Program-made: the position numbers and the translations under genes
The notes under the pieces: model-generated
Database searches by the model: none
What the model was told of the DNA's origin: nothing
Seen by the model: only the letters and a program-made list of their open reading frames with translations
Shown: positions 1 to 64,000 of the stretch, one piece after another
How positions within the stretch are numbered: the first letter of the stretch is position 1
How the letters are laid out: each line of letters starts with the position of its first letter
DNA from: Schizochytrium sp. TIO01
Lineage: Eukaryota > Protista > Bigyra: Labyrinthulomycetes
Assembly (NCBI GenBank): GCA_004764695.1
Contig: SMSO01000025.1
Location: forward strand, 2,170,001-2,234,000
DNA: 64,000 nucleotides
Direction: 5' to 3'

Positions 1-706
1 ACATGAGAGCGCTCTCAAGCGGTTGACTTCTATAGTTACTTCTATATAGTGCTTACCTACCTACCTTCACCTCATCGCACAACAAAAGTAATATTGCATA
101 ACTGCCGAGTGATTTCTATCCACGTGCATTCTTCTTTGCCGTCAAAGCCCAAGTTTGACTGTCAGGTAGCTCGCGGGGCCCAGCAGGGGTAGGCCTGGCT
201 GTGTCTGAAATTAAACTAGCTTTGGGCGCAAGGGAGGGCTGCCGGGATTGTTGATGTCTTCGACTTGGGCTGATCTAAAGTTCTGAGTTTCCCTGAAAAG
301 TTCTTCCTCAATGGGTCGCTTCATTCTTTTTCTTTTCCCCACTGCCGATGGGAATCCTAACTCCTTAAGTGCCCCCCTTCTCGAAGTCTTCTCCACTTTA
401 CCTCCTTGGGCTAGCGCATTACTTCAAGCTACTTAGCAAGTTTTAAAATATGTGTCTAACTCCCACAATAACCCCATATAAGACTGGTTAGTAAGCAAAC
501 ATCTGCTCTCAGAGGGTACATTACTTAGTTGAAGTCCAATCTGCTCAGGCACCCACTCGTGCTCCGATTGTTCTTGCTGCCGATTTACTCCTCGCAGATT
601 GATTCAGGCGTCTTGTCGGTGCTGTTCGACTTCCCGCCGTTGGTTCCATTCCTCTTGTCGCTTTTTGCCGGTCTCGTCGTTCTCTCCGGTCTCTTTTGCT
701 CATCCG

Positions 707-1762
707 ATGTCGTTCAAGTCAGGCGCCTCCATGGCCATGGCCTTGAGCCGCGCTTCTATGGCCTCTCAGCGTTCTCTGCGCTCGCTGCGCTCTCTACGCT
801 CTGGTCTCCCCGGCGCGCTCTCTATCCGCTCTGCTTCAGTTCTCTGCCCTCGTCTCCTCAGCCCTATTTCCACTCAGGGTGTTCGGAGTCTATCCTCTTC
901 TGGCTCGTCTTCAGGCTCGTCTCCTTCGTCCACGCCGCCGCCCCCTGGGGAGTTTGTGCGCAAAGGTGACATGGTGGAGGTGGACCTGCTGATTCGCGAT
1001 CCCAGTGAGTCCGCAAATGGCGGTGTCCTTGTTGATACTTCTGTTGAGGGATCTCCTGTGAGCTTTGTGGTCGGCATGGGCCAAGTCATCGTAGGGTTGG
1101 AACAGCGCGTCCTGGGCATGCGTCTTGGGGAGTCGTGGAAAGCGACCCTGGGCCCTGATGAGGCTTTTGGACATATTTCCCAGGATCTTGTGGTCAAAAT
1201 TCCTTTGCGCAAGGACGAAGATGGCCGGATTGTCGAGACTGTGCCCGAAATTGACCACGTCGTGCGCTTGAGCAATGGAGCTGTTGGCACAGTGGTGTCA
1301 GTTACTGATGACTTTGTGGAGATTGACACTAACCACAAGATGGCAGGCAAGGACATTGAGGTTGAACTCAAGCTACGTGAGATTAAGGACCAGCTTGAGG
1401 AGGCGTGGTCTGGCGTACGCGTAGAGACTGTCACGGAGGGTGACAAGATGAACTACCCCAGAAATGGAGACATGGTCCATGTTCATTACACCTGCCAGCT
1501 CGCGAGCACCGGCAAGATTGTCGACTCGTCGGAGGCTACAGGACGCCCCCTTAGCTTCCAGATTGGCACGGGCCGAGTCATTCCTGGCTGGGATCAGGGA
1601 CTTCTCCGCGTTAGCCTTGGCGAGCGTGCGCGCCTTTATGTTGCTTCTGAGTTTGCCTATGGCTCTAAGGGTGCTGGTGGTGGTGTGATCCCCCCTAACG
1701 AGAACCTTGTCTTTGATATTGAGCTCATCGGTATCAACACTCTCCGCCCGCCTTCTCCTTAA
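707..1762 (+). CDS. Two-domain FKBP-type peptidyl-prolyl isomerase (SlyD/SlpA-like domain + FKBP12-like domain), probable mitochondrial presequence
   Basis: ORF 599..1762 starts at a non-ATG codon; first in-frame ATG is 707 (alternatives 731, 737). The N-terminus is Ser/Arg/Leu-rich and lacks acidic residues. Domain 1: 'SFVVGMGQVIVGLEQRVLGMRLGE..ATLGPDEAFG..IDTNHKMAGKDI'. Domain 2: 'GDMVHVHYT..VDSS..PLSFQIGTGRVIPGWDQGL..GERARL..AYG..IPPNENLVFDIELI'. Confidence 0.9.
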   Translation: MSFKSGASMAMALSRASMASQRSLRSLRSLRSGLPGALSIRSASVLCPRLLSPISTQGVRSLSSSGSSSGSSPSSTPPPPGEFVRKGDMVEVDLLIRDPSESANGGVLVDTSVEGSPVSFVVGMGQVIVGLEQRVLGMRLGESWKATLGPDEAFGHISQDLVVKIPLRKDEDGRIVETVPEIDHVVRLSNGAVGTVVSVTDDFVEIDTNHKMAGKDIEVELKLREIKDQLEEAWSGVRVETVTEGDKMNYPRNGDMVHVHYTCQLASTGKIVDSSEATGRPLSFQIGTGRVIPGWDQGLLRVSLGERARLYVASEFAYGSKGAGGGVIPPNENLVFDIELIGINTLRPPSP

Positions 1763-2201
1763 GCAGCGTGTGCATAGATTGATTGATCATGCGATTGGCT
1801 GATTAGTTGATTAATTTCATGCGTTCAAGAAGTTGCCAGGGAAACACTTTATACCCTTAACTTGAAATAAGTGAAGGAGTTAGGTTTGGAGTCCTTTGAT
1901 ATTTCCTCATATGCTTCAAATGAGCGTTATTGGAGCTATTCAGGCACATCCTTACGATTGCCTCCTAAGGGACCATGTGAGATTATCCATCGAGTATCCA
2001 TTTAGCAGAATATCGCGCTTGCTCTGATAGTATTTCTTATTGAAACTTCTAAACTTCTTTTCTGCTTTTGACATACACAGGTACGAAAGCAACGACAGTG
2101 ATTAAATTACATTAAAATATCTGACACATTTGCGAATATTTGACAATCCAAACTAAATGGAGAAAACAAAAGGTGATTAAAGAGCTTGAAGGAACAGATA
2201 T

Positions 2202-4510
2202 CTAAGCATCTGAACTTTCAGAGCTTTCTGAATCAACGTCTTCCAATGACAGAAGTCCTAGTTCCTCACTTGGATCTGACAGTTTCTTAAGAGATGTAGA
2301 AGCGTCCGGGGTTATACCGTAGAGCTCATTATCAATTCGCTCCTTGTCTAGCTGATGCCTACGGAGAAGCTCAACAGAGTCAGTGCATAGACTACGCGTA
2401 ACAATGTGGCGCACGTTTTTAGGCAATTTACGAGCTTTTTCACGCCAATGAACCTCTTCCAAAGGAATCTGTGCCCTTCGCTTATGGTTATGCTTCGGGC
2501 CATATGCATGCAAAATCATATCACAGTCTGCACAATATTCTGCGTTGCATGAGACACAGCGAATTGTGGCTTCATTCTTACAAGATGGATCTTCGCACCA
2601 GCCTTCGCTATTAAGCAGGTATGGTTCAGCCCAAAGAGTGTCTTGTGTTGCCGGGCAATGAAAGTAAAACTGCTTGCTCTCTTGATCCAATATTTTCTGC
2701 CATTGCCAATCGCGCACAAGTTTATCGTCTACCTCACGAAGGAGCAGAAATTTTTTATATAAATAACCAACTTTCTCTACATGTGCATCGTTGCGATCTT
2801 TGATAATCTCTGCGATTAAGGTGTTCTGGTCGCAAGCCTTACGAGCAATATATTCGTTTCTCGCTCTCTCTTCACCAGCTTGTCGTGCTTTCTTTGTAAT
2901 CATACCCAATCGATTAGTGCTGTTCTCGTCGCGGAGAGCATGCTCACCACCAACAATTCGAAGGTGATCTCGACCTTCCGGTGTTCTGAAAAAGGCTCTC
3001 GCTTCTTCTTCCACTAAAGCAATCGCTTGTACATATAGTTGCTTCTCGGCTTCATCAATACATTCTTTGCCGACTTTTTCAAGTTTATTGACAGCATTTT
3101 GAAAATCTTGTTTTGCTTTAGCCGCGGCTTGGGCGAGAACCTCATTCTCGGCAAGTTGCTCTTCCTCTTGAGACGCGAAGATTTCCATACTTTTCTGTTC
3201 ATAGGCTTCTACTGCTCTTAGATAAGCAACCTGACATCGTTTAACCAATTTGAGGGTATTTGATGCGTCTTCCCGCGTTGCAGTGCGTTTAATTGTTTCG
3301 TTGAATTCATAGATGTTTCCCTCTGAATCTGCTTCACTTTCCTCCAGAATTGCCGGGTTCAGGCCACTGATGAGCTTCTTCTGTGTATTGAGGCTAGAAC
3401 TATCTTCAACAGAGCGCGATAGTAGACCGCTACCAAGACTTGATGACTTGATGCCACCCACAATAGATCCATCCAATGGAGATACACTTGGAACGAAATC
3501 CGGGACAACACGACCTCCTGCAAGAGCACTGTTGCTAGAAACTTGAGAAAGTCGCATGGTTTTCTGTTTTTCCACTATATCCCGGCGTTTTCGTAAGAGG
3601 ATATTATCCGTGGGTTCAAGCTCACCAAACGTTTCAGTACGTAGCTTCGTTCGAGCTTCCCAGAAGTTTAATCCCAACAAGCGATTGCGTAAGTTCGCTT
3701 GCACTTGAACAACTGGGCGTAGTAAAGACTCATGTTTTTCTGCGAATACTGTAAAATCCTGTAGGTTCATTTCCTCAGTAATTTCAGAGACTATTGCTTG
3801 CATACTAGCAGGTGTCTCAGGTGAATTGTGGACCATACGTACGAGCGCGTCGCATTGGTATTTGTTGATTGTCATTTTGTGGTCAACATCAAAAATATCC
3901 ATCGAATACTTGCACAATCTTGTAAAGTTAAGAGTACAAAAGTTCCAAACACCGACAACAAATTCTTCAAAACTAAGATTCTCGCTTCCGTCAAGGTCAA
4001 ATTCACCAAACAGTCGATCAACAAATTTTGATCTTGTGATGCCATAGAAGTTGTAGAATTCTTCGAGTCCAATCCCGCCCGAGCCACTAAGGTATAATAA
4101 TATCCAGAAGTTAGTTAAAGTTCCAGACCAGGGCCTCACTTCTTCTATACATTTGAACTTACTCTTGATCCAAGTCAACAAAGGTTTGGAATAGTCGGAG
4201 ACCAATGTTTCCATTCGAATCATCCTTCTTTGACAAACTTATTACTATTCATTCCATTAATTTAAACTGTTAGGTTCATTTTCTACATACTATGCATGCG
4301 TCTACAACTTACGTTGAATGCTCTCAAGAGTTTCCATAAGACCATTTTCAACTTTGAGCGTGTAGAACTCTTTCAGAGTCATGCTCTGGGATCAAAGTCG
4401 TGAGTTAGCCTTGTAAGTTGATGTCTACATATCAATACAGTTTGGCTTTGTGTATCGAGTGGGTTCCAGATTCTAACGCAATATTATCATGGCACTAAAC
4501 TTACCCCCAT
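2202..4510 (-). CDS. Calcineurin-B-like EF-hand protein with coiled coil, WW domain and B-box zinc finger (4 exons)
   Basis: Proposed exons 4510-4505, 4385-4313, 4244-4163, 4086-2202, with GTAAG donors and CAG/TAG acceptors, all in phase. Splicing 4162-4087 restores the EF loop 'DLDQDGSGGIGLEEF'; a second loop is 'DLDGSENLSFEEF'. WW: 'WQKILDQESKQFYFHCPATQDTLWAEP'. B-box: 'CEDPSCKNEATIRCVSCNAEYCADCDMILH..HNH'. The start codon (4510 versus the ATG in exon 2) is uncertain. Confidence 0.8.
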
Positions 4511-5099
4511 ATACGGCCGCCATGGCATTTGCTGTCCTCCGCAAACCATTGTGAAAGACAACTATTGTGAACAGCCAAGCCCAATTATACTCTCAACCTC
4601 TTTTGAGGCTTTGTTTAGCTCCTCTGATGAGACAGGAGGCCACGCGTTTCGGCTTCTCAGCACAGCTTAAAGTTGCGTTTGCGTTCTCCGCGTCACACTG
4701 GCTTCAAATGGGTTTCCTCGCCTTTCGTCGCAGCAGCTTTACCCTACCAGACCATTTCGTTTGTTCTTATAATTCTTCAGATTGATGAAGAGCTCCTGAC
4801 TCAAGGTTTTATTATACGTGATGTACATTCACAAATAAATGTACTTCAGAACTCATGTGTCGGTTGAGCAGTATCGTGCACGATGTTGTAATTTAGGTAT
4901 TTAGCTAGTCACTATTCGAGTAGTAAGTAGGTAGGTAGTCTCAACAAGAGAATGGGTGAAATTATATAGTTACGGTGGACGCATGGGCAAATTTCGATGC
5001 TCGCTCTTTTTTGACTGACCAGAGCAAATAGATTTGCAAACTCTAGTCTCATGCGCTCGTAGAGTACAACGCTTTCAATTGCAAAACTTGGGCGCTGCT

Positions 5100-8000
5100 A
5101 TGCGTATCCAAAGGCAAGGTGGCTTCCAAGCCTTCGAGGCACCTTCATTACATGCAAATTCTCAAGAAGACTCATGCTCGTCGCGCTGGCAGGCGGACGG
5201 AAGGGGTGCCGATGGCAATGCTCGAATCAAAGAGTTGAGTCGATTGAATAGATCAGAGGAGGCACTTGCACTTCTTCGAAAACAATTCCAGATCTACAAA
5301 GCATCGCAAGAGCTACCAAACCATCTTAACCTCATGGGGATCTTTCATGAAGGGCCTCTTGTGCAGAAACGCGAAGAAGAAGCCAAGGTAGTAGTTGAGC
5401 AGGAGCTTCTGGGAGATGTTGGGGAGACCCCAGTCCTAGGTGGGCTTCCCCACAAACTCTTGAATGAGCTTTTAGAGTGGCTTTCTGGCAAAGACCTGCT
5501 TGCAATGGGAGCTACGAGCTTTGGTACGTCACGACATTTGGAATGATGGATAATTTACAAGGCAGCTAGCTTCTTGATTTACGAAACTTGCTTTGCGGAA
5601 AAAGTGATTCCAGCAAAATGAAAGAACCGAGGAACTAACCTTAAACATTGCGATATACACGATTCTATGATTTGTATGCTGCTATTATGAATGCTATGCA
5701 TAATTTAGGTTTAAATGTGTTCTGCAATGAGGAGCCATTATGGATGGCCCTTTGCCTACGTGACTTTAAAGGGGCCATACAGCGTGATGGGACATGGAAA
5801 TTGACCTGGGTGCTTACGAAGGGCCTCGTGTGGCGTGGGAATCCTTATCTTCGGCTGAAAAATTACAACCAGAATCCCCAGGACCAAGTGTTTTATAATA
5901 TTTCTCGTCCAGCATTTCGTTCAACATTTCTCAGCAACCGGTATTACTGCTGCCATGTTAATTTAAACGGGTTTTATCCTACAGAGGAACGCATTGAGCG
6001 CGTGCATATTTCTGATCGCGAGCGACTAAATCCTGCAGCATTCACACTCGAGTTTGACCTTCCAAGAAAGCCAGTGGTCATTCAGGGCGCTATTGACTCA
6101 TGGCCTGCAATGAAAAAGTGGTCTATTGAAGACCTTGCTTTACGCTGCGGGGAAAATATCAAATGGAGTGTTTCCCATGCGATCGATGAGGTGCCACAGT
6201 TTGACGTATCTTTAACGCAATACAGCACGTACATGCATAAGCAAACAGATGAAACACCTTTGTACATTTTCGACTCTGGTTTTGGAGAAAAGGTTCCAGA
6301 AATGCTGCAGGAATATTCTTTGGATACCTTTGGTGGGCTCTTCAAAGAAGATTGGCTTAGCGTTCTTGGGAAAGAAGGTCGCCCGAAGTTCCGCTGGTTT
6401 GTTGCCGGTCCAGCTCGTACTGGTGCTCCATGGCATAAGGATCCTAGCTACACAAGTGCTTGGAATGCTCTGGTGCGCGGTCGCAAGAGATGGGCTCTAT
6501 ACCCTCCTGGCAAGACCCCTCCCGGGGTAGGCGTTGCTTACGAGAACGATGAAGATGAATGCCCAGAGGATGTAGCAACGCCCTCAAGCTTGCGTTGGTT
6601 CCTCGACGTCTACCCGAGTCTTTCCTTGGAAGAGCGACCTCTGGAGATTATTCAAGAGGCTGGCGACACAATTTTTGTTCCTGCAGGTTGGTGGCACCTG
6701 GTCCTTAATCTCGAAGATACAGTGAGTGTAACACAAAATTTTGTTAACCAGGCAAATGTGCGTGCGGCAACAATGGAGTTGTGGTCGGACCGTGGTGGGG
6801 AGTTTGTGGAAAATTGGGCACTCAAAATGCAACAGCAAATGCCATCCCTCACCCCACTTATCGACAAGGTCCTTTTGCCTCTTCGAGAGGGTTATCCCAA
6901 TGGCTCGGCATATTCATCATCTTTTCACGATCTAGAAGGATGGGTGGACAAATTGAGCGCAGTTTTAAGGCACCACAAGTTGATATCTGGGCTCAAGAGC
7001 GACCCACCATTGCATGTAAGTGCCTTCCAGGTGTTGGGGAGGCGCCTGAACCCAACCTTTGAACATTTAGAGTCAGGTCTAGTTATCAAGTTCTTCTCGC
7101 ACTTTGGTCAAGGTGACCTGGATGCAGGGTCCGCCGCAATCGAATCTCCATGGGAACATGACGGTCATGGAGCTTACCGAAGCGAAGTCGGATCATTATT
7201 GCTGTACGATTCAGTGCACCATTCTGGAAATCTCCCAGATAATTTACCTCACCTTGTTGCTCATGGCGAATATTACTCTGAAGGGTATGGCTTGTCTTGG
7301 CGCTGGCCATATGTAATCGAGACGCGAGTTCCAGGGCAGACCTTAGGGAAAGTACGCGAAGCTCTCTTACAAAAAGTTCTTGATCAATCCTCTGCAGCTG
7401 CGTCTGGGGGTGGTTGGAGTGTTCCGAGCGTACCTACAACTCTTGAGTCCCAGTCTCTTGAGGAACATCCTAAAGATCACAGTGCAAGTATGCTGTCTCT
7501 TGCTTCCTGGCTCGGCGCTCGTTTGCGAGTATTGCATGACCTTTCGCAAATCACAGGACCTGGACCTACAGTGCTGTATCAGCATATGGAGTCCTTTACC
7601 AGACTTTTGCAGATCCAGCGCAAATATGCAGTAAGCTCTCATCTACGGAAAGCTCTGTTGCCTGCGCCCCTTTTGGAGAGCATGGCCAATTACATCGATA
7701 CGAACTGGGCAGGCTTGTGCTGCGTCCCAAGCCACGACTACGTCGGCTTGCACGGGGACCTTCAAGAGGAGAACGTGATGGTGCAATGTGATGCTTTGAG
7801 TGAAGTGGCAAAGACCGAGTCATATCTTTTGCAAGTGTGGGGGGGACTTTTGGCAGGTGAGGAAAATTATTTGCATGCTTTGGTCCATCGATTAGTTCAT
7901 GTCGACAAGTTGCGCCTCAGTGCATTAATCTTCGTCGATGATCATGATCTTGTAGAGCTCGGAGTCCCCTTTGGTCTGAGAAAGGCTCTCCTGCGAGGCA

Positions 8001-8473
8001 TTGCACAGTTGAGACGAGAGACAGAGCTAGGCCCAGGTGCGTCGCAGGGGGTGGGAGCATGCAGTTCTATCTTCGCGGACCATTACAAAGATTCTTCAGG
8101 CTATTTAGCAGGACAAAATTCAAGCTCAGGAGTAAAATCGGGCAAGGCAGCGATTGATTTTCGTCCTGTTGGTATAATTGATTACGGCGATGCACGTGCT
8201 GGTGATGCGTTATACGATTTTGTGGCAGTTCAAATTAGCACATTTCGCTGTGAATCTGCATCTTGGACAAGATTCATGCAAGCCTATAGATGCGATCACC
8301 CTCATATCCAAGCTCGATTAGCTCAGGGAAGTCGCCTTTCAGACATCATGATGTGCTTTACAATCTTACATCCTTGTGGAGCACTCGAGCTCGCCAAGGA
8401 GTACCGGCCGCAATTATTTTCAGGGACGTTGTCCTGGTCTCTGATTGCTGAGCAACTCTTTCCTTTTGCCTAG
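5100..8473 (+). CDS. F-box + JmjC (JMJD6-like) dioxygenase with C-terminal APH/choline-kinase-like domain containing a SAM-like insert (2 exons)
   Basis: Exons 5100-5523 and 5709-8473; intron GTACGT...ACTAAC...TTTAG is in phase. F-box-like: 'LGGLPHKLLNELLEWLSGKDL..LNVFCNEEPLWMALCL'. JmjC: 'DETPLYIFD', 'FRWFVAGPARTGAPWHKDP..TSAWNALVRGRKRWALYPP', 'FVPAGWWHLVLNL..TQNF', with the H-x-D..H triad intact. Kinase-like motifs: 'HGDLQEENV' and 'GIIDYGDA'. Confidence 0.88.
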
Positions 8474-11400
8474 AGATACTGACCATTACAGAAGTTCCCG
8501 CTCCTTTAAAAGAAAGAAAAACGAGAAAAGAAAAGAAAAGAAATGAAATTAAAAAAAGCAATGAATTTTTAGCCTCGTCCGGGTTTCCGACAAAGGTGTT
8601 TGACCTGTGATACTCTTTTTGCGCTGCTTCTAGACTCTCATGATGCTTTTATTAAAGGCGTGAACACACACCGTACCCACCTGCACGTCGCGGTGTTTCA
8701 TCGTGTCGTCATCATTAAAAAAAAAAAAGATCAATAGTAGGCCTAGTTGGAGAACTTAAGCAATAACATTTATAAAAATCAAAATTCCTTTTTTAAATTG
8801 AAACTAACAATAGCATTATTTTTGTTTTAACAAAAAGAAGAAAATAAGTATTCTATAGGCCTACGACGGGACCTAGGCATATTCATCTTGTGCAATTGCT
8901 ACAAACTTTTCAGCGACTACCTCTACAAGTAGAAGAAAAGGCCTTTTTGTTTTCACGAATCAACGCCCTTTTACAGTAATTCCAATCACTCGATGTCCTG
9001 GGCTTTTCGACCACCTGTGATCAATTGCTCAAGGCATCAAACGCACCAGGCTTTACACACTTAGAGAGCCCAAACGCCTGAGTCCCCAGCCGAGCAGGGA
9101 TCTGCATATCCTAATTGAAGTACTGCCAGTACTAGGTCCCTCCCTGCCTAGAAGACAAGCTGCCATCCTAGTCCAACTCTCCATCTCGTTCGGCACACAC
9201 CTGCTGAGGGTACTTCTTTAAGAGATAACATAGTTAACATAAAAGCATTCGAGTTGAAGTTGCCGGGGCTGGCCTTGCACACGAAGCAATCGCACACCCG
9301 ACAACTACCTAACTTGAAGATATTCTCTAGAGCAAGCCTCAGGGAGCCCGACAATGCACACATTGTAGTAGGGTACCTCCTTTGAATTTTCCAAGACCTA
9401 GACCGAGCTGCACGTCTCGGCTCTCGGAGAACAGCGCGAATCAAGACTTCAACTTGAACTTGTGCAAGCAGATAGATATTCCAAAACAATTGGAATCGTA
9501 CAATCGCATGGTATGAAAATATTTATTCAAGTTCTGAAGGCTCTCTCCAGCAGAATACGGGACCTATAGGGTGAACTTAAGTTTATACCTTTCAAGTTTG
9601 TTTCTTCTGGAAAAACTCGTACTAACTACTGCTATCTAGGTACCTAGTGTTGTTCTATCTATCACCTTGGAATCAAATCCACATTATCGTAGTAAGGTCC
9701 TTCAAAACAAGCCTCCCGACAGTCAGTCAGACTCTGATTGCAAAAAATCTTTGCCTCACGCCAATAAGCGTACACACGCCACGCACACGGTCCCAGTACA
9801 CACCTCCTCACAAGAGAATAGCTATAACTCAGACTATGGCGACCTCCATTTCAAAGATCATCGGATCATGAAGTTGATCAAGATAGTTATCATACACAAC
9901 TTGAAGACTAGGTGTACTCATGCTTAAAGCAAAGTGGGCACGTGCATAAAACTAATTGCCGGCTCTTCTACCATGACGAGAAATAACGCTACCTAGTACT
10001 GAGCTCTAAGTTATTCTAATTTATGTTTTATATTCTTGTCTTCATCTTTTCATAGATAACAATGGAACGAGGTCGAGCGGGGGAATGATTATCTTTATGT
10101 AGTCTCGGTGAGGGTCGTGGCTTCCTCTTCACTATAATTGCCAATGAGCGTGTACTGTGTCAACGTTGCTTCGGCTTGAGTTGTTAGTTGAACACTCGAA
10201 GCAGCGAGCGAGCGAGCGAGCGAGGGACGACCTCAAGGTATCGATCTTTCTCACTCATCGTAGGTTAAGTGCGAGAGTCTTAACTGCAAAGTTGTCTTGG
10301 CCTCAAGACTTGCCTATTTCGAAACCATTTCAGCCTCTGTTGAGCTCACTGCCTTGTTCTTCTTCTCCTTCAAGTTGGAGGCACCACGTGGAGAGTGTTA
10401 TAAAAGTGTGTTAGTCCACGTGGTGTTGGTGCAATGGCGCTTATCAGTGCTTACAGGGACAATGGCACTACAATGCTACCATTTCCATATCGCGGCATTA
10501 AATTGTTATCAAAGAATGACACCTTCATTGATGTGTTGAGAGGGAACTGCTCGATGCGCTGCAAAATGCTCGGTAGGTGGTGCACAATATAGATAACTCG
10601 GACCTAACAGGAAGTGTTTCATGGGCGATTCGTGGGTGAAATAGTGCACCGACAGGGAGGGAGTGAACGGCATTTCTAAAGCATTCTGGTTAGAGTAGGA
10701 ACTTGACAGAGCGTCTGGCCGCATCACTAGGTACCTAGCAGTATTGAGGTCATTCCATATAAAAAATCCGGAGTCAGTCCAGGCTCGGCTAACTTAGGAG
10801 ATTCGTACTCATCGACATACTTTTAGTTTTCTTTTGAGTTTGATGAGTTGCTGATATCTTTCTTTTTTGGCATCGTCGTCCCTTAATTTAGTGTCTGATC
10901 CTTTCCCTCTTTTCAAGTAAAGTTGACATTGTAAATATTGCTTCAGTATAAGTTCAAAAAAGCCAAGTTCAAACTCGAGCCGCTGTGTGCACTCACAAAG
11001 TCTGCATCACTGGCTAATTCTACATAGTTCTTTCTGTGGGTTAAGCACACAAGGGCGGATCACTCTCGAAGACATTCTCTCATCATCTGATGCCCAGCTT
11101 TTAGATTTTTTCATAGTTTTGTGAATCGAGCTGTCTGTCCGCTAAAGGTAGTTCTTGTTTTTCGAGTGCTCACTGCTCGATCTGTCCAAGTATAAGCGTC
11201 TAACGCAAACTCAAATTGAAGGTGTTTGCTTGCCAGGTGGTTTGTGCGAGTTTAATCTTCACGCGCCGCGTTGCGACTTCCACGTGCTGTGGTCTCTCTG
11301 TCTGCAATGCGAAGTTTTATTATTTATTCATTCTGTAGAGAATTACTTTAGTCACAGGCTAGTTAGTACCTAGCATTATTCTGTTTTATCTTTATTCCAG

Positions 11401-11589
11401 TTACTAACAATGGTTTCTTTAAAAGTTTTATTTGTTTTTTTAAAAATGATGAAGAGGAAAAAGAGAAAAGGTAATAGGTAAAATAGTAAATAAATAATAA
11501 ATGACTTATAATTTGAATGATAGGAGTACTTCAAAGCATTAGGCATATTATTTCAATTAAAAAAATAGAAGCTAAAACTTAAAAAAAGA

Positions 11590-11625
11590 CTAAAACTAAA
11601 ACTAAAACTAAAACTAAAACTAAAA
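11590..11625 (+). repeat. (CTAAAA)6 hexanucleotide repeat
   Basis: Read directly from the sequence. Confidence 0.9.
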
Positions 11626-14150
11626 GTAAGAAAGAGAAAAAGGAGAGAGGAAAGTGCACAAAACGTGCGCAAAAGCTAGAGTGATTTAGAAGCGAAGCGT
11701 TATTTTTCTTCAAGTCTACATATTTTTCTGCACTGTAACTTTAGTACTGGATGGAGTCTTAGCTTCGGGTACATTTGCAGAGCTAAACTTCTTTCAACAT
11801 GGCTAAACAGAAAGCTTCGAGCCACCGAATTGAAAAGATTCCCTGGCAATTAAATAGATGAAGATAAGTAAAAGCAAAAGCAGAAAGACAACAAGAACTT
11901 GAACAGAAAATAGGAAGGAAAGTAAAACATTTAGGGCTGAACTTTGCAAATTTTAGGAAGCATGAATCCAACAGAAAAAAAAAAATCGTCGGAGATGCGA
12001 GTAAGTAAAATGGAAGAGATCTAAAAATCTAGAGCACAGAGCGCGGTGGGTCACTTGAATGCATCTACAGGATTAATTAAATTTCAACATCAATTGACTA
12101 TAGAGAAAGCATGTTATAGGGAAAGACATGCTTCACAAAGCACAATAGATATATTATTTAGTTGTTAGTTTTTGCCAGAAAGAATTGGTTCCATTATTGA
12201 CAAGTAATGTCTTGTCAAATATGATGCATGTTTGCGAATGTATTTTAGCCTAGGTATCTCCAATATCTTACTGTTAAAATAGCAGTACCACTATAAGGAT
12301 ACTATATCCTTCGTCTTGTGTATTGAAATAATGAAGGTGATAACTATTTCGTTAAGAGTTCGATTCTTGGTGATGAATGAAGATGCTAGTACAAAACTCG
12401 AATCAACATTAGGTTCGGCCAATTCGGAGTTGGGTGAGCTTAAACCAAACCATGCGAGTAGAGGAGAGCAGATTTTATCTGCACATTCAATTAAAAAAAG
12501 CAACAATTAAAAAAATGAGTTAGAAGAGAGCTGCTATTGTGAGCTGAAGATAGTTCAATCGCGGCAGGCGGACTATTTAGTCCTTGTGTTTTATGCAACC
12601 AACTCTAAAACTAAGAGGGACACAGTATCGGAAATGCTTTTGCATAAAAATTATAATACTTGGTCATTGTTTATTCCGATAGTTTGTTTTTGAAAGCAGT
12701 GAAAATTGCCCAGGTCATACTAAAATATTTCCAATCATAACTGCCATTCTCCAGCTTCTGCGGATATAGCACGTTGTAATTCTCACTGACGAATCCCAAC
12801 TTTTCTTTACAAGTATAACTATAGTAAAATATATATAAAAATCAATTCAATAGATCCTGAGATCATCATAAAGGAATTAAGGGGGTTAACATTTACTAAA
12901 AAGACCACAGTTTATAGAAAGTCTGTAGAGACTGATGCCAATCTGTTTGTTCATATTAAAAATAAATGAATATTATAAAATTTGGCTTGGAATATGGTTA
13001 GCAACTGCTAGTATTACCCCTGCTATTGATGACTTCTAAAGAATTGGGTTAGAAAACCTCCAGAACTCTTTTTCTAACGTTTCACACCTCGGTTGACGAC
13101 GGCTCTTCAGCGTCTGTAAGTGTGTTGAGGCCACTTTTGTCTAAACCTGGCCTTCGCGATGCTCAAGTCCCACGATGCAACTTGTTCGGACGCCATGGTG
13201 GCAACATTTGCTTCTTCGGGATAGTATAACAGAATTAGATACTATAGAAGTATAAATTCATTTGCAGCAAAGAAGGGGCTACACGGAAGCAGAGCCAAAA
13301 ATTGTATCAGCTCTCTTTCAAAGCAGAAATGCCGGTGCCTCGACTCACATCTTGGTTCGCTGAGGGGTTTTAAAACCAAGTACACATGACGACTTTAATT
13401 TCAAATTTGGCAATTGACATAATAGTTTCCATAAAGCTTCAAGATGTCCTTGGTTTTTATTAAACTTTCTCTTCCACATAGCTCAGCCTAAAATCAACGC
13501 AGGCTTTTAGATGGAGCCAGTCGCCACTCGCTGCCGCCGCGCTAGCTTTCCGCAGAAGCCATGCTACTTAGGCAGAGACTCGTGTGAATAAATCGTGAGT
13601 TGACTAGCTGCCTTTCCAGTTTGGATCTGTCATGATTGAACTCAGGTGTCCACTGGAACTTGTGTTCTATATTCAAGTTTCAACACCTCAATTTCGGATG
13701 TGTAGGTATTTATTCCTACCTAGGCAGTATCACAGGATCAAACAGAGGTTTGGGTGCACAAGCACTCGGAAGACCAAAATGCATAAAGGCGACGCGACAA
13801 CGTAGAGGCTTCTCAGCAAATTGCTCAAATACCCGCGCCACCTGAAAGTGTGTGCGCAAACGACTCGAAGTGGGTGCACAGGCGTGCGAGCGTGTGAGCG
13901 AGTGTACGTGCGCACAGGCTCTTCTCTAACTCGTCCAACTCAAAGTTGGCAGCTGCCAAAACATTTTAATTTCTGACATCAATTTCTCTACAGAATACTA
14001 GAAAACAGCTAGCATGTGTGACCTAGCAGACGTCTACAGCGCTAACCAGCTAGGCAAAAATAAATATATAAATAAATAAATATATAAATATATAAATATA
14101 TAAATAAATATATATTTATATATCTAGCTAGGTGCTGTCTTTCGCAGAGT

Positions 14151-14189
14151 TTCTTACTTCCGAATGGCTTTCTTACTTCCGTATGGCTA
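14151..14189 (+). repeat. Short direct tandem duplication TTTCTTACTTCCG(A/T)ATGGCT x2
   Basis: Read directly; one mismatch between the copies. Confidence 0.8.
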
Positions 14190-16237
14190 CAATTGTACGA
14201 CCGATTTTATGAAATCTTGGATTCTTTTCTTTTCTTTTCATAGGTGCATGTTTTGGAAAGAATGGCCAACATCTTTTTCTTTTTCTTAATTGTAAAGAAA
14301 ATAAACAAAGAAAGGAAAAAAGTAAACCTACCTTCGAAGGGTGAAAAGGAATACTCAGCGAAAGGCAATCAAATCAATCAATCAATCAAATCAAAATCAA
14401 AATCAAAATCAAATGAATGAATGAATGAATGAATGAATGAATCTCTTGTAGCAGCAGTAATACGACCGGCGAGCGAGTGCCAAAGAGTTGTCGGGACCCG
14501 CGCCAATTTGTGGAATCCCGCTTGAATATATTGCTCATTAGGCGGTACGACCCCTCCCTCCTTCAGGCGCGCTACAATGCCCGGCATCGAGTGAGCGAGC
14601 GAAAGGCACAGACTCGATTTGTTGTGCACTCTATGCAAAAGAAAACAAAGAAAAGAACAACAAAAGAAACAAGCTTGCTTATTGGTCTCGTCATCGCCAT
14701 CGTTATCGCATCATTATCATCACCGAAGGCGGTGCTCAATCAAATCAACGCTGATCCTGAATAAAGTCATGACACTTCATCAGTAGAAGTAGGTCCTAGA
14801 ATCAAGTTCTTTCAAGTCGCGGGATTCGATTGATAGCTAGCTAAGCTAAATAAGCAGGGCGTCCAAAGATAGCAGGCACAAAAGATATTCTATTCGCCGA
14901 AGCGACTGCCTGCTGATAAGAGGACACACGATTGAAGAAACTCACTCATTGGCACTTCAAGCCGGTCTTTCTTTGCCCCATACTCACGTCCTCTTCGCAC
15001 ATCGCGAGTGGGTTGATTGATCCACAGAGCCTCAGCGCCGACCTCGATTTGCATCCCCCCAACTTTCCTTTCTCCTTTCCCCACGAAATAAATCCCTCAG
15101 AGCTTTACACTACTTTCAAAGTTAAGAGTTTTTGAATGTAAAAAATAAATTTATACATATTAAAAAAAAAAAAAAAAAAAAAAGGAGTAAAAAAAGAGAT
15201 AAATTGCTCTTTGATCAAATTGCTTTTTCTGTAAACACAGTTTTCGCATGTTCTCAATTGGTTTCAATTTAAGTTTGAGTTTTATGAAAAAGGCTTTGTC
15301 AGAAGAAAAGTGTTTTGCAGAGCGAAGGAAAGAGAAGAACACGCATTCACTCCCTTCCCTTTCCAAGGTCTTCTTCTACTCTCCGTATTAATACTCCTGC
15401 AAATTGTCTCTACACGCCATAATAAGCACTCCGCACACTTCCAGCCGTTCTTTCTGGATAATCAGCAACAGAAAGGAAAGAAGCCCGGCAGAGACTTGGT
15501 CCCTTGGATTTTGTCTTCGTTTGGAGGCGTTTGTTAATTTAGCTTCGAGGTTTTCAAAGGTATATGATGCTCGCGGCTTGCAGTGGGTACCTGGTGTATC
15601 GTCCGAGGCGTTCAACCCTTCTCCCAAACCAAATGTGCTGGCATTGGGCAGGCTTTGAGGGGTAAGTAATTAATCCCTTTCTGCACAATATGTATAAAGG
15701 CGCTGCCTAAGATTTCACACACTGACAAATTGAACCTAGGCTCAGGTAACGAACACTACCCCCATCCTGCAGGTGCTAGGATTTCTGTTGTTTCTGTTCT
15801 GTTGTGTTTCGTGTGTCAGTCAGTTGCTACACGTTTCGAGTGAGTCTCTTCAACTTGTGTCCAATTCGAGACTTGCGATGAAAGGAGGTGAGTGACAGAC
15901 AATATGGAATCCTCTTCGGCTCTCTCGCACCCTCTTTACCATCTCCTTCTCGATGCTCTTGCGATGGTGGATGTTCAAGTTGACTGCGTTTGCCGAGCTT
16001 TCTCTTCAAGCTTGACTTTTATCAAGTCTCAAGTCTCTCCTTCCAAGCTTCTTCTGCCGATGCGTTTCGGTCCTCTCCTCGCCAGCAGCGTTTCAAAGTC
16101 TCTTCTGCGCACCTACAGCTACTCCTACCAACATCACCATTCTTAGGCATCGAATTCTGTTTGGCTATCCACCACCGAGGTGGTCCTTTCCAGGTTTCAA
16201 CTCCACGCACGCTTTGGTTTCCACGAACGAACATATA

Positions 16238-16239
<2 letters not shown>

Positions 16240-16270
<31 letters not shown>
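16240..16270 (+). repeat. (AT)n microsatellite
   Basis: Read directly from the sequence. Confidence 0.9.
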
Positions 16271-16275
<5 letters not shown>

Positions 16276-16855
16276 AATGAATGAATGATTGCTCGAATTC
16301 ACTCGTTGGATGGATGAAGCGTTTCTACACGTTCAAGAGGCGCGGTTTCAGGCCGATGGAATCCGTGCCGCTTGAGATTCGTCCAACGAGGACGCTGCGC
16401 GACAACTCGAGCCGGGGCCTAATGCCTGAGCAAAGGTGGATGCACTGTCAATATTGCACAGTCGTTCGTGCACTCGAGGCGAGCAAGATAGTGAAAGCCC
16501 TTTTCGAGGTTCATCCAGGGAGGTCACTCACAAGAGTCACAGGCAGGACAGGCAGGACAGGCAGGACAGGCGAGCGGACAAGACCGGCCTGCCGACTCTA
16601 TGACCACCCTGCGGATAGGCTGGGCTCGGTGGCCTTCAGGCTCGGCTTGCTTTCTTGCTTTCTTGCTTGCTTATCGATGGCAGCTAAGACCTCAAAACCT
16701 GCAGAAATCAGTCACTCAATAAATATCTTTCGTCAACGGATCGTTCGCCGATACTCGCCAGCTCACACCAAGTAGCCCCCTCACCAACTTCCGCGGTTTC
16801 TCTGCGTGAAGAATTGAAGCCCGCACAGCCCTCGCCGACGGGTAGCCGAGACGAA

Positions 16856-16900
16856 CTGGGCTGAGCTGGGCTGAGCTGAGCTGAGCTGAGCTGAGCTGAG
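16856..16900 (+). repeat. (GCTGA/GCTGG)n pentanucleotide repeat
   Basis: Read directly from the sequence. Confidence 0.85.
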
Positions 16901-17371
16901 CGCGTCAAGGCGGCTTAATCAGGAGCTGCTTCTCCGCAATTGCGTCCTTCGACAGCCAAAATGACATCTTCTTCGCGCACAAACTGAAAAAATCTTTGTT
17001 GTAGACCCCAAAGAGAAAGTAAAAACAAATATCTTTATTTAAAAAGTCCGAGTCTGTCTGAGCGAACTGTCTCTGTTCGAGCTAAATTAATTATTTCCCC
17101 CAAAGAACGAATGAGTGAATGAGTGAAGGAGTGAATGAGTGAATTAATTAATTAATTTATGAATTAATTAATTAATTAATTTATTTATTTATTAAAACTC
17201 TTTCTTTCTTTCTTTCTTCTCCGCGCTCTCCTTTCTCCTCTTGTCTTGCAAGCGTGCGCGACTTTCACGCGTGGAAGCCAGCAAGAAGCGCGCAGCGGAC
17301 GCACGCCTGGAAGCGGCCGTCGCGAGCCTGTTCTTTGCCGCGATCGGGCCACGCCCACCTGCTCCTGCTCC

Positions 17372-17402
<31 letters not shown>

Positions 17403-17485
17403 CGCTGCCTGCCGGCCCGGCTTGGCAGGAGGATGAGCTTGTCCGCCGCACGAGCCTTCGCAATCGGCGGCAAACTCATCCAATT

Positions 17486-17740
17486 ATTCATTCATTCATT
17501 CATTCATTCATTTATTCATTCATTCATTCATTCATTCATTTATTCATTCATTCATTCATTCATTCATTCATTCATTCATTCATTCATTCATTCATTCATT
17601 CATTCATTCATTCATTCATTCATTCATTCATTCATTCATTCATTCATTCATTCATTCATTCATTCATTCATTCATTTAATCATTCATTTAATCATTTCGT
17701 TCGTTCGTTCGTTCGTTCGATCGATCGATCAATCGATCGT
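17486..17740 (+). repeat. Compound microsatellite: (ATTC)n of about 190 bp followed by (TTCG)n and (ATCG)n
   Basis: Read directly; it produces the spurious 'IHSF' ORFs. Confidence 0.95.
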
Positions 17741-18030
17741 TCATTCCTCGTGGATAAAAAATGGAGGAATCAATGAATCGATCGACGGATTGTTGATGCA
17801 ATAAATAGTTTGGTCGCTGCGCTCTGATCTGGCAAACAACAAGCCCATAAAGCGAGTAAGAAAGCCCGTAGGTGAACCGACTGAGGAGAAACAAGGAAGA
17901 GGATCCTCCCTCAGATCCCTTTCTTTCTTCTCCGTATCTTGGTATACTAAGAGTCGCACTACCGGCGATAGAGCCTTCACACAGATAGCAAGTAAGTGTG
18001 AAGGCATGTAACAAATGTAAATAAGCATTC

Positions 18031-18248
<218 letters not shown>

Positions 18249-21200
18249 CTGTTGTTATTTTCTTCTTTCATCATATAGATGTATTTTCAACTTAAGAAAC
18301 ACTTTGAAAGAAATGAGGAGGAGGAAAAGGGGATTAAAAACAATTAAAAATAGCGGATACAACGCAGTGCAATCAATACACAGTCCGAGGCATACACAAC
18401 CGACTACTTTCTTACAAAGATAGATACTTCAAGTTGGTCGAGTCGCTTACTGACTCTCCCTGCGTTAGCTCATGAAGCACTGCGTTAGCTCTTCCGTTTA
18501 TCTCACCCTGCGGCTCATCGCTATCATTTCCTGAAAAACTAAGTGAGGTTAGAACGATTAAAATGAAGAAAGAAAGAAAAGAAAGAAAAGAAAAGAAAAG
18601 AAAAGAAAAAGAAGCAGGTGAGTAAATAGATCCATCCAAGCCTGACGAGCCTCGACTCGATACTCTCTCTTCTCTGAAGAAAGACTTACGGGAGCAGCGA
18701 TAAACTCTGTCTGCGGCCGAGGTTGGTTCACGAATATCTGAGCAGCGGAAGTGCTTTGCCACGTCCCGTCCAGCCAACCCGCCTTTCTTCAGAGAGCCGC
18801 AAGGATCGACGGTTTGTTTGTTTGTTTGTTTGTTTCTTTCTTTGTTTCTTTGTTTGTTTATTTGTCCATTTACTGCTCTCGAAGGCAAATTCGCCGCCTC
18901 CGCGTCTTTCGAGACCTCGCAATGCAACGCAATTAAATTAAGAAAACTCGAGAATGTAGCAACCGTGGACGAAATTCCTTCGCGAGAGCATCGAATTGTA
19001 GATAGACGGAGGACACGCTCAATCCATTGCGCCTTTTTGAGAGAGGCCGAAAGGCCGCGGGTTTATTTATTTTGAGGGACTGACGCCATCATCGGCAACG
19101 CTGATACTGAGGATTCCGCCGTAGAAGAAGATATTATGGAGAGGATATTTATTGTATTAATTCTATTAATTATGTTTGCTATTGGAGACCCGAAAGCGTT
19201 GGTTTTTTATCCAATGATGGATATTTTTACGTCGACAGACTTCAAAGCGTGAGCGGAATACATACATTCATTCATTCTGCCCCGAAAGGGCGAAAGGAGG
19301 AAGGAAGAACAGGTAAGGGCCTGGTTCCGATAAGGGTGAGTGAAGCGGTATGGCGTGTAATATCGTAATTGGTTTCCTTCTGGTTTGGTTTTTCGTTTTG
19401 TTTTTTCTCTTCGGCTGGCTGATTTTTAATTGATTGTTCTTTGCTTTTATAATTAAAAAAGTTATACTAAAATTTACATTAATTACATGAAAAGCTATAA
19501 AGAACACCAAAAGAGAAAAAGAATCGTTCTGTCAAGGAGGTTGAAATTGAATTGTTACCTGCATAAAGTGTGAGATCGAAGCGGGTCTTTCGCGCAGAAA
19601 ATCGAAAGCTCCCATCCGAAATGAATTCATGTTCTGCGAATGATTGACTGACTGACTGATTGATTGATTGACTATTCGTTTGCAGCGTTTATGGCCGTGT
19701 ACGATTTCTGGGCTGTTCGTTCATTCATCGAAATGCCTGATCTGGGCCAAGCCTTCGCGCTCTTTCGAAGTCCCCCGCCTGGGCGAGTGATCTGGCGGAC
19801 TCGATGCGAATTTTGGCCAGCTGCTTCGCTTCGAGAACAGCGGTGAAGAAGAAGAAGAAGAATTAATCCATCCAGGCTGGCCATGCTTTCGTTTCGCTTC
19901 GCTTCGTTTCGTTTGTGGCCCATTCTGCGATTGGCATTCATTCTGGCATTGGGCAAGATTTGCGAATAAGTTAAGTGCCTCAGGCTTCTGCTTCTGCGTA
20001 GTCCGTCCACGCACACGCACACACGCACAGCTATCTCCAAACCTCGCGTCGCCCGCAGAGTTTGCCTTGCCTGCTAGATCTTCAAGCTCTGACTTGGCGC
20101 CTGCCTACAACCTAAAACCTACAACCTAAAACCATGGCGGGATGTATCTTTGAGGTGCCTAGCTAGCTAGAACGAGCCTGCACATGGTCTGTGTGTAGCG
20201 CTAGCTGGGTTTGGGATGGTCTTGCGGAAGCGAATGCACAACGACAATCAGGCTGGGAACAAGCTCGACTGAGGATCCCCACTCGACTCCAGTCGACGTG
20301 GACGCAGAGGCGCGACGTTGCCGAGGCAGGCAGGGCCAGGAGCCGAGCCCACCGCCTCCCATGGCGATGTGTAATATCCTCTTCTGCTCCGGGGTTTACG
20401 CAGTTCTGGACAACTTAACTTTGAACTTGAAGCCCGGCACCGCGACGAAGTCAGACACGTATGTAATCAAGCAATCAACCAATGCGCTTCGAGGCAGCCA
20501 GCTAGCTAGCTAGCCAGCCAGCCAGCCAGCCAGCCTTCGGCAACGTCAGCGAGCTTGGCGGAGACGGCGCGCGAGAGCGGCGCAGAGCTCGCAGCGCCTC
20601 CTCTCCGTGTTCGGGCTGTACCTCGTGGGCGGCTTTGCCAACCTGGCGAGAAGGGGCGGGCCGAGGAGGCCTCTCGGCGGGCTGGGGCGCCTCGCCGTCG
20701 GCTGCCAGTGGGCGGCGAGTTGGAATGGAACCATCCCGCCCAAGCTCCAGGGAGTGGGAGGATACCATCCATCCTCCTGTAAAACGCAGTTTGTTTGTTT
20801 GTTGGTTCGTTCGTTTGTTCGCGTGTTTGAAAAGTTCGTTTGGTTGAAACGTTCGTTTGGTCGTTTACGATAACCAGAACTCGGAATTCTCCAAATGACG
20901 CACCCATTCATTCATTCATTCATTCGTTCGCTCGCAAGACACAGACACACAGAACCATCGCAGCGACCTCTTTCGCAGCGCGTGGGGTGTCACGGGCTAT
21001 TATTATCGCACACCCGCTGTGCAGGGAGACCTGGAGCCAGGCTGCCCGAGACGAGGGTCCTTGGACGCGAAGAACTCCAAGAACTCCAAGAACTCCAAGA
21101 TCTACAAGATAGATACATAGATATATAGATAGATATATAGATAGATAGATGTATAGATGTGGCAGATTTCCAGGAACGGGGAAGCCCGACTCCAAACAGA

Positions 21201-22703
21201 ACAAAAAGAACAGCACGTTTCAAGGCTGACGAGTTCTTTCTGGAAAGCAGCTGTGAACGGAGGATCCTTGGAGCGAAGGGAAAGCTTTCCGTTCACGGCG
21301 ACAATGGGTTTCAGGGGATGGTTAACTTGGGCTCTCTCGTTAAGCTCGTGGGAGTCAGAGCGGATTGAAGGATCGTGCAAAGTGGAGGTGGAAAGAAACG
21401 AAACGATTGTCCTGCAAAGGAAGAGAAAAGGAAGTACACAAGTTCAAGGTATCGATCGCACTCTGAACTCTGTCTGCGAAGGACTTTTTAAAAATAAATA
21501 TTTATATATCACATAAATTAAAATAAACTAAAATGAATTAAATTTAAAAATGTATTCAAAGCAAAATAAAAATATTAGGAATATTGAAGTGCTACCTCAA
21601 AGCAAAGGGTATTCTCCCATCTTGGCTACTGCTAGAATCGAAAGAAGAAAAGTAAATGAAAAAGGGAAAGGGCACTTTCTATCTGAGGCCGCCTACTCCT
21701 TGCACACAGCACCATCGCCTGTCGCAATGCGCTGACTTATAGAGACCTTGATGTCCTGTTTTATCATTCTATTACTCGTCCGGCAACACTTCGTATCGAA
21801 TTCTGTTTCTTCTGTGCTTTGGTTCATTCGGGATAACTAAAATAAAATAAAATAAACTTTTAAAATTGAAAAAGTGACTTAAATACTTTTTGAAAATGAT
21901 TTGTTTAAAATATAAATTATTTTATATTAAAAAAGGTTTTTGAGTTTTTAATCAACAAAAAGTTTTAGGAAATAAAAAGTATAATCATTCGAAGAAAAGA
22001 CCCCGAAGTTCAAGAACTACGATCATAATCATAGAGACTACAAAAATATTCTGCATAACATTCCGAAACCTTTGCAATATTCGATCTACCTGTACTACAT
22101 TCATTTCCCGCATAATATCGAAATCAGATGCTTCTTCCTTCCTGACTATTGAGGAAGTGGGGGAACTGATCAAGAAGAGAGATGTGCACACCTGTGTGTG
22201 TCGACGACATCCATGTGCGCCCACTGAGGCCGAACTTTAGAGGGAGCGGGTATTCCATCAATAGTGAATAGGAGAGGAGACATTCTGGAGTTGTACCACT
22301 GAGCCACTATTGGGAGATTCTTTTGCGTATAGGTCACTGGGCAGAGGCGTCCCGAGATACTAGGGTCTCTCCTCAGTAATTTACAGTGTGGTCCTTCGGA
22401 AAACTTTGTCCACCTTCCCCAGACTTACAGAGTGCCTCTACTTATTTTACACTACTGATAGTATATACAAATAGTACTAGCATGGGACGAAAGTTTTTTT
22501 AAATAGGGGGCATTCCATTGAGAGAGATTCACACATGGGCAAGTGAGAGGCAGTGATGTAAGAGGGAGAATCGCTCCAGTGGAGGATAGAGGTAGTGGAG
22601 GCAAGATAGCAATGCGGTCTTCGATTCCGCGCGCCGCGATTTCAACTCCAGCAGACCTGCAACTCGAGATCCACAACAACAAATCCGAAACCAACCAACC
22701 AAG

Positions 22704-23406
22704 GTAAGTGCGCAGCTACAGCGACGACCTGAGCAGCCAGCAGCAATAGCAACAGCCTCATGCGATACCTGCTTTATTCACAGCTTCCGAGACAATATTT
22801 GCTATAGCCGAAGTAAAAGTTCAAGGACGTCAAGTGACTCCTTGGAGCTTCGAGTTCTGATTCTTCGCCAAATCTAGGCAAGTCGAAGCGAAGGATTGTG
22901 AAAGCTAGGATCATGTCTGTTCTTGACGAGCTTGTTTGTCTGAACTGTTGAGACTCCATAGCATGTAGAACGATTAAGCCTGCTCGCCTGTAAGCTCGGC
23001 TTGCAACCTCACGGTGGGCTTACTTCTATTATTCTTAGTCTCCTCAGCTTTGACTATCTTGTCAAAACTCCTACTCACACTCTGAAGGTTTCTAGACAGA
23101 TCCCAGATTAGTCCGCGAATAAGGCAACCGGCGGATTGTGCAAGCTCGCTAGCAAGTCTTCTCGAAAAAGGGTCTTAGCGAGGGGAGTGTAGGAACTTTG
23201 AGGTGTGTGCACACTCAAACACACGCTCGATCAACCTCAGACGTGGTGGGACATCCGTGGGGAGACCCAGGATTGGTACCATCTCGCCAGATTCGATGAT
23301 GGAGGTGCTGCTAAGGCTCGACTCGCAAACAATTACAAAACTTATCAACCGTGCAATGAAAACTAACGAAGAGTGGCCTTATAAATTCGATCATAACAGA
23401 AAGTAG
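22704..23406 (+). other. Probable 5'-UTR intron of the 85-aa gene
   Basis: A CAA-rich leader 'CACAACAACAAATCCGAAACCAACCAACCAAG' is followed by a perfect GTAAGT donor at 22704. Branch ACTAAC lies at 23362; candidate acceptors are CAG (23399) or TAG (23406), just before ATG 23412. Confidence 0.55.
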
Positions 23407-23411
23407 ATACC

Positions 23412-23669
23412 ATGGGTGACAACGCTCCTAGCGCTTCTGACCTTGCCGCCGCCAAGCTGACCAAGGTCACCACGACCGAGGCCACCGGCGAGCCCTCCGA
23501 GGAGGAGAAGGCTGGCTTCAAGAAGATCTGGGACGAGTGCGACGGTGACTTCGACAAGGTCAAGGCCTCCCCCACCTTCAAGAACTCCAAGTGGCACCAC
23601 AACTTCGACCCCAAGGACAGCGACCAGTTCGCTGCCGGCGTGCTCAAGGGCCTCGCCTTCGAGGACTAA
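23412..23669 (+). CDS. Small (85 aa), probably highly expressed protein with a beta-thymosin/WH2-like N-terminal motif
   Basis: ACCATGG start context and extreme codon bias (GCC/AAG/GAG/GAC/TTC/ACC, essentially no A-ending codons) unlike the flanking DNA. 'DLAAAKLTKVTTTEATGEPSEEEKAG' resembles beta-thymosin '[19 protein letters not shown]..EKQAG'. The gene call is confident; the function is tentative. Confidence 0.8.
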   Translation: MGDNAPSASDLAAAKLTKVTTTEATGEPSEEEKAGFKKIWDECDGDFDKVKASPTFKNSKWHHNFDPKDSDQFAAGVLKGLAFED

Positions 23670-25313
23670 ATATAAATCCTCCTTGCATTTACTCAACTCT
23701 CTTAACCATACAGATAGACCTTTGCACATTCCCCACGGTCAAATGAAATTCAATCTTCCTCTCTTTTAGTTTTTATTTTCCTTCTCCAAATGTTTCTTGT
23801 TTAATTTAAAACAAAACCAAGCAAATTGTTTGCCCAGCTCTAGTGCTGTTGGATTCACAAAAGGCTCTACTCAGTTTAACAGAAGGGGCAATTTTCTTGT
23901 GTTTTACTCTTAGCAGAAAATTTGACTAATGGAAGCCTCTAACGCAACTTAGCGTGAAGGATCTGCAACTATCGATCAGTGAGCTCAATATAAATGGATA
24001 GCTATGTTCAGAAGTGTTTACTTCAAAGACAAATCAGTAAAATGACCCTAATCTAAACTCCTGCATGTGTATTTATGGCTAATTACTAAATTATTTCACG
24101 GTCTAGCAGATGTCTGAAGGTGTAGTAGCCAGCTTTCAGGGACTTTTCAAAATGATCGTAGGACAATTTGCAGAATAAACTTTCTTCCTTTTCAACGTGA
24201 GAGTATCTAACTAGCTCACTAACGCATTAAAATTGAAAGGAAGGCCGTGTCAACTCTGCTAAAGAGTGCCGCCGTATTAGTCTTAGTAGCGATAAAACTC
24301 TAACACAAGTCCTTCTGTGGTCTCGCTAACGCAATGACGCGGTTGCTTAGAAATCATAAACCTGCACATTTTGCGAAACCTCGAGTTGAGATCCTTTTGA
24401 AAATTCTAAGACCGACACACTGCTTTTAATGTCATTTTGGAAGATGATCCTTACATGTTTTTGACTGCCATCTCTTGGGTGTTAAGTCCGAGGCCAAGAA
24501 ATATACTACAGTTCTAGTTTTCCAAATTAGTTTTTGTTTCCTATTGTGAATGCTATTTCTCTGTTTATGATCATGGATATTTGGGGGATTTCTGTTTGCC
24601 TTGGTAATTTTCTTAAGGCGAATTAACATCATAAGAGATATGACCATTCGTTTCAAAAACAAATGCTATATTTGAAAACTAATTAAAATTCGAGTAATCA
24701 CCTCCTCCTTTCTGAAAAGCAAAATGAAAAGAAGAGAAAAGACTAGTCTCAAATCCGCTCAGTTCACTTAAACAGAAACGTCCCCTAATTCTTTTACATC
24801 CGTCAAGACTAACTGAACCTATATATCAGTTAATACTCGACACGTTACACAGAGTTTGTGACTTCGTCTTGACCCAAGCATAGATGTCACCTTTCTTTAA
24901 GGATCCTGTGCAATCTACATCGTTTTAATTTCTTGCTCCTGACTCGGTATTTAGATAAAAGTTGTCTTATTCAATCTGCATAATGCTTTAGTATCCACAC
25001 TACTTATTCTACTTATTACATGAGCAATCGTAGGAAAATCAGACAGCCGCCAACTTGAAGTATTCCTCAACGTTTGAGGCATACAGCTACCTTTACATTA
25101 TACTTTGTAAGGCTTGTCTTCTTCTGGGTAATGTTCGCAGAGCAATACATAGCATATGGTAGGACTGCTCATCTACCTAAGTAGGGAGTGAAAATTCGTT
25201 TGAAATATTCGAACATAAAGTTTGGATGGATTGACGCAGTTGACGAGCCACCATTCCTGGTTCTTGGCGCAGAAACCTTTGAGCCTAGAGTTTCCACCAA
25301 GATAGAAAACGCA

Positions 25314-26822
25314 ATGCAATTCGCAGGAGCAACTGCTGGCGTGGTGTCTCAGGATGCTATTCCTGCTGCTCGACTTTCTTCGCCGCAAATCTTTGCTGAT
25401 GCTCCGGTAGAGATGCTCTTTGGCAAGGGCATTATGAGTGGCCAGCCGACAGAGCGTGGACTTTTTGCAACGCAAGATCTACCCGCCGGCTACGTTGTCT
25501 TTGAAGAAAAGCCGCTGGTGGCTGTGCAACTAAACAAGGCCGAATGTGCTGCTTGCGAGCACTGTTCGAAATTCCTCGGCAAACTTAGCAACGCCAAATC
25601 TCTTAGCGTCGATGTGGACCGCGCAGACCTGACTGAAATCGTGCCTTGTGATGGTCTCTGCGGAGAACTTTATTGCAGCGAGACATGTCGTGAGGCCTCT
25701 ATGGAGGCAGGTCATGAGCCTCTTTGCTCTGGGCGTTGTGAGAGCATGGAGGAGCCTTTGATTCACTTCAAGGTTCACGCAATGGAGACTCTTGATGCCT
25801 TCTTGCTTGCTGGTAAAGCATTCGCGCAGGTGCTCGCCAATGCGATGGTAGACTTTAAAAAGGAGGGTGTTCCTTGCTCTCCAGTATGGTACAACATTGA
25901 CCAGTTTGCACCTACCACGGGCACATTGGCAGACACTGAGGAGAACGATGATGAGCGAGCATTTCTTGAGTCGCTCTGCGAGACGTCTTATGATTTCCTC
26001 ATTGGAGCCTTCAAACATTACTTATTTCGCCAGGGTATGGATGCACAAGAAGGCGAGAATCTGTTGCGCAGTTTTACACTATACAGATATTCAAATCTTA
26101 TGCTTAAACTTCGACGCAACTCTTTTGGCATTTCAGTGCCCAACCCGCTAGTTGAGCACGTGTCAGACTCTCAGAAAACTCTTTCTGAAGAGGACCTAGA
26201 GACCTTGCTCGGTTCTTATGTCGAAGAGCTTCGCCAGGAGGAGCTCCACAATGATTGTGAAACCTGTGATAGTCATGAGGGCCATGACGACGACGAAGAC
26301 AAGCACAAGGGGTGTGCTCACGGTGATGACGAGGATTGTGATAGCGATTACCCTGAATATGAGGACGAGCTTAATTACAATGCCAAGGACTCTTCACTTG
26401 CCAAGTCTGACGCTAAGGATGCGCCGAAAAACCCTGGTCCTAAAGATTCAAACAGTGGCGCAAGCGATGACGATGATGACGACGATGACGATGACGATGA
26501 CGAAGAGCTCACTGTGCCTTTTGTGGTAGAGAACATTGAGGATTGGTTTGCACCGGTGGATGGCGAGGCCCTCTTCTCAGGTGCATGCGTCATTAACCAC
26601 TCAGCTCAGCCGAATATTCGCATCGAATACGTCGATTGCAACAAATGCCGGGCGGTAACCTTACGTGAGATCCCGTCAGGCACAGAGCTTGTTCATGATT
26701 ATGTCCGTTTTCTGTCAGCTAGCAACAGCGCTGCGTTTAATAACGATGTCAGCTTGGAGGATGCTGCTGAGGAGCGCAAGCATGTTATTGCACAATATGG
26801 TATTGAGGAATCATTTGAGTAG
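25314..26822 (+). CDS. SET and MYND domain (SMYD-like) lysine methyltransferase with long acidic insertion
   Basis: First ATG is 25314. Motifs: 'RGLFATQDLPAGYVVFEEKPLV'; MYND 'CEHC..CDGLCGELYCSETCR..HEPLC'; 'INHSAQPN'; 'TLREIPSGTELVHDY'; poly-Asp tract. Confidence 0.85.
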   Translation: MQFAGATAGVVSQDAIPAARLSSPQIFADAPVEMLFGKGIMSGQPTERGLFATQDLPAGYVVFEEKPLVAVQLNKAECAACEHCSKFLGKLSNAKSLSVDVDRADLTEIVPCDGLCGELYCSETCREASMEAGHEPLCSGRCESMEEPLIHFKVHAMETLDAFLLAGKAFAQVLANAMVDFKKEGVPCSPVWYNIDQFAPTTGTLADTEENDDERAFLESLCETSYDFLIGAFKHYLFRQGMDAQEGENLLRSFTLYRYSNLMLKLRRNSFGISVPNPLVEHVSDSQKTLSEEDLETLLGSYVEELRQEELHNDCETCDSHEGHDDDEDKHKGCAHGDDEDCDSDYPEYEDELNYNAKDSSLAKSDAKDAPKNPGPKDSNSGASDDDDDDDDDDDDEELTVPFVVENIEDWFAPVDGEALFSGACVINHSAQPNIRIEYVDCNKCRAVTLREIPSGTELVHDYVRFLSASNSAAFNNDVSLEDAAEERKHVIAQYGIEESFE

Positions 26823-27568
26823 AATCCCGCCCCTATAAAGTATCAGGGAACTCGCAAACTGATTTCTTGCAGAACAATAAAAACTTAGAATTTAAATTGT
26901 ATGTTTGTCTTGGCATCTTTTTAGTGGTTATAAAATATTCATTCTTCTTATCAGTTCGTTCAACAACGAGAGTAATTCATTAACCAACACAAGCGCTTCA
27001 GTCCAGAAAATGCAATGATCAAGAGAAGAAAACTTTCTCTTGTAGATTAATCTGACATTTCTAAACTAGATATCACAATACAAAGCAACACAGGCCCTTT
27101 TGAGGAATCGAAGCACGAAGTAAAAGGAAGCTTGGAAAGATGTTTTTTGTTTTGCCGAATGCTAGAAAGAAATAATTTTGCTTTGTATGTTTTTTTTTTT
27201 TTTGCAATGTTTTAGAAACTTCAATCAGAGAAGTGTGTGATAAGGGTCAACACCTGTAATTTTGAAAAGGAAGACAGGGCTGCGTACGGGGATTGAAATG
27301 TTGTAAATGTAGTTTGGTTTAAGGCAGACAGGAGAGATGCTGTTGCGCGCATATGCGTGTAAGTTTGTTCCAGGTAGTGGTGAGATAGAAATCAAGACAG
27401 AGAAGAAAAATATGGAGGAGGCAGTATTCTGCTTTATATCCATTACTAGAGGTTCAGCAAACACAAGCCCCGCCTCATACTAAAAGGGAAGCACGAGATC
27501 GCTATTCTTCATCATTTGCTTAAGATCTCGTTCTACTCGCCCACAACCCAGCCAGCAATCTATAGCTA

Positions 27569-28522
27569 TCACTGGTAAAGCTTAATAAGCTCATCTGAAA
27601 CAGCTGACGGCGTGAGCACGCCGAGGTCCGTGAACATGAGTGTGATATACTCCGGCGCCGTGTAGTCAGAAGTTACTGACGTCACCGGTTCGCTCTTAGG
27701 CGCTGGCGATGGCAATTCCTGTGCACCCCTGGTATCCACACCGCCTCCGCCGACTTCCATAAGTTCCTTCTGCGCCAGGGGAAACACTCTGCTAAATTTA
27801 AAGCTCTCCGCAGCCACATAAACCGGCTTATCGTGTGCTTTCGCCACCACCGCTAGCGGCATCGTTCCCACGTGATTAATGAGCCCGCCATTCTCAGTAA
27901 GGCCCTCCGCACCCAAGATAACAGTATCTACGCGTTCCATGAAATATCCAACAGCAGCATCTTCAACAAGGAGCGTGGGCACCCCAATCTGTGCGAGACG
28001 GTCAACGATGCGAGGTCCATCTCCACCAGAGAAGGTGACAAAGACGTCAAAGTTACGGCCCTGTGCAGCAGCTCTGCGAAGCACCTCCATGACGGCGCGA
28101 GAGTAGCCATGAATCATGACAACAGAACCGTTTTTGATGAATTTCCATCCAAAAGATGCAAGGCGATCGCGGCTGTGAACAAGGCGCTCCGCAAAAATCT
28201 CTCCACGTTGAACGAGAACTGTTTTTACTTGGTCAAAAGAAACACCAACGGGGAATTCGGTGGCACTGCGAGTGACATAGTTAATAAAGACCTCACATGC
28301 GGCATTGACGGGAACGAACATTCGCGGACCTCCTGACTCGCGGATAGAGTCGCGAACAGCATCAGCGGCGGCTCGAAGCTCATCACCAAGACCCATGATG
28401 GTGCTGGCACGGGTGGCGCGGAGAACGCCAACGAGAGCTCGGATGGCGGCGACAGCCTCGGACTCATCAGAGTCCGAGCTGCGAGCATTGTCAAAGGCGG
28501 CGACGACCTCTGCGGAAACCAT
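27569..28522 (-). CDS. EIF2B1: Translation initiation factor eIF2B subunit alpha
   Basis: Motifs: 'AVAAIRAL', 'FIKNGSVVMIHGYSRAV', 'DAAVGYFMERVDTVILGAEGLTENGGLINHVGT', 'KPVYVAAESFKFSRVFPL', 'DYTAPEYITLMFTDLGVLTPSAVSDELIKLY'. Confidence 0.95.
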   Translation of the reverse strand: MVSAEVVAAFDNARSSDSDESEAVAAIRALVGVLRATRASTIMGLGDELRAAADAVRDSIRESGGPRMFVPVNAACEVFINYVTRSATEFPVGVSFDQVKTVLVQRGEIFAERLVHSRDRLASFGWKFIKNGSVVMIHGYSRAVMEVLRRAAAQGRNFDVFVTFSGGDGPRIVDRLAQIGVPTLLVEDAAVGYFMERVDTVILGAEGLTENGGLINHVGTMPLAVVAKAHDKPVYVAAESFKFSRVFPLAQKELMEVGGGGVDTRGAQELPSPAPKSEPVTSVTSDYTAPEYITLMFTDLGVLTPSAVSDELIKLYQ

Positions 28523-29464
28523 CGTGGATGAAACCTGAGCAGATGAGGCGGAAGCAGCGAGACGAGTTTGGGCTGATTGCTCCGCAAACTATTGTCAATC
28601 AAACTTCTCTTCTTTTTATTTAGCACATCATAAAGGTCTTATCATGTCATATAATAGTAGTAGAGATGCTACGAGTGGTTGATGATATAGAAAATGTAGA
28701 GAAAGGGAAACAATGGTAAGTGGCCGTAGCAAGGTCTACCCACCTACCTAGAAGAAACTGATTATTATTATTTTTTTAAGTTGACCATTCGTAATTCTGA
28801 GTTTTGGAAACCAAGATACACCTCTATGCGATATGGAGACAATCATCCCAGCAATTTTTTAATTTATTACAGGAGCGGATGCTCGAACGTGACCATAGGT
28901 ATTGAATTTCTGACTTTTCTTTGAGTATCAATATGTCCTATCGAGTAGTGATTTTTAGAGCCAGGTCCTAATCGGTGCGTGGTGAACATGGGACTTGGCA
29001 ATTATTGACGGAGGCATATAGAGATACAGTTGCAATGGAACTGGTGTAACTGAGTGGAGACAAGCAAGGTGTTTGAATTTGACACAAAATGGCAACGGAG
29101 CAAGAAGAAATCAAAAGGTATGTGCCTTTGCAGTTATATTTTTTTCATTAATTCAGTCCATGAAGAGATCAAGCAAGAAAGACCAAATTAAAAACAAACT
29201 ATCTCGATTCGGACCCTATACTTTTTATTTTGAAAATATCATGATACGCATACCCTCAAGAATTTGCCATGCCGCAGGCGTATGAATATATCGTCGTGTT
29301 TGGGAGGATGCCAAGGAGCGACGGGTTAGAGTAAACGTACCTTTGCTTTGGGTATTGATTTTCTTAAGGGAATGCGTGTGATCAGGAAGGTAGTATAGGG
29401 CAGTAAACCGATTCCATGAGCCTCGCTGCCAATGTGAACAGAGCCTCTTCAAAGCCAACCAGAT

Positions 29465-31834
29465 TCATGAGCCAGCCTCTCCAGTTGTATCACCATCCAG
29501 GGCAGGCCAGGTGTAAGCCTTTAAAAACCCAGGAAGAGAAGCCTTTGTATCAACTAACGAAGAGTCCTGAGCAATGTAGCAGACATCAGGGTTTCTAACA
29601 ACTAGTCTTTGCCAAGCTTCCTGATCTTCAGGGTGATCTTCACGAATCATAAGCTGAGAACGAAGCGTTGACACTGCCAGCGAGGGGCGGAATGCTTGAC
29701 ATATAACGCGCAAAGCTTTATAGCGAACATAATCAACGATCAAGTCCATCAGTAAACCACTCATCTCAGTAGCATGCTTGTACAAACGGAAAAAAGTTGC
29801 GTAAAGGCCATGCTCACAAGCATCAAATACCGCCAGGGCATGTCGTACAGTGCGTGATACGCGAACATGGTGAGGCATAAATGACAAAAGGGTGACCATT
29901 TCAGCACTAGCATTATCATACTTCTGCTTCACATATAGACGATAAAGAACGCTGCACGCTGCGAATTCCTCACGCGAAGCAGTAGATCCAACCTCTGTTT
30001 CCCGATACAAGTCCTGCAGTTGCGTAAGACAGCGATTGAATTCTTTCATGTCAGTTTGGCGCAAGGCAATACGCGCATGAGTTTCATACGCAAGAGCAGT
30101 AAACTCGCTCTGGATCCCTTGAATTTGAAGATCCTGACGAATTGATTTTAGCTGATTGCAAGTCCAAAGGTATGTTACTGATGTATTATCTTTTCTCTTT
30201 TGAGACTTTCGCGTTTTGGTTCTGCTCTTGTTATGTGGGCTTTCCTTCCACCGACCCAACACCATTTTCAGGGCCTTCTTTAACACCGGCTCCGGTCGCA
30301 CAGATCCTGGATCAGGAACCGAAGTTAAGCGCAAAAAGTCCTTCTCAAGCGTTTGACAAGTTCCTTTAATAGAGAATTGAGAAAGATCTATTTCCACCCC
30401 CATATCTTCTGCTTCACGCATCGCTGCAGCAACCCGCCGAGCCTCATTGCCTGCTGCATAAGGATCATAGCGATGCGTCGGGGTCAGACCTTTGCTATTT
30501 GATTCATTCTGAAAGCGAGCAGCACGTCGTTGCTTTGCTTCGTGAGAAGAATACGACCCACCTCCTCTCCCTCCATCTCCGCCTACTCTTCCCTCGCCAC
30601 TATTATGCCTGTTACTGTTGTTATAGCTGTTGTTTTTGAAGTTTCCTCTGAAATTGCCATTCCCATCTCCATTTCCACGCACATTGACAGAGTTTGCGCC
30701 CTTTGGCGAAAATGAGCGCTGCTCTGGGTTCTGCTGCTGCCAAGCATTCCAGGTAGACTGTTGCTGTCTCGGCTGGAATGGTGTGCTTTCAATTGTAGAA
30801 CCTGTGTCATTCGACCATGTCTTTGTCTGTTCCTTGCCCGAGCCTGCGCTCTCTCGAAGCGCACTTGAAAATTGCTGCCAACCGCCTTGACTCTGTTGCC
30901 ACTGTTGCTGTTGCTGTTGCTGTTGTTGCTGCTGTTGCTGCTGCTGTTGTTGTTGTTGCTGCTGCTGTTGTTGTTGTTGCTCTTGCGGCTGGTTGGCAGC
31001 AACATCCCACTTGCGCTTTTTCCGAGGCGAAGGTGAGGGCAGGTGACTTCGTTGCCCCTCTGGGGGTTGCGCAGAATTGCTTTCTGGTCCTTTGGGGTGG
31101 TATTGGCCAGTCGTAGCTTTCTTAGCTTGCGAACTCACAGTTGCATCGGGGGCAATCAAAGGCTCTTTATCCCAGTTCCATGACCAAAGCGCTCCGCGAG
31201 ACATTGTATACTCGATCCTGGTTTTCAAGTGACGATCTACACTAGATTTCTCTGCTTCATTCTTACACTTTGCATAAACTCTCTTAATATAGCTCTTGAG
31301 CGACGGAGGCCACCCAGTTCCAGACGAAGCCGACGACGCCTCTGTTTCTTGGCCACCCTTCGCTGCACTTTGCCGAGATGCATCGCTAGCAGCGATTTGC
31401 TCTTGGATGTGGTGCGGCACAGGCTGGCCCATTCGCGTGTAGTACTCAGCCCACGCTCGGCACTTCTCGTAGTATTCGTCCCATTGCTTCTTCAAGTCAG
31501 CTTCCTGAACTGCAGATCCAACTGAGTTCTGTTGGAGAGTTGATTGTTGTTGTTGTTGTTGTTGAATTGGTGGGTTTTGATGATGATGATGAGTTTGATG
31601 GTTCTGATGATTATTCTGAGGATACCCGCTCTGGCCTTGCCAGCCTCCACCATATTGCTGCTGCTGCTGCTGTTGCTCATAGCCATGGTATCTGTTTGCA
31701 GGGTTCTGCTGCGGGTACCCCTGATGCGGGTAATACGGGTTAGTTCCATACGGTGCGTGCGCCGCCGAGGTGCCAAGTTGCTGTGGCGGCGGCGCATCGT
31801 TGTGGGGTGGATGGCTTTGTGGCGGATGCCACAT
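29465..31834 (-). CDS. LENG8: SAC3/GANP/THP3-family protein (LENG8/THP3-like) with Q/H/G-rich low-complexity N-terminus
   Basis: Motifs: 'WPPSLKSYIKRVY', 'WNWDKEPL', 'IKGTCQTLEKDFLRLTSVPDPGSVRPEPVLKKAL', 'NQLKSIRQDLQIQGI..YETHARIAL..EFNRC'; poly-Q tracts. Confidence 0.88.
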   Translation of the reverse strand: MWHPPQSHPPHNDAPPPQQLGTSAAHAPYGTNPYYPHQGYPQQNPANRYHGYEQQQQQQQYGGGWQGQSGYPQNNHQNHQTHHHHQNPPIQQQQQQQSTLQQNSVGSAVQEADLKKQWDEYYEKCRAWAEYYTRMGQPVPHHIQEQIAASDASRQSAAKGGQETEASSASSGTGWPPSLKSYIKRVYAKCKNEAEKSSVDRHLKTRIEYTMSRGALWSWNWDKEPLIAPDATVSSQAKKATTGQYHPKGPESNSAQPPEGQRSHLPSPSPRKKRKWDVAANQPQEQQQQQQQQQQQQQQQQQQQQQQQQQQWQQSQGGWQQFSSALRESAGSGKEQTKTWSNDTGSTIESTPFQPRQQQSTWNAWQQQNPEQRSFSPKGANSVNVRGNGDGNGNFRGNFKNNSYNNSNRHNSGEGRVGGDGGRGGGSYSSHEAKQRRAARFQNESNSKGLTPTHRYDPYAAGNEARRVAAAMREAEDMGVEIDLSQFSIKGTCQTLEKDFLRLTSVPDPGSVRPEPVLKKALKMVLGRWKESPHNKSRTKTRKSQKRKDNTSVTYLWTCNQLKSIRQDLQIQGIQSEFTALAYETHARIALRQTDMKEFNRCLTQLQDLYRETEVGSTASREEFAACSVLYRLYVKQKYDNASAEMVTLLSFMPHHVRVSRTVRHALAVFDACEHGLYATFFRLYKHATEMSGLLMDLIVDYVRYKALRVICQAFRPSLAVSTLRSQLMIREDHPEDQEAWQRLVVRNPDVCYIAQDSSLVDTKASLPGFLKAYTWPALDGDTTGEAGS

Positions 31835-32568
31835 GGTCGCAAGCTGGCAGGCAGAACAACAAATGAAGTGCTGCCACCCAACGACCCAAGCTCCGCAAAC
31901 GAAGAGCGGAGAATAAAAGGGAAAACGATAACAAGATTAGGCCTCCTTGGCTGCCCAGTGCGCCAAACCTGGACCCTTCCCTCGTCAGCGAAGGAGAATG
32001 AGCACTTAGCCTGCTTTGTTTGGGCTTATGATCTATGATCGTTGTCTTTCTTTCCTCTCATCATTATTTAGGAATGGCATGAGAAAACCCAAAGCGAAAA
32101 TAGAGATTCCTGGAACGTTCCACAATCCATTCATTTGCAGGTACGTACCAGTAGTAGTTGCATTAAGCAACTGTAATAATAAGCAGAAAAGCGCGGTTAC
32201 TCAACCTCCTAGGACAGCATCGTAGATTCACTTGATAAAGCTTCCTTAATCCCTCAACTTTTGCGAAGCAACGGCCTGAGGATAGCATGATATCAAGACG
32301 TACGCCTTCTTTTATTCTATGTGCATGACACATGTAGCATCTTTCGATACTGATGCAACTCTGTGAAACGAATTCTTCAGCACCTAGCTCATTTTCTACG
32401 CACTTTTCTTATCCCCTGATCTCAAATCAGGGTTTCAATTTGCTGCCCGCACATGCTTGCTTCCTTAATAAACAAACATTAAGACTGCTTCTGACCAAAC
32501 GAAATGGAATAGAATTGTGGGCCTGAATGAGAAAGAAACGAAACAACGTAAGCCCTCAAGATATATTC

Positions 32569-32576
32569 TTATCTCA

Positions 32577-32607
<31 letters not shown>

Positions 32608-32620
32608 GAGAGAGAGATAA
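32569..32620. repeat. Self-complementary compound microsatellite TTATCTC..(CT)n(AT)n(AG)n..GAGATAA
   Basis: Read directly; the arms are reverse complements around the AT core. Confidence 0.85.
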
Positions 32621-32940
32621 GTCTAGTCCTGCAGACAGTGCGCGTGATCGCTTTAAACAGATTGAAGTTTAATTTTTAAGATTCTGAATATCGCAGCGAA
32701 CGGTGCTAAGCAGAGGATTTAAAGATATTAGTAAGGCAAATAGTACGTGTGAGACAGGATCAAGAAATAAAGTAAGAATGTTATATGTAGTAGCTGGTAT
32801 GATTATATGAGAAGAAACAAACGAGGAGCAGATACTCAGCGTATAATATATTTTGAGCACTTACTCAACATCCAGAGTGAAAGCTGCACTTGGGATACAG
32901 CGTAATTCTTTGAATTCCAAACCAAATCAGGCAGCAAAAA

Positions 32941-34185
32941 TTACATGCGCTTCGAGATGAGACCCTGGAAAAAGTCAAATCGATTTCCGTCAGGGTAGAG
33001 CTCGAATCGCAGTGATGCATCCGACGCATCGCGGGCTACCAGGCATCCTCCAGACGCAGGCGAGATCCCCTCAATAATAACCTTGCGCCCCCCCTCATCC
33101 TGAAGTGTTACCTCCTGGCCATTATGAAGCCACGCCCTCTCATAAGCATCCTGCAGGCGCCGCGTGAAGCCTTCTCTTTCGAACTCTTCGTGCAAGGCAT
33201 CGTACTTTTCTAAGATTCTTGCAAGAACCTGTTCTCTAGATACTCGCGGTCCCTTACCAATTGCGTTAAGGCACGTCGTGGGTTCTTCATTGTCCACGTT
33301 CAGGCCCATGCCAATACAGACCTTAAACTTGCCTCCAATGCTCACAGACTGACACAAGATGCCTCCGATCTTTGTAGACCTATCTGCGTAGATATCGTTT
33401 GGCCATTTGATTCCAACATTGGCATCCTCGAAGCCCTCAAAAGACTTGATGGCATCCACGATTGCCACGCAAACCAAATATTGCACGAGTGGCAACGTAC
33501 GACCCTCGCGAACAGAGCTGAGGAAGGTCACAAGCAAACACCCTGGAGGACTCGTCCACTGATTCGAGCCCCGTCCCTTTCCTGATGTCTGTACGTCTGT
33601 GACGCAAACCGTTCCTTCGGGCATTGCCAAGCCGTGTTCGTAAAGCGAAATTTGCGTGGATTTGAGCACATGTCCATATAAAAGAGTCTTGCCGTAGACC
33701 TCGGATGAGCAAAACCCTGGTGAAAGAAATCGGTCTACGTCAAAAACAAGCGCATCGGCAGGCAGTTTAGCGGCATCAGGATTGCCTTTGAAGTTCTCCT
33801 GAGCAGCGGCACGCCACGCCGCTTGCTGGCCAGAGGCTCGCCAAGCAAGAAGACTCTCGTACGCGTGGACGTCCTCAGGGCCACGGTATAGTTCTCTGAG
33901 CGCCTTGTGAGATCCAGGTACGGTGCTGGAAGTAGCGACGATGAGGTCCATCCGGTTAGGGGTAGAGGAGGACGCGCTATCCACATCCATCGACGAGGTC
34001 ATGGCGGCCATTATGGAGCTTGAAGACGGCGGTGGCGGAGAAGAGACCCAAGGAGCGAAACTAGAAGCCGCCTGGAGAGCTTCGAGAACTGCCTGGGGCC
34101 TCGGTGAGGAGCGAGCGCGTCTCCACGCGAGCCTTTGCATCGGTCTGCCGCCTGGACTTCGCCAAGGTCGAAGAAGAGGTCCCAT
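32941..34185 (-). CDS. HLCS: Biotin--protein ligase (holocarboxylase synthetase); alternative start at 34011
   Basis: Motifs: 'LKSTQ', 'TDVQTSGKGRGSNQWTSPPGCL', 'PLVQYLV', 'IKWPNDIY..KIGGIL', 'IGMGLNVDNEEPTTCLN', 'WLHNGQEV', 'LYPDGNRFDFFQGLI'. Confidence 0.93.
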   Translation of the reverse strand: MGPLLRPWRSPGGRPMQRLAWRRARSSPRPQAVLEALQAASSFAPWVSSPPPPSSSSIMAAMTSSMDVDSASSSTPNRMDLIVATSSTVPGSHKALRELYRGPEDVHAYESLLAWRASGQQAAWRAAAQENFKGNPDAAKLPADALVFDVDRFLSPGFCSSEVYGKTLLYGHVLKSTQISLYEHGLAMPEGTVCVTDVQTSGKGRGSNQWTSPPGCLLVTFLSSVREGRTLPLVQYLVCVAIVDAIKSFEGFEDANVGIKWPNDIYADRSTKIGGILCQSVSIGGKFKVCIGMGLNVDNEEPTTCLNAIGKGPRVSREQVLARILEKYDALHEEFEREGFTRRLQDAYERAWLHNGQEVTLQDEGGRKVIIEGISPASGGCLVARDASDASLRFELYPDGNRFDFFQGLISKRM

Positions 34186-34193
34186 GAGTCCAT
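34011..34193 (-). promoter_or_regulatory. Out-of-frame overlapping uORF (60 aa) whose TAA stop overlaps the downstream in-frame ATG of the biotin ligase (TAATG)
   Basis: ATG at 34193 (ATCATGG context) lies 8 nt upstream of ATG 34185. Its stop at 34013-34011 shares an A with ATG 34011-34009. A regulatory role is inferred. Confidence 0.45.
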
Positions 34194-35992
34194 GATCCTT
34201 TTCTTTCTTTTCTTTCTTTCCTTTCTTTTCTTCTTTCTTTACTCATCTTCAAAGGCCAAATTAATTGAACATTGTCAGTAGAAGTAGTAGGGAGGCAGTA
34301 GTAGCTCTATTAGCCACTAGGCCGACCTACCTTCTCAGTAGTAAGTAAGTAAATAAGTAAGTAAGTACACTATCAAAAGGTCGTAGTTCTTCTTATCAGC
34401 TGCAGCAATGCTATAGGTATGTATACTTGAAGGACCTTCTAGTTCTCTCATGACTTTATGTGGGGGGAAGAAAGCATTGCACAGATTGAGGAGAAGGACC
34501 CAATTGTGTTCGACTTTGACAAGAAAGAAACGACCTTTGCCAAGCACATATCATAGAGCTCTGGGAGGCTCTGATGAGATAATAGATTACTGTGGCGATT
34601 GACGTTTTCTCCAAGACGGTATACCTACCGAATGTTCTACCTAGTTTCAGAAACGAAGATGGATAGTACCGATTGAGCAGAAGATGGAGCGCGAATTGTT
34701 TGGTTCTGGACATCTTGTGAAATCGTGATTTAGTTTTCAGGGAAATGAGTCTTTTTCTTTGGAGGGGAATATTACACGATCATAAAGACTCGTTGCGTTT
34801 AACAGGGTGGAGCCTTGCTGCACATGTGTACAGACAGCAGCTCTTGGGTGGCTTCTTCTATCAAATTAGCGTCATCCTCCACATTTGCATTTCCTGTCCC
34901 AAAGTCCTTCGCAGTGACAAATGTGTTCATAGAACAACATGAACTAGCTGAGAGCTTCCACTGGCGAAGACATTGGGAGACCCCAAGTGGAAGAGCAACT
35001 TTACTCGCTCAGGTTTCAAGATATGCATTGATCCTAGACTAATGAAATTCAGAAGTGAAGCAAGCAGGCTCAGCCATTGCTTAAGGCAGATTCTGGTGTC
35101 ATTCAGTGAGCTGTCTGTTTTGGTATTACCTATGTCCCTATGGTGTCTCACCCAGAAAGTGCTCTTGACCCAGTCCAAATGCTAATTGATGCTGAGCTTC
35201 TTTCTCTTCGTTCTCAATACAGTCTCCGCAATTACAGGTAACAATATCAATTAAGAGGGAATCTCTTTGATACTTGAGGGTCTAAAGTGTGTGGAAAAGC
35301 ACAACCAACTCTACTATGAAGGCCTGGCAAGTTGCCAAAACCTACTCTAGAGGCACGAGCACAGGCTTCTGAGCGTGCTCACTGGCTTCCCCTTAATTTG
35401 GAGCTTGCTATCATTTATAGGTAGTTCCGCAGAACTTGTTGTAGATCAAAGCGAACTTGAAGTGAGGATGAAGTGCTTTCAGAGGGTGTGAGCAAAGCTT
35501 TAGCTTTGCTAAAGTTCAAGCTGCGTAATACTCTACTAGAGACAGTGCACGATTTTTTGACCACTGCATGGGTAAGACCTCAGGCGAAAGCGAGCTTGGG
35601 CGATTGATTCTCTCGATTATTGTTTGTTCCTTGGAAACTTTTTACTTGAAAATGTTCTTACTTTCACTTAGATATGGTCTTAGGCAATAGTAGCTAGCTA
35701 GTAAATATGGTATGGGTAGAACGAAGGTGAAGCTAAGACCAGCGGGTCTTTTGGTGATCATTAGGCGGTCGAGGATCTCACGAATCCAATCCCCAAACCC
35801 AAATCCTCAAACCCAAACTCTACGACGAGTCGTGCAGGGCTTCAAGAAGGTCGGGTTTCGAAGAACAGCCTCATTGAAGGGGGCTGAGTAGAAGTGTGGA
35901 TAGCCGGCTTGCTTACTTGGTTGTTTACTTTTTTTCGTTTGTTGTTGCAAGATCCTAGCAACGCAGGAGCTTGAGGATTGTGAAGCTCGAAG

Positions 35993-37120
35993 ATGTCTGC
36001 CTTCAAGCGCGTGGCAGTGACATCTGCTGCTCTCGGCGTCGCTGCAGTGACTGTTTACACTGTTCCTGTGTTTAAAGAAACACGAACAGGATGTTATTTG
36101 GCATATCATTACCCATATGATGTCCTGCAAAAGGGCACTTACAACGAAACTGCTTGGCGGCTAGGCCTTGGCACGCTTGGAGGTCTAGGATCAGCATTTG
36201 CACTGGCGAGAGGCGTTGGAGGTGCTGCGGGCTCCTCAAACCCAGTCTTAGGAATTCCCAAAACTGCTTTGGCCATGTTTACAGGCATGGTCACCTTCTC
36301 CCTGACACTCCAATTTACGGATTACATTGTCCCCCCAGCACACCGAGCCACAAAATTTGTAATGTACGCTTTAGATGGTCTAGTTGCAGATGTTGCCGGT
36401 CGTAGTGATGGAGACCTTCCGATCTGGGAGAAACGCGATGGAATTACTCGCAACGATATCGAGCGCTACGTCGAGCACGAATCTGCACGCAAGAAAGTTG
36501 TCGGCGAAACCTCGAACACCACCAGTGGGTCGCTTCCTGTGGAAGACCCGATTGAGCGCCTCAGCAAGCTTGACGCAAGTGGACTCGAGAAGGAACTTGA
36601 GAAAGATACGCTTTCTGGCAATGTCCGCAAGCGTGCCCTTGAGATGCACCGCCAACAGCTGGTCTCTGGCCTCCTGAAGATGCGGCGCGAGCAAGAGCTC
36701 CTTGATCAACAAATCGCATCTAAGCAGCGCGGCATGAAGCAGCTCGGCAGTGGCCCACAATATGATGACATGAAGGAAAGTTTGGAAAATTTGCACAATC
36801 AGGTGAAGGACCTTGACAACCGCAAGGCTTCTTTGAAGGAAACGGCTGCCAGAGTACATAATGCTAGCCTCAACACACTCTGCGAAGCAGAAGTGTTTGT
36901 GAAGGTTCATAAATTGGAGGAACTCCGTGAACGTCAGCTTACCATGGCTCAGCAGGCTCGTGATTCAGGATCTTTCGACCGTATGGTCTTGCGTAAGCAG
37001 CTTAGGGCCATCGATGCTGAAAAGTACGATTTGAAAAAGTCTGCCAAGGATGCCTTTGGTGTTCGCATTAGCAAAAAGGCTGCTTCTGTGGAACCCTGGC
37101 GCCATGTGCTCGAACTGTAG
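35993..37120 (+). CDS. Hypothetical membrane protein (2-3 hydrophobic segments) with duplicated C-terminal helical/coiled-coil module
   Basis: 375-aa ATG-initiated ORF (AAGATGT) with coding-like codon usage. Hydrophobic segments: 'VAVTSAALGVAAVTVYTV', 'LGLGTLGGLGSAFALA', 'ALAMFTGMVTFSLTL'. No family recognised. Confidence 0.75.
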   Translation: MSAFKRVAVTSAALGVAAVTVYTVPVFKETRTGCYLAYHYPYDVLQKGTYNETAWRLGLGTLGGLGSAFALARGVGGAAGSSNPVLGIPKTALAMFTGMVTFSLTLQFTDYIVPPAHRATKFVMYALDGLVADVAGRSDGDLPIWEKRDGITRNDIERYVEHESARKKVVGETSNTTSGSLPVEDPIERLSKLDASGLEKELEKDTLSGNVRKRALEMHRQQLVSGLLKMRREQELLDQQIASKQRGMKQLGSGPQYDDMKESLENLHNQVKDLDNRKASLKETAARVHNASLNTLCEAEVFVKVHKLEELRERQLTMAQQARDSGSFDRMVLRKQLRAIDAEKYDLKKSAKDAFGVRISKKAASVEPWRHVLEL

Positions 37121-37355
37121 ATATACAAAACTAAACATTATAGACTATCATTACGTTGGCAGAGGTATCACCTGTAAACCAGCTTTGTAATTGCCATGCT
37201 CTACCAAGAGGACTTGACCTGTGCCCCATACGCAAGAACTAGCTGTTATCTTTTTCTTTCTTTTCTAATATGGAAGAAATATACAGAAAATTAATATTAA
37301 CGAAAGGGGGGAATCGTGATATAATGATAAGTACGGGTTTTATAAGTTATTCAAT

Positions 37356-38282
37356 TCATTTATGCCGCAACGGTGTATCCTCATGGAAGTCGCGAACAAT
37401 ATTAGTTCCATCAGGTTCGTATTGGACAAGACGGCGTCTCAAATCCGTCAGCTGATCTGTCTTTTGCTGAAGTGTTTTACGCATTTGTTGAAATTGCTTA
37501 GATGAACGAAACCGCTCAGTGACATCGTCGAGGTCAATGTCCCGTGTCTCAAGTAACAGTTGTCGAGCATCTGCAAGTTCGGCACGAAGGTCGACAGCAA
37601 CGCCACGCTCGTGGTCAAGATCTTGCTGCAGAGCTAAAAGCTTAGATGAATCATCTTCGCCTTTGCTTTCCTCTGCGCTGGATGTGCCCGTACTCTGACG
37701 CTTGGCAGTCTCAAGCTGGAGCTTTAGAGCCTCGATCTCATAGGTGTGATTCGAAAGAAGCTGCCGAGCACGGTCCAGCTCGTCTTGAATACTTTCCTTT
37801 TCACGGTTCACAGTATTAATTTGACCTTGGAGTTGCATGTTTTGATCCACAATGCGTTGCTGCTCATCGCGAAGCGAGACAAGACGATTGGCCTTGGTCT
37901 TGTGACTCGATGCGCTTGGTCCATCCAAACGAATCTTTTCCATCTCGGCGATAAGATGGGTATCCTCGATTTTAGAAGTGTCCATTTCCAGCTCAAGATC
38001 TTGAGCATCCGCATCCTGGAAAAGCTGCTGGATGGCCAACATGCTCATACTCACAGTTCTACGAAGATCGTCCTCATAGCTTGTCCTGATAGACTGGCAC
38101 AATGTCTGCAGAATATCCTTTACTTCATCCGGGTCAAGAAGTGAGTCTCCATCAAGCCGTGCTTCCTGAACATCATTAAAAATCTCTTGGATTTCTTGAA
38201 CCTGAACCTCCCGTTTCTGCTTAAAGAATTTTTCGTACTTTGCCAACTGGACTTTATGGAAGTCACTCAGATATCTTGACAT
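37356..38282 (-). CDS. LZTFL1: Leucine zipper transcription factor-like protein 1 (BBS17), BBSome/IFT regulator
   Basis: N-terminal 'LSDFHKVQLAKYEKFFKQKR..IQEIFNDVQEARL', 'QQLFQDADAQDLELEMDTSKIED' and C-terminal 'FQQMRKTLQQKTDQLTDLRRRLVQYEP' match LZTFL1 signatures. Confidence 0.85.
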   Translation of the reverse strand: MSRYLSDFHKVQLAKYEKFFKQKREVQVQEIQEIFNDVQEARLDGDSLLDPDEVKDILQTLCQSIRTSYEDDLRRTVSMSMLAIQQLFQDADAQDLELEMDTSKIEDTHLIAEMEKIRLDGPSASSHKTKANRLVSLRDEQQRIVDQNMQLQGQINTVNREKESIQDELDRARQLLSNHTYEIEALKLQLETAKRQSTGTSSAEESKGEDDSSKLLALQQDLDHERGVAVDLRAELADARQLLLETRDIDLDDVTERFRSSKQFQQMRKTLQQKTDQLTDLRRRLVQYEPDGTNIVRDFHEDTPLRHK

Positions 38283-39027
38283 TTTCTAATTCTTGCGTAA
38301 ACAGAAGTTCCCTTGAGGCTCTTCACGTCTTGTATTTAGACAGATTTATTACCGGCGTAAGTCAAAAAATTAAGAATCACCGCTAAAGCAGCAAAGTCTA
38401 TTCTCCGAGTTCTGCCAGGCTCTTTACGAAGTACAACCTTGTGAAAGACTAGCTTGTCTTTGCAACAGCAGTAGCTCCCAGCTACACTACAGAAGCACCC
38501 GTATGACTAGCAAAACCAAACAGGTTTGGATTTGCTTGATCCCAAGAGGCAGTACTCTTGACCTACTTATGCGGTCTAAACCTCTCAATCTGTATTGGCT
38601 TTTCCGGTTCTGTAAATAATTTGGCCGTTGTGCCCCTTCACTTAAAAAAGACTCTTCCCAAAGATTCATAACAATAATAATTACCCAAACTTATAGTCCG
38701 CCAGCTCTTTCTTTTCTCAAGATATGCTATTAACCAAAGCCTGTTTCTTGCCTCGTAGACTTCTCTTTCAAAGGCTCCAAGGACCAGGGCCGATCGCCTC
38801 CAGCCTTGGACCTCTTCCCTCTTCGCGACTAAGCGGATCAGGCCGTTGGGGCCTGCCACCCCGACCGGAGGTTTTGGAGCGGATCGGTTTATTGTCTAAA
38901 AAAGAAGCTTGAAGAAATTGGTATCGTCTCCATTAAGATTAGCAGCTTCAGGAATCCCTTTTCATAGATATCGTCCTTTCTCTGTAAGAAAGGAAGCGTA
39001 GCAGAGTTCAAAGAAGCACCAGGAATC

Positions 39028-40023
39028 ATGCCGAGGAGGCAAAATTATGGCGCAGCTGCGCTTTGCGTTGTTGTGGGTCTTTTTATTGTCGTCTTGATAG
39101 TTCTGGCGTATGCAAACCATGATCCGGGCACTGGGGAGCCCAAAGCTGGATTACTTAAGGCACTTTCATGGGCTATTGGTTGGCTATACTTTTTGGCGTG
39201 GTCGATTAGTTTCTATCCTCAGCTAATTCTTAATTACCAACGCAAGAGCACTGAAGGGCTTTCTTATGATTTCATTTGGCTTAACCTTCTCGGATTTGTT
39301 GCGTACAGCGTTTTTAACGTAGCGTTTTATGCTTCACCGAGGGTTCGCGAGAGCTATCGTCGAGCCCATGATGGTGAAGAGAACCTTGTCCGGGCTAATG
39401 ATGTCTTCTTTGCTCTCCATGCAACCGTAGTGACGGGCTGCACACTAGCCCAGATGTATTTCGCTGGCTACCGTCGTCCAAAGGGCGTTTTGGTGCGCCC
39501 GGTAGTCCGTTGGTTCATTGCGATTGCCATCATCCTTAGCGTTATCTATTTGATTGGTGTGGTATCTCACGGAAGCCCCATGTGGAACAAAGACGCGTCG
39601 AGCAACTTCTGGACTATGCTCGAATTCTTGTATTTTGTCTCTTACATCAAGCTCGTGGTATCCTTTGTAAAATACTGTCCCCAGGTATACCTCAACTATC
39701 AGCGCAAGTCGACTCAGGGATGGTCGATTGTAAATGTTTCTCTAGACTTTACAGGTGGATTCCTTTCATTTATGCAACTTTTCATCGATGCGTCTTTGGA
39801 AAACGATTGGTCTGGCATCTTTGGTGATCCGGTCAAGTTGGGATTGTCTCTTTTATCGTTGGGTTTTGATATTATATTCATGGTACAGCACTTTGTGCTC
39901 TATAGTGACAGGGATTCAGAATACTACTACGCCTCAAGCACACGCCACGATTCCGACACACATCTTGATCTTGATGTTGACGGTGAAGGCTCGGATGAGC
40001 GCCGCCCGCTTGCGCGTGGTTAA
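39028..40023 (+). CDS. CTNS: Cystinosin-like PQ-loop lysosomal cystine transporter
   Basis: Motifs: 'IGWLYFLAWSISFYPQLILNYQRKSTEGLSYDF', 'NDVFFALHA', 'KYCPQVYLNYQRKSTQGWSI..LDFTGG', 'GDPVKLGL..FDIIFMVQHFVLY'; tail 'DERRPL' resembles an acidic lysosomal sorting signal. Confidence 0.93.
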   Translation: MPRRQNYGAAALCVVVGLFIVVLIVLAYANHDPGTGEPKAGLLKALSWAIGWLYFLAWSISFYPQLILNYQRKSTEGLSYDFIWLNLLGFVAYSVFNVAFYASPRVRESYRRAHDGEENLVRANDVFFALHATVVTGCTLAQMYFAGYRRPKGVLVRPVVRWFIAIAIILSVIYLIGVVSHGSPMWNKDASSNFWTMLEFLYFVSYIKLVVSFVKYCPQVYLNYQRKSTQGWSIVNVSLDFTGGFLSFMQLFIDASLENDWSGIFGDPVKLGLSLLSLGFDIIFMVQHFVLYSDRDSEYYYASSTRHDSDTHLDLDVDGEGSDERRPLARG

Positions 40024-40292
40024 TGACATAGTAACTACTCTAGTGATTTCTTGTTTTTCTCTCATTTCTCTATATTCTAACCTCACTCTGACCTTGTGTC
40101 ATTGGGCCTCAATGCAAACGGCCTAGTTCTTGCCTGAGATTTGCTTTATTTCTGGCTGGCTGTTGCTTTGCTGTATCGTACAACCAGCACAAGGCAAGTG
40201 TTGAAGCTTGGCAGCAATGGCTTATAAGAGGATTAGCGCGATTTGGGTGACTCTTGAGACGACCTGTCGCGAGGTGTCGTCTCAGGTACTTG

Positions 40293-42914
40293 TCAGAGTG
40301 AAGGGTGCCCCGAGGGCTGCTGGGGAGCTTGTGGCCTCGAAGGTGTGGATTGAAAGTGCTGTTGATTCTGAGGAGATTGTGGTCTAAAAGGGAAAGTTTG
40401 TGAAGAGGCCGGTTGTGCTGTGTATTGTTGTTGCCCTGAGAACGGTTGTGAAGAGTGAACCTCCTGTAAACCAATTGGCTGAGAAACATGGGGTTGAAGT
40501 CTGAGGGATGCGGACGGTGGCAAAGGGGCAAGAGGAGCACTGATATGAATAGGTGCAAAAGGTCCACTCACAGTAGGATCTCGATTCCGCGTAGTGTTTA
40601 CTCGTGTAAGATTTGCCTGGGGATCGTCATCTTGATCGACTTCATCAATAAAAACATGACCCCGTGAGGGAGTGCGCCGGAAGGAAGAAGCAAAACCGGA
40701 CATGTGTTTGCCCGCAAATTCTGAAATGTGCTTGCCTGTGAAGGAGGTGACGCCTGTGGAGTGTGAGCGAGCGGTTGAAACAGAGGGCCGAGGTTCGTCG
40801 TAACGTCTCGATACATGCTTCAAATGCGCAATTGTAAATGATACACCGAATGCCAGAGGAATCATTGCCCAAGAGAAGTAAAAGACTAAGAAAATTGCAT
40901 GTGAAGGCAAGCCATAAGCTTGTGCCCCTCCCTCATTACCGAAGAGTTCGGAAGAAGACGGGGCATCACTGCAGGTGTAACACACATCTGGGTACACAGT
41001 GCTGAAGCCATCTAGTATACATTTCGCGCAACAGCTTGTTGCATTGAATGCGGTGTCTTGAAGACTTTCGACGCACTCATAATAGCCTTCATTGTTGGAA
41101 CAGTCCCACCATTGGAACATGGCTGCAGCGAAGTTTCCTAGCGGCAGTTCAATCAGCATAATCATTACAAATGATAAAACCACAAAAAGAAAATTTGAAG
41201 ATCCAAAGCGGATGCCCTGCGCTGTAATGCGGAGAGCAAGGCCTTCATCTTTGACTCTTCTGTTGATAGTCTTCCAGTTCTGTGAGGAGCCAGAGCCATT
41301 TGCTCTTGAGGGAACTGAGTCTGACGCATGGCTGCTCGACGACGACATAGAATTTGCCGAGTAAGATATGGTTGTAGTCGTTGCAAAGTCCATATTACCT
41401 GTAAACACCTTGATACAGGAATTCTGTTCTGAGCGAAGCATAAGCGAAATCGAGATAGCCATAGCAAGCCCAATCGTACTCGCGCAAATGAGTGGTAGAT
41501 GAACGAGAATAAGTTCGCACCAGGTGTATCGCAGACGAGGGAAACACAGAAACGCATTGCGAACAAAAAATCGGTTCTGAAACTCGACCAGCATTCCATC
41601 ATTGTTGTAGAGAGTGAACTCCTCAAGCACAAGGGCAACAGTGCCGAATATAGCGGGCACCAGAACTACAAACAAAAACTCGTATAATCGCTCTCGTCGG
41701 GACCCGCGGTAGTTCTGCATCCGAGTTGCTGCTCGCACACGAAGCCAAATAATGACGAGAGTCAGTGTACAGCTATTCACCAAGGCCTGCAGAAAGAAAG
41801 GCGACAGTTTGGTAACCCAGCATGCTGCTGATTCCTTGATTGTATCTCCACTTTGCGAGATTAGACCCACTTGAAAATTGAGGATTGCGGCTGGAAGTGC
41901 ACTCATGGATACAAATAGAATACCGCAGAGTGCAGAAAGACGGAAGAGCTTGATCACAACTTTCTTGCGATCTGTGCGATACTTGGGTCGGTGAAAGCTC
42001 AGAACAGGTCGTCTCCTTTGCTGGCGAACTTCTTGCGACGACTTATAAAATGCAAACGCATTGAATGGCAAACTGAGGAGAGCAGGCACAACAAAAATGA
42101 GCCACATAGCAGTCCACTCAACGTCGGTGTAGACGGGAAAGCGCTCAGGGTACTCACAAGTAATACTATTGCTAGATGTGCGGCCCTGAGTAGCAACCAG
42201 AGGATACACGCAGGTAACATTGTCATATCCCGCCCCAGTGGCAAGTTCCTCCAAATCAGTTTCACTGAGACTGTCAGTGCTCGAAGATTGATCCCAAATG
42301 TCACTTCCGATCCATTCATTTGGCCTAAAAAAGTATTGCGGCTCTTCAGTTGTTGAAGTAGCTGAGCAAGACGTGATGAGATTGCTGTGTTTTTCGAAAA
42401 GTTCAGAGCATTTGGAATTGATGAGCTCACAAGCCTCAGTTGACATTTTGATCGGGGCAAAAACTCCGTTGTTGTTGCCTTCTTGGCATACGGGGTACTT
42501 GGATACGCAAGCATATGCCCGGAAAATACCTAGGCACTCAGCATTAATTGTAGCGAGGGTGGTGGATAGCTCAACTTCAACAGCAGCGAGCTTTACTTCA
42601 ACTGCTAAAATATCTGCAAGGTCAACCTGACCACCCTGGGGGTTGGGCATATAAACCACATGATCGCCCAGGATATCTGCACAATATAAGCTCTCCTCCT
42701 GTGATGGATACTCGTAGCATCCAGAAGTATTTCGTCCACCATAGCCGAGCATGAAGAAATTAGTATCCACCACAACTGTTTGAAGCGTTACGTAATCAAT
42801 GCCATCTGTGTTGATATCCTCTGTGTACGAACAACTGTCCAGTGCCTGTAAGTTCTGCGTTACACATAATACCATGAGACCGGCCAGGCCAATGGCGCTG
42901 CGAGACCTCAACAT
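40293..42914 (-). CDS. Frizzled/Smoothened-like (class F) 7TM receptor with signal peptide and cysteine-rich domain
   Basis: Signal peptide; CRD 'ECLGIFRAYACVSKYPVC..ACELINSKC..C'; linker 'CVYPLV..CEYPERFPVYTDVEW'; seven hydrophobic helices; Cys at the top of TM3 ('ACWV') and in ECL2 ('LCFPR'); Cys-rich ECL3; P/Q/S-rich tail. Confidence 0.8.
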   Translation of the reverse strand: MLRSRSAIGLAGLMVLCVTQNLQALDSCSYTEDINTDGIDYVTLQTVVVDTNFFMLGYGGRNTSGCYEYPSQEESLYCADILGDHVVYMPNPQGGQVDLADILAVEVKLAAVEVELSTTLATINAECLGIFRAYACVSKYPVCQEGNNNGVFAPIKMSTEACELINSKCSELFEKHSNLITSCSATSTTEEPQYFFRPNEWIGSDIWDQSSSTDSLSETDLEELATGAGYDNVTCVYPLVATQGRTSSNSITCEYPERFPVYTDVEWTAMWLIFVVPALLSLPFNAFAFYKSSQEVRQQRRRPVLSFHRPKYRTDRKKVVIKLFRLSALCGILFVSMSALPAAILNFQVGLISQSGDTIKESAACWVTKLSPFFLQALVNSCTLTLVIIWLRVRAATRMQNYRGSRRERLYEFLFVVLVPAIFGTVALVLEEFTLYNNDGMLVEFQNRFFVRNAFLCFPRLRYTWCELILVHLPLICASTIGLAMAISISLMLRSEQNSCIKVFTGNMDFATTTTISYSANSMSSSSSHASDSVPSRANGSGSSQNWKTINRRVKDEGLALRITAQGIRFGSSNFLFVVLSFVMIMLIELPLGNFAAAMFQWWDCSNNEGYYECVESLQDTAFNATSCCAKCILDGFSTVYPDVCYTCSDAPSSSELFGNEGGAQAYGLPSHAIFLVFYFSWAMIPLAFGVSFTIAHLKHVSRRYDEPRPSVSTARSHSTGVTSFTGKHISEFAGKHMSGFASSFRRTPSRGHVFIDEVDQDDDPQANLTRVNTTRNRDPTVSGPFAPIHISAPLAPLPPSASLRLQPHVSQPIGLQEVHSSQPFSGQQQYTAQPASSQTFPFRPQSPQNQQHFQSTPSRPQAPQQPSGHPSL

Positions 42915-45900
42915 GATTAGCTCTCGGTGTCTATTTCAACGATTAGTCACCCGGAGCCCCAAGCCTCAAGCCTCAAGCCACCACAAAACTGCTTTGCTCT
43001 GTTAAAGCAATTTTGTGTACGTTTATGCAAGGCAGCAACAACCCCAAAGAGTATAAGGGAGCTTTGTGCACGTGCGGATAGACTAGGCGTCCTCGCGGGA
43101 CCCGCGCGTGGCGCAGTGAGTAGCGCAGCGCGCCACAGCTACGCTATTCGCGAGCAAGCAACGCAGGGTTGTTGCGCGGTAAGCTGTGCTACGTCTTGAA
43201 GGTCTCCAACCAGCCAATGAGGGTGAAGAATACGATAGGCAACGTGGGATGAGGTTATGGTCACCTCTTCTTGCTACAGAGAAGAGTCCTGCAAATTTCT
43301 TTTTCTAGGCAAAGCTTGTTTGCAGGTAATAAATTTGTCTGGACAATGTTGTGTGCGCATCGCCAAGTCGTGTAATTTAGGTGTTCTTGCTTAAAAGGTT
43401 CCTGGCACATCATGAAGTCCAAATGGTTAGACTCGCTTTCCTCCATCATGCTATTCCATACCCTGGGCGGTTCGACCTGAGCGGCACCATCTCTGTGTCG
43501 AACCTGATCTCAGCGCGGAAGTTTGCATGATGCTGAGCTGGGCGGAAAGGCGATGTTGTCACGGGAGCTAAGCTAGATGGCGGAGGGAATGGTGGAGTGA
43601 CGGATGCTCTTCTGCGTTGAAAAGTGCGCACTAGTTGTAGAAAATACACTTAAGCACTTGGCATCACCACCAAGATCATTGCTAGTACGTCTATCAACAA
43701 AAACTTTAGGGAGTTTTCACGAAAGTAAAGGAGTGCGCACTTTTTTTTGTAACAAAAACAAATAAACTCTACCACTTTTAGTAATAACTCTATCATGATA
43801 TTTTTGCAAGCGCGTGAATGTTTCAAAGATTTAGAAAGAGTGAGAAAAACTGATATTTACTAATAAGGGAACGGGAAGGTGGCCACCACTCACCATCGGC
43901 AGTAAATTACTCGCCTACGCACTACCTTGGAAATACGAAAAGCCCAGGCAAGGCAGCAGTGGTGCCTTCCCAATCTGCCGTTTATCTTGCAGGTCTCGGT
44001 TTTGACTTCGCTCTCGCGTCGAAACTTTGGGAATCACGAGAACAGGCAGTGCGTCGCTTTATAATGCGGAGCACGTTATGTCGAGATCTCAGCAACCTCC
44101 GAGCGTCGAGGAGAAGGTACGAACGAGTGCTCAGAGCTCTCGGACTACCAAACGAGAACGGCTGACTTGATGAACTAGACAAGGTTGGGACAATGTATGA
44201 AGCAACTCAACAAACAAACAAAACAAACAAACGAACGAAGCAAGCCAGCAAGCGAGTAATTAAGAAAAATCGGAAAGCATAAAACATGCAGACACGGCCT
44301 CAACTGCGGTCACTACCTTGTAGTACCTAGGTAGTAGCAGAGAACTTCGCTGCTTTGTGAACAAGCTCGCTGTCCACTGCGCAAAATATATGAAAAAGCC
44401 TCAACTCAGGACATGGTAGCCAGCTAGCTAAAGCTACACTTAAGGGCTGCAGTAAGAGGGCAATCTACCCACTTCAAAAGCATTCTTTACTGGAGTAGGT
44501 AGTAGACATGTGGAATGGGACCTGGAAAAAGCGAAGGTCGCGATAGCCAAAAGGCTGACTGTGGAGTTAGTAAAGTAGGTGGCGAGCCCAGAGATTGCAA
44601 AGGCTCCGATGGTGAGGGTGCGAGGTTCACCTCCTTTGCCTGGTACATACATACATACATGCATGCATATATAGATTCTCTCACGATTGCAGGGTTGAAT
44701 TACCAAGTCCTTCGGGTTAGCCCGAGTGGTCAAGTGGAGGACATATTTTGATTCAAAGCTTCATTAGAAAGATGGTGATGTTATCTACGCCTTCTGTCTG
44801 CTACTGGGCCCATACCCAATTGTCTGGATCAGCACGATCATTGAAGTGCATGAATCAACGATTGGCTAGCAGAGGCTACGGCTAGCTCAGCTCCACTGGT
44901 CCCTCCCTTGATTCTTTGCAATATACGTCAGTCATTACTAGGGACTACTGAGTTTACTATGAGCGCGTCTCTTTTTATGATGGAAACAGATCATATCCAT
45001 CCCAACCACAAGTAGCTATCACACGACAAGTTGTACGCATCGGAATAAAGCCCATACTTCTACTGTTCATAGACTTCAAACAGTTACGATACGATAAAGA
45101 CGCTAGCTGCTATACTTTGGATGGCTGACGAGGTCGTGGCTGCACTTTTGCTCTTAATTTTTATTATGTTTTACGTACGAAGTGAACAACCAACAACGCA
45201 AGCGGAAGGGGTCTGTGCAATATTGTACAGATCAGCCAAAGCAAGCTTGCAGGCTGCATGAAGTTATCACTAATTTTCACACAGCCATGCAATCACAAAG
45301 TTGGTGGATAGCAAATGGTATTACCTACCTAGTACCTAAAAGTAGCAACAGAGGGGTATCTGCTCTGGCTTTCTATGCGAACTCGTGCAAAAGAAGAAGT
45401 TATAATTTTTATTTGAAAAAAACGATGAAAGAGTCTACTTGCCTTTTAAAATGCAGTACACAGCCCGCATTTCCTGTCAGCTGTCGAGAAGTACAGTAGG
45501 TTTATTGCCTCGATAATGTCTGTCGTTAAAGGAGCATCTCCTAGTCGATTTAAAAAAAAATAAAAAAATTCAGAATTGGTAAAAATAATAACAACAACAA
45601 ATACAACAAAACATATATGAATAAAAGCTAAGCGGAGGGTCAGGAAATACGTTAGTTTCGGACATCAGGCTCTAGCAAACTGATGCTTTCATGCTCCTAT
45701 ATTTTGTAATTCTTTACCAACGCGTCCGCCGTTTCTGAGGGGAGTCCTGTTTTTGCTTCGCTTCACCTAAAAATCCAAATCAAGATATGCGTGTGCAACT
45801 TTGTCGCAGCGCGTGCACAAGTTCTACAGTATAAGATAGGTAACCTTATGAGCAGCGCGTGCACAGAAGGATAAAACAGTCTGTGCCATACTTCAGTCTA

Positions 45901-47305
45901 CTGGGGTTTGAAAGAATAGTTATTAAATGGTGAGGCTTGAAGGATTAAACTTTCTTGAGTGAAGCTCTCATAAATTATTTTCTTTCTGATGTAAATTACG
46001 TTTTACAATATATACACAATTGCAGAACCGATCCTTTAGACTGGATATGAAATATTTAGAAATAAAATAAAACTCCATGAGAGGGGATGCTATTCTTCAA
46101 CGTTGTTTTGGTCATAGATCGTAATAGTCAGTAGAGTAAGGAGATTAAGACGCACATCCATGCTCTGAACACCAGCAGCATAAATAAAAGGAGAATATTT
46201 ATAAGCGATATCAGGAGCAAAATAGTGCAGTCAAGTATGATACAACATCTATTGGCAACATATTTTTCTTTGAAGAATGCTGTTCTGGTCTGATTACTAA
46301 AGCTGCTAGTCTAAAAGCTACAAGCTTTCAAGCACCCTCTTCTTCCAATGTAAGGGTTTCAGAATTGTTAATTAAATAAATAAACGAAAAACAAAAGGGG
46401 GAAATGCGCAAGAAACCCTTGTCCTAATTACAAGACTAAAGATGCTTTAGCACCTATGCTTTCTATTCATGTGCAACTCCACATCATGCAGGCTGAGCTA
46501 TCATTTATTCATGGAAAACGAGACGGAATATTCCTCATTTGTGATGCGCACCCAGAGCGATGGAGCATTTAGATTCCAAAGGGCGCATGAGACCGCGAAA
46601 AAAGAAAATAAATAGTGATTCCGGTTATTTCCTAACCAACGCACACAGCGATCCTACAAGGTAGAGATGACCATTCCTAATTAAGGTGTGTGCGCCAGAA
46701 TAGATTTTCGTAGTATTTATGCTCGAGCGAAAGATCGTTTGAGCTTGGCTTGTGCACGCAAAAGGAAACAAAAAAAACAAGAAAAATGCCCTTTTCAGAA
46801 TTGTTGAAGTTGGAAAAGATAGAGTAGAATAATAGCCTCGCTGACAGAATACGTGTCACTATTTCTAAAGAGTCAATCACCAGCACGCGCGTCAATACTA
46901 CCTAAGACTTTATGAGATTACATTTTACTTTACCTCGTAAAGAATGCGAATCCTGGAGTTGACTTGAAAATTGAAAGCAAAAACCGAGGCAACTGAGGTT
47001 TACTGGGTGCAACTCAATCAACTAAATTCAAATATAGCTCTTGTCATTAATTTAAAGTTAAAACTATGGTGCACAAGGTCACATGAACGATTCAACTCCT
47101 AAATTTACTCTGCGAAAGATCCAATATTTTAACACAACTTACCAAGATCAACGTATGATCCTCTTTAGGCAAACGCAAATTTCAAGTACTAGAGTACGAA
47201 AGCATTGATCCCTTTGAAAAGCTCAATAAACATCGTATGTGAACCTTTAGCAGACCTGCACACAGCCGGTGTTATTATCCATATCTTCAGATCAATACTA
47301 GTATG

Positions 47306-49040
47306 TCATGAAGGAGGCTTGGAGAATGTTGATGTAGATGATATCGCATTTGATGACCCAAGTCCAGTCTTTTTGTTCGCTCCCCTTCCCCCAATAGCAA
47401 CAGCATTAAGGGGAGTGGTGATACCTTGGGCACGTGCCCCTGCACCTGCACCATGTATCCAGCCCATTTTCAAAAGCAATTGTGATCCCTTACTCGAGGC
47501 TGGAATCGGCGCCTCGACCGGGGGAGACGATGTGGGAGGCGTCACTGGAACAGGACGCTGGTCAGAATTATGCGTAGAAGATCTTGACGAACTGTGCATC
47601 TGCGAAGTCTTCAGGTTTTGCTTGTGTAATATAGACCGGAGCTCGTGGCGTTGCAATTTCTCTCCTGAAGGAAATTTGCGGAGGCACAACATGCAAACGT
47701 GCGGAGGCTTGGGAACTATTGTAACTCTCTGAGAATCGGGGATATCTTTTCGAGCAAATTCCGACACGTATTGGTGGTCGCTAGCCGATGCTCCCTTTTT
47801 CCGATTTAACCTTCCTACCGCCGTATTTTTGGCTAGTTCAAGTCGAATTGGCGGAGCTTGCGCCAGCACCATTTCATTTGGTGATCCTTTTGTTATTGAC
47901 GAGTAAGACTTGCTCAACATATTCTTTTCTCCACAAGATCCAGCTTGCAACTTTGGGTTGTCCTGGTCAAATTGTAGTTTAGGTTGTAGCGGTTGGTCAT
48001 ATGGTGCATATTTCGTTGTATAATCTGCTCCATTATTATACACGTTCGTTAGGGGAGGCGGGGCTGAGCTTGATGGGAGTGTATGCAAAGCTGATGATGA
48101 TGTCTGCTCAATAGTCGAGTTAAACCAAGTTTGGTGAGATAGACCCTGAGAATCCATCAATTCAGGTGGGGGTCTTGCGAGAACTACAGAAATATCCCCT
48201 TTTATATTGACAAGCCCTTTATTTGCAGAGGCACAGTTTAAGGCTGTTTGTGCCCCATCTGCGCTGGAAAACTCTACGTAAGCTGTAGGCCCTGCTGCTT
48301 GTAAGCTTTTGATTGGTGCGAAGCGTTGCATCGCACGTTTCAAATCCTTTTGGGTCAAAGACCTAGGAATGCCAGACAAGCGTAGCATTTTACTTGCACC
48401 TTGAATGTGAGCTGACTCTTTTACTGTAGCATCCGTGCGCAACTCTGAGAAAGTGGTGTTGGACGATATTACCGATGCCGACCTTGATCTCGCAAATGCT
48501 GAGTCCAGTGAATGTTCCTATGTTATTCAGTGCAACGTGAGCGTTCACACAATACATGCAATTGAATTCATCGCAAGAGTCGTGTTACATCTCCCATTGT
48601 TCAATGCTGTTAGTCAATCCGTTTCTGGTATATTGCCCTCTTATGCCAAGTTCAACTCAAAGCGACCTGTTTTCAAGCTTTTTATTTTGTTCTTGCTCAT
48701 GAAAAATGTCTCCTCTATGCTTGTCATTACAAGTGTTACGCAAATGACATCATGAATTGCTATGAGGGCTTTCTTGTGTGTTTGTCAGTACCTCGATGGT
48801 CCTTGGTTTTATGTTCTGTGGCTCTTGACGCGAAGCAGAGTCGTCAAGACGCAGTGGTGTCCACATGCTCTCATCTAGCTGCTCCTTCCGCAGACGCTTT
48901 CGCTCTGCTCGGCTTCGGCGGCCTTGCGAAGGAGGGATGTTGCTTTCTGCACTCTCGACCGACTGTGCATCGCGCCCATGCTTCATTGTCTCGCTATCTC
49001 GGACCTTGAGACTTTGCCAGAGACCTTCGTGTTCATTCAT
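47306..49040 (-). CDS. RRM + C2H2 zinc finger + G-patch RNA-binding protein (RBM5/RBM10-like architecture; probably 2 exons)
   Basis: Proposed exons 49040-48792 and 48517-47306, with a phase-0 intron GTACTG..CATAG. RRM: 'LRLSGIPRSLTQKDL..AYVEF'. Zn finger: 'CMLCLRKFPSGEKLQRHELRSILHKQNL'. G-patch: 'SKGSQLLLKMGWIHGAGAG..QGITTPL..GLG'. The first exon is less certain. Confidence 0.75.
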
Positions 49041-49710
49041 TATTTTCTTGTAGATTGAAAAAAACAACAGAGAAAAAGCTGCAAATACCTAGCTAGAGAT
49101 AAGACTAAATAGTGTTATTGGAAGATTAATACATTAATTTGAAAAACTTAAATACGTTAGCTTGTGTCGAAATGTTCTGTTGATGTCAACAAAGATCGAG
49201 GAAGGCATACTTTTCAAAGAAGCTTATACGTTTTGATAACTTAGACTAAGAAGGATACACGAATTTGTAATAGCAATAAAAGTAATCAGAAATTCCTGTG
49301 CGTTTTTGTGGTTCTTGGCTTTGGCTTCATACATTGTTTTTTTACCTTTTTTAAGATCCAGTCGAAGATTGATGGTTTTTAAGACTACCATATTTCCAAA
49401 ATATAGTTGCATGATCTTTGATCTTGCTTATAATAATAAGTGTTGTTTTTAAAGATATGCACAAGAACCGAAACTAGAATTGAAAGCAAAAGGTTGAGCT
49501 AGCAGCCTGAGTAAACGCAATCCAACTAAAGAAAGAGAAAATAAGCCCTCAGAAAGCGGGGCAGAAAATATATTGATTACTTAGATGAAAGCCACAGATG
49601 TGGCGAGAATAAATTATGTATCTATGTCCAACGCATGAACCCCGCTAACGAGAGGAGAATCAGCATCCAACGAAACAGAAAAGCTAGAAATGCGCGATCT
49701 TGACAGTGAC

Positions 49711-52011
49711 TTAACCAAACATCACACCGGTGGCGGAGTCTCCTTCCTCCTTTAGCTTGCTGAGAGAAAGCTTCAGCTCAGAATCAAGGCGCTGAAGAAT
49801 GACCTCGTTCTCCAGGTTCTCGTTCCAGAACTTGACGAAGTCGGCCTCGTAAATTCGACCTTGAGAAGCACCAGGGATTTTACGGAAGAGTTCACGCATT
49901 TCAGCAGGAGAACCCACGTCAAACCCAAGGACCTTGGCAGCATTTTCCATTTCAATCTGGTCAACGTACCCGTTGCCATCGTAGTCAAGTGACTGGAAAA
50001 GTGCAGAAAGATCTGTAAGGGTCACGCGATCGCTCTTGTCTGGGTGAGGACCGCCGAATTCACTAAGGAAAGCCATAGCATCATCAAGTTGTTTCTTACA
50101 TTCAGCCTCGTCCCAATCAAGAAGTTCACCCATGAGCTCGGTGACACGAGGGGCGGCAAATTTGGCTGCCTCAGAGTTGAGAAAGGCAAGACGCGTGCGG
50201 ATTGTCAGCATATCCCGTACAGTGCGGACATACTCATTGCGCACAGAGTATTCAATTTCAGATTCAAGGTAAGGGTAGTTCTCTACAAGACGTACACCAA
50301 ATCGGGGCCAGCTCTTGTCTGTAGGACGGACAAGCTTGCAGACGTCCCAGGCACGGACACCGTAGGTACGTGCGAGATGGCGTGCGACTTCTTCAGAAAT
50401 GCTGTAATGCTGAATAAGCTCGACAAAGAGGTCTTCCTTGTACCCTTCGCCACCAATGAACTTGATCTTCTTGGTTTTACAAGGCCCTGCACGAGCAGCC
50501 AATTCTGGAGACTCCTCAAGAACTCTGTTCACAACATCCTCCGCCATCTCTCGAGACGTAGTCCACTTTCCGCCTACAAGGAAAAGAACTTTGGTGTCCG
50601 GGTTTACAGAGATGGTGTGATCACGACTTGCGGGTGCTCCGGGCGGAGCATGGGGATCCACAGCCAATGGGCGCCAGCCACGCCACGCCGAGAGCACATC
50701 TGAGCGGCGCACTCGAAGGTCTGGGCTAAGATATTTCTTCACTTCGTTGAGAATCCACTGGATTTCCTCCTCGGGAGCATTTGGGGTGCTAGAGGGGTCA
50801 CCCTTGCGATCGGTAGTGCCAACAACAGTGCTACCTTGCCACGGTAAAAAGAACAAAAATCTGCCATCACTAGTGTTGATGTCAAGGAGGCCCATCTCAG
50901 GTGTAGAAAAGTATCCAGGAAGTACCAGGTGGGTTCCAGCAGCACCTCGCACAGCTGGAGTGGCATCCGGGTTCTCGAGGTTGCGAAGCTGGTCAGTAAA
51001 GGGTCCACCAGCAAGTACCACCTTCTTAGCGTGAATAGGAAAGGCCTCGCCAGAAATTTCATCGCGTACAAGCACGCCAGTGACGCGACCAGTGTCATTA
51101 GGATCTTCTTTCAACATCTCAGTGACAGTCATGTAGTTGGCAATGTTGGCGCCTTGCTCAGCCGCCGTCATAGCCATAGCAACACAGGTTCGTGCGTCAT
51201 TATGCTGGCCTTCGTAGAAGACCTGGGTGTACTTCATACGGGCACTGTCGAGCTGTGGAAAACGTTCACGAGCACGTCGAGTAGACATGATATAGCTCGG
51301 TGGACAGGTAAAGCCGCAGAGTGAGTCGTAAAACTTGAAGACGCCCGGCAGAAGCATTCCTGCAAACGCAAAGAGTGGGTGGCCCATCGGGGGTGGCCAC
51401 GAAACCCAGCGATCGATTGGGACGGCGATTGCAATCCAATTGGTCAAATGAGGCTGGGTCTCAAGAAAGTACTTGCGTTCACGCTGAGCGCCCATAACCA
51501 TTTTGATCTCGCTTACGAAGTTCTTCATGGACTGCATAGGGCTGGTCAGCGTCTGCCTTGAGAGTAACGCTGCAACAGCTGTGCCCAAGTACCGGACACC
51601 AGCCCAGATCAGTTTGGTGCTTCTTGAGCTGGTTTCACCAGAGAAATCTTGACGTTCTACAAGAGCTGTTGAAAGTCCTCGTGAAGCAGCGTCCAACGCG
51701 GTCGCACACCCAGTGGCACCACCACCCACGACAAGAACGTCGTAGACTTTAGCATTCTTGAGCGCTTGCACTTGGGCCTCGCGCGATCGGATGCTTTCGG
51801 GCACTCCACTAAGGCTTCCAATTTGAGGCTTGGGTTTTAACGTTGACTTCGACATACGTCTAACTCCGAACATGGAGTGTAGATTTTGCACATCCTCGAG
51901 GCCATTGTATCTCAAGGCTCCCGAGCCTGCATTTGCGCCTCGGATAGTTTGGCGAAGACTCTGTTGGTTCCCGCGTCGCAGGAACCGCACCACCAGTAGG
52001 GAATTGCTCAT
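49711..52011 (-). CDS. GPD2: Mitochondrial FAD-dependent glycerol-3-phosphate dehydrogenase with C-terminal EF-hand
   Basis: First ATG is 52011, with an Arg-rich presequence. Motifs: 'DVLVVGGGATGCATALDAASRGL..ERQDFSGETSSRSTKLIWAGVRYL', 'GQHNDAR', 'GPFTDQLR', 'DGRFLFFLPW', 'SRDH', 'GGKWTT', 'RTRLAFLN'; EF loop 'DYDGNGYVDQIE'. Confidence 0.95.
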   Translation of the reverse strand: MSNSLLVVRFLRRGNQQSLRQTIRGANAGSGALRYNGLEDVQNLHSMFGVRRMSKSTLKPKPQIGSLSGVPESIRSREAQVQALKNAKVYDVLVVGGGATGCATALDAASRGLSTALVERQDFSGETSSRSTKLIWAGVRYLGTAVAALLSRQTLTSPMQSMKNFVSEIKMVMGAQRERKYFLETQPHLTNWIAIAVPIDRWVSWPPPMGHPLFAFAGMLLPGVFKFYDSLCGFTCPPSYIMSTRRARERFPQLDSARMKYTQVFYEGQHNDARTCVAMAMTAAEQGANIANYMTVTEMLKEDPNDTGRVTGVLVRDEISGEAFPIHAKKVVLAGGPFTDQLRNLENPDATPAVRGAAGTHLVLPGYFSTPEMGLLDINTSDGRFLFFLPWQGSTVVGTTDRKGDPSSTPNAPEEEIQWILNEVKKYLSPDLRVRRSDVLSAWRGWRPLAVDPHAPPGAPASRDHTISVNPDTKVLFLVGGKWTTSREMAEDVVNRVLEESPELAARAGPCKTKKIKFIGGEGYKEDLFVELIQHYSISEEVARHLARTYGVRAWDVCKLVRPTDKSWPRFGVRLVENYPYLESEIEYSVRNEYVRTVRDMLTIRTRLAFLNSEAAKFAAPRVTELMGELLDWDEAECKKQLDDAMAFLSEFGGPHPDKSDRVTLTDLSALFQSLDYDGNGYVDQIEMENAAKVLGFDVGSPAEMRELFRKIPGASQGRIYEADFVKFWNENLENEVILQRLDSELKLSLSKLKEEGDSATGVMFG

Positions 52012-52483
52012 CTTCAGTGCAGAGGCAACGCCTACTGCGGGACTCCAGGGGCGCTGCTCTACGACAATCGAAAGGCTCGCAGTCACTCCAGTCTCGGCAC
52101 TCAGCTCTGAGATGGTCTACAGCACCACCACGTATCTAGTGCTGCAATTCGGGTTTTCCTTGCGCCTCGTTCTTTCGGATTCTGCTCATCGATAATCTTT
52201 TTACATGAAAATCCATTCCTTCCCCATTCTCAACTTTTTATTTCCTTCATCATAAAAATCCCAACGCATTCCTACCTTCTACCCTAGCAGTACCTACTCA
52301 TTCTAGTGCCGCCATCGATCGCCCTCCTAACAGTTACCCTTAGGCACGGGCATTTTTAGTTCTTTTTTTTAGCTTTTCTTTTTTCCTTTTCTTTATAGAT
52401 TTTATGAAACTTTTATAAAATGAAAGCACCATCTATTTTGTCGTCGAAGAATCCCCAAAAGCGATGATGACGGCTCTTCGAGT

Positions 52484-52628
52484 TATGTATGTATGTATGT
52501 ATGTATGTATGTATGTATGTATGTATGTATGTATGTATGTATGTATGTATGTATGTATGTATGTATGTATGTATGTATGTATGTATGTATGTATGTATGT
52601 ATGTATGTATGTATGTATGTATGTATGT
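52484..52628 (+). repeat. (TATG)n microsatellite, about 36 units
   Basis: Read directly; it produces the spurious 'MYVC' and 'IHTY' ORFs. Confidence 0.95.
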
Positions 52629-54081
52629 GTGTTATATAGTGTCTGTCTTCAAACACAACACGCGCATCGACAATTCTATTTCGCTGACTCACTAACTCAC
52701 TTGTTCCTAAAACACAGAGCATCATCGCCCCGAGTTGCGACAAATAGTGACACTCACTCACTCATTCATTCACTCATTCATTCATTCACTCATTCATTCA
52801 TTTGCTGTGAGATCGCAGACCGAACTCAAGTCCTCTCCCAACTTGGTCAGCCTGAAAATAAATCTCCGCTGATCGACCTCGTCTGCCCAAAACTTTAATG
52901 TAGCGTCTACACCGCCAATGAAGTGGCGCTCCTCGCTTATTCAAAGCTTTACAAGTTCGTCAAGATTAACGAATGAATGAAATGAATGAAATGAATGAAC
53001 GAATGAATGAATGTTTTCGCGGTGCTTCACATACATCGCCCCCTGAGACCATAGCACAGGAACGTGCATGCTATGCTTTGCAGTTTCCGGTCAGAGTGTT
53101 GCAGAGCTCATCCACTCTGCGCATGTCTGAGTTGGATGGATGGCCTTCCACCTCTTCGCCTCTTGGTTCTTGCATGCAAAAGAAGAGGCCATTTGCGTGC
53201 CCTTATGTACGCGTCGCACGCATAAACGCAATGCGTCCATGTGTAAATAATGTGCTGATCTCTTCATGGGTTCACAAGTGCGTATGCATTCGCTTCCTCG
53301 AACTTGTCGCATAATTGGTTTAGCATTTTGGAGCTTCTGTCTGATCTGCGCAGAGAAGTTTCACTTCCGCCACTTTTCCTCTTCCACCTTCATCGACACC
53401 GATCTGAGCCGCAAAGTCCGTTGCGGGCCTCGCAGAACCCGCCGCCCGCGGCAGTCCTGTCACAGCGGCCTCGGCCCGAGCTGCTGCACTGCGACCTCCT
53501 CGTCTCGTCTCGTCTCGTCTCGGCTCGGCTCGTAGACCGCCCTTGCGAGCGCGAGGCAGAGGTGGTTTCATGCCGCGTCGACCGAGGTTTTGTGGCGAAC
53601 GGAAGCGGTGACGCGACAGACCTCGGGCCCGGCGGGCTCGTCATCCGGAGCCCGCGACGTCGACGCGGCGGCGGCCTCACGCAGAGCAGGCGAGGCGTGC
53701 TCAAAGGTCTCCGACTGTCTGCTCCGCTAGTCTCGCCGTCGCCAGTGACCCGTCTGCGAGCTGGAGTTGCCAAGCTTCTGCTTGCGTCAGCAGGGAGTAC
53801 AGCGGAGAAAGAAGGACCTCACTCGCAACTGGGCAACAGCAGGAATCACAGTCCGTGAATCGTGAAGGGGTATCTTTTGAGTCCCTGACTGCGGCTTCTG
53901 AGGGCAGGAAGGAAGGCAAACGTACGAATCTTGGCGGGTTTGGCAGATTTATTTGGAAACAAAGGCCCTGAGGAGCTGATTTCTGAAGGTGTATGTTATA
54001 CTGAGTTTAATCTGAGCCTTTTAGGTGCCACGAAAAGGATCCAACTTTTGGTTGTCCAGAATTGTCTCTGAAGAAACGGAG

Positions 54082-55038
54082 ATGGGAGAGAAATATGTGC
54101 TTGGCAGGCCGCTTGGCGGTGGCACGTTCGGAGCAGTCTTTGTAGCACAACGCAAGTCAGATGAATGTCTTGTGGCTGTGAAGAAGGTTGGCTTATCAGC
54201 AACTGATTGGGTCCCGAGTGCTGCGATGAGAGAAGTGCTGAGCCTAAGACTTGCGGGACGGCACGGTAATGTTGTGGAACTCCTCGATGTCTATGCCCAT
54301 GGACTGAGTATGTGTCTTGTGATGGAGCTTGCTGAGGTCGATTTAGACGAGTTAATAGAGGCAAACTCTGGACTGGAGCTTTCGCGTGATGAAGCCGTTG
54401 TAAAGTACCTGACACGAGAAATTCTCCAGGGTCTCAACTACCTGCATGGATTAGGAATCATGCATCGAGACGTCAAACCATCAAATATATTGCTTTGGAG
54501 AGACGGTAGAGTGAAACTCGGTGATTTCGGGCTTGCTAGAAGCTTTCGCTATCAGGATGGGCGCACATACAGCCACCAAATTATGACACGATGGTTCAGG
54601 GCACCTGAGGTCCTTTTCGGATCTCGTAGATATGATGCAACTGTTGATGTATGGGCTGTGGGAGTCATTATCGCAACTTTTGCAAACCACTGTAAGACGG
54701 TCTTTCCAGGTGATAATGATATTGATCAGATCTCTTGCATTGCAGAAATTATAGGTTCTCACCCTTGGACTGCAGAAAACATTGCATTTGTGCCGGATGT
54801 TGACAAACTCATCTTTCCCAAACGCAAACGTGTTTTTTTGGAAAAGTTTTCCAAGCAGAATCTCGCTTCGCCTGCGTTACTCAAGCTAGCTGACGAGATC
54901 CTGCAATATGAAAATCGTCCTTCTGCTCAAGAATGTCTGGGAAACGAATGTTTTAAGACTGGTCCTTTGCCATCATTCGCTTTCAAAGCCATGATTTGGC
55001 CTAGGAGTAAGACCAAAGATGCAGCGCGTGGCACTTAA
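54082..55038 (+). CDS. CDK20: Cyclin-dependent kinase-like Ser/Thr kinase, closest by motif to CDK20/CCRK
   Basis: First ATG is 54082. Motifs: 'LGGGTFGAV', 'VAVKK', 'VPSAAMREV', 'IMHRDVKPSNILL', 'KLGDFGLAR', 'TYSHQIMTRWFRAPEVLFGSRRY', 'FPGDNDIDQ', 'PDVDKLIF'. The kinase call is certain; the subfamily call is moderate. Confidence 0.75.
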   Translation: MGEKYVLGRPLGGGTFGAVFVAQRKSDECLVAVKKVGLSATDWVPSAAMREVLSLRLAGRHGNVVELLDVYAHGLSMCLVMELAEVDLDELIEANSGLELSRDEAVVKYLTREILQGLNYLHGLGIMHRDVKPSNILLWRDGRVKLGDFGLARSFRYQDGRTYSHQIMTRWFRAPEVLFGSRRYDATVDVWAVGVIIATFANHCKTVFPGDNDIDQISCIAEIIGSHPWTAENIAFVPDVDKLIFPKRKRVFLEKFSKQNLASPALLKLADEILQYENRPSAQECLGNECFKTGPLPSFAFKAMIWPRSKTKDAARGT

Positions 55039-55184
55039 AATGGTATCTACTTTTGCTTACTCTGTATACGATTTTGACATCTATTGTAATGTCTCGTTTG
55101 CCAAAGTGTATAATGCAGCTCACAATAACATTCTTCTTTTTAAAGTAGTATATCTAACTACAACAACCGTTGTACATCATTAAT

Positions 55185-56939
55185 TCATGTTTTATCATTT
55201 GCTTCTAAAAGAGTAGGATTCATGTCGTCCACACCAGGACCTTGCCTTGGACGTAGACGCCGTAACCGCGACTCAGAGCTGCCTTGTCCATGGCCGCAAA
55301 TAGCCTTTATGGATGGTAGTCGTCGAGACTGATGCCCAGAGAGACTTGGATCTAGTCGCAACAACATTCCAGGATCCAGCGTGACGCATAACGCCATATC
55401 CATCTCACATCGAGCTGTATTATATAATTTGCTTAGCTCTGTAGTGCGAGCATATTGTTGTTTACGTCTCAAACTCTCTCGCATTGCCATGCTGTCCTGT
55501 ACAGCAAAATCACTCGTTCGAAATTGCGAGCTAGGCCCAAAGTTGTATTCTTGAACTTCTTCTGTAAATTGAACTCCGGTGCCTCTTGTGGTGCCTTCGT
55601 GCTCTAACGTGTTTAACGAAGTAACAGGGAAGGAATCCTTACTGATGGTTGATCGGTTAGTACTGTCTGCTGCTAATTTGGCGCATCGCGCAATTTCGGC
55701 CATTGTGTTACGATAGACTGAAAAAAAGAAAATATCTGTCAAAACACGCAACGCAAATAGTGTTTGCGCATTTCGACTTTTACGAAAACTTTTTTGCAAG
55801 CCCTCTCTACATGCATGTGCTACAGGAAGACCGGTTGAAACACCCATTTTGGCAATTTCAGTTGAATTAAATTTGCTTAAAACAACCTGCTGAAGTATAA
55901 ACATGCATGCATGTTTGAGAACTCCAACAATTGCCTGTGGCTGATTGATTGTATTCAATTTTTCGTGAAGACATAAGTCATTCAAGATAGCACACAATTG
56001 CCCTAAAGTCTCGCTTTGTTGGGCAAAGACTTCACGGAATGGAGTTGAAAGTTCTTGCAACATACGAGCATTGATAATGCTGACAGTATTTGTTGGGACA
56101 TCTGTCGTCTGCAAGCGGCTTCTGGGCATTGTAAGCACGATGGACTGGGCGCCATTTGCTTCGTCCAGTGCAGCCAGGTCTGACTTCATGTCTTCGATAC
56201 TTGTAAAGCGAAGCTTCATAATCACAGCAGGTTGCTGCGTTCCACTTTGGCTCATCGTTGAATCGCGCAGCTCATCTCTATCTGCACGATTAACAACAGG
56301 CTCGACACTTTCTTCACACAATCCATGGTCCAAAAACGCCAAAGTATCTTCTATGTTCTCTGTCCGTTCCATAGCAGCTACCGTCCTGTGCTTGCGTGCC
56401 CTACCATTTCGACCATACCGCGTTGCCTGTGGTCGAGCATATCGTTGTGCCTTAAGCTTTTCCAGGTGCTCCTGTTCTTGACGAACTAGTGCAGCATTCA
56501 CGATAGCAAAGTCTGCTGGCCTTCTTTTCATTGATTCATCTCCAAGACCCGTCGCATGTGATCCTGTATTTGATCCCGATACAGTATCGTCTTCTTGTAC
56601 GTCATTGTCGCAGCTTTGATTTGGAAAGTTTGGAGCAATGTAAAGGCAATCATGGACCGATCCTCTTGATTTCCATGCAGCAGATACTTTGCAATTTTTG
56701 TCGATACCCATTTCTTTCTCAACAAGAGCAATATTCTGAGCTGTTGGAACCGCTCCAATCTCTTCGAGATACTTGACAGGATACTCTTTACGCACACCTT
56801 GTTTCAACGCCTCGAGGACATTTGTAGGCTTCTCATGAGGGTGCAAAGATACGGCTACAATGAAATGTCTTGACGTTGCACGCAGACTTTCTTGCTCCTG
56901 CCCAGGTGCAAAGCCTTTCTTATGGTGCCAGGAAGACAT
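55185..56939 (-). CDS. Hypothetical protein (584 aa)
   Basis: Long ATG-initiated ORF with a predicted helical central region; no family recognised. Confidence 0.7.
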   Translation of the reverse strand: MSSWHHKKGFAPGQEQESLRATSRHFIVAVSLHPHEKPTNVLEALKQGVRKEYPVKYLEEIGAVPTAQNIALVEKEMGIDKNCKVSAAWKSRGSVHDCLYIAPNFPNQSCDNDVQEDDTVSGSNTGSHATGLGDESMKRRPADFAIVNAALVRQEQEHLEKLKAQRYARPQATRYGRNGRARKHRTVAAMERTENIEDTLAFLDHGLCEESVEPVVNRADRDELRDSTMSQSGTQQPAVIMKLRFTSIEDMKSDLAALDEANGAQSIVLTMPRSRLQTTDVPTNTVSIINARMLQELSTPFREVFAQQSETLGQLCAILNDLCLHEKLNTINQPQAIVGVLKHACMFILQQVVLSKFNSTEIAKMGVSTGLPVAHACREGLQKSFRKSRNAQTLFALRVLTDIFFFSVYRNTMAEIARCAKLAADSTNRSTISKDSFPVTSLNTLEHEGTTRGTGVQFTEEVQEYNFGPSSQFRTSDFAVQDSMAMRESLRRKQQYARTTELSKLYNTARCEMDMALCVTLDPGMLLRLDPSLSGHQSRRLPSIKAICGHGQGSSESRLRRLRPRQGPGVDDMNPTLLEANDKT

Positions 56940-57796
56940 AATTCACGCGCAGTTGTTTGCTAACTCTAGACGTCAAGCTAGTCTTGGCAAGGCCAAGCCC
57001 CGTGCACTGCTGTCAGAGTCACCTTCTCTCCAAGTTTTGTAGCTACGAAGACACAAATCTTAGAGCTCGACACACGCTTTGCAAGCGTGAGATTGCAAAC
57101 AACCTCTTTTTATAAAAGATGACACGTCGGGCTTTACTTTCCAGCAACACATCACTGCGAAACGTGCCAAGCGCGGCTCCCAAGAGTCCAAAAGTGGACA
57201 ACCAATACCAAAGTTCTCACCGCGCTCGTGCCCAAGGTGTGCACCTGCATGGTCATGATAGCTTACTATGGAGGCAGCCAGTTCCAGGAGGTCGTCCTTG
57301 ACGACTCTAATAGTAGCTGCGTGTTTAAGTCTCACCAAGTCTGTTTTAGGTAGGTTAAAAAGACTAAATTATAGATACGTACCTTGTTTGCAATACGCTA
57401 GACTATGACGTAATTCCTTGATCATGACTATTCAGAGATTGCGTGAATTGAGTTTGTCCTTACCTACATCCCTGCATTTTCTCATTGTTACACACCCAGA
57501 CAGAAAGAGTGGTGACGACTTTAAATATTTACCTGTCAGGCACGCTTTTCAATTTCTATTTTCTTTCATGTAGACAAGCTAATACCGACCTGTTAACTGT
57601 GCTATCTCGTATGAAAATATAGAAATTGAATGACGAATATTGCGCCGGAGTACATCGTATAATACTTCGATCGTTTTGCAAAAAAGAAATAGCTTAAGAA
57701 AATATAAACTCTCATAATTAGCGATAAAATAAGTTGTTAGCAGAAATTGAATAGAAATGCTTTATTTAAGCTACAGAGATACTAGAGCGTCCCACC

Positions 57797-60097
57797 CTAA
57801 GAAGATGAAGTAGATGAAGTATCACTTAAGGCGAAGACGAGCATAGCGCCGCAATCGCCACGCTGGCCAATGGTGACTCCGTCTCCAGAACCATCGCTTG
57901 AGGTGTATCCCGAGTAACAAGAGCAAATCCCTGTTGAACGATCGCATGTACCCTGTCCAGAGCATTCTATGAATTCTGTTGTTCCTTGAACTGTCTCGGA
58001 AATTGTAATGGTGCCAGTTAGTTGCGTAACATCAAACTGCATTAATGGTAAGTCTCCGGGGACCAAATAGCTTAACGTTACAGTTGTACCAGAACCGGAA
58101 GAGCAAACTTGAGTAGTAGAGCCACCCGAGAAGGTCACTTCAACTTCATTGATTGAATACAAAGCTTCTAAATAAGCTGTAAAAGTGTCCTTATTTGTGT
58201 TGTACATGATGTCGGGTGTTGTGTCTTCACGGAAAGTTGCTTGAAAAGAACCTGCACTAGCAATACAAACAAACGTCTGCACTTCGTTTACCTGACCAGT
58301 AGTTTGGGGATTGTCTCCATATGGGCAAGTGAGAAGTGTACAGTCATAAGATGCAGCAAATGAGGAGTAGTCCCAGCCAAAGGGGCCGTGAAAATATGCC
58401 GAGTCGCAATAGCAACCTTGGATAGATGCGTAATCCCAAGTATCATCATCAGGAATTGCGCCATAAGTCACGCCGCGAAGTACTCCATTATCCTCTGAAA
58501 GTACTGCAAGCTGCTGCATATTATAGCATGTCCCATGCCCATTGCATGTATTTCCATTCTCGGCTCCTGGGCATGCAAGCAACTGGCAAGCACTGCCCGT
58601 AAACCCTGATTTACAGCTACATAGCCCAGTTTCACGATCACAAATGCCCATATTTGAGCACTCTGCGCTTGTATGCACCGTGTTAGACGTGGAGGGTTCT
58701 GCAAACCACCTTAACCCAGTTGGGCAGGTCAAAAGAGCACAGTTATGACCTGTGTAACCAGTGTTGCAAGTGCATTTAAATGTTGTCCCATCACATGTTC
58801 CATGGTTTGAGCACGTAGTAACACTACCTGAACCATCGTCGCCGTACGGGCATCCAGTGGGAATAACAGAGTAATAACCACAATCATCACGTGTACCTGC
58901 TCCGCCTTCTCCATCTGAAGCTTCGAAAAGACCTCCCGTAGAGGCCACAGCTGTTTTTTGGCACCAACAGTCTCCGAATTGTTGGTTGCAGTATCCTCGA
59001 CCTGAGCATTCTGTTAATGCGGCGTCACCATCATATGATGTTCCTCCTTGGCTTCCTGTTGATCCTCCTGAAACAATGCTTAAGCTTGTGCTCCCTCCAT
59101 CACTAGTCAAGTAAGAAGTTCCAAGCAAGACTAAGTCTGGCAAATCACCTGGATCGTTACGAAACGTGATTTCTGCACTCACGCCATCATCATCACAAAC
59201 TGTCGAGCCTCCATACAAAACAACGTCTACTCCTCTGATTGAGCTCAAACTTTCGAGTTTGGTCTCTAATTCGCTTGCGCTATCTGAGTGAAGAATTTTG
59301 ACACTTTTGGACCTAAAACTTAAAAAAAAGTATCCTGAGCATGTGGTTGGACATGTGCACTCTAGGATTTGGACTTCCTTTTGATATGAACTTGTCATAT
59401 AGTCTGTGCCCTTTGTACAAGATCGTAATGAACAATCATAACCTGTGAAGCCTTCATCGCAGATGCACCCATAAATTTTATCTGCATCCCAGCGCGTATA
59501 TGTCGTCGAATAGAAAAGAGTAGCGTCGTCCTGAGTTTCTGCTGCCTCGCGGATTGACATGCACCTTCCACGGCCATTGCAAACCTTACCATTTATTTTA
59601 GGGCATGATAATCTCTCGCACGCCGGACCTTCAAAACCTGACATGCAATCACATGTCCCTCTTGTATAATCGCAGACCCCCATGTTACTGCATTCCACTT
59701 CAGTGTGTGCTACATCATCTGCTGTGGCAAAATTTGACCACGCTACTCCTTTTGGGCATTCTCGATACGAGCAATCTGGCCCTGCGGAGTTCTGATACCC
59801 TTTTGAGCAGCTGCAGTAAGCCCCTTCTATTGAAGAAAGTACACATTGGCCATGGCCTGAGCAGCCATTAGAGCAAGGTCCACCTGCTTGGACAAACAAG
59901 CGCTTTGGGTTCCCCAGTTCTGAGGCCATTAACGTCCCAAGAACAAGCACTGCTATGCGACGCAGGGAGGTACATCCTCTCGACTGCTTGCAACGCCTTC
60001 GTCTACGCGAGTTTATCGATATAGTTTCCAGCTCAGGCGTAGAACCCCTGTCTAAACAGGAATAAAATAGCTTCTCTGAAGTGTTAACGTCTTTCAT
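57797..60097 (-). CDS. Stramenopile tubular mastigoneme (flagellar hair) protein, Sig1/Ocm1-like, with multiple EGF-like repeats
   Basis: First ATG is 60097, followed by a hydrophobic signal-like stretch. Repeated 'CSGHGQC', 'ECSNMGVCD..G.C.C..GF.G.AC', 'WDADKIYGCICD..GYDCSLRSC', 'EVQ..C' modules and 'RDDCG/RGDCG' ends; two similar halves. Confidence 0.75.
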   Translation of the reverse strand: MKDVNTSEKLFYSCLDRGSTPELETISINSRRRRRCKQSRGCTSLRRIAVLVLGTLMASELGNPKRLFVQAGGPCSNGCSGHGQCVLSSIEGAYCSCSKGYQNSAGPDCSYRECPKGVAWSNFATADDVAHTEVECSNMGVCDYTRGTCDCMSGFEGPACERLSCPKINGKVCNGRGRCMSIREAAETQDDATLFYSTTYTRWDADKIYGCICDEGFTGYDCSLRSCTKGTDYMTSSYQKEVQILECTCPTTCSGYFFLSFRSKSVKILHSDSASELETKLESLSSIRGVDVVLYGGSTVCDDDGVSAEITFRNDPGDLPDLVLLGTSYLTSDGGSTSLSIVSGGSTGSQGGTSYDGDAALTECSGRGYCNQQFGDCWCQKTAVASTGGLFEASDGEGGAGTRDDCGYYSVIPTGCPYGDDGSGSVTTCSNHGTCDGTTFKCTCNTGYTGHNCALLTCPTGLRWFAEPSTSNTVHTSAECSNMGICDRETGLCSCKSGFTGSACQLLACPGAENGNTCNGHGTCYNMQQLAVLSEDNGVLRGVTYGAIPDDDTWDYASIQGCYCDSAYFHGPFGWDYSSFAASYDCTLLTCPYGDNPQTTGQVNEVQTFVCIASAGSFQATFREDTTPDIMYNTNKDTFTAYLEALYSINEVEVTFSGGSTTQVCSSGSGTTVTLSYLVPGDLPLMQFDVTQLTGTITISETVQGTTEFIECSGQGTCDRSTGICSCYSGYTSSDGSGDGVTIGQRGDCGAMLVFALSDTSSTSSS

Positions 60098-60833
60098 CTC
60101 GGCAGCAAACAAAGTTTCCGAACTGGCACCGGTTCAGGTCACCAATCGCCCTCAGGCCTTAGGCGAGCTTGGTGTACGTGGCCTTCCTCTGGCAAGCTTT
60201 GTTGGGTCAATTATCTACTCAAATACGAATGACAGCATGGGCTCCTTTAAGTTGTACGCTAGTTGGTCTTCATGTTCACAAAGAGGCCTAAAGAGGCTTA
60301 ACGGGTCTCGCAAAGTGGTCTATCATAAACTCCCACTTTTCTTTTTTGTCTCATTTTCTCCATCTTCGATTCTTGTTACTTAAGGAAAGGAAAAAAGATA
60401 AGAAATAGTCTTTACAAGAGCATTAAAAGATGGTTGTGTATTTCGGCAAAATATACCCGATCAATATTTTGGCGTAATTTCAAACGAGTGGCTTGTGACA
60501 AGGTCAAAGAATGCACATTTTTCTGATGGCATTATGTGATATTTTATGAAAAAGGTGAAGGAGAGGAGCTCTTTCTGCACAAGACATACATCTCATCTTA
60601 GAAGCTATACAAACTTTCTAATTCCGGAATGAGAGAAGTTTGGTGTCGCCTGGGTTTTGCCATGATACGACGTTGAAAAGGACTAACTAAAACAAAAAAC
60701 ACAGTTTATTTATGATAAGAATCTCGATCGATGTAGACGTAATTGTCAACGATCTAATTGGGACTGGGCTGAGAACTCACATACAACAAGGATTAAACGC
60801 GGGTACAATACGATATTACGTCATCACAACAGC

Positions 60834-63800
60834 TTAATAGTATCCTTCAAGCTCTTCAAGTTGTTTTGGGCTCATGTACTTCTTTGCCTCAGTGAGCTCG
60901 CGGTCAAGCCACCAAAAGCGACCCTGACCTGTTGCACTTGCAAGTTCCTCCTTAATTTTGTCCAGAAACGCAGCTGCCTTGGCAAAGACCTGAACAGATT
61001 TGGCCACAGCTGCTTCTGCTTCGGCCCGAGGTTTTTCTGCATGTTCAGCAGCTTCCTCGGCATCCGCTTGGGCTTTCTCAGCATCTTCACGAGCATGCTG
61101 GACTTCTTCACGAGCCTCTTGGGCAGCCGCGGCCAGGTCTGTAGCAGTTTGTCTAGCTTTCTCGGCAGCTTCACGTTGATTAGAAGCCTCCGTGAGAGCT
61201 TCCTCAGCTTCAGCTCTTGCTGACTCCTGTACAGAAAGTTGGTCCTGAGCAAGTGCACGCGCCTCTTGTGCAGCCTCACGTTGTTCACGAGCATGCTCTA
61301 GGGCTTCTGTAGATGCCACTAACGCATCTTCGGCTTGTTGTCTGGGCTCAATAGCATCATTTCGTACTTGCTCTGCGTGGGTGGCCGCCTCCTCAGCTCG
61401 TTGTTGTTGTTCCATGGCTTTGACACGATGTTCTTCTGCCTCATTCGCACGAGCAGTGGCCGCATCTCGCTGCTCTTGGGCGACGCGAGCTTGGTCCTGG
61501 GCCGTTGCGCGTTTTGCCTCAGCTTCTGCTCGCTTGTCTTCTGCTTTCTTACGTTCCTCCTCCGCAATTTGACGAGCTGCCACTGCTTCCTGGCGTTCAT
61601 CGGTGGCTTCTCCCTTAGCAACATCTGCGTCAATCATGGCCTGATGGGCCGCATCTGTTGCAGCCACAGCCCTTTCCCGAGTTGCTTCTGCCTCAGTTCG
61701 CATCGCCTCTGCAGCTTCGCGCGTTGCAGCTGCAGCAATTCGAGAATTCTCAGCAGTTTGGCGAGACGCTTCTGCTAAGCTCGCTGCTTTATCCGAAGCC
61801 TCTCTGGATGCCGTAGCGGCTTTTTTGCTCTGCTGCGATAGTGTTCGTGACTCCACAGCTAGCTTGCGCTCTATTGCTGCCTTCTTGCGAGCCTCAACTG
61901 CTGCAGCTCGTTGTTGCACGGCTTGTTCATGAGCTTCTTCGCTGCGAGTTACAGCGTCATTAGCGGCCTTACGCTGCTCTTCAGCGGCTTGTCGCTTCTC
62001 ATCTGCAGCGGTGGCTGCGTCAGAAGCTTTCTCGCGCTCAGCCTCTGCGATTTGACGTGCCTTCTCAAAAGGGGCACGTGCCTTTTGGGCTTGAAGGCGT
62101 GCCAAGCGAGCTTCTTCTGTAAGTGGTGCTTGTTTACGGAGAAGTGCTTCATTTGTAAGTTTTGCCTGTTGAAGAGGGAGCGGATCTTCTTGTGCCTCGA
62201 GCTGTGCCAGCATATTAAGAGCCCTATTGCGCGCAACAATGCCTGTCGATGGGTTCTCGGCAGTCTCGCGAAGAATTTCTTTGCGTTCAATCATCTCTTT
62301 CTTGGTGTTCTCCACTGCCTCAATGGCTGCTTTAATCTGCTCTTCAAGATCTTCCATAGCTTGTTCTGCAGCCACGGCTTTCCCTTCTGCCTCTGCAAAT
62401 ACGGATTCCTTAGCAGCTGCAGCATCCTCTTTTGCCACCGCACCAGCCTCGACCTTGCGAGCTGCCGCAAGAGCATCATTTGCAGCCTTCTCGAGCTTTA
62501 CAGCAGCGACCTCCTGACGCTTGGTCTCCTTTTTGGCCTCTGCCGCGTCTGCTTCTGCCTGATACGCTGCTGCCTCCTGATCTACAGCGCGAGCTTCTTC
62601 TTCAAGTGCTCTCTGTTCTGCAGCAAGTGCCTGTTCTTCGTTCTGACGAGCTGTTTCTTCACGTTCTGCAGCCTTCTCTGCAACAGCAGTAGCCTTTTCT
62701 TCGACCTCACGAGCTGCGTTTTCGCGCTTCAAGGCCTCAGCCTCTGCAGCTTTAGCTTTCTTCTCGACGCTGCGAGCTTTGACTTCAGCATCAATTGCGT
62801 CCTTTTCCGCAGCTTTAGATTCCTTTTCTTTCTGAACAGTGTTCAAACGAGCTTCTTCAGCACGTGCCTCGGCATCTTCGGCCTCGCTTTCATTTTTCTT
62901 GGCGTGGTCTTCAGCGACGACTGCTTCAGCTTCGCCTAATTTTGCAATCTTTTCTGCATCAACGGCCTCGCGTTCTCGGTCAAGAGCCTTTGCTTCTTCA
63001 TCCTCTGCCTCGCGCTGTGCATCTTTGGCAACAGACTCTGCTTCTGTCGCCATGTTGGCAGCAGCTGTCGCCTGTTGAGCAGCATCTTGGCTTGCTTCCA
63101 TTGCAGCAACAGCCTGGGCCTCGTAATCCTTCGCAGAGGCTTCTGCTGCTTCTGCATCAGCCTTAGCACTCTCGCTATCCTGTTCAGCTTGAATAGCTTC
63201 TTCTTCACGAGCTACTGCTTTTGCTTCGAGGTCTTTAGCAGATACTTCCTCCTCTTTAGCATGAGCCTCTGCATCACGTGCTTCTTGTTCTCTTGCGAGG
63301 GCCTCTTGCTCCTCGCTCTCAGCCTGATTTTTGCCGTCTTCGGCCTCTTCTTCGGCCTTTTCTGCAGCAGCTTCTGCCTCTTTGATTTGTTCTACTGCTT
63401 CCGCGGCTCGGTCTGCAGCTTCTTTGGCAGCGTCTTCTTCCTGTTTGAGAGTTTCGGCTTTAGCACTGCAATCGTCGAGGGCCTCTTTTGCCTTGTTGAC
63501 GTTGCTCTGAGCCTGCTCAAGTAGCTTGGAGTCTGAGTCATCTCCCTGAGGAGCATTTGCAAGCTCAAGCCAATCCACCTCGAATGCATGAATGAGCAAT
63601 TCGACGAGAGACACGTGTTTGTTGAAGTCTAAATCGACCTGCTTCATGACCTTGCGCATTTCGCGAACAGTCATAGTTTTACCTACACGCTCAAAGAAGA
63701 TGTGTGCTTGCTGCTCATCAAGCTCGTGGCCCTGATCCTTCAAGGGGTCGATTTCAATACAGACGTGGTAGTACTGCCACACAGTCTCGCATTTGCTTTC

Positions 63801-63992
63801 ATCCTCAGAGAACATCAAGCCCTTATTCCAGAATGCATTTAAGAAGCTAATCGCCTGATCTTTGTATTGTTTTGCGCCTAGCTCAGAGAGTCTTGGTAAA
63901 GCCTCGACCTCTTCTGGGGTACGGCGTCCAGATCGTGTGCTTTTACGCAGACTTCCGCGCAGACTTCCGCGCAGACTTAAGCGCTTCAACAT
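60834..63992 (-). CDS. Calcium-regulated actin-bundling protein family (Dictyostelium ABP34-like) with greatly extended alanine-rich coiled coil (1052 aa)
   Basis: N-domain 'YKDQAISFLNAFW..ELDEQQAHIFFERVGKTMTVREMRKVMKQVDLDFNKHVSLVELLI..ANAPQG' (EF-hand); central 'GIVARNRALNMLAQLEAQEDPLPLQQAKLTNEA'; C-terminal 'GQGRFWWLDRELTEAKKY'. GCCACCATG start context. Confidence 0.85.
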   Translation of the reverse strand: MLKRLSLRGSLRGSLRKSTRSGRRTPEEVEALPRLSELGAKQYKDQAISFLNAFWNKGLMFSEDESKCETVWQYYHVCIEIDPLKDQGHELDEQQAHIFFERVGKTMTVREMRKVMKQVDLDFNKHVSLVELLIHAFEVDWLELANAPQGDDSDSKLLEQAQSNVNKAKEALDDCSAKAETLKQEEDAAKEAADRAAEAVEQIKEAEAAAEKAEEEAEDGKNQAESEEQEALAREQEARDAEAHAKEEEVSAKDLEAKAVAREEEAIQAEQDSESAKADAEAAEASAKDYEAQAVAAMEASQDAAQQATAAANMATEAESVAKDAQREAEDEEAKALDREREAVDAEKIAKLGEAEAVVAEDHAKKNESEAEDAEARAEEARLNTVQKEKESKAAEKDAIDAEVKARSVEKKAKAAEAEALKRENAAREVEEKATAVAEKAAEREETARQNEEQALAAEQRALEEEARAVDQEAAAYQAEADAAEAKKETKRQEVAAVKLEKAANDALAAARKVEAGAVAKEDAAAAKESVFAEAEGKAVAAEQAMEDLEEQIKAAIEAVENTKKEMIERKEILRETAENPSTGIVARNRALNMLAQLEAQEDPLPLQQAKLTNEALLRKQAPLTEEARLARLQAQKARAPFEKARQIAEAEREKASDAATAADEKRQAAEEQRKAANDAVTRSEEAHEQAVQQRAAAVEARKKAAIERKLAVESRTLSQQSKKAATASREASDKAASLAEASRQTAENSRIAAAATREAAEAMRTEAEATRERAVAATDAAHQAMIDADVAKGEATDERQEAVAARQIAEEERKKAEDKRAEAEAKRATAQDQARVAQEQRDAATARANEAEEHRVKAMEQQQRAEEAATHAEQVRNDAIEPRQQAEDALVASTEALEHAREQREAAQEARALAQDQLSVQESARAEAEEALTEASNQREAAEKARQTATDLAAAAQEAREEVQHAREDAEKAQADAEEAAEHAEKPRAEAEAAVAKSVQVFAKAAAFLDKIKEELASATGQGRFWWLDRELTEAKKYMSPKQLEELEGYY

Positions 63993-64000
63993 GGTGGCGT

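Follow-up and report, generated by a model that had tools for sequence, protein, structure and literature searches.

The gene and its two heptad arms

The window, which is the whole stretch of 64,000 nucleotides of Schizochytrium sp. TIO01 DNA that was analysed and to which all positions refer, contains a gene at 60834-63992 on the minus strand. Upon translation, it gave one uninterrupted open reading frame of 1052 aa plus stop, without introns. The product is called the giant protein below, and the features assigned to the gene are the following.

60834..63992 (-), complete CDS; the first ATG lies 13 codons downstream of an in-frame stop
63921..63992 (-), N-terminal leader, aa 1-24, basic and Ser/Arg-rich, starting MLKRLSLRG (translation)
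63534..63920 (-), ABP34-type head, aa 25-153 (phmmer, family profile against 4x3n, language-model look-alike search)
63828-63845 (-), FLNAFW motif within the head (translation)
63600-63635 (-), EF-hand-like loop D-x-D-x-N-K-x-x-S-x-x-E within the head (translation)
63450..63533 (-), putative rod base, ascending strand, aa 154-181, four heptads in the arm-1 frame (heptad parse)
62337..63449 (-), arm 1, aa 182-552, 53 heptads A-x-x-x-E-x-x (heptad parse, residue counts)
62112..62336 (-), putative hairpin tip, aa 553-627, the Pfam F_actin_bund_C region (PF18060 score)
60999..62111 (-), arm 2, aa 628-998, 53 heptads A-x-x-x-R-x-x (heptad parse, residue counts)
60837..60998 (-), putative rod base, descending strand, and C-terminal tail, aa 999-1052 (tail HMM, alignment to the 4x3n C-terminus)
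60861-60923 (-), tail family motif G-x-F-W-W-x-D-R-E-L-x-E-A-K-K-Y (tail HMM)

In four public runs, the interval 60834..63992 was spanned by single contigs without indels or joints. The gene length was identical in all four and the sequence identity was 99.5-99.7%, so that no arm-length variants exist among these. Thirteen of the 18 strain differences found in the gene were synonymous, and none of the five non-synonymous ones fell at heptad position 1 or 5. From the identical length in the four runs and the mostly synonymous differences, it was concluded that the 1052-aa gene is real and under constraint. Three of the four contigs covering the gene had the length of an mRNA (about 3.48 kb), which is suggestive of transcription; contigs of this size are not proof of it, and the 'RNA?' type of three runs is a guessed label. 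The exact 1052-aa sequence was absent from a collection of 15 billion proteins. The MLKRLSLRG-type opening of the leader is common to the giant protein and to the true ABP34 orthologue of the same genome. A tandem repeat (12 nt x 2.8, Tandem Repeats Finder) overlaps the leader.

The initial annotation had described two 53-heptad arms built of uninterrupted seven-residue repeats without stutter, carrying Glu at position 5 in 41 of the 53 heptads of arm 1 and Arg in 33 of the 53 heptads of arm 2. Translation and heptad parsing reproduced this description in full, both arms being 371 aa long and keeping one frame through all 53 heptads. Position 1 is occupied by Ala in 44/53 heptads of arm 1 and 46/53 of arm 2, the other residues at this position being mostly Ser or Thr, and 33 of the 40 Arg residues of arm 2 are found at position 5. 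When compared with the composition of the arms, the residue preferences within the heptad gave p values of 7e-14 to 2e-18 (frame-corrected binomial).

Furthermore, the heptad frame runs past the arm ends initially chosen. Between head exit and tip, arm 1 comprises 61 heptads, and between tip and tail, arm 2 comprises 59, each in one frame. The base heptads of the ascending strand have a hydrophobic position 5 (L, V, L, A). The tip region contains four more heptads with I/V/M/L at position 1, followed by the conserved tip motif at 62130-62243.

High contents of Ala, Glu, Arg and Lys and an almost complete lack of large hydrophobic residues characterise the arms. Arm 1 (31% Ala, no Pro) has a net charge of -54 and arm 2 of -19. 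The charge complementarity initially ascribed to the arms is found at position 5, where Glu corresponds to Arg, but not overall, both arms being net acidic. Within the arms, Tandem Repeats Finder detected no tandem array. By autocorrelation, protein identity at whole-heptad lags was about 0.30 versus 0.13-0.15 elsewhere, and identity at third codon positions was near background. On the strength of the missing array and of the third-codon-position values, a recent origin of the arms as a tandem array in the DNA was rejected.

Family membership and the fold of a paralogue

When the head (aa 1-181) was used as a phmmer query, 548 relatives were obtained, the best with E=3e-38. A profile built from 29 short family members matched PDB 4x3n with E=1.5e-26 across head, EF-hand, hairpin and tail, the head stretches giving 3.6e-6 and 6.1e-9. 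Compared directly with 4x3n by phmmer, the giant protein reached only E=0.15, its tail region being aligned to 4x3n residues 227-293. This direct match is weak, and its membership of the ABP34 family was derived from profile transitivity. The identity of the head to ABP34 is about 20-30%.

Other searches addressed the individual modules. A language-model look-alike search returned clusters bearing PF18060. Pfam gave nothing useful on the full-length giant protein, and PF18060 was matched only when the tip was excised, with 22.7 bits (E=1.1e-4, aa 555-638, profile positions 2-81 of 87), under the gathering cut-off of 27 bits that is exceeded by the paralogue L004 (34.4 bits) and the orthologue L006 (42.6 bits). 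Our own 37-residue turn HMM missed the giant protein, in which the turn has one extra residue; regular-expression anchors matched it. The tail HMM scored 41.9 bits at aa 1025-1043. In the EF-hand loop (aa 120-131), ligand positions 1, 3, 5, 9 and 12 are kept (D, D, N, S, E) and position 6, which is usually Gly, is Lys; Pfam EF-hand_7 gave E=0.087. Word-index homology searches with head, tail and tip among candidates of 580-1840 aa came back blank but also missed known longer relatives, and they are uninformative on orthologues. The profile and tail-HMM matches agree with the initial assignment of head and tail to the ABP34 family. Membership of the giant protein in this family of calcium-regulated actin-bundling proteins is well supported, by profile and by the fold predicted for a paralogue.

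The same genome encodes four shorter paralogues in addition to one true ABP34 orthologue, which matched 4x3n with E=6.5e-82. The paralogue L004 (460 aa) was modelled by AlphaFold2 with a 36-sequence alignment (pLDDT 91.1, pTM 0.74). In this model, two unbroken helices (140-272 and 298-415) are joined by a short helix at the tip. The best structural match was 4x3n (Z=19.1, rmsd 3.9 A, 223 of 258 residues). The next matches were two-helix antiparallel hairpins, namely colicin E9 (rmsd 2.0 A, 132 residues), colicin E3, Smc, chemoreceptors, the dynein stalk and YscO, the rmsd on the colicin E9/E3 hairpins being 2.0-3.7 A over 132-146 residues. For this paralogue, the predicted fold is that of ABP34, in which the EF-hand head packs at the base of an antiparallel hairpin and the tail closes this hairpin. 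The antiparallel hairpin expected from the initial annotation was recovered on L004; the giant protein's own single-sequence AlphaFold2 model was poor (pLDDT 54.7, helices broken) and supports no claim here.

Equal arm lengths and antiparallel register

The spans of the two arms were compared in 77 complete family members and were related with a slope of 0.997 (r=0.9988). They differed by 32.1 +/- 2.6 aa, whereas shuffling arm 2 among the proteins gave an SD of 76. A regression on the other 76 proteins predicted an arm 2 of 401 aa for the giant protein, and 403 were observed. Arm-2 spans were quantised modulo 7 (Rayleigh R=0.65, p=5e-15) and arm-1 spans were not, which is attributed to, rather than proved to come from, a variable head-helix linker. 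The test for co-variation of the arms in multiples of seven, as proposed earlier, thus gave a positive answer in the form of a 1:1 relation (n=77) with arm 2 changing in sevens, a step that arm 1 did not follow. The equal-arm pattern spans the range from recent tandem paralogues to members from Amoebozoa, Rhizaria and stramenopiles.

ABP34-type proteins, initially taken to be roughly 300 aa, are not uniform in size; the family ranges from 236 to 958 aa with every intermediate hairpin length. The giant protein is the longest member measured, and its predicted rod would be twice as long as the next longest. Ala at position 1 in the arm-2 frame is family-wide, and the regular Ala-x3-Glu / Ala-x3-Arg heptads are missing in short members. 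The best-conserved parts across the family are the head, the tip and the WW tail. Additional modules without relation to the family occur in some relatives (a lipid-kinase fusion, GYF-like N-termini, long disordered N-termini). In databases, family members are mostly unnamed or mis-named, one of them being labelled "TolA protein".

Between the tandem paralogues L003 and L004, which are 94% identical, the length difference amounts to two heptads in each arm, located at heptads 12-13 from the turn in arm 1 and at heptads 8-9 in arm 2. These are facing positions under an offset of 4 anchored at the turn. At this offset alone, non-Glu and non-Arg heptads coincided, the pooled count being 64 observed versus 39.3 expected (z=7.9). 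When the giant protein was left out, the eleven other long-armed members still showed the coincidence at offset 4 (z=7.0), as did the seven proteins from other organisms taken by themselves (z=5.5), all these z values overstating independence since the homologues are related. Offset 5 was weakly positive, as expected of a ladder.

Within the giant protein, pairing arm-1 heptad i with arm-2 heptad 53-i placed 10 of the 12 non-Glu heptads of arm 1 opposite a non-Arg heptad of arm 2 (hypergeometric p=2e-4). This register, on which the initial annotation had based its mirror claim, was the best among 20 offsets tried, and the adjacent offsets were not significant. In it, Glu faces Arg in 31 of 52 pairs, with L-L, V-L, L-F and A-V opposed at the base and I-L at the tip. 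As regards the bulky position-1 residues that had been paired, I4/V49 and S14/S39 face each other exactly, but F51/F3 is off by one heptad.

The proposed rod, its alternatives and its meaning

We regard as probable the explanation that the gene encodes an ABP34-family member with an intramolecular antiparallel hairpin rod, which evolved in length heptad by heptad and cross-links in an ABP34-like manner. Its structural part, an intramolecular rod of about 60-64 nm with an Ala core resembling an "Alacoil", is very likely correct. The base, made of the EF-hand head and the C-terminal WW tail, would be linked to the tip motif through a two-helix hairpin, whose strands of about 60 heptads (about 425 residues each) would pack within one chain, antiparallel and in register, as a continuous two-stranded rod of this length. 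The initial estimate of about 55 nm is revised to this length. The initial interpretation is well supported in its structural half (ABP34 family, equal arms, antiparallel register, hairpin of a paralogue) and not in its length, its overall charge complementarity and its uniform family size. Its functional half, in which the rod would set a Ca2+-regulated spacing of actin filaments or of a membrane and may serve the ectoplasmic net or the zoospore, is a proposal.

The seam of such a rod would not be a classical hydrophobic core. On each strand, the Ala that recurs once per heptad would allow an Alacoil-like close packing; four residues past the Ala, Glu of the ascending strand and Arg of the descending strand would form an ion-pair ladder across the seam, and hydrophobic clusters would clamp the rod at the base and the tip only. 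An Ala/Glu/Arg seam over 370 residues, with both arms acidic, would make an unusual core, whose stability could be marginal or depend on salt. Length would evolve by entire heptads, each gain or loss in one strand being compensated in the opposite stretch of its partner, and due to this pairing the base and tip modules would remain correctly closed.

Alacoils, reportedly described by Gernert et al. in 1995, are tight antiparallel coiled coils with an inter-helix axis distance of about 7.5-8.5 A, and the receptor-binding hairpins of colicins E3 and E9 are examples. As in Alacoils, a small residue, mostly Ala, recurs once per heptad in both arms of the giant protein, and a secondary contact position lies in between. 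The Ala stripe is observed directly, and the antiparallel pairing is indicated by the co-variation and by the L004 model. Known Alacoils, however, extend from a few turns to about 10-16 nm, whereas the giant rod would reach about 60 nm, its secondary contact would be a Glu/Arg pair instead of a hydrophobic one, and there is no homology between the two. The arms of SMC, Rad50 and MukB and the dynein stalk are likewise single chains folded back into rods of 15-50 nm with base and tip modules and matched strands. They are unrelated, have hydrophobic cores with frequent discontinuities and elbows, and belong to ATPase or motor machines instead of actin cross-linkers.

In ABP34 itself, an EF-hand domain binds Ca2+ with micromolar affinity, three regions bind actin, and bundling is inhibited by Ca2+ (PMC10533516). 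The C-terminal ABP34 fragment 124-295, which contains hairpin and tail, showed activated F-actin binding and formed paracrystalline actin arrays (PMC4160558, PMC3203848). The giant protein shares with Dictyostelium discoideum ABP34 (34-kDa, abpB, 4x3n, PF18060) the order of an EF-hand-like head, a hairpin with tip motif and a tail W-W-x-x-R-[DE]-L-x-E-x-K-K. The residue ranges of the actin sites of ABP34 are said to have been given by Lim et al. in 1999. By analogy with ABP34, base and tip of the giant protein would each carry F-actin-binding surfaces, and a monomer would link a filament to a second one, or to another structure, at a distance of about 60 nm; the paralogues would act likewise at roughly 5, 20, 22 and 30 nm. 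Actin cross-linking or spacing by the giant protein is, on this analogy, a serious possibility that we would not yet favour outright. Control by Ca2+ is a tentative suggestion. ABP34 has 295 aa with about 30-40 residues per hairpin strand, whereas the giant protein has about 425. Its tip would be too distant for direct head-tip contact, and a separation of about 60 nm between tip and EF-hand head argues against autoinhibition in the manner of ABP34. In alpha-actinin, spectrin, filamin and cortexillin, too, a rod of defined length lies between actin-binding sites and length variants alter the spacing. The likeness is one of analogy only, as their rods consist of spectrin or Ig repeats or parallel coiled coils in dimers with CH domains, whereas one giant chain would carry both ends and its length would change in steps of 1 nm per heptad.

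A rod built as described could also serve another job, in a long-armed subfamily that has left the ancestral function, either as a tether or spacer between membrane and cytoskeleton or between organelles, or as a component of a structural filament. The low head identity, the sub-threshold Pfam score of the giant tip, the unrelated modules of some relatives and the basic Ser-rich leader, which could be a targeting or regulatory element, are in favour of such a departure. Since the head, the tip and the WW tail, on which actin binding depends in ABP34, are all kept as the most conserved parts of the family and strain differences are mainly synonymous, we consider it rather unlikely.

The sequence analyses read alike for an open, domain-swapped antiparallel dimer, in which arm 1 of one chain packs with arm 2 of a second and both ends of a rod of about 120 nm would carry a base, since its arm-1/arm-2 contact map is identical and would leave identical traces in length co-variation and in the Glu/Arg register. 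This arrangement is improbable in view of the tip motif, modelled in L004 as a tight helix-loop cap, of the pTM of 0.74 obtained for the L004 monomer, of the crystal structure 4x3n of the family founder, which superposes as a closed chain, and of the description of ABP34 as working via several sites in one polypeptide (PMC10533516).

Arms that do not pack against each other, whether as separate single alpha-helices (SAH-type springs) or as acidic linkers that are mostly disordered, would suit the Ala/Glu/Arg/Lys-rich composition with almost no large hydrophobics and the low confidence of the giant protein's single-sequence model. SAH domains share with the arms this composition, the seven-residue periodicity (designed ones use A-E-E-E-x-x-x repeats, PMC5347031) and use as spacers. 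They have balanced charges and no partner, whereas here arm 1 is at net -54 and co-varies with a partner strand. As unpacked arms need no partner of equal length, the slope of 1.0 (r=0.998), the facing two-heptad indels and the single-offset co-loss of Glu and Arg would be left unexplained, and the strict Ala stripe is a signature of packing, all of which makes this reading very improbable. A parallel homodimer of the myosin or cortexillin type (arm 1 with arm 1, arm 2 with arm 2), the commonest form of cytoskeletal heptad repeats of this length, is hardly credible, as it would stack like charges at the seam (Glu on Glu, Arg on Arg), would impose no constraint making the arms equal or co-varying, and disagrees with the hairpins of the L004 model and of the family crystal structure.

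For the intramolecular hairpin rod, a wider possibility may be put forward, although only as a speculation. The ABP34 family could be a kit of monomeric, length-programmable rulers of about 5-64 nm, in which the charged-seam Alacoil (Ala stripe, Glu-Arg ladder and end clamps) would permit any hairpin length in this range and paired heptad insertions would lengthen the rod like base pairs added to an RNA stem. The graded thraustochytrid set of about 5, 20, 22, 30 and 64 nm would then set different actin filament spacings, and the 64-nm form would build loose actin arrays of the ectoplasmic net.

A limited search of the open-access literature found no description of long-armed ABP34 relatives. 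If the proposed structure is true, the rod would be among the longest stutter-free antiparallel two-helix rods known, and its seam of Ala and Glu-Arg, nearly without large hydrophobics, would serve as a simple natural model for the design of rigid spacers whose length can be chosen. For protein evolution, it would be a clear case of compensatory length change, with both strands of a hairpin gaining or losing heptads at facing positions. For cell biology, the little-studied ABP34 family appears widespread and highly variable in length, and in labyrinthulomycete cells its members are candidates for setting the spacing of actin.

Heptad arms and their antiparallel register

The window protein consists of a head, arm 1, a tip, arm 2 and a WW tail. 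Translation of the ORF, and of the arm limits chosen in the initial annotation, gave the following features:

60834-63992, minus strand: unbroken ORF encoding the 1052-aa window protein
aa 182-552: arm 1, 371 aa, 53 heptads, no frame shift
aa 628-998: arm 2, 371 aa, 53 heptads, no frame shift

The initial annotation had described two 53-heptad arms without stutter, with Glu at position 5 in 41 of the 53 heptads of arm 1 and Arg at position 5 in 33 of the 53 heptads of arm 2. Both the parsing and the recounted figures were the same in our hands. Furthermore, position 1 was occupied by Ala in 44/53 (arm 1) and 46/53 (arm 2) heptads, roughly every second heptad of either arm had Ala at position 4, and 33 of the 40 Arg residues of arm 2 were located at position 5. 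For these position biases, binomial tests corrected for the choice of frame gave p values between 7e-14 and 2e-18. The heptad frame extends past the chosen limits, giving 61 in-frame heptads in arm 1 (head exit to tip) and 59 in arm 2 (tip to tail). The proposed charge complementarity of the arms was restricted to position 5; overall, both carry a negative net charge (-54 for arm 1 and -19 for arm 2).

A leftover of a recent DNA repeat was rejected as the origin of the periodicity, since Tandem Repeats Finder detected no array in the arms and identity at third codon positions was near background. Protein identity was about 0.30 at all whole-heptad lags versus 0.13-0.15 at other lags, and did not decay with distance. 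The steady periodicity of the protein and the lack of a DNA-repeat signal thus argue that selection on the protein maintains positions 1 and 5. Eighteen strain differences were found in the gene, 13 of them synonymous; none of the five replacements concerned heptad position 1 or 5.

When arm-1 heptad i is set against arm-2 heptad 53-i, the exceptions mirror each other, as the initial annotation had noticed. This was reproduced: 10 of the 12 non-Glu heptads face a non-Arg heptad (hypergeometric p=2e-4). The i/53-i register was the best of 20 offsets, the adjoining 52-i being the sole other with a hint of signal, and it contained Glu-Arg pairs at 31 of 52 positions. In this register, L-L, V-L, L-F and A-V pairs are formed by the four heptads beneath the arms and an I-L pair by the heptad above them, so that hydrophobic contacts close the rod at both ends in one and the same register.

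Family membership and gene organization

A Pfam scan of the full-length window protein gave no match, and a direct phmmer search of the PDB returned only ABP34 (4x3n), the calcium-regulated actin-bundling protein of Dictyostelium discoideum, in three colinear pieces. The head alone detected 548 relatives (best E=3e-38). The ABP34-type ends claimed at the outset were recovered when a profile of 29 short relatives matched 4x3n at E=1.5e-26 across head, EF-hand, hairpin and tail, though the direct search had reached only E=0.15. The Pfam model of the ABP34 tip (PF18060) scored above threshold on the tip of a paralogue; on the excised tip of the window protein it gave 22.7 bits (E=1e-4), just missing the 27-bit cut-off. 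Clusters with PF18060 were also among the returns of a head-only language-model look-alike search. At the sequence level, membership of the window protein in the ABP34 family is therefore firm via its relatives.

The same 64-Mb genome encodes four long-armed paralogues (460, 492, 580-585 and 584 aa) and an ABP34 orthologue (297 aa; E=6.5e-82 against 4x3n), so that ABP34 proper is present in this stramenopile beside the long-armed subfamily:

G000:C24:3437861-3441175 (ORF L006:1492-2382), plus strand: ABP34 orthologue L006, 1.2 Mb from the window on the same chromosome piece
G000:C36:4239463-4245615: tandem long-armed paralogues L003 and L004, 2.7 kb apart, 94% identical

The close relative P0003 (UniRef A0A7S2RY24), from the labyrinthulomycete Mucochytrium quahogii, is also long-armed. 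Its label "TolA protein" is evidently a mis-annotation arising from the Ala/Glu/Lys-rich arms, which hides the family. The family also has members in a chlorarachniophyte, a foraminifer and Mastigamoeba, and is thus widespread among eukaryotes.

Some relatives carry additional parts. P0005 (829 aa, NCBI CAK8991024.1) combines a head and WW tail with short arms and seems to lack the tip motif; the long C-terminal part that follows is annotated by its source as a phosphatidylinositol 4-phosphate 5-kinase. This arrangement may reflect either a gene-model error or a genuine fusion, which would connect the module with lipid signalling. Two types of extra N-terminal part occur in P0013/P0017/P0040 and P0027/P0036/P0056: the first is a domain of GYF-like look starting W-x-Y-L-x-x-D, the second a probably disordered acidic extension of about 390 residues ahead of the head.

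In the window-protein gene, an in-frame stop lies 13 codons upstream of the first ATG. The whole ORF stretch was found within single contigs in four public runs from four studies, without indels or joints. In three runs, labelled RNA by software guess, these contigs measured 3480-3487 nt, starting near 60700-60708 and ending 170-194 nt past the window end; an unspliced mRNA of this gene would have that size, which suggests transcription. The N-terminus (63921-63992, minus strand) reads M-L-K-R-L-S-L-R-G followed by G-S-L-R repeats, and is encoded in part by a perfect tandem repeat (12 nt x 2.8, 63946-63978). The L-K-R-L-S-L-R-G opening recurs in the ABP34 orthologue (L006:1492-1530), and relative P0006 has a similar one; the opening may be a shared basophilic-kinase site or a targeting motif. 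The neighbouring ORF (57797-60112, minus strand, 771 aa) encodes a Cys-rich protein that contains numerous EGF-like C-x-C-x-x-G-[FY]-x-G repeats and resembles secreted or surface proteins; it is separate from the rod-protein finding.

Coupled arm lengths and the predicted hairpin

Arm spans were measured between HMM anchors (head end, 37-residue tip motif and tail) in complete proteins only, i.e. 76 relatives and the window protein. Arm lengths co-varied among these 77 proteins with a slope of 0.997 (r=0.9988). Arm 1 exceeded arm 2 by 32.1 ± 2.6 aa over an arm-1 range of 37-435 aa; after shuffling of arm 2 among proteins, the SD of the difference was 76. For the window protein, regression on the other 76 predicted an arm 2 of 401 aa and 403 was observed. 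Its arms (435/403 aa) are twice as long as those of the next longest members (211/178). Length changes in multiples of seven were detected in arm 2, where 60 of 77 spans leave a remainder of 2 or 3 on division by 7 (Rayleigh R=0.65, p=5e-15). Arm-1 spans did not show steps of seven, which we attributed to variation in the loop joining the head to the first helix.

Co-variation was then scored in the 12 members whose frames were clean and whose arms measured 140 aa or more, by numbering heptads outward from the turn and counting, per offset, how often a heptad lacking Glu in arm 1 coincided with one lacking Arg in arm 2. Offset 4 alone, which is the i/53-i register, stood out, with 64 pooled coincidences against 39.3 expected (z=7.9; 7.0 without the window protein; 5.5 for the seven proteins from other organisms only); these z values overstate independence, the proteins being related by descent. 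The singling-out of one offset is unexplained by shared ancestry. Offset 5 was weakly positive (z=2.0 for all twelve, 1.1-1.4 in the subsets), in keeping with antiparallel geometry, in which a Glu lies between two opposite-strand Arg, 3 and 4 residues away axially.

Compared with L004, L003 contains two additional heptads in arm 1 (heptads 12-13 from the turn) and two in arm 2 (heptads 8-9), which face each other under offset 4. Each insertion resembles a local duplication of two heptads and, as read from the sequences, the pair is a recent instance of compensated length change.

The single-sequence model of the window protein was poor (pLDDT 54.7) and was set aside. A model of L004 (460 aa) was built from a 36-sequence alignment (pLDDT 91.1, pTM 0.74). 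In this model, helices 140-272 and 298-415 are unbroken, with a short tip helix between them. Foldseek gave 4x3n as top match, and VIA-align superimposed the two from head to tail (Z=19.1, rmsd 3.9 A, 223 residues). The next VIA-align matches were two-helix antiparallel hairpins: PrgA, RipA and colicins E3 and E9 (rmsd 2.0-3.7 A for the colicins). Further hairpin matches included Smc arms, chemoreceptors, YscO and the dynein stalk. Since each arm of the window protein exceeds that of L004 by 295 residues, its helices would comprise about 428 and 413 residues, i.e. 61-64 nm at 0.1485 nm per residue. The corresponding estimates were about 20, 22 and 30 nm for the paralogues and about 5 nm at the ABP34-like end of the family.

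It was concluded that the arms are equal and heptad-quantised, that one antiparallel register runs from base to tip and that the paralogue adopts a hairpin fold. A domain-swapped open dimer, in place of the closed hairpin, would have an identical contact map and would look the same in the sequence data. The equal arms, the facing indels and the single-offset Glu/Arg signal are left unexplained by independent single alpha-helices and by a parallel homodimer alike.

Proposed seam and putative function

The seam of the closed hairpin would be Alacoil-like, every seventh residue of the two antiparallel helices being Ala, as Gernert and co-workers reportedly defined the Alacoil in 1995. At the secondary contact position, one strand would present Glu and the other Arg, their aliphatic parts covering the facing Ala and their charged heads bridging the seam; loss of one partner would be accompanied by loss of the other.

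By analogy with ABP34, we infer an actin function for the window protein; the rod may instead have a non-actin role. The strongest actin-binding site of ABP34 is said (Lim et al., in 1999) to lie at about 193-254, with the other two in head and tail; we take the strongest site to cover the hairpin tip. If these sites carry over, actin-binding surfaces would be present at both rod ends, and the window protein as a monomer would set a filament spacing of about 60 nm. The EF-hand domain of ABP34 binds Ca2+ with micromolar affinity; the protein contains three regions that bind actin, and its bundling is inhibited by Ca2+ (PMC10533516). Its C-terminal fragment 124-295 (hairpin and tail) shows activated F-actin binding and forms paracrystalline arrays (PMC4160558, PMC3203848). 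Head-to-tip inhibition within the chain, as in ABP34, could not span about 60 nm, which makes it doubtful that Ca2+ controls the tip. The putative EF-hand loop of the window protein keeps the ligand positions and has Lys at the usual Gly position.

ABP34, Alacoils and intramolecular antiparallel arms are already known, the last being shared by the proposed rod with SMC, Rad50 and the dynein stalk. A limited open-access text search found no literature on long-armed ABP34 relatives or length co-variation in the family, and no paper on an Ala/Glu-Arg seam of comparable extent. With its function putative, the rod protein matters to specialists of coiled coils and of the cytoskeleton.
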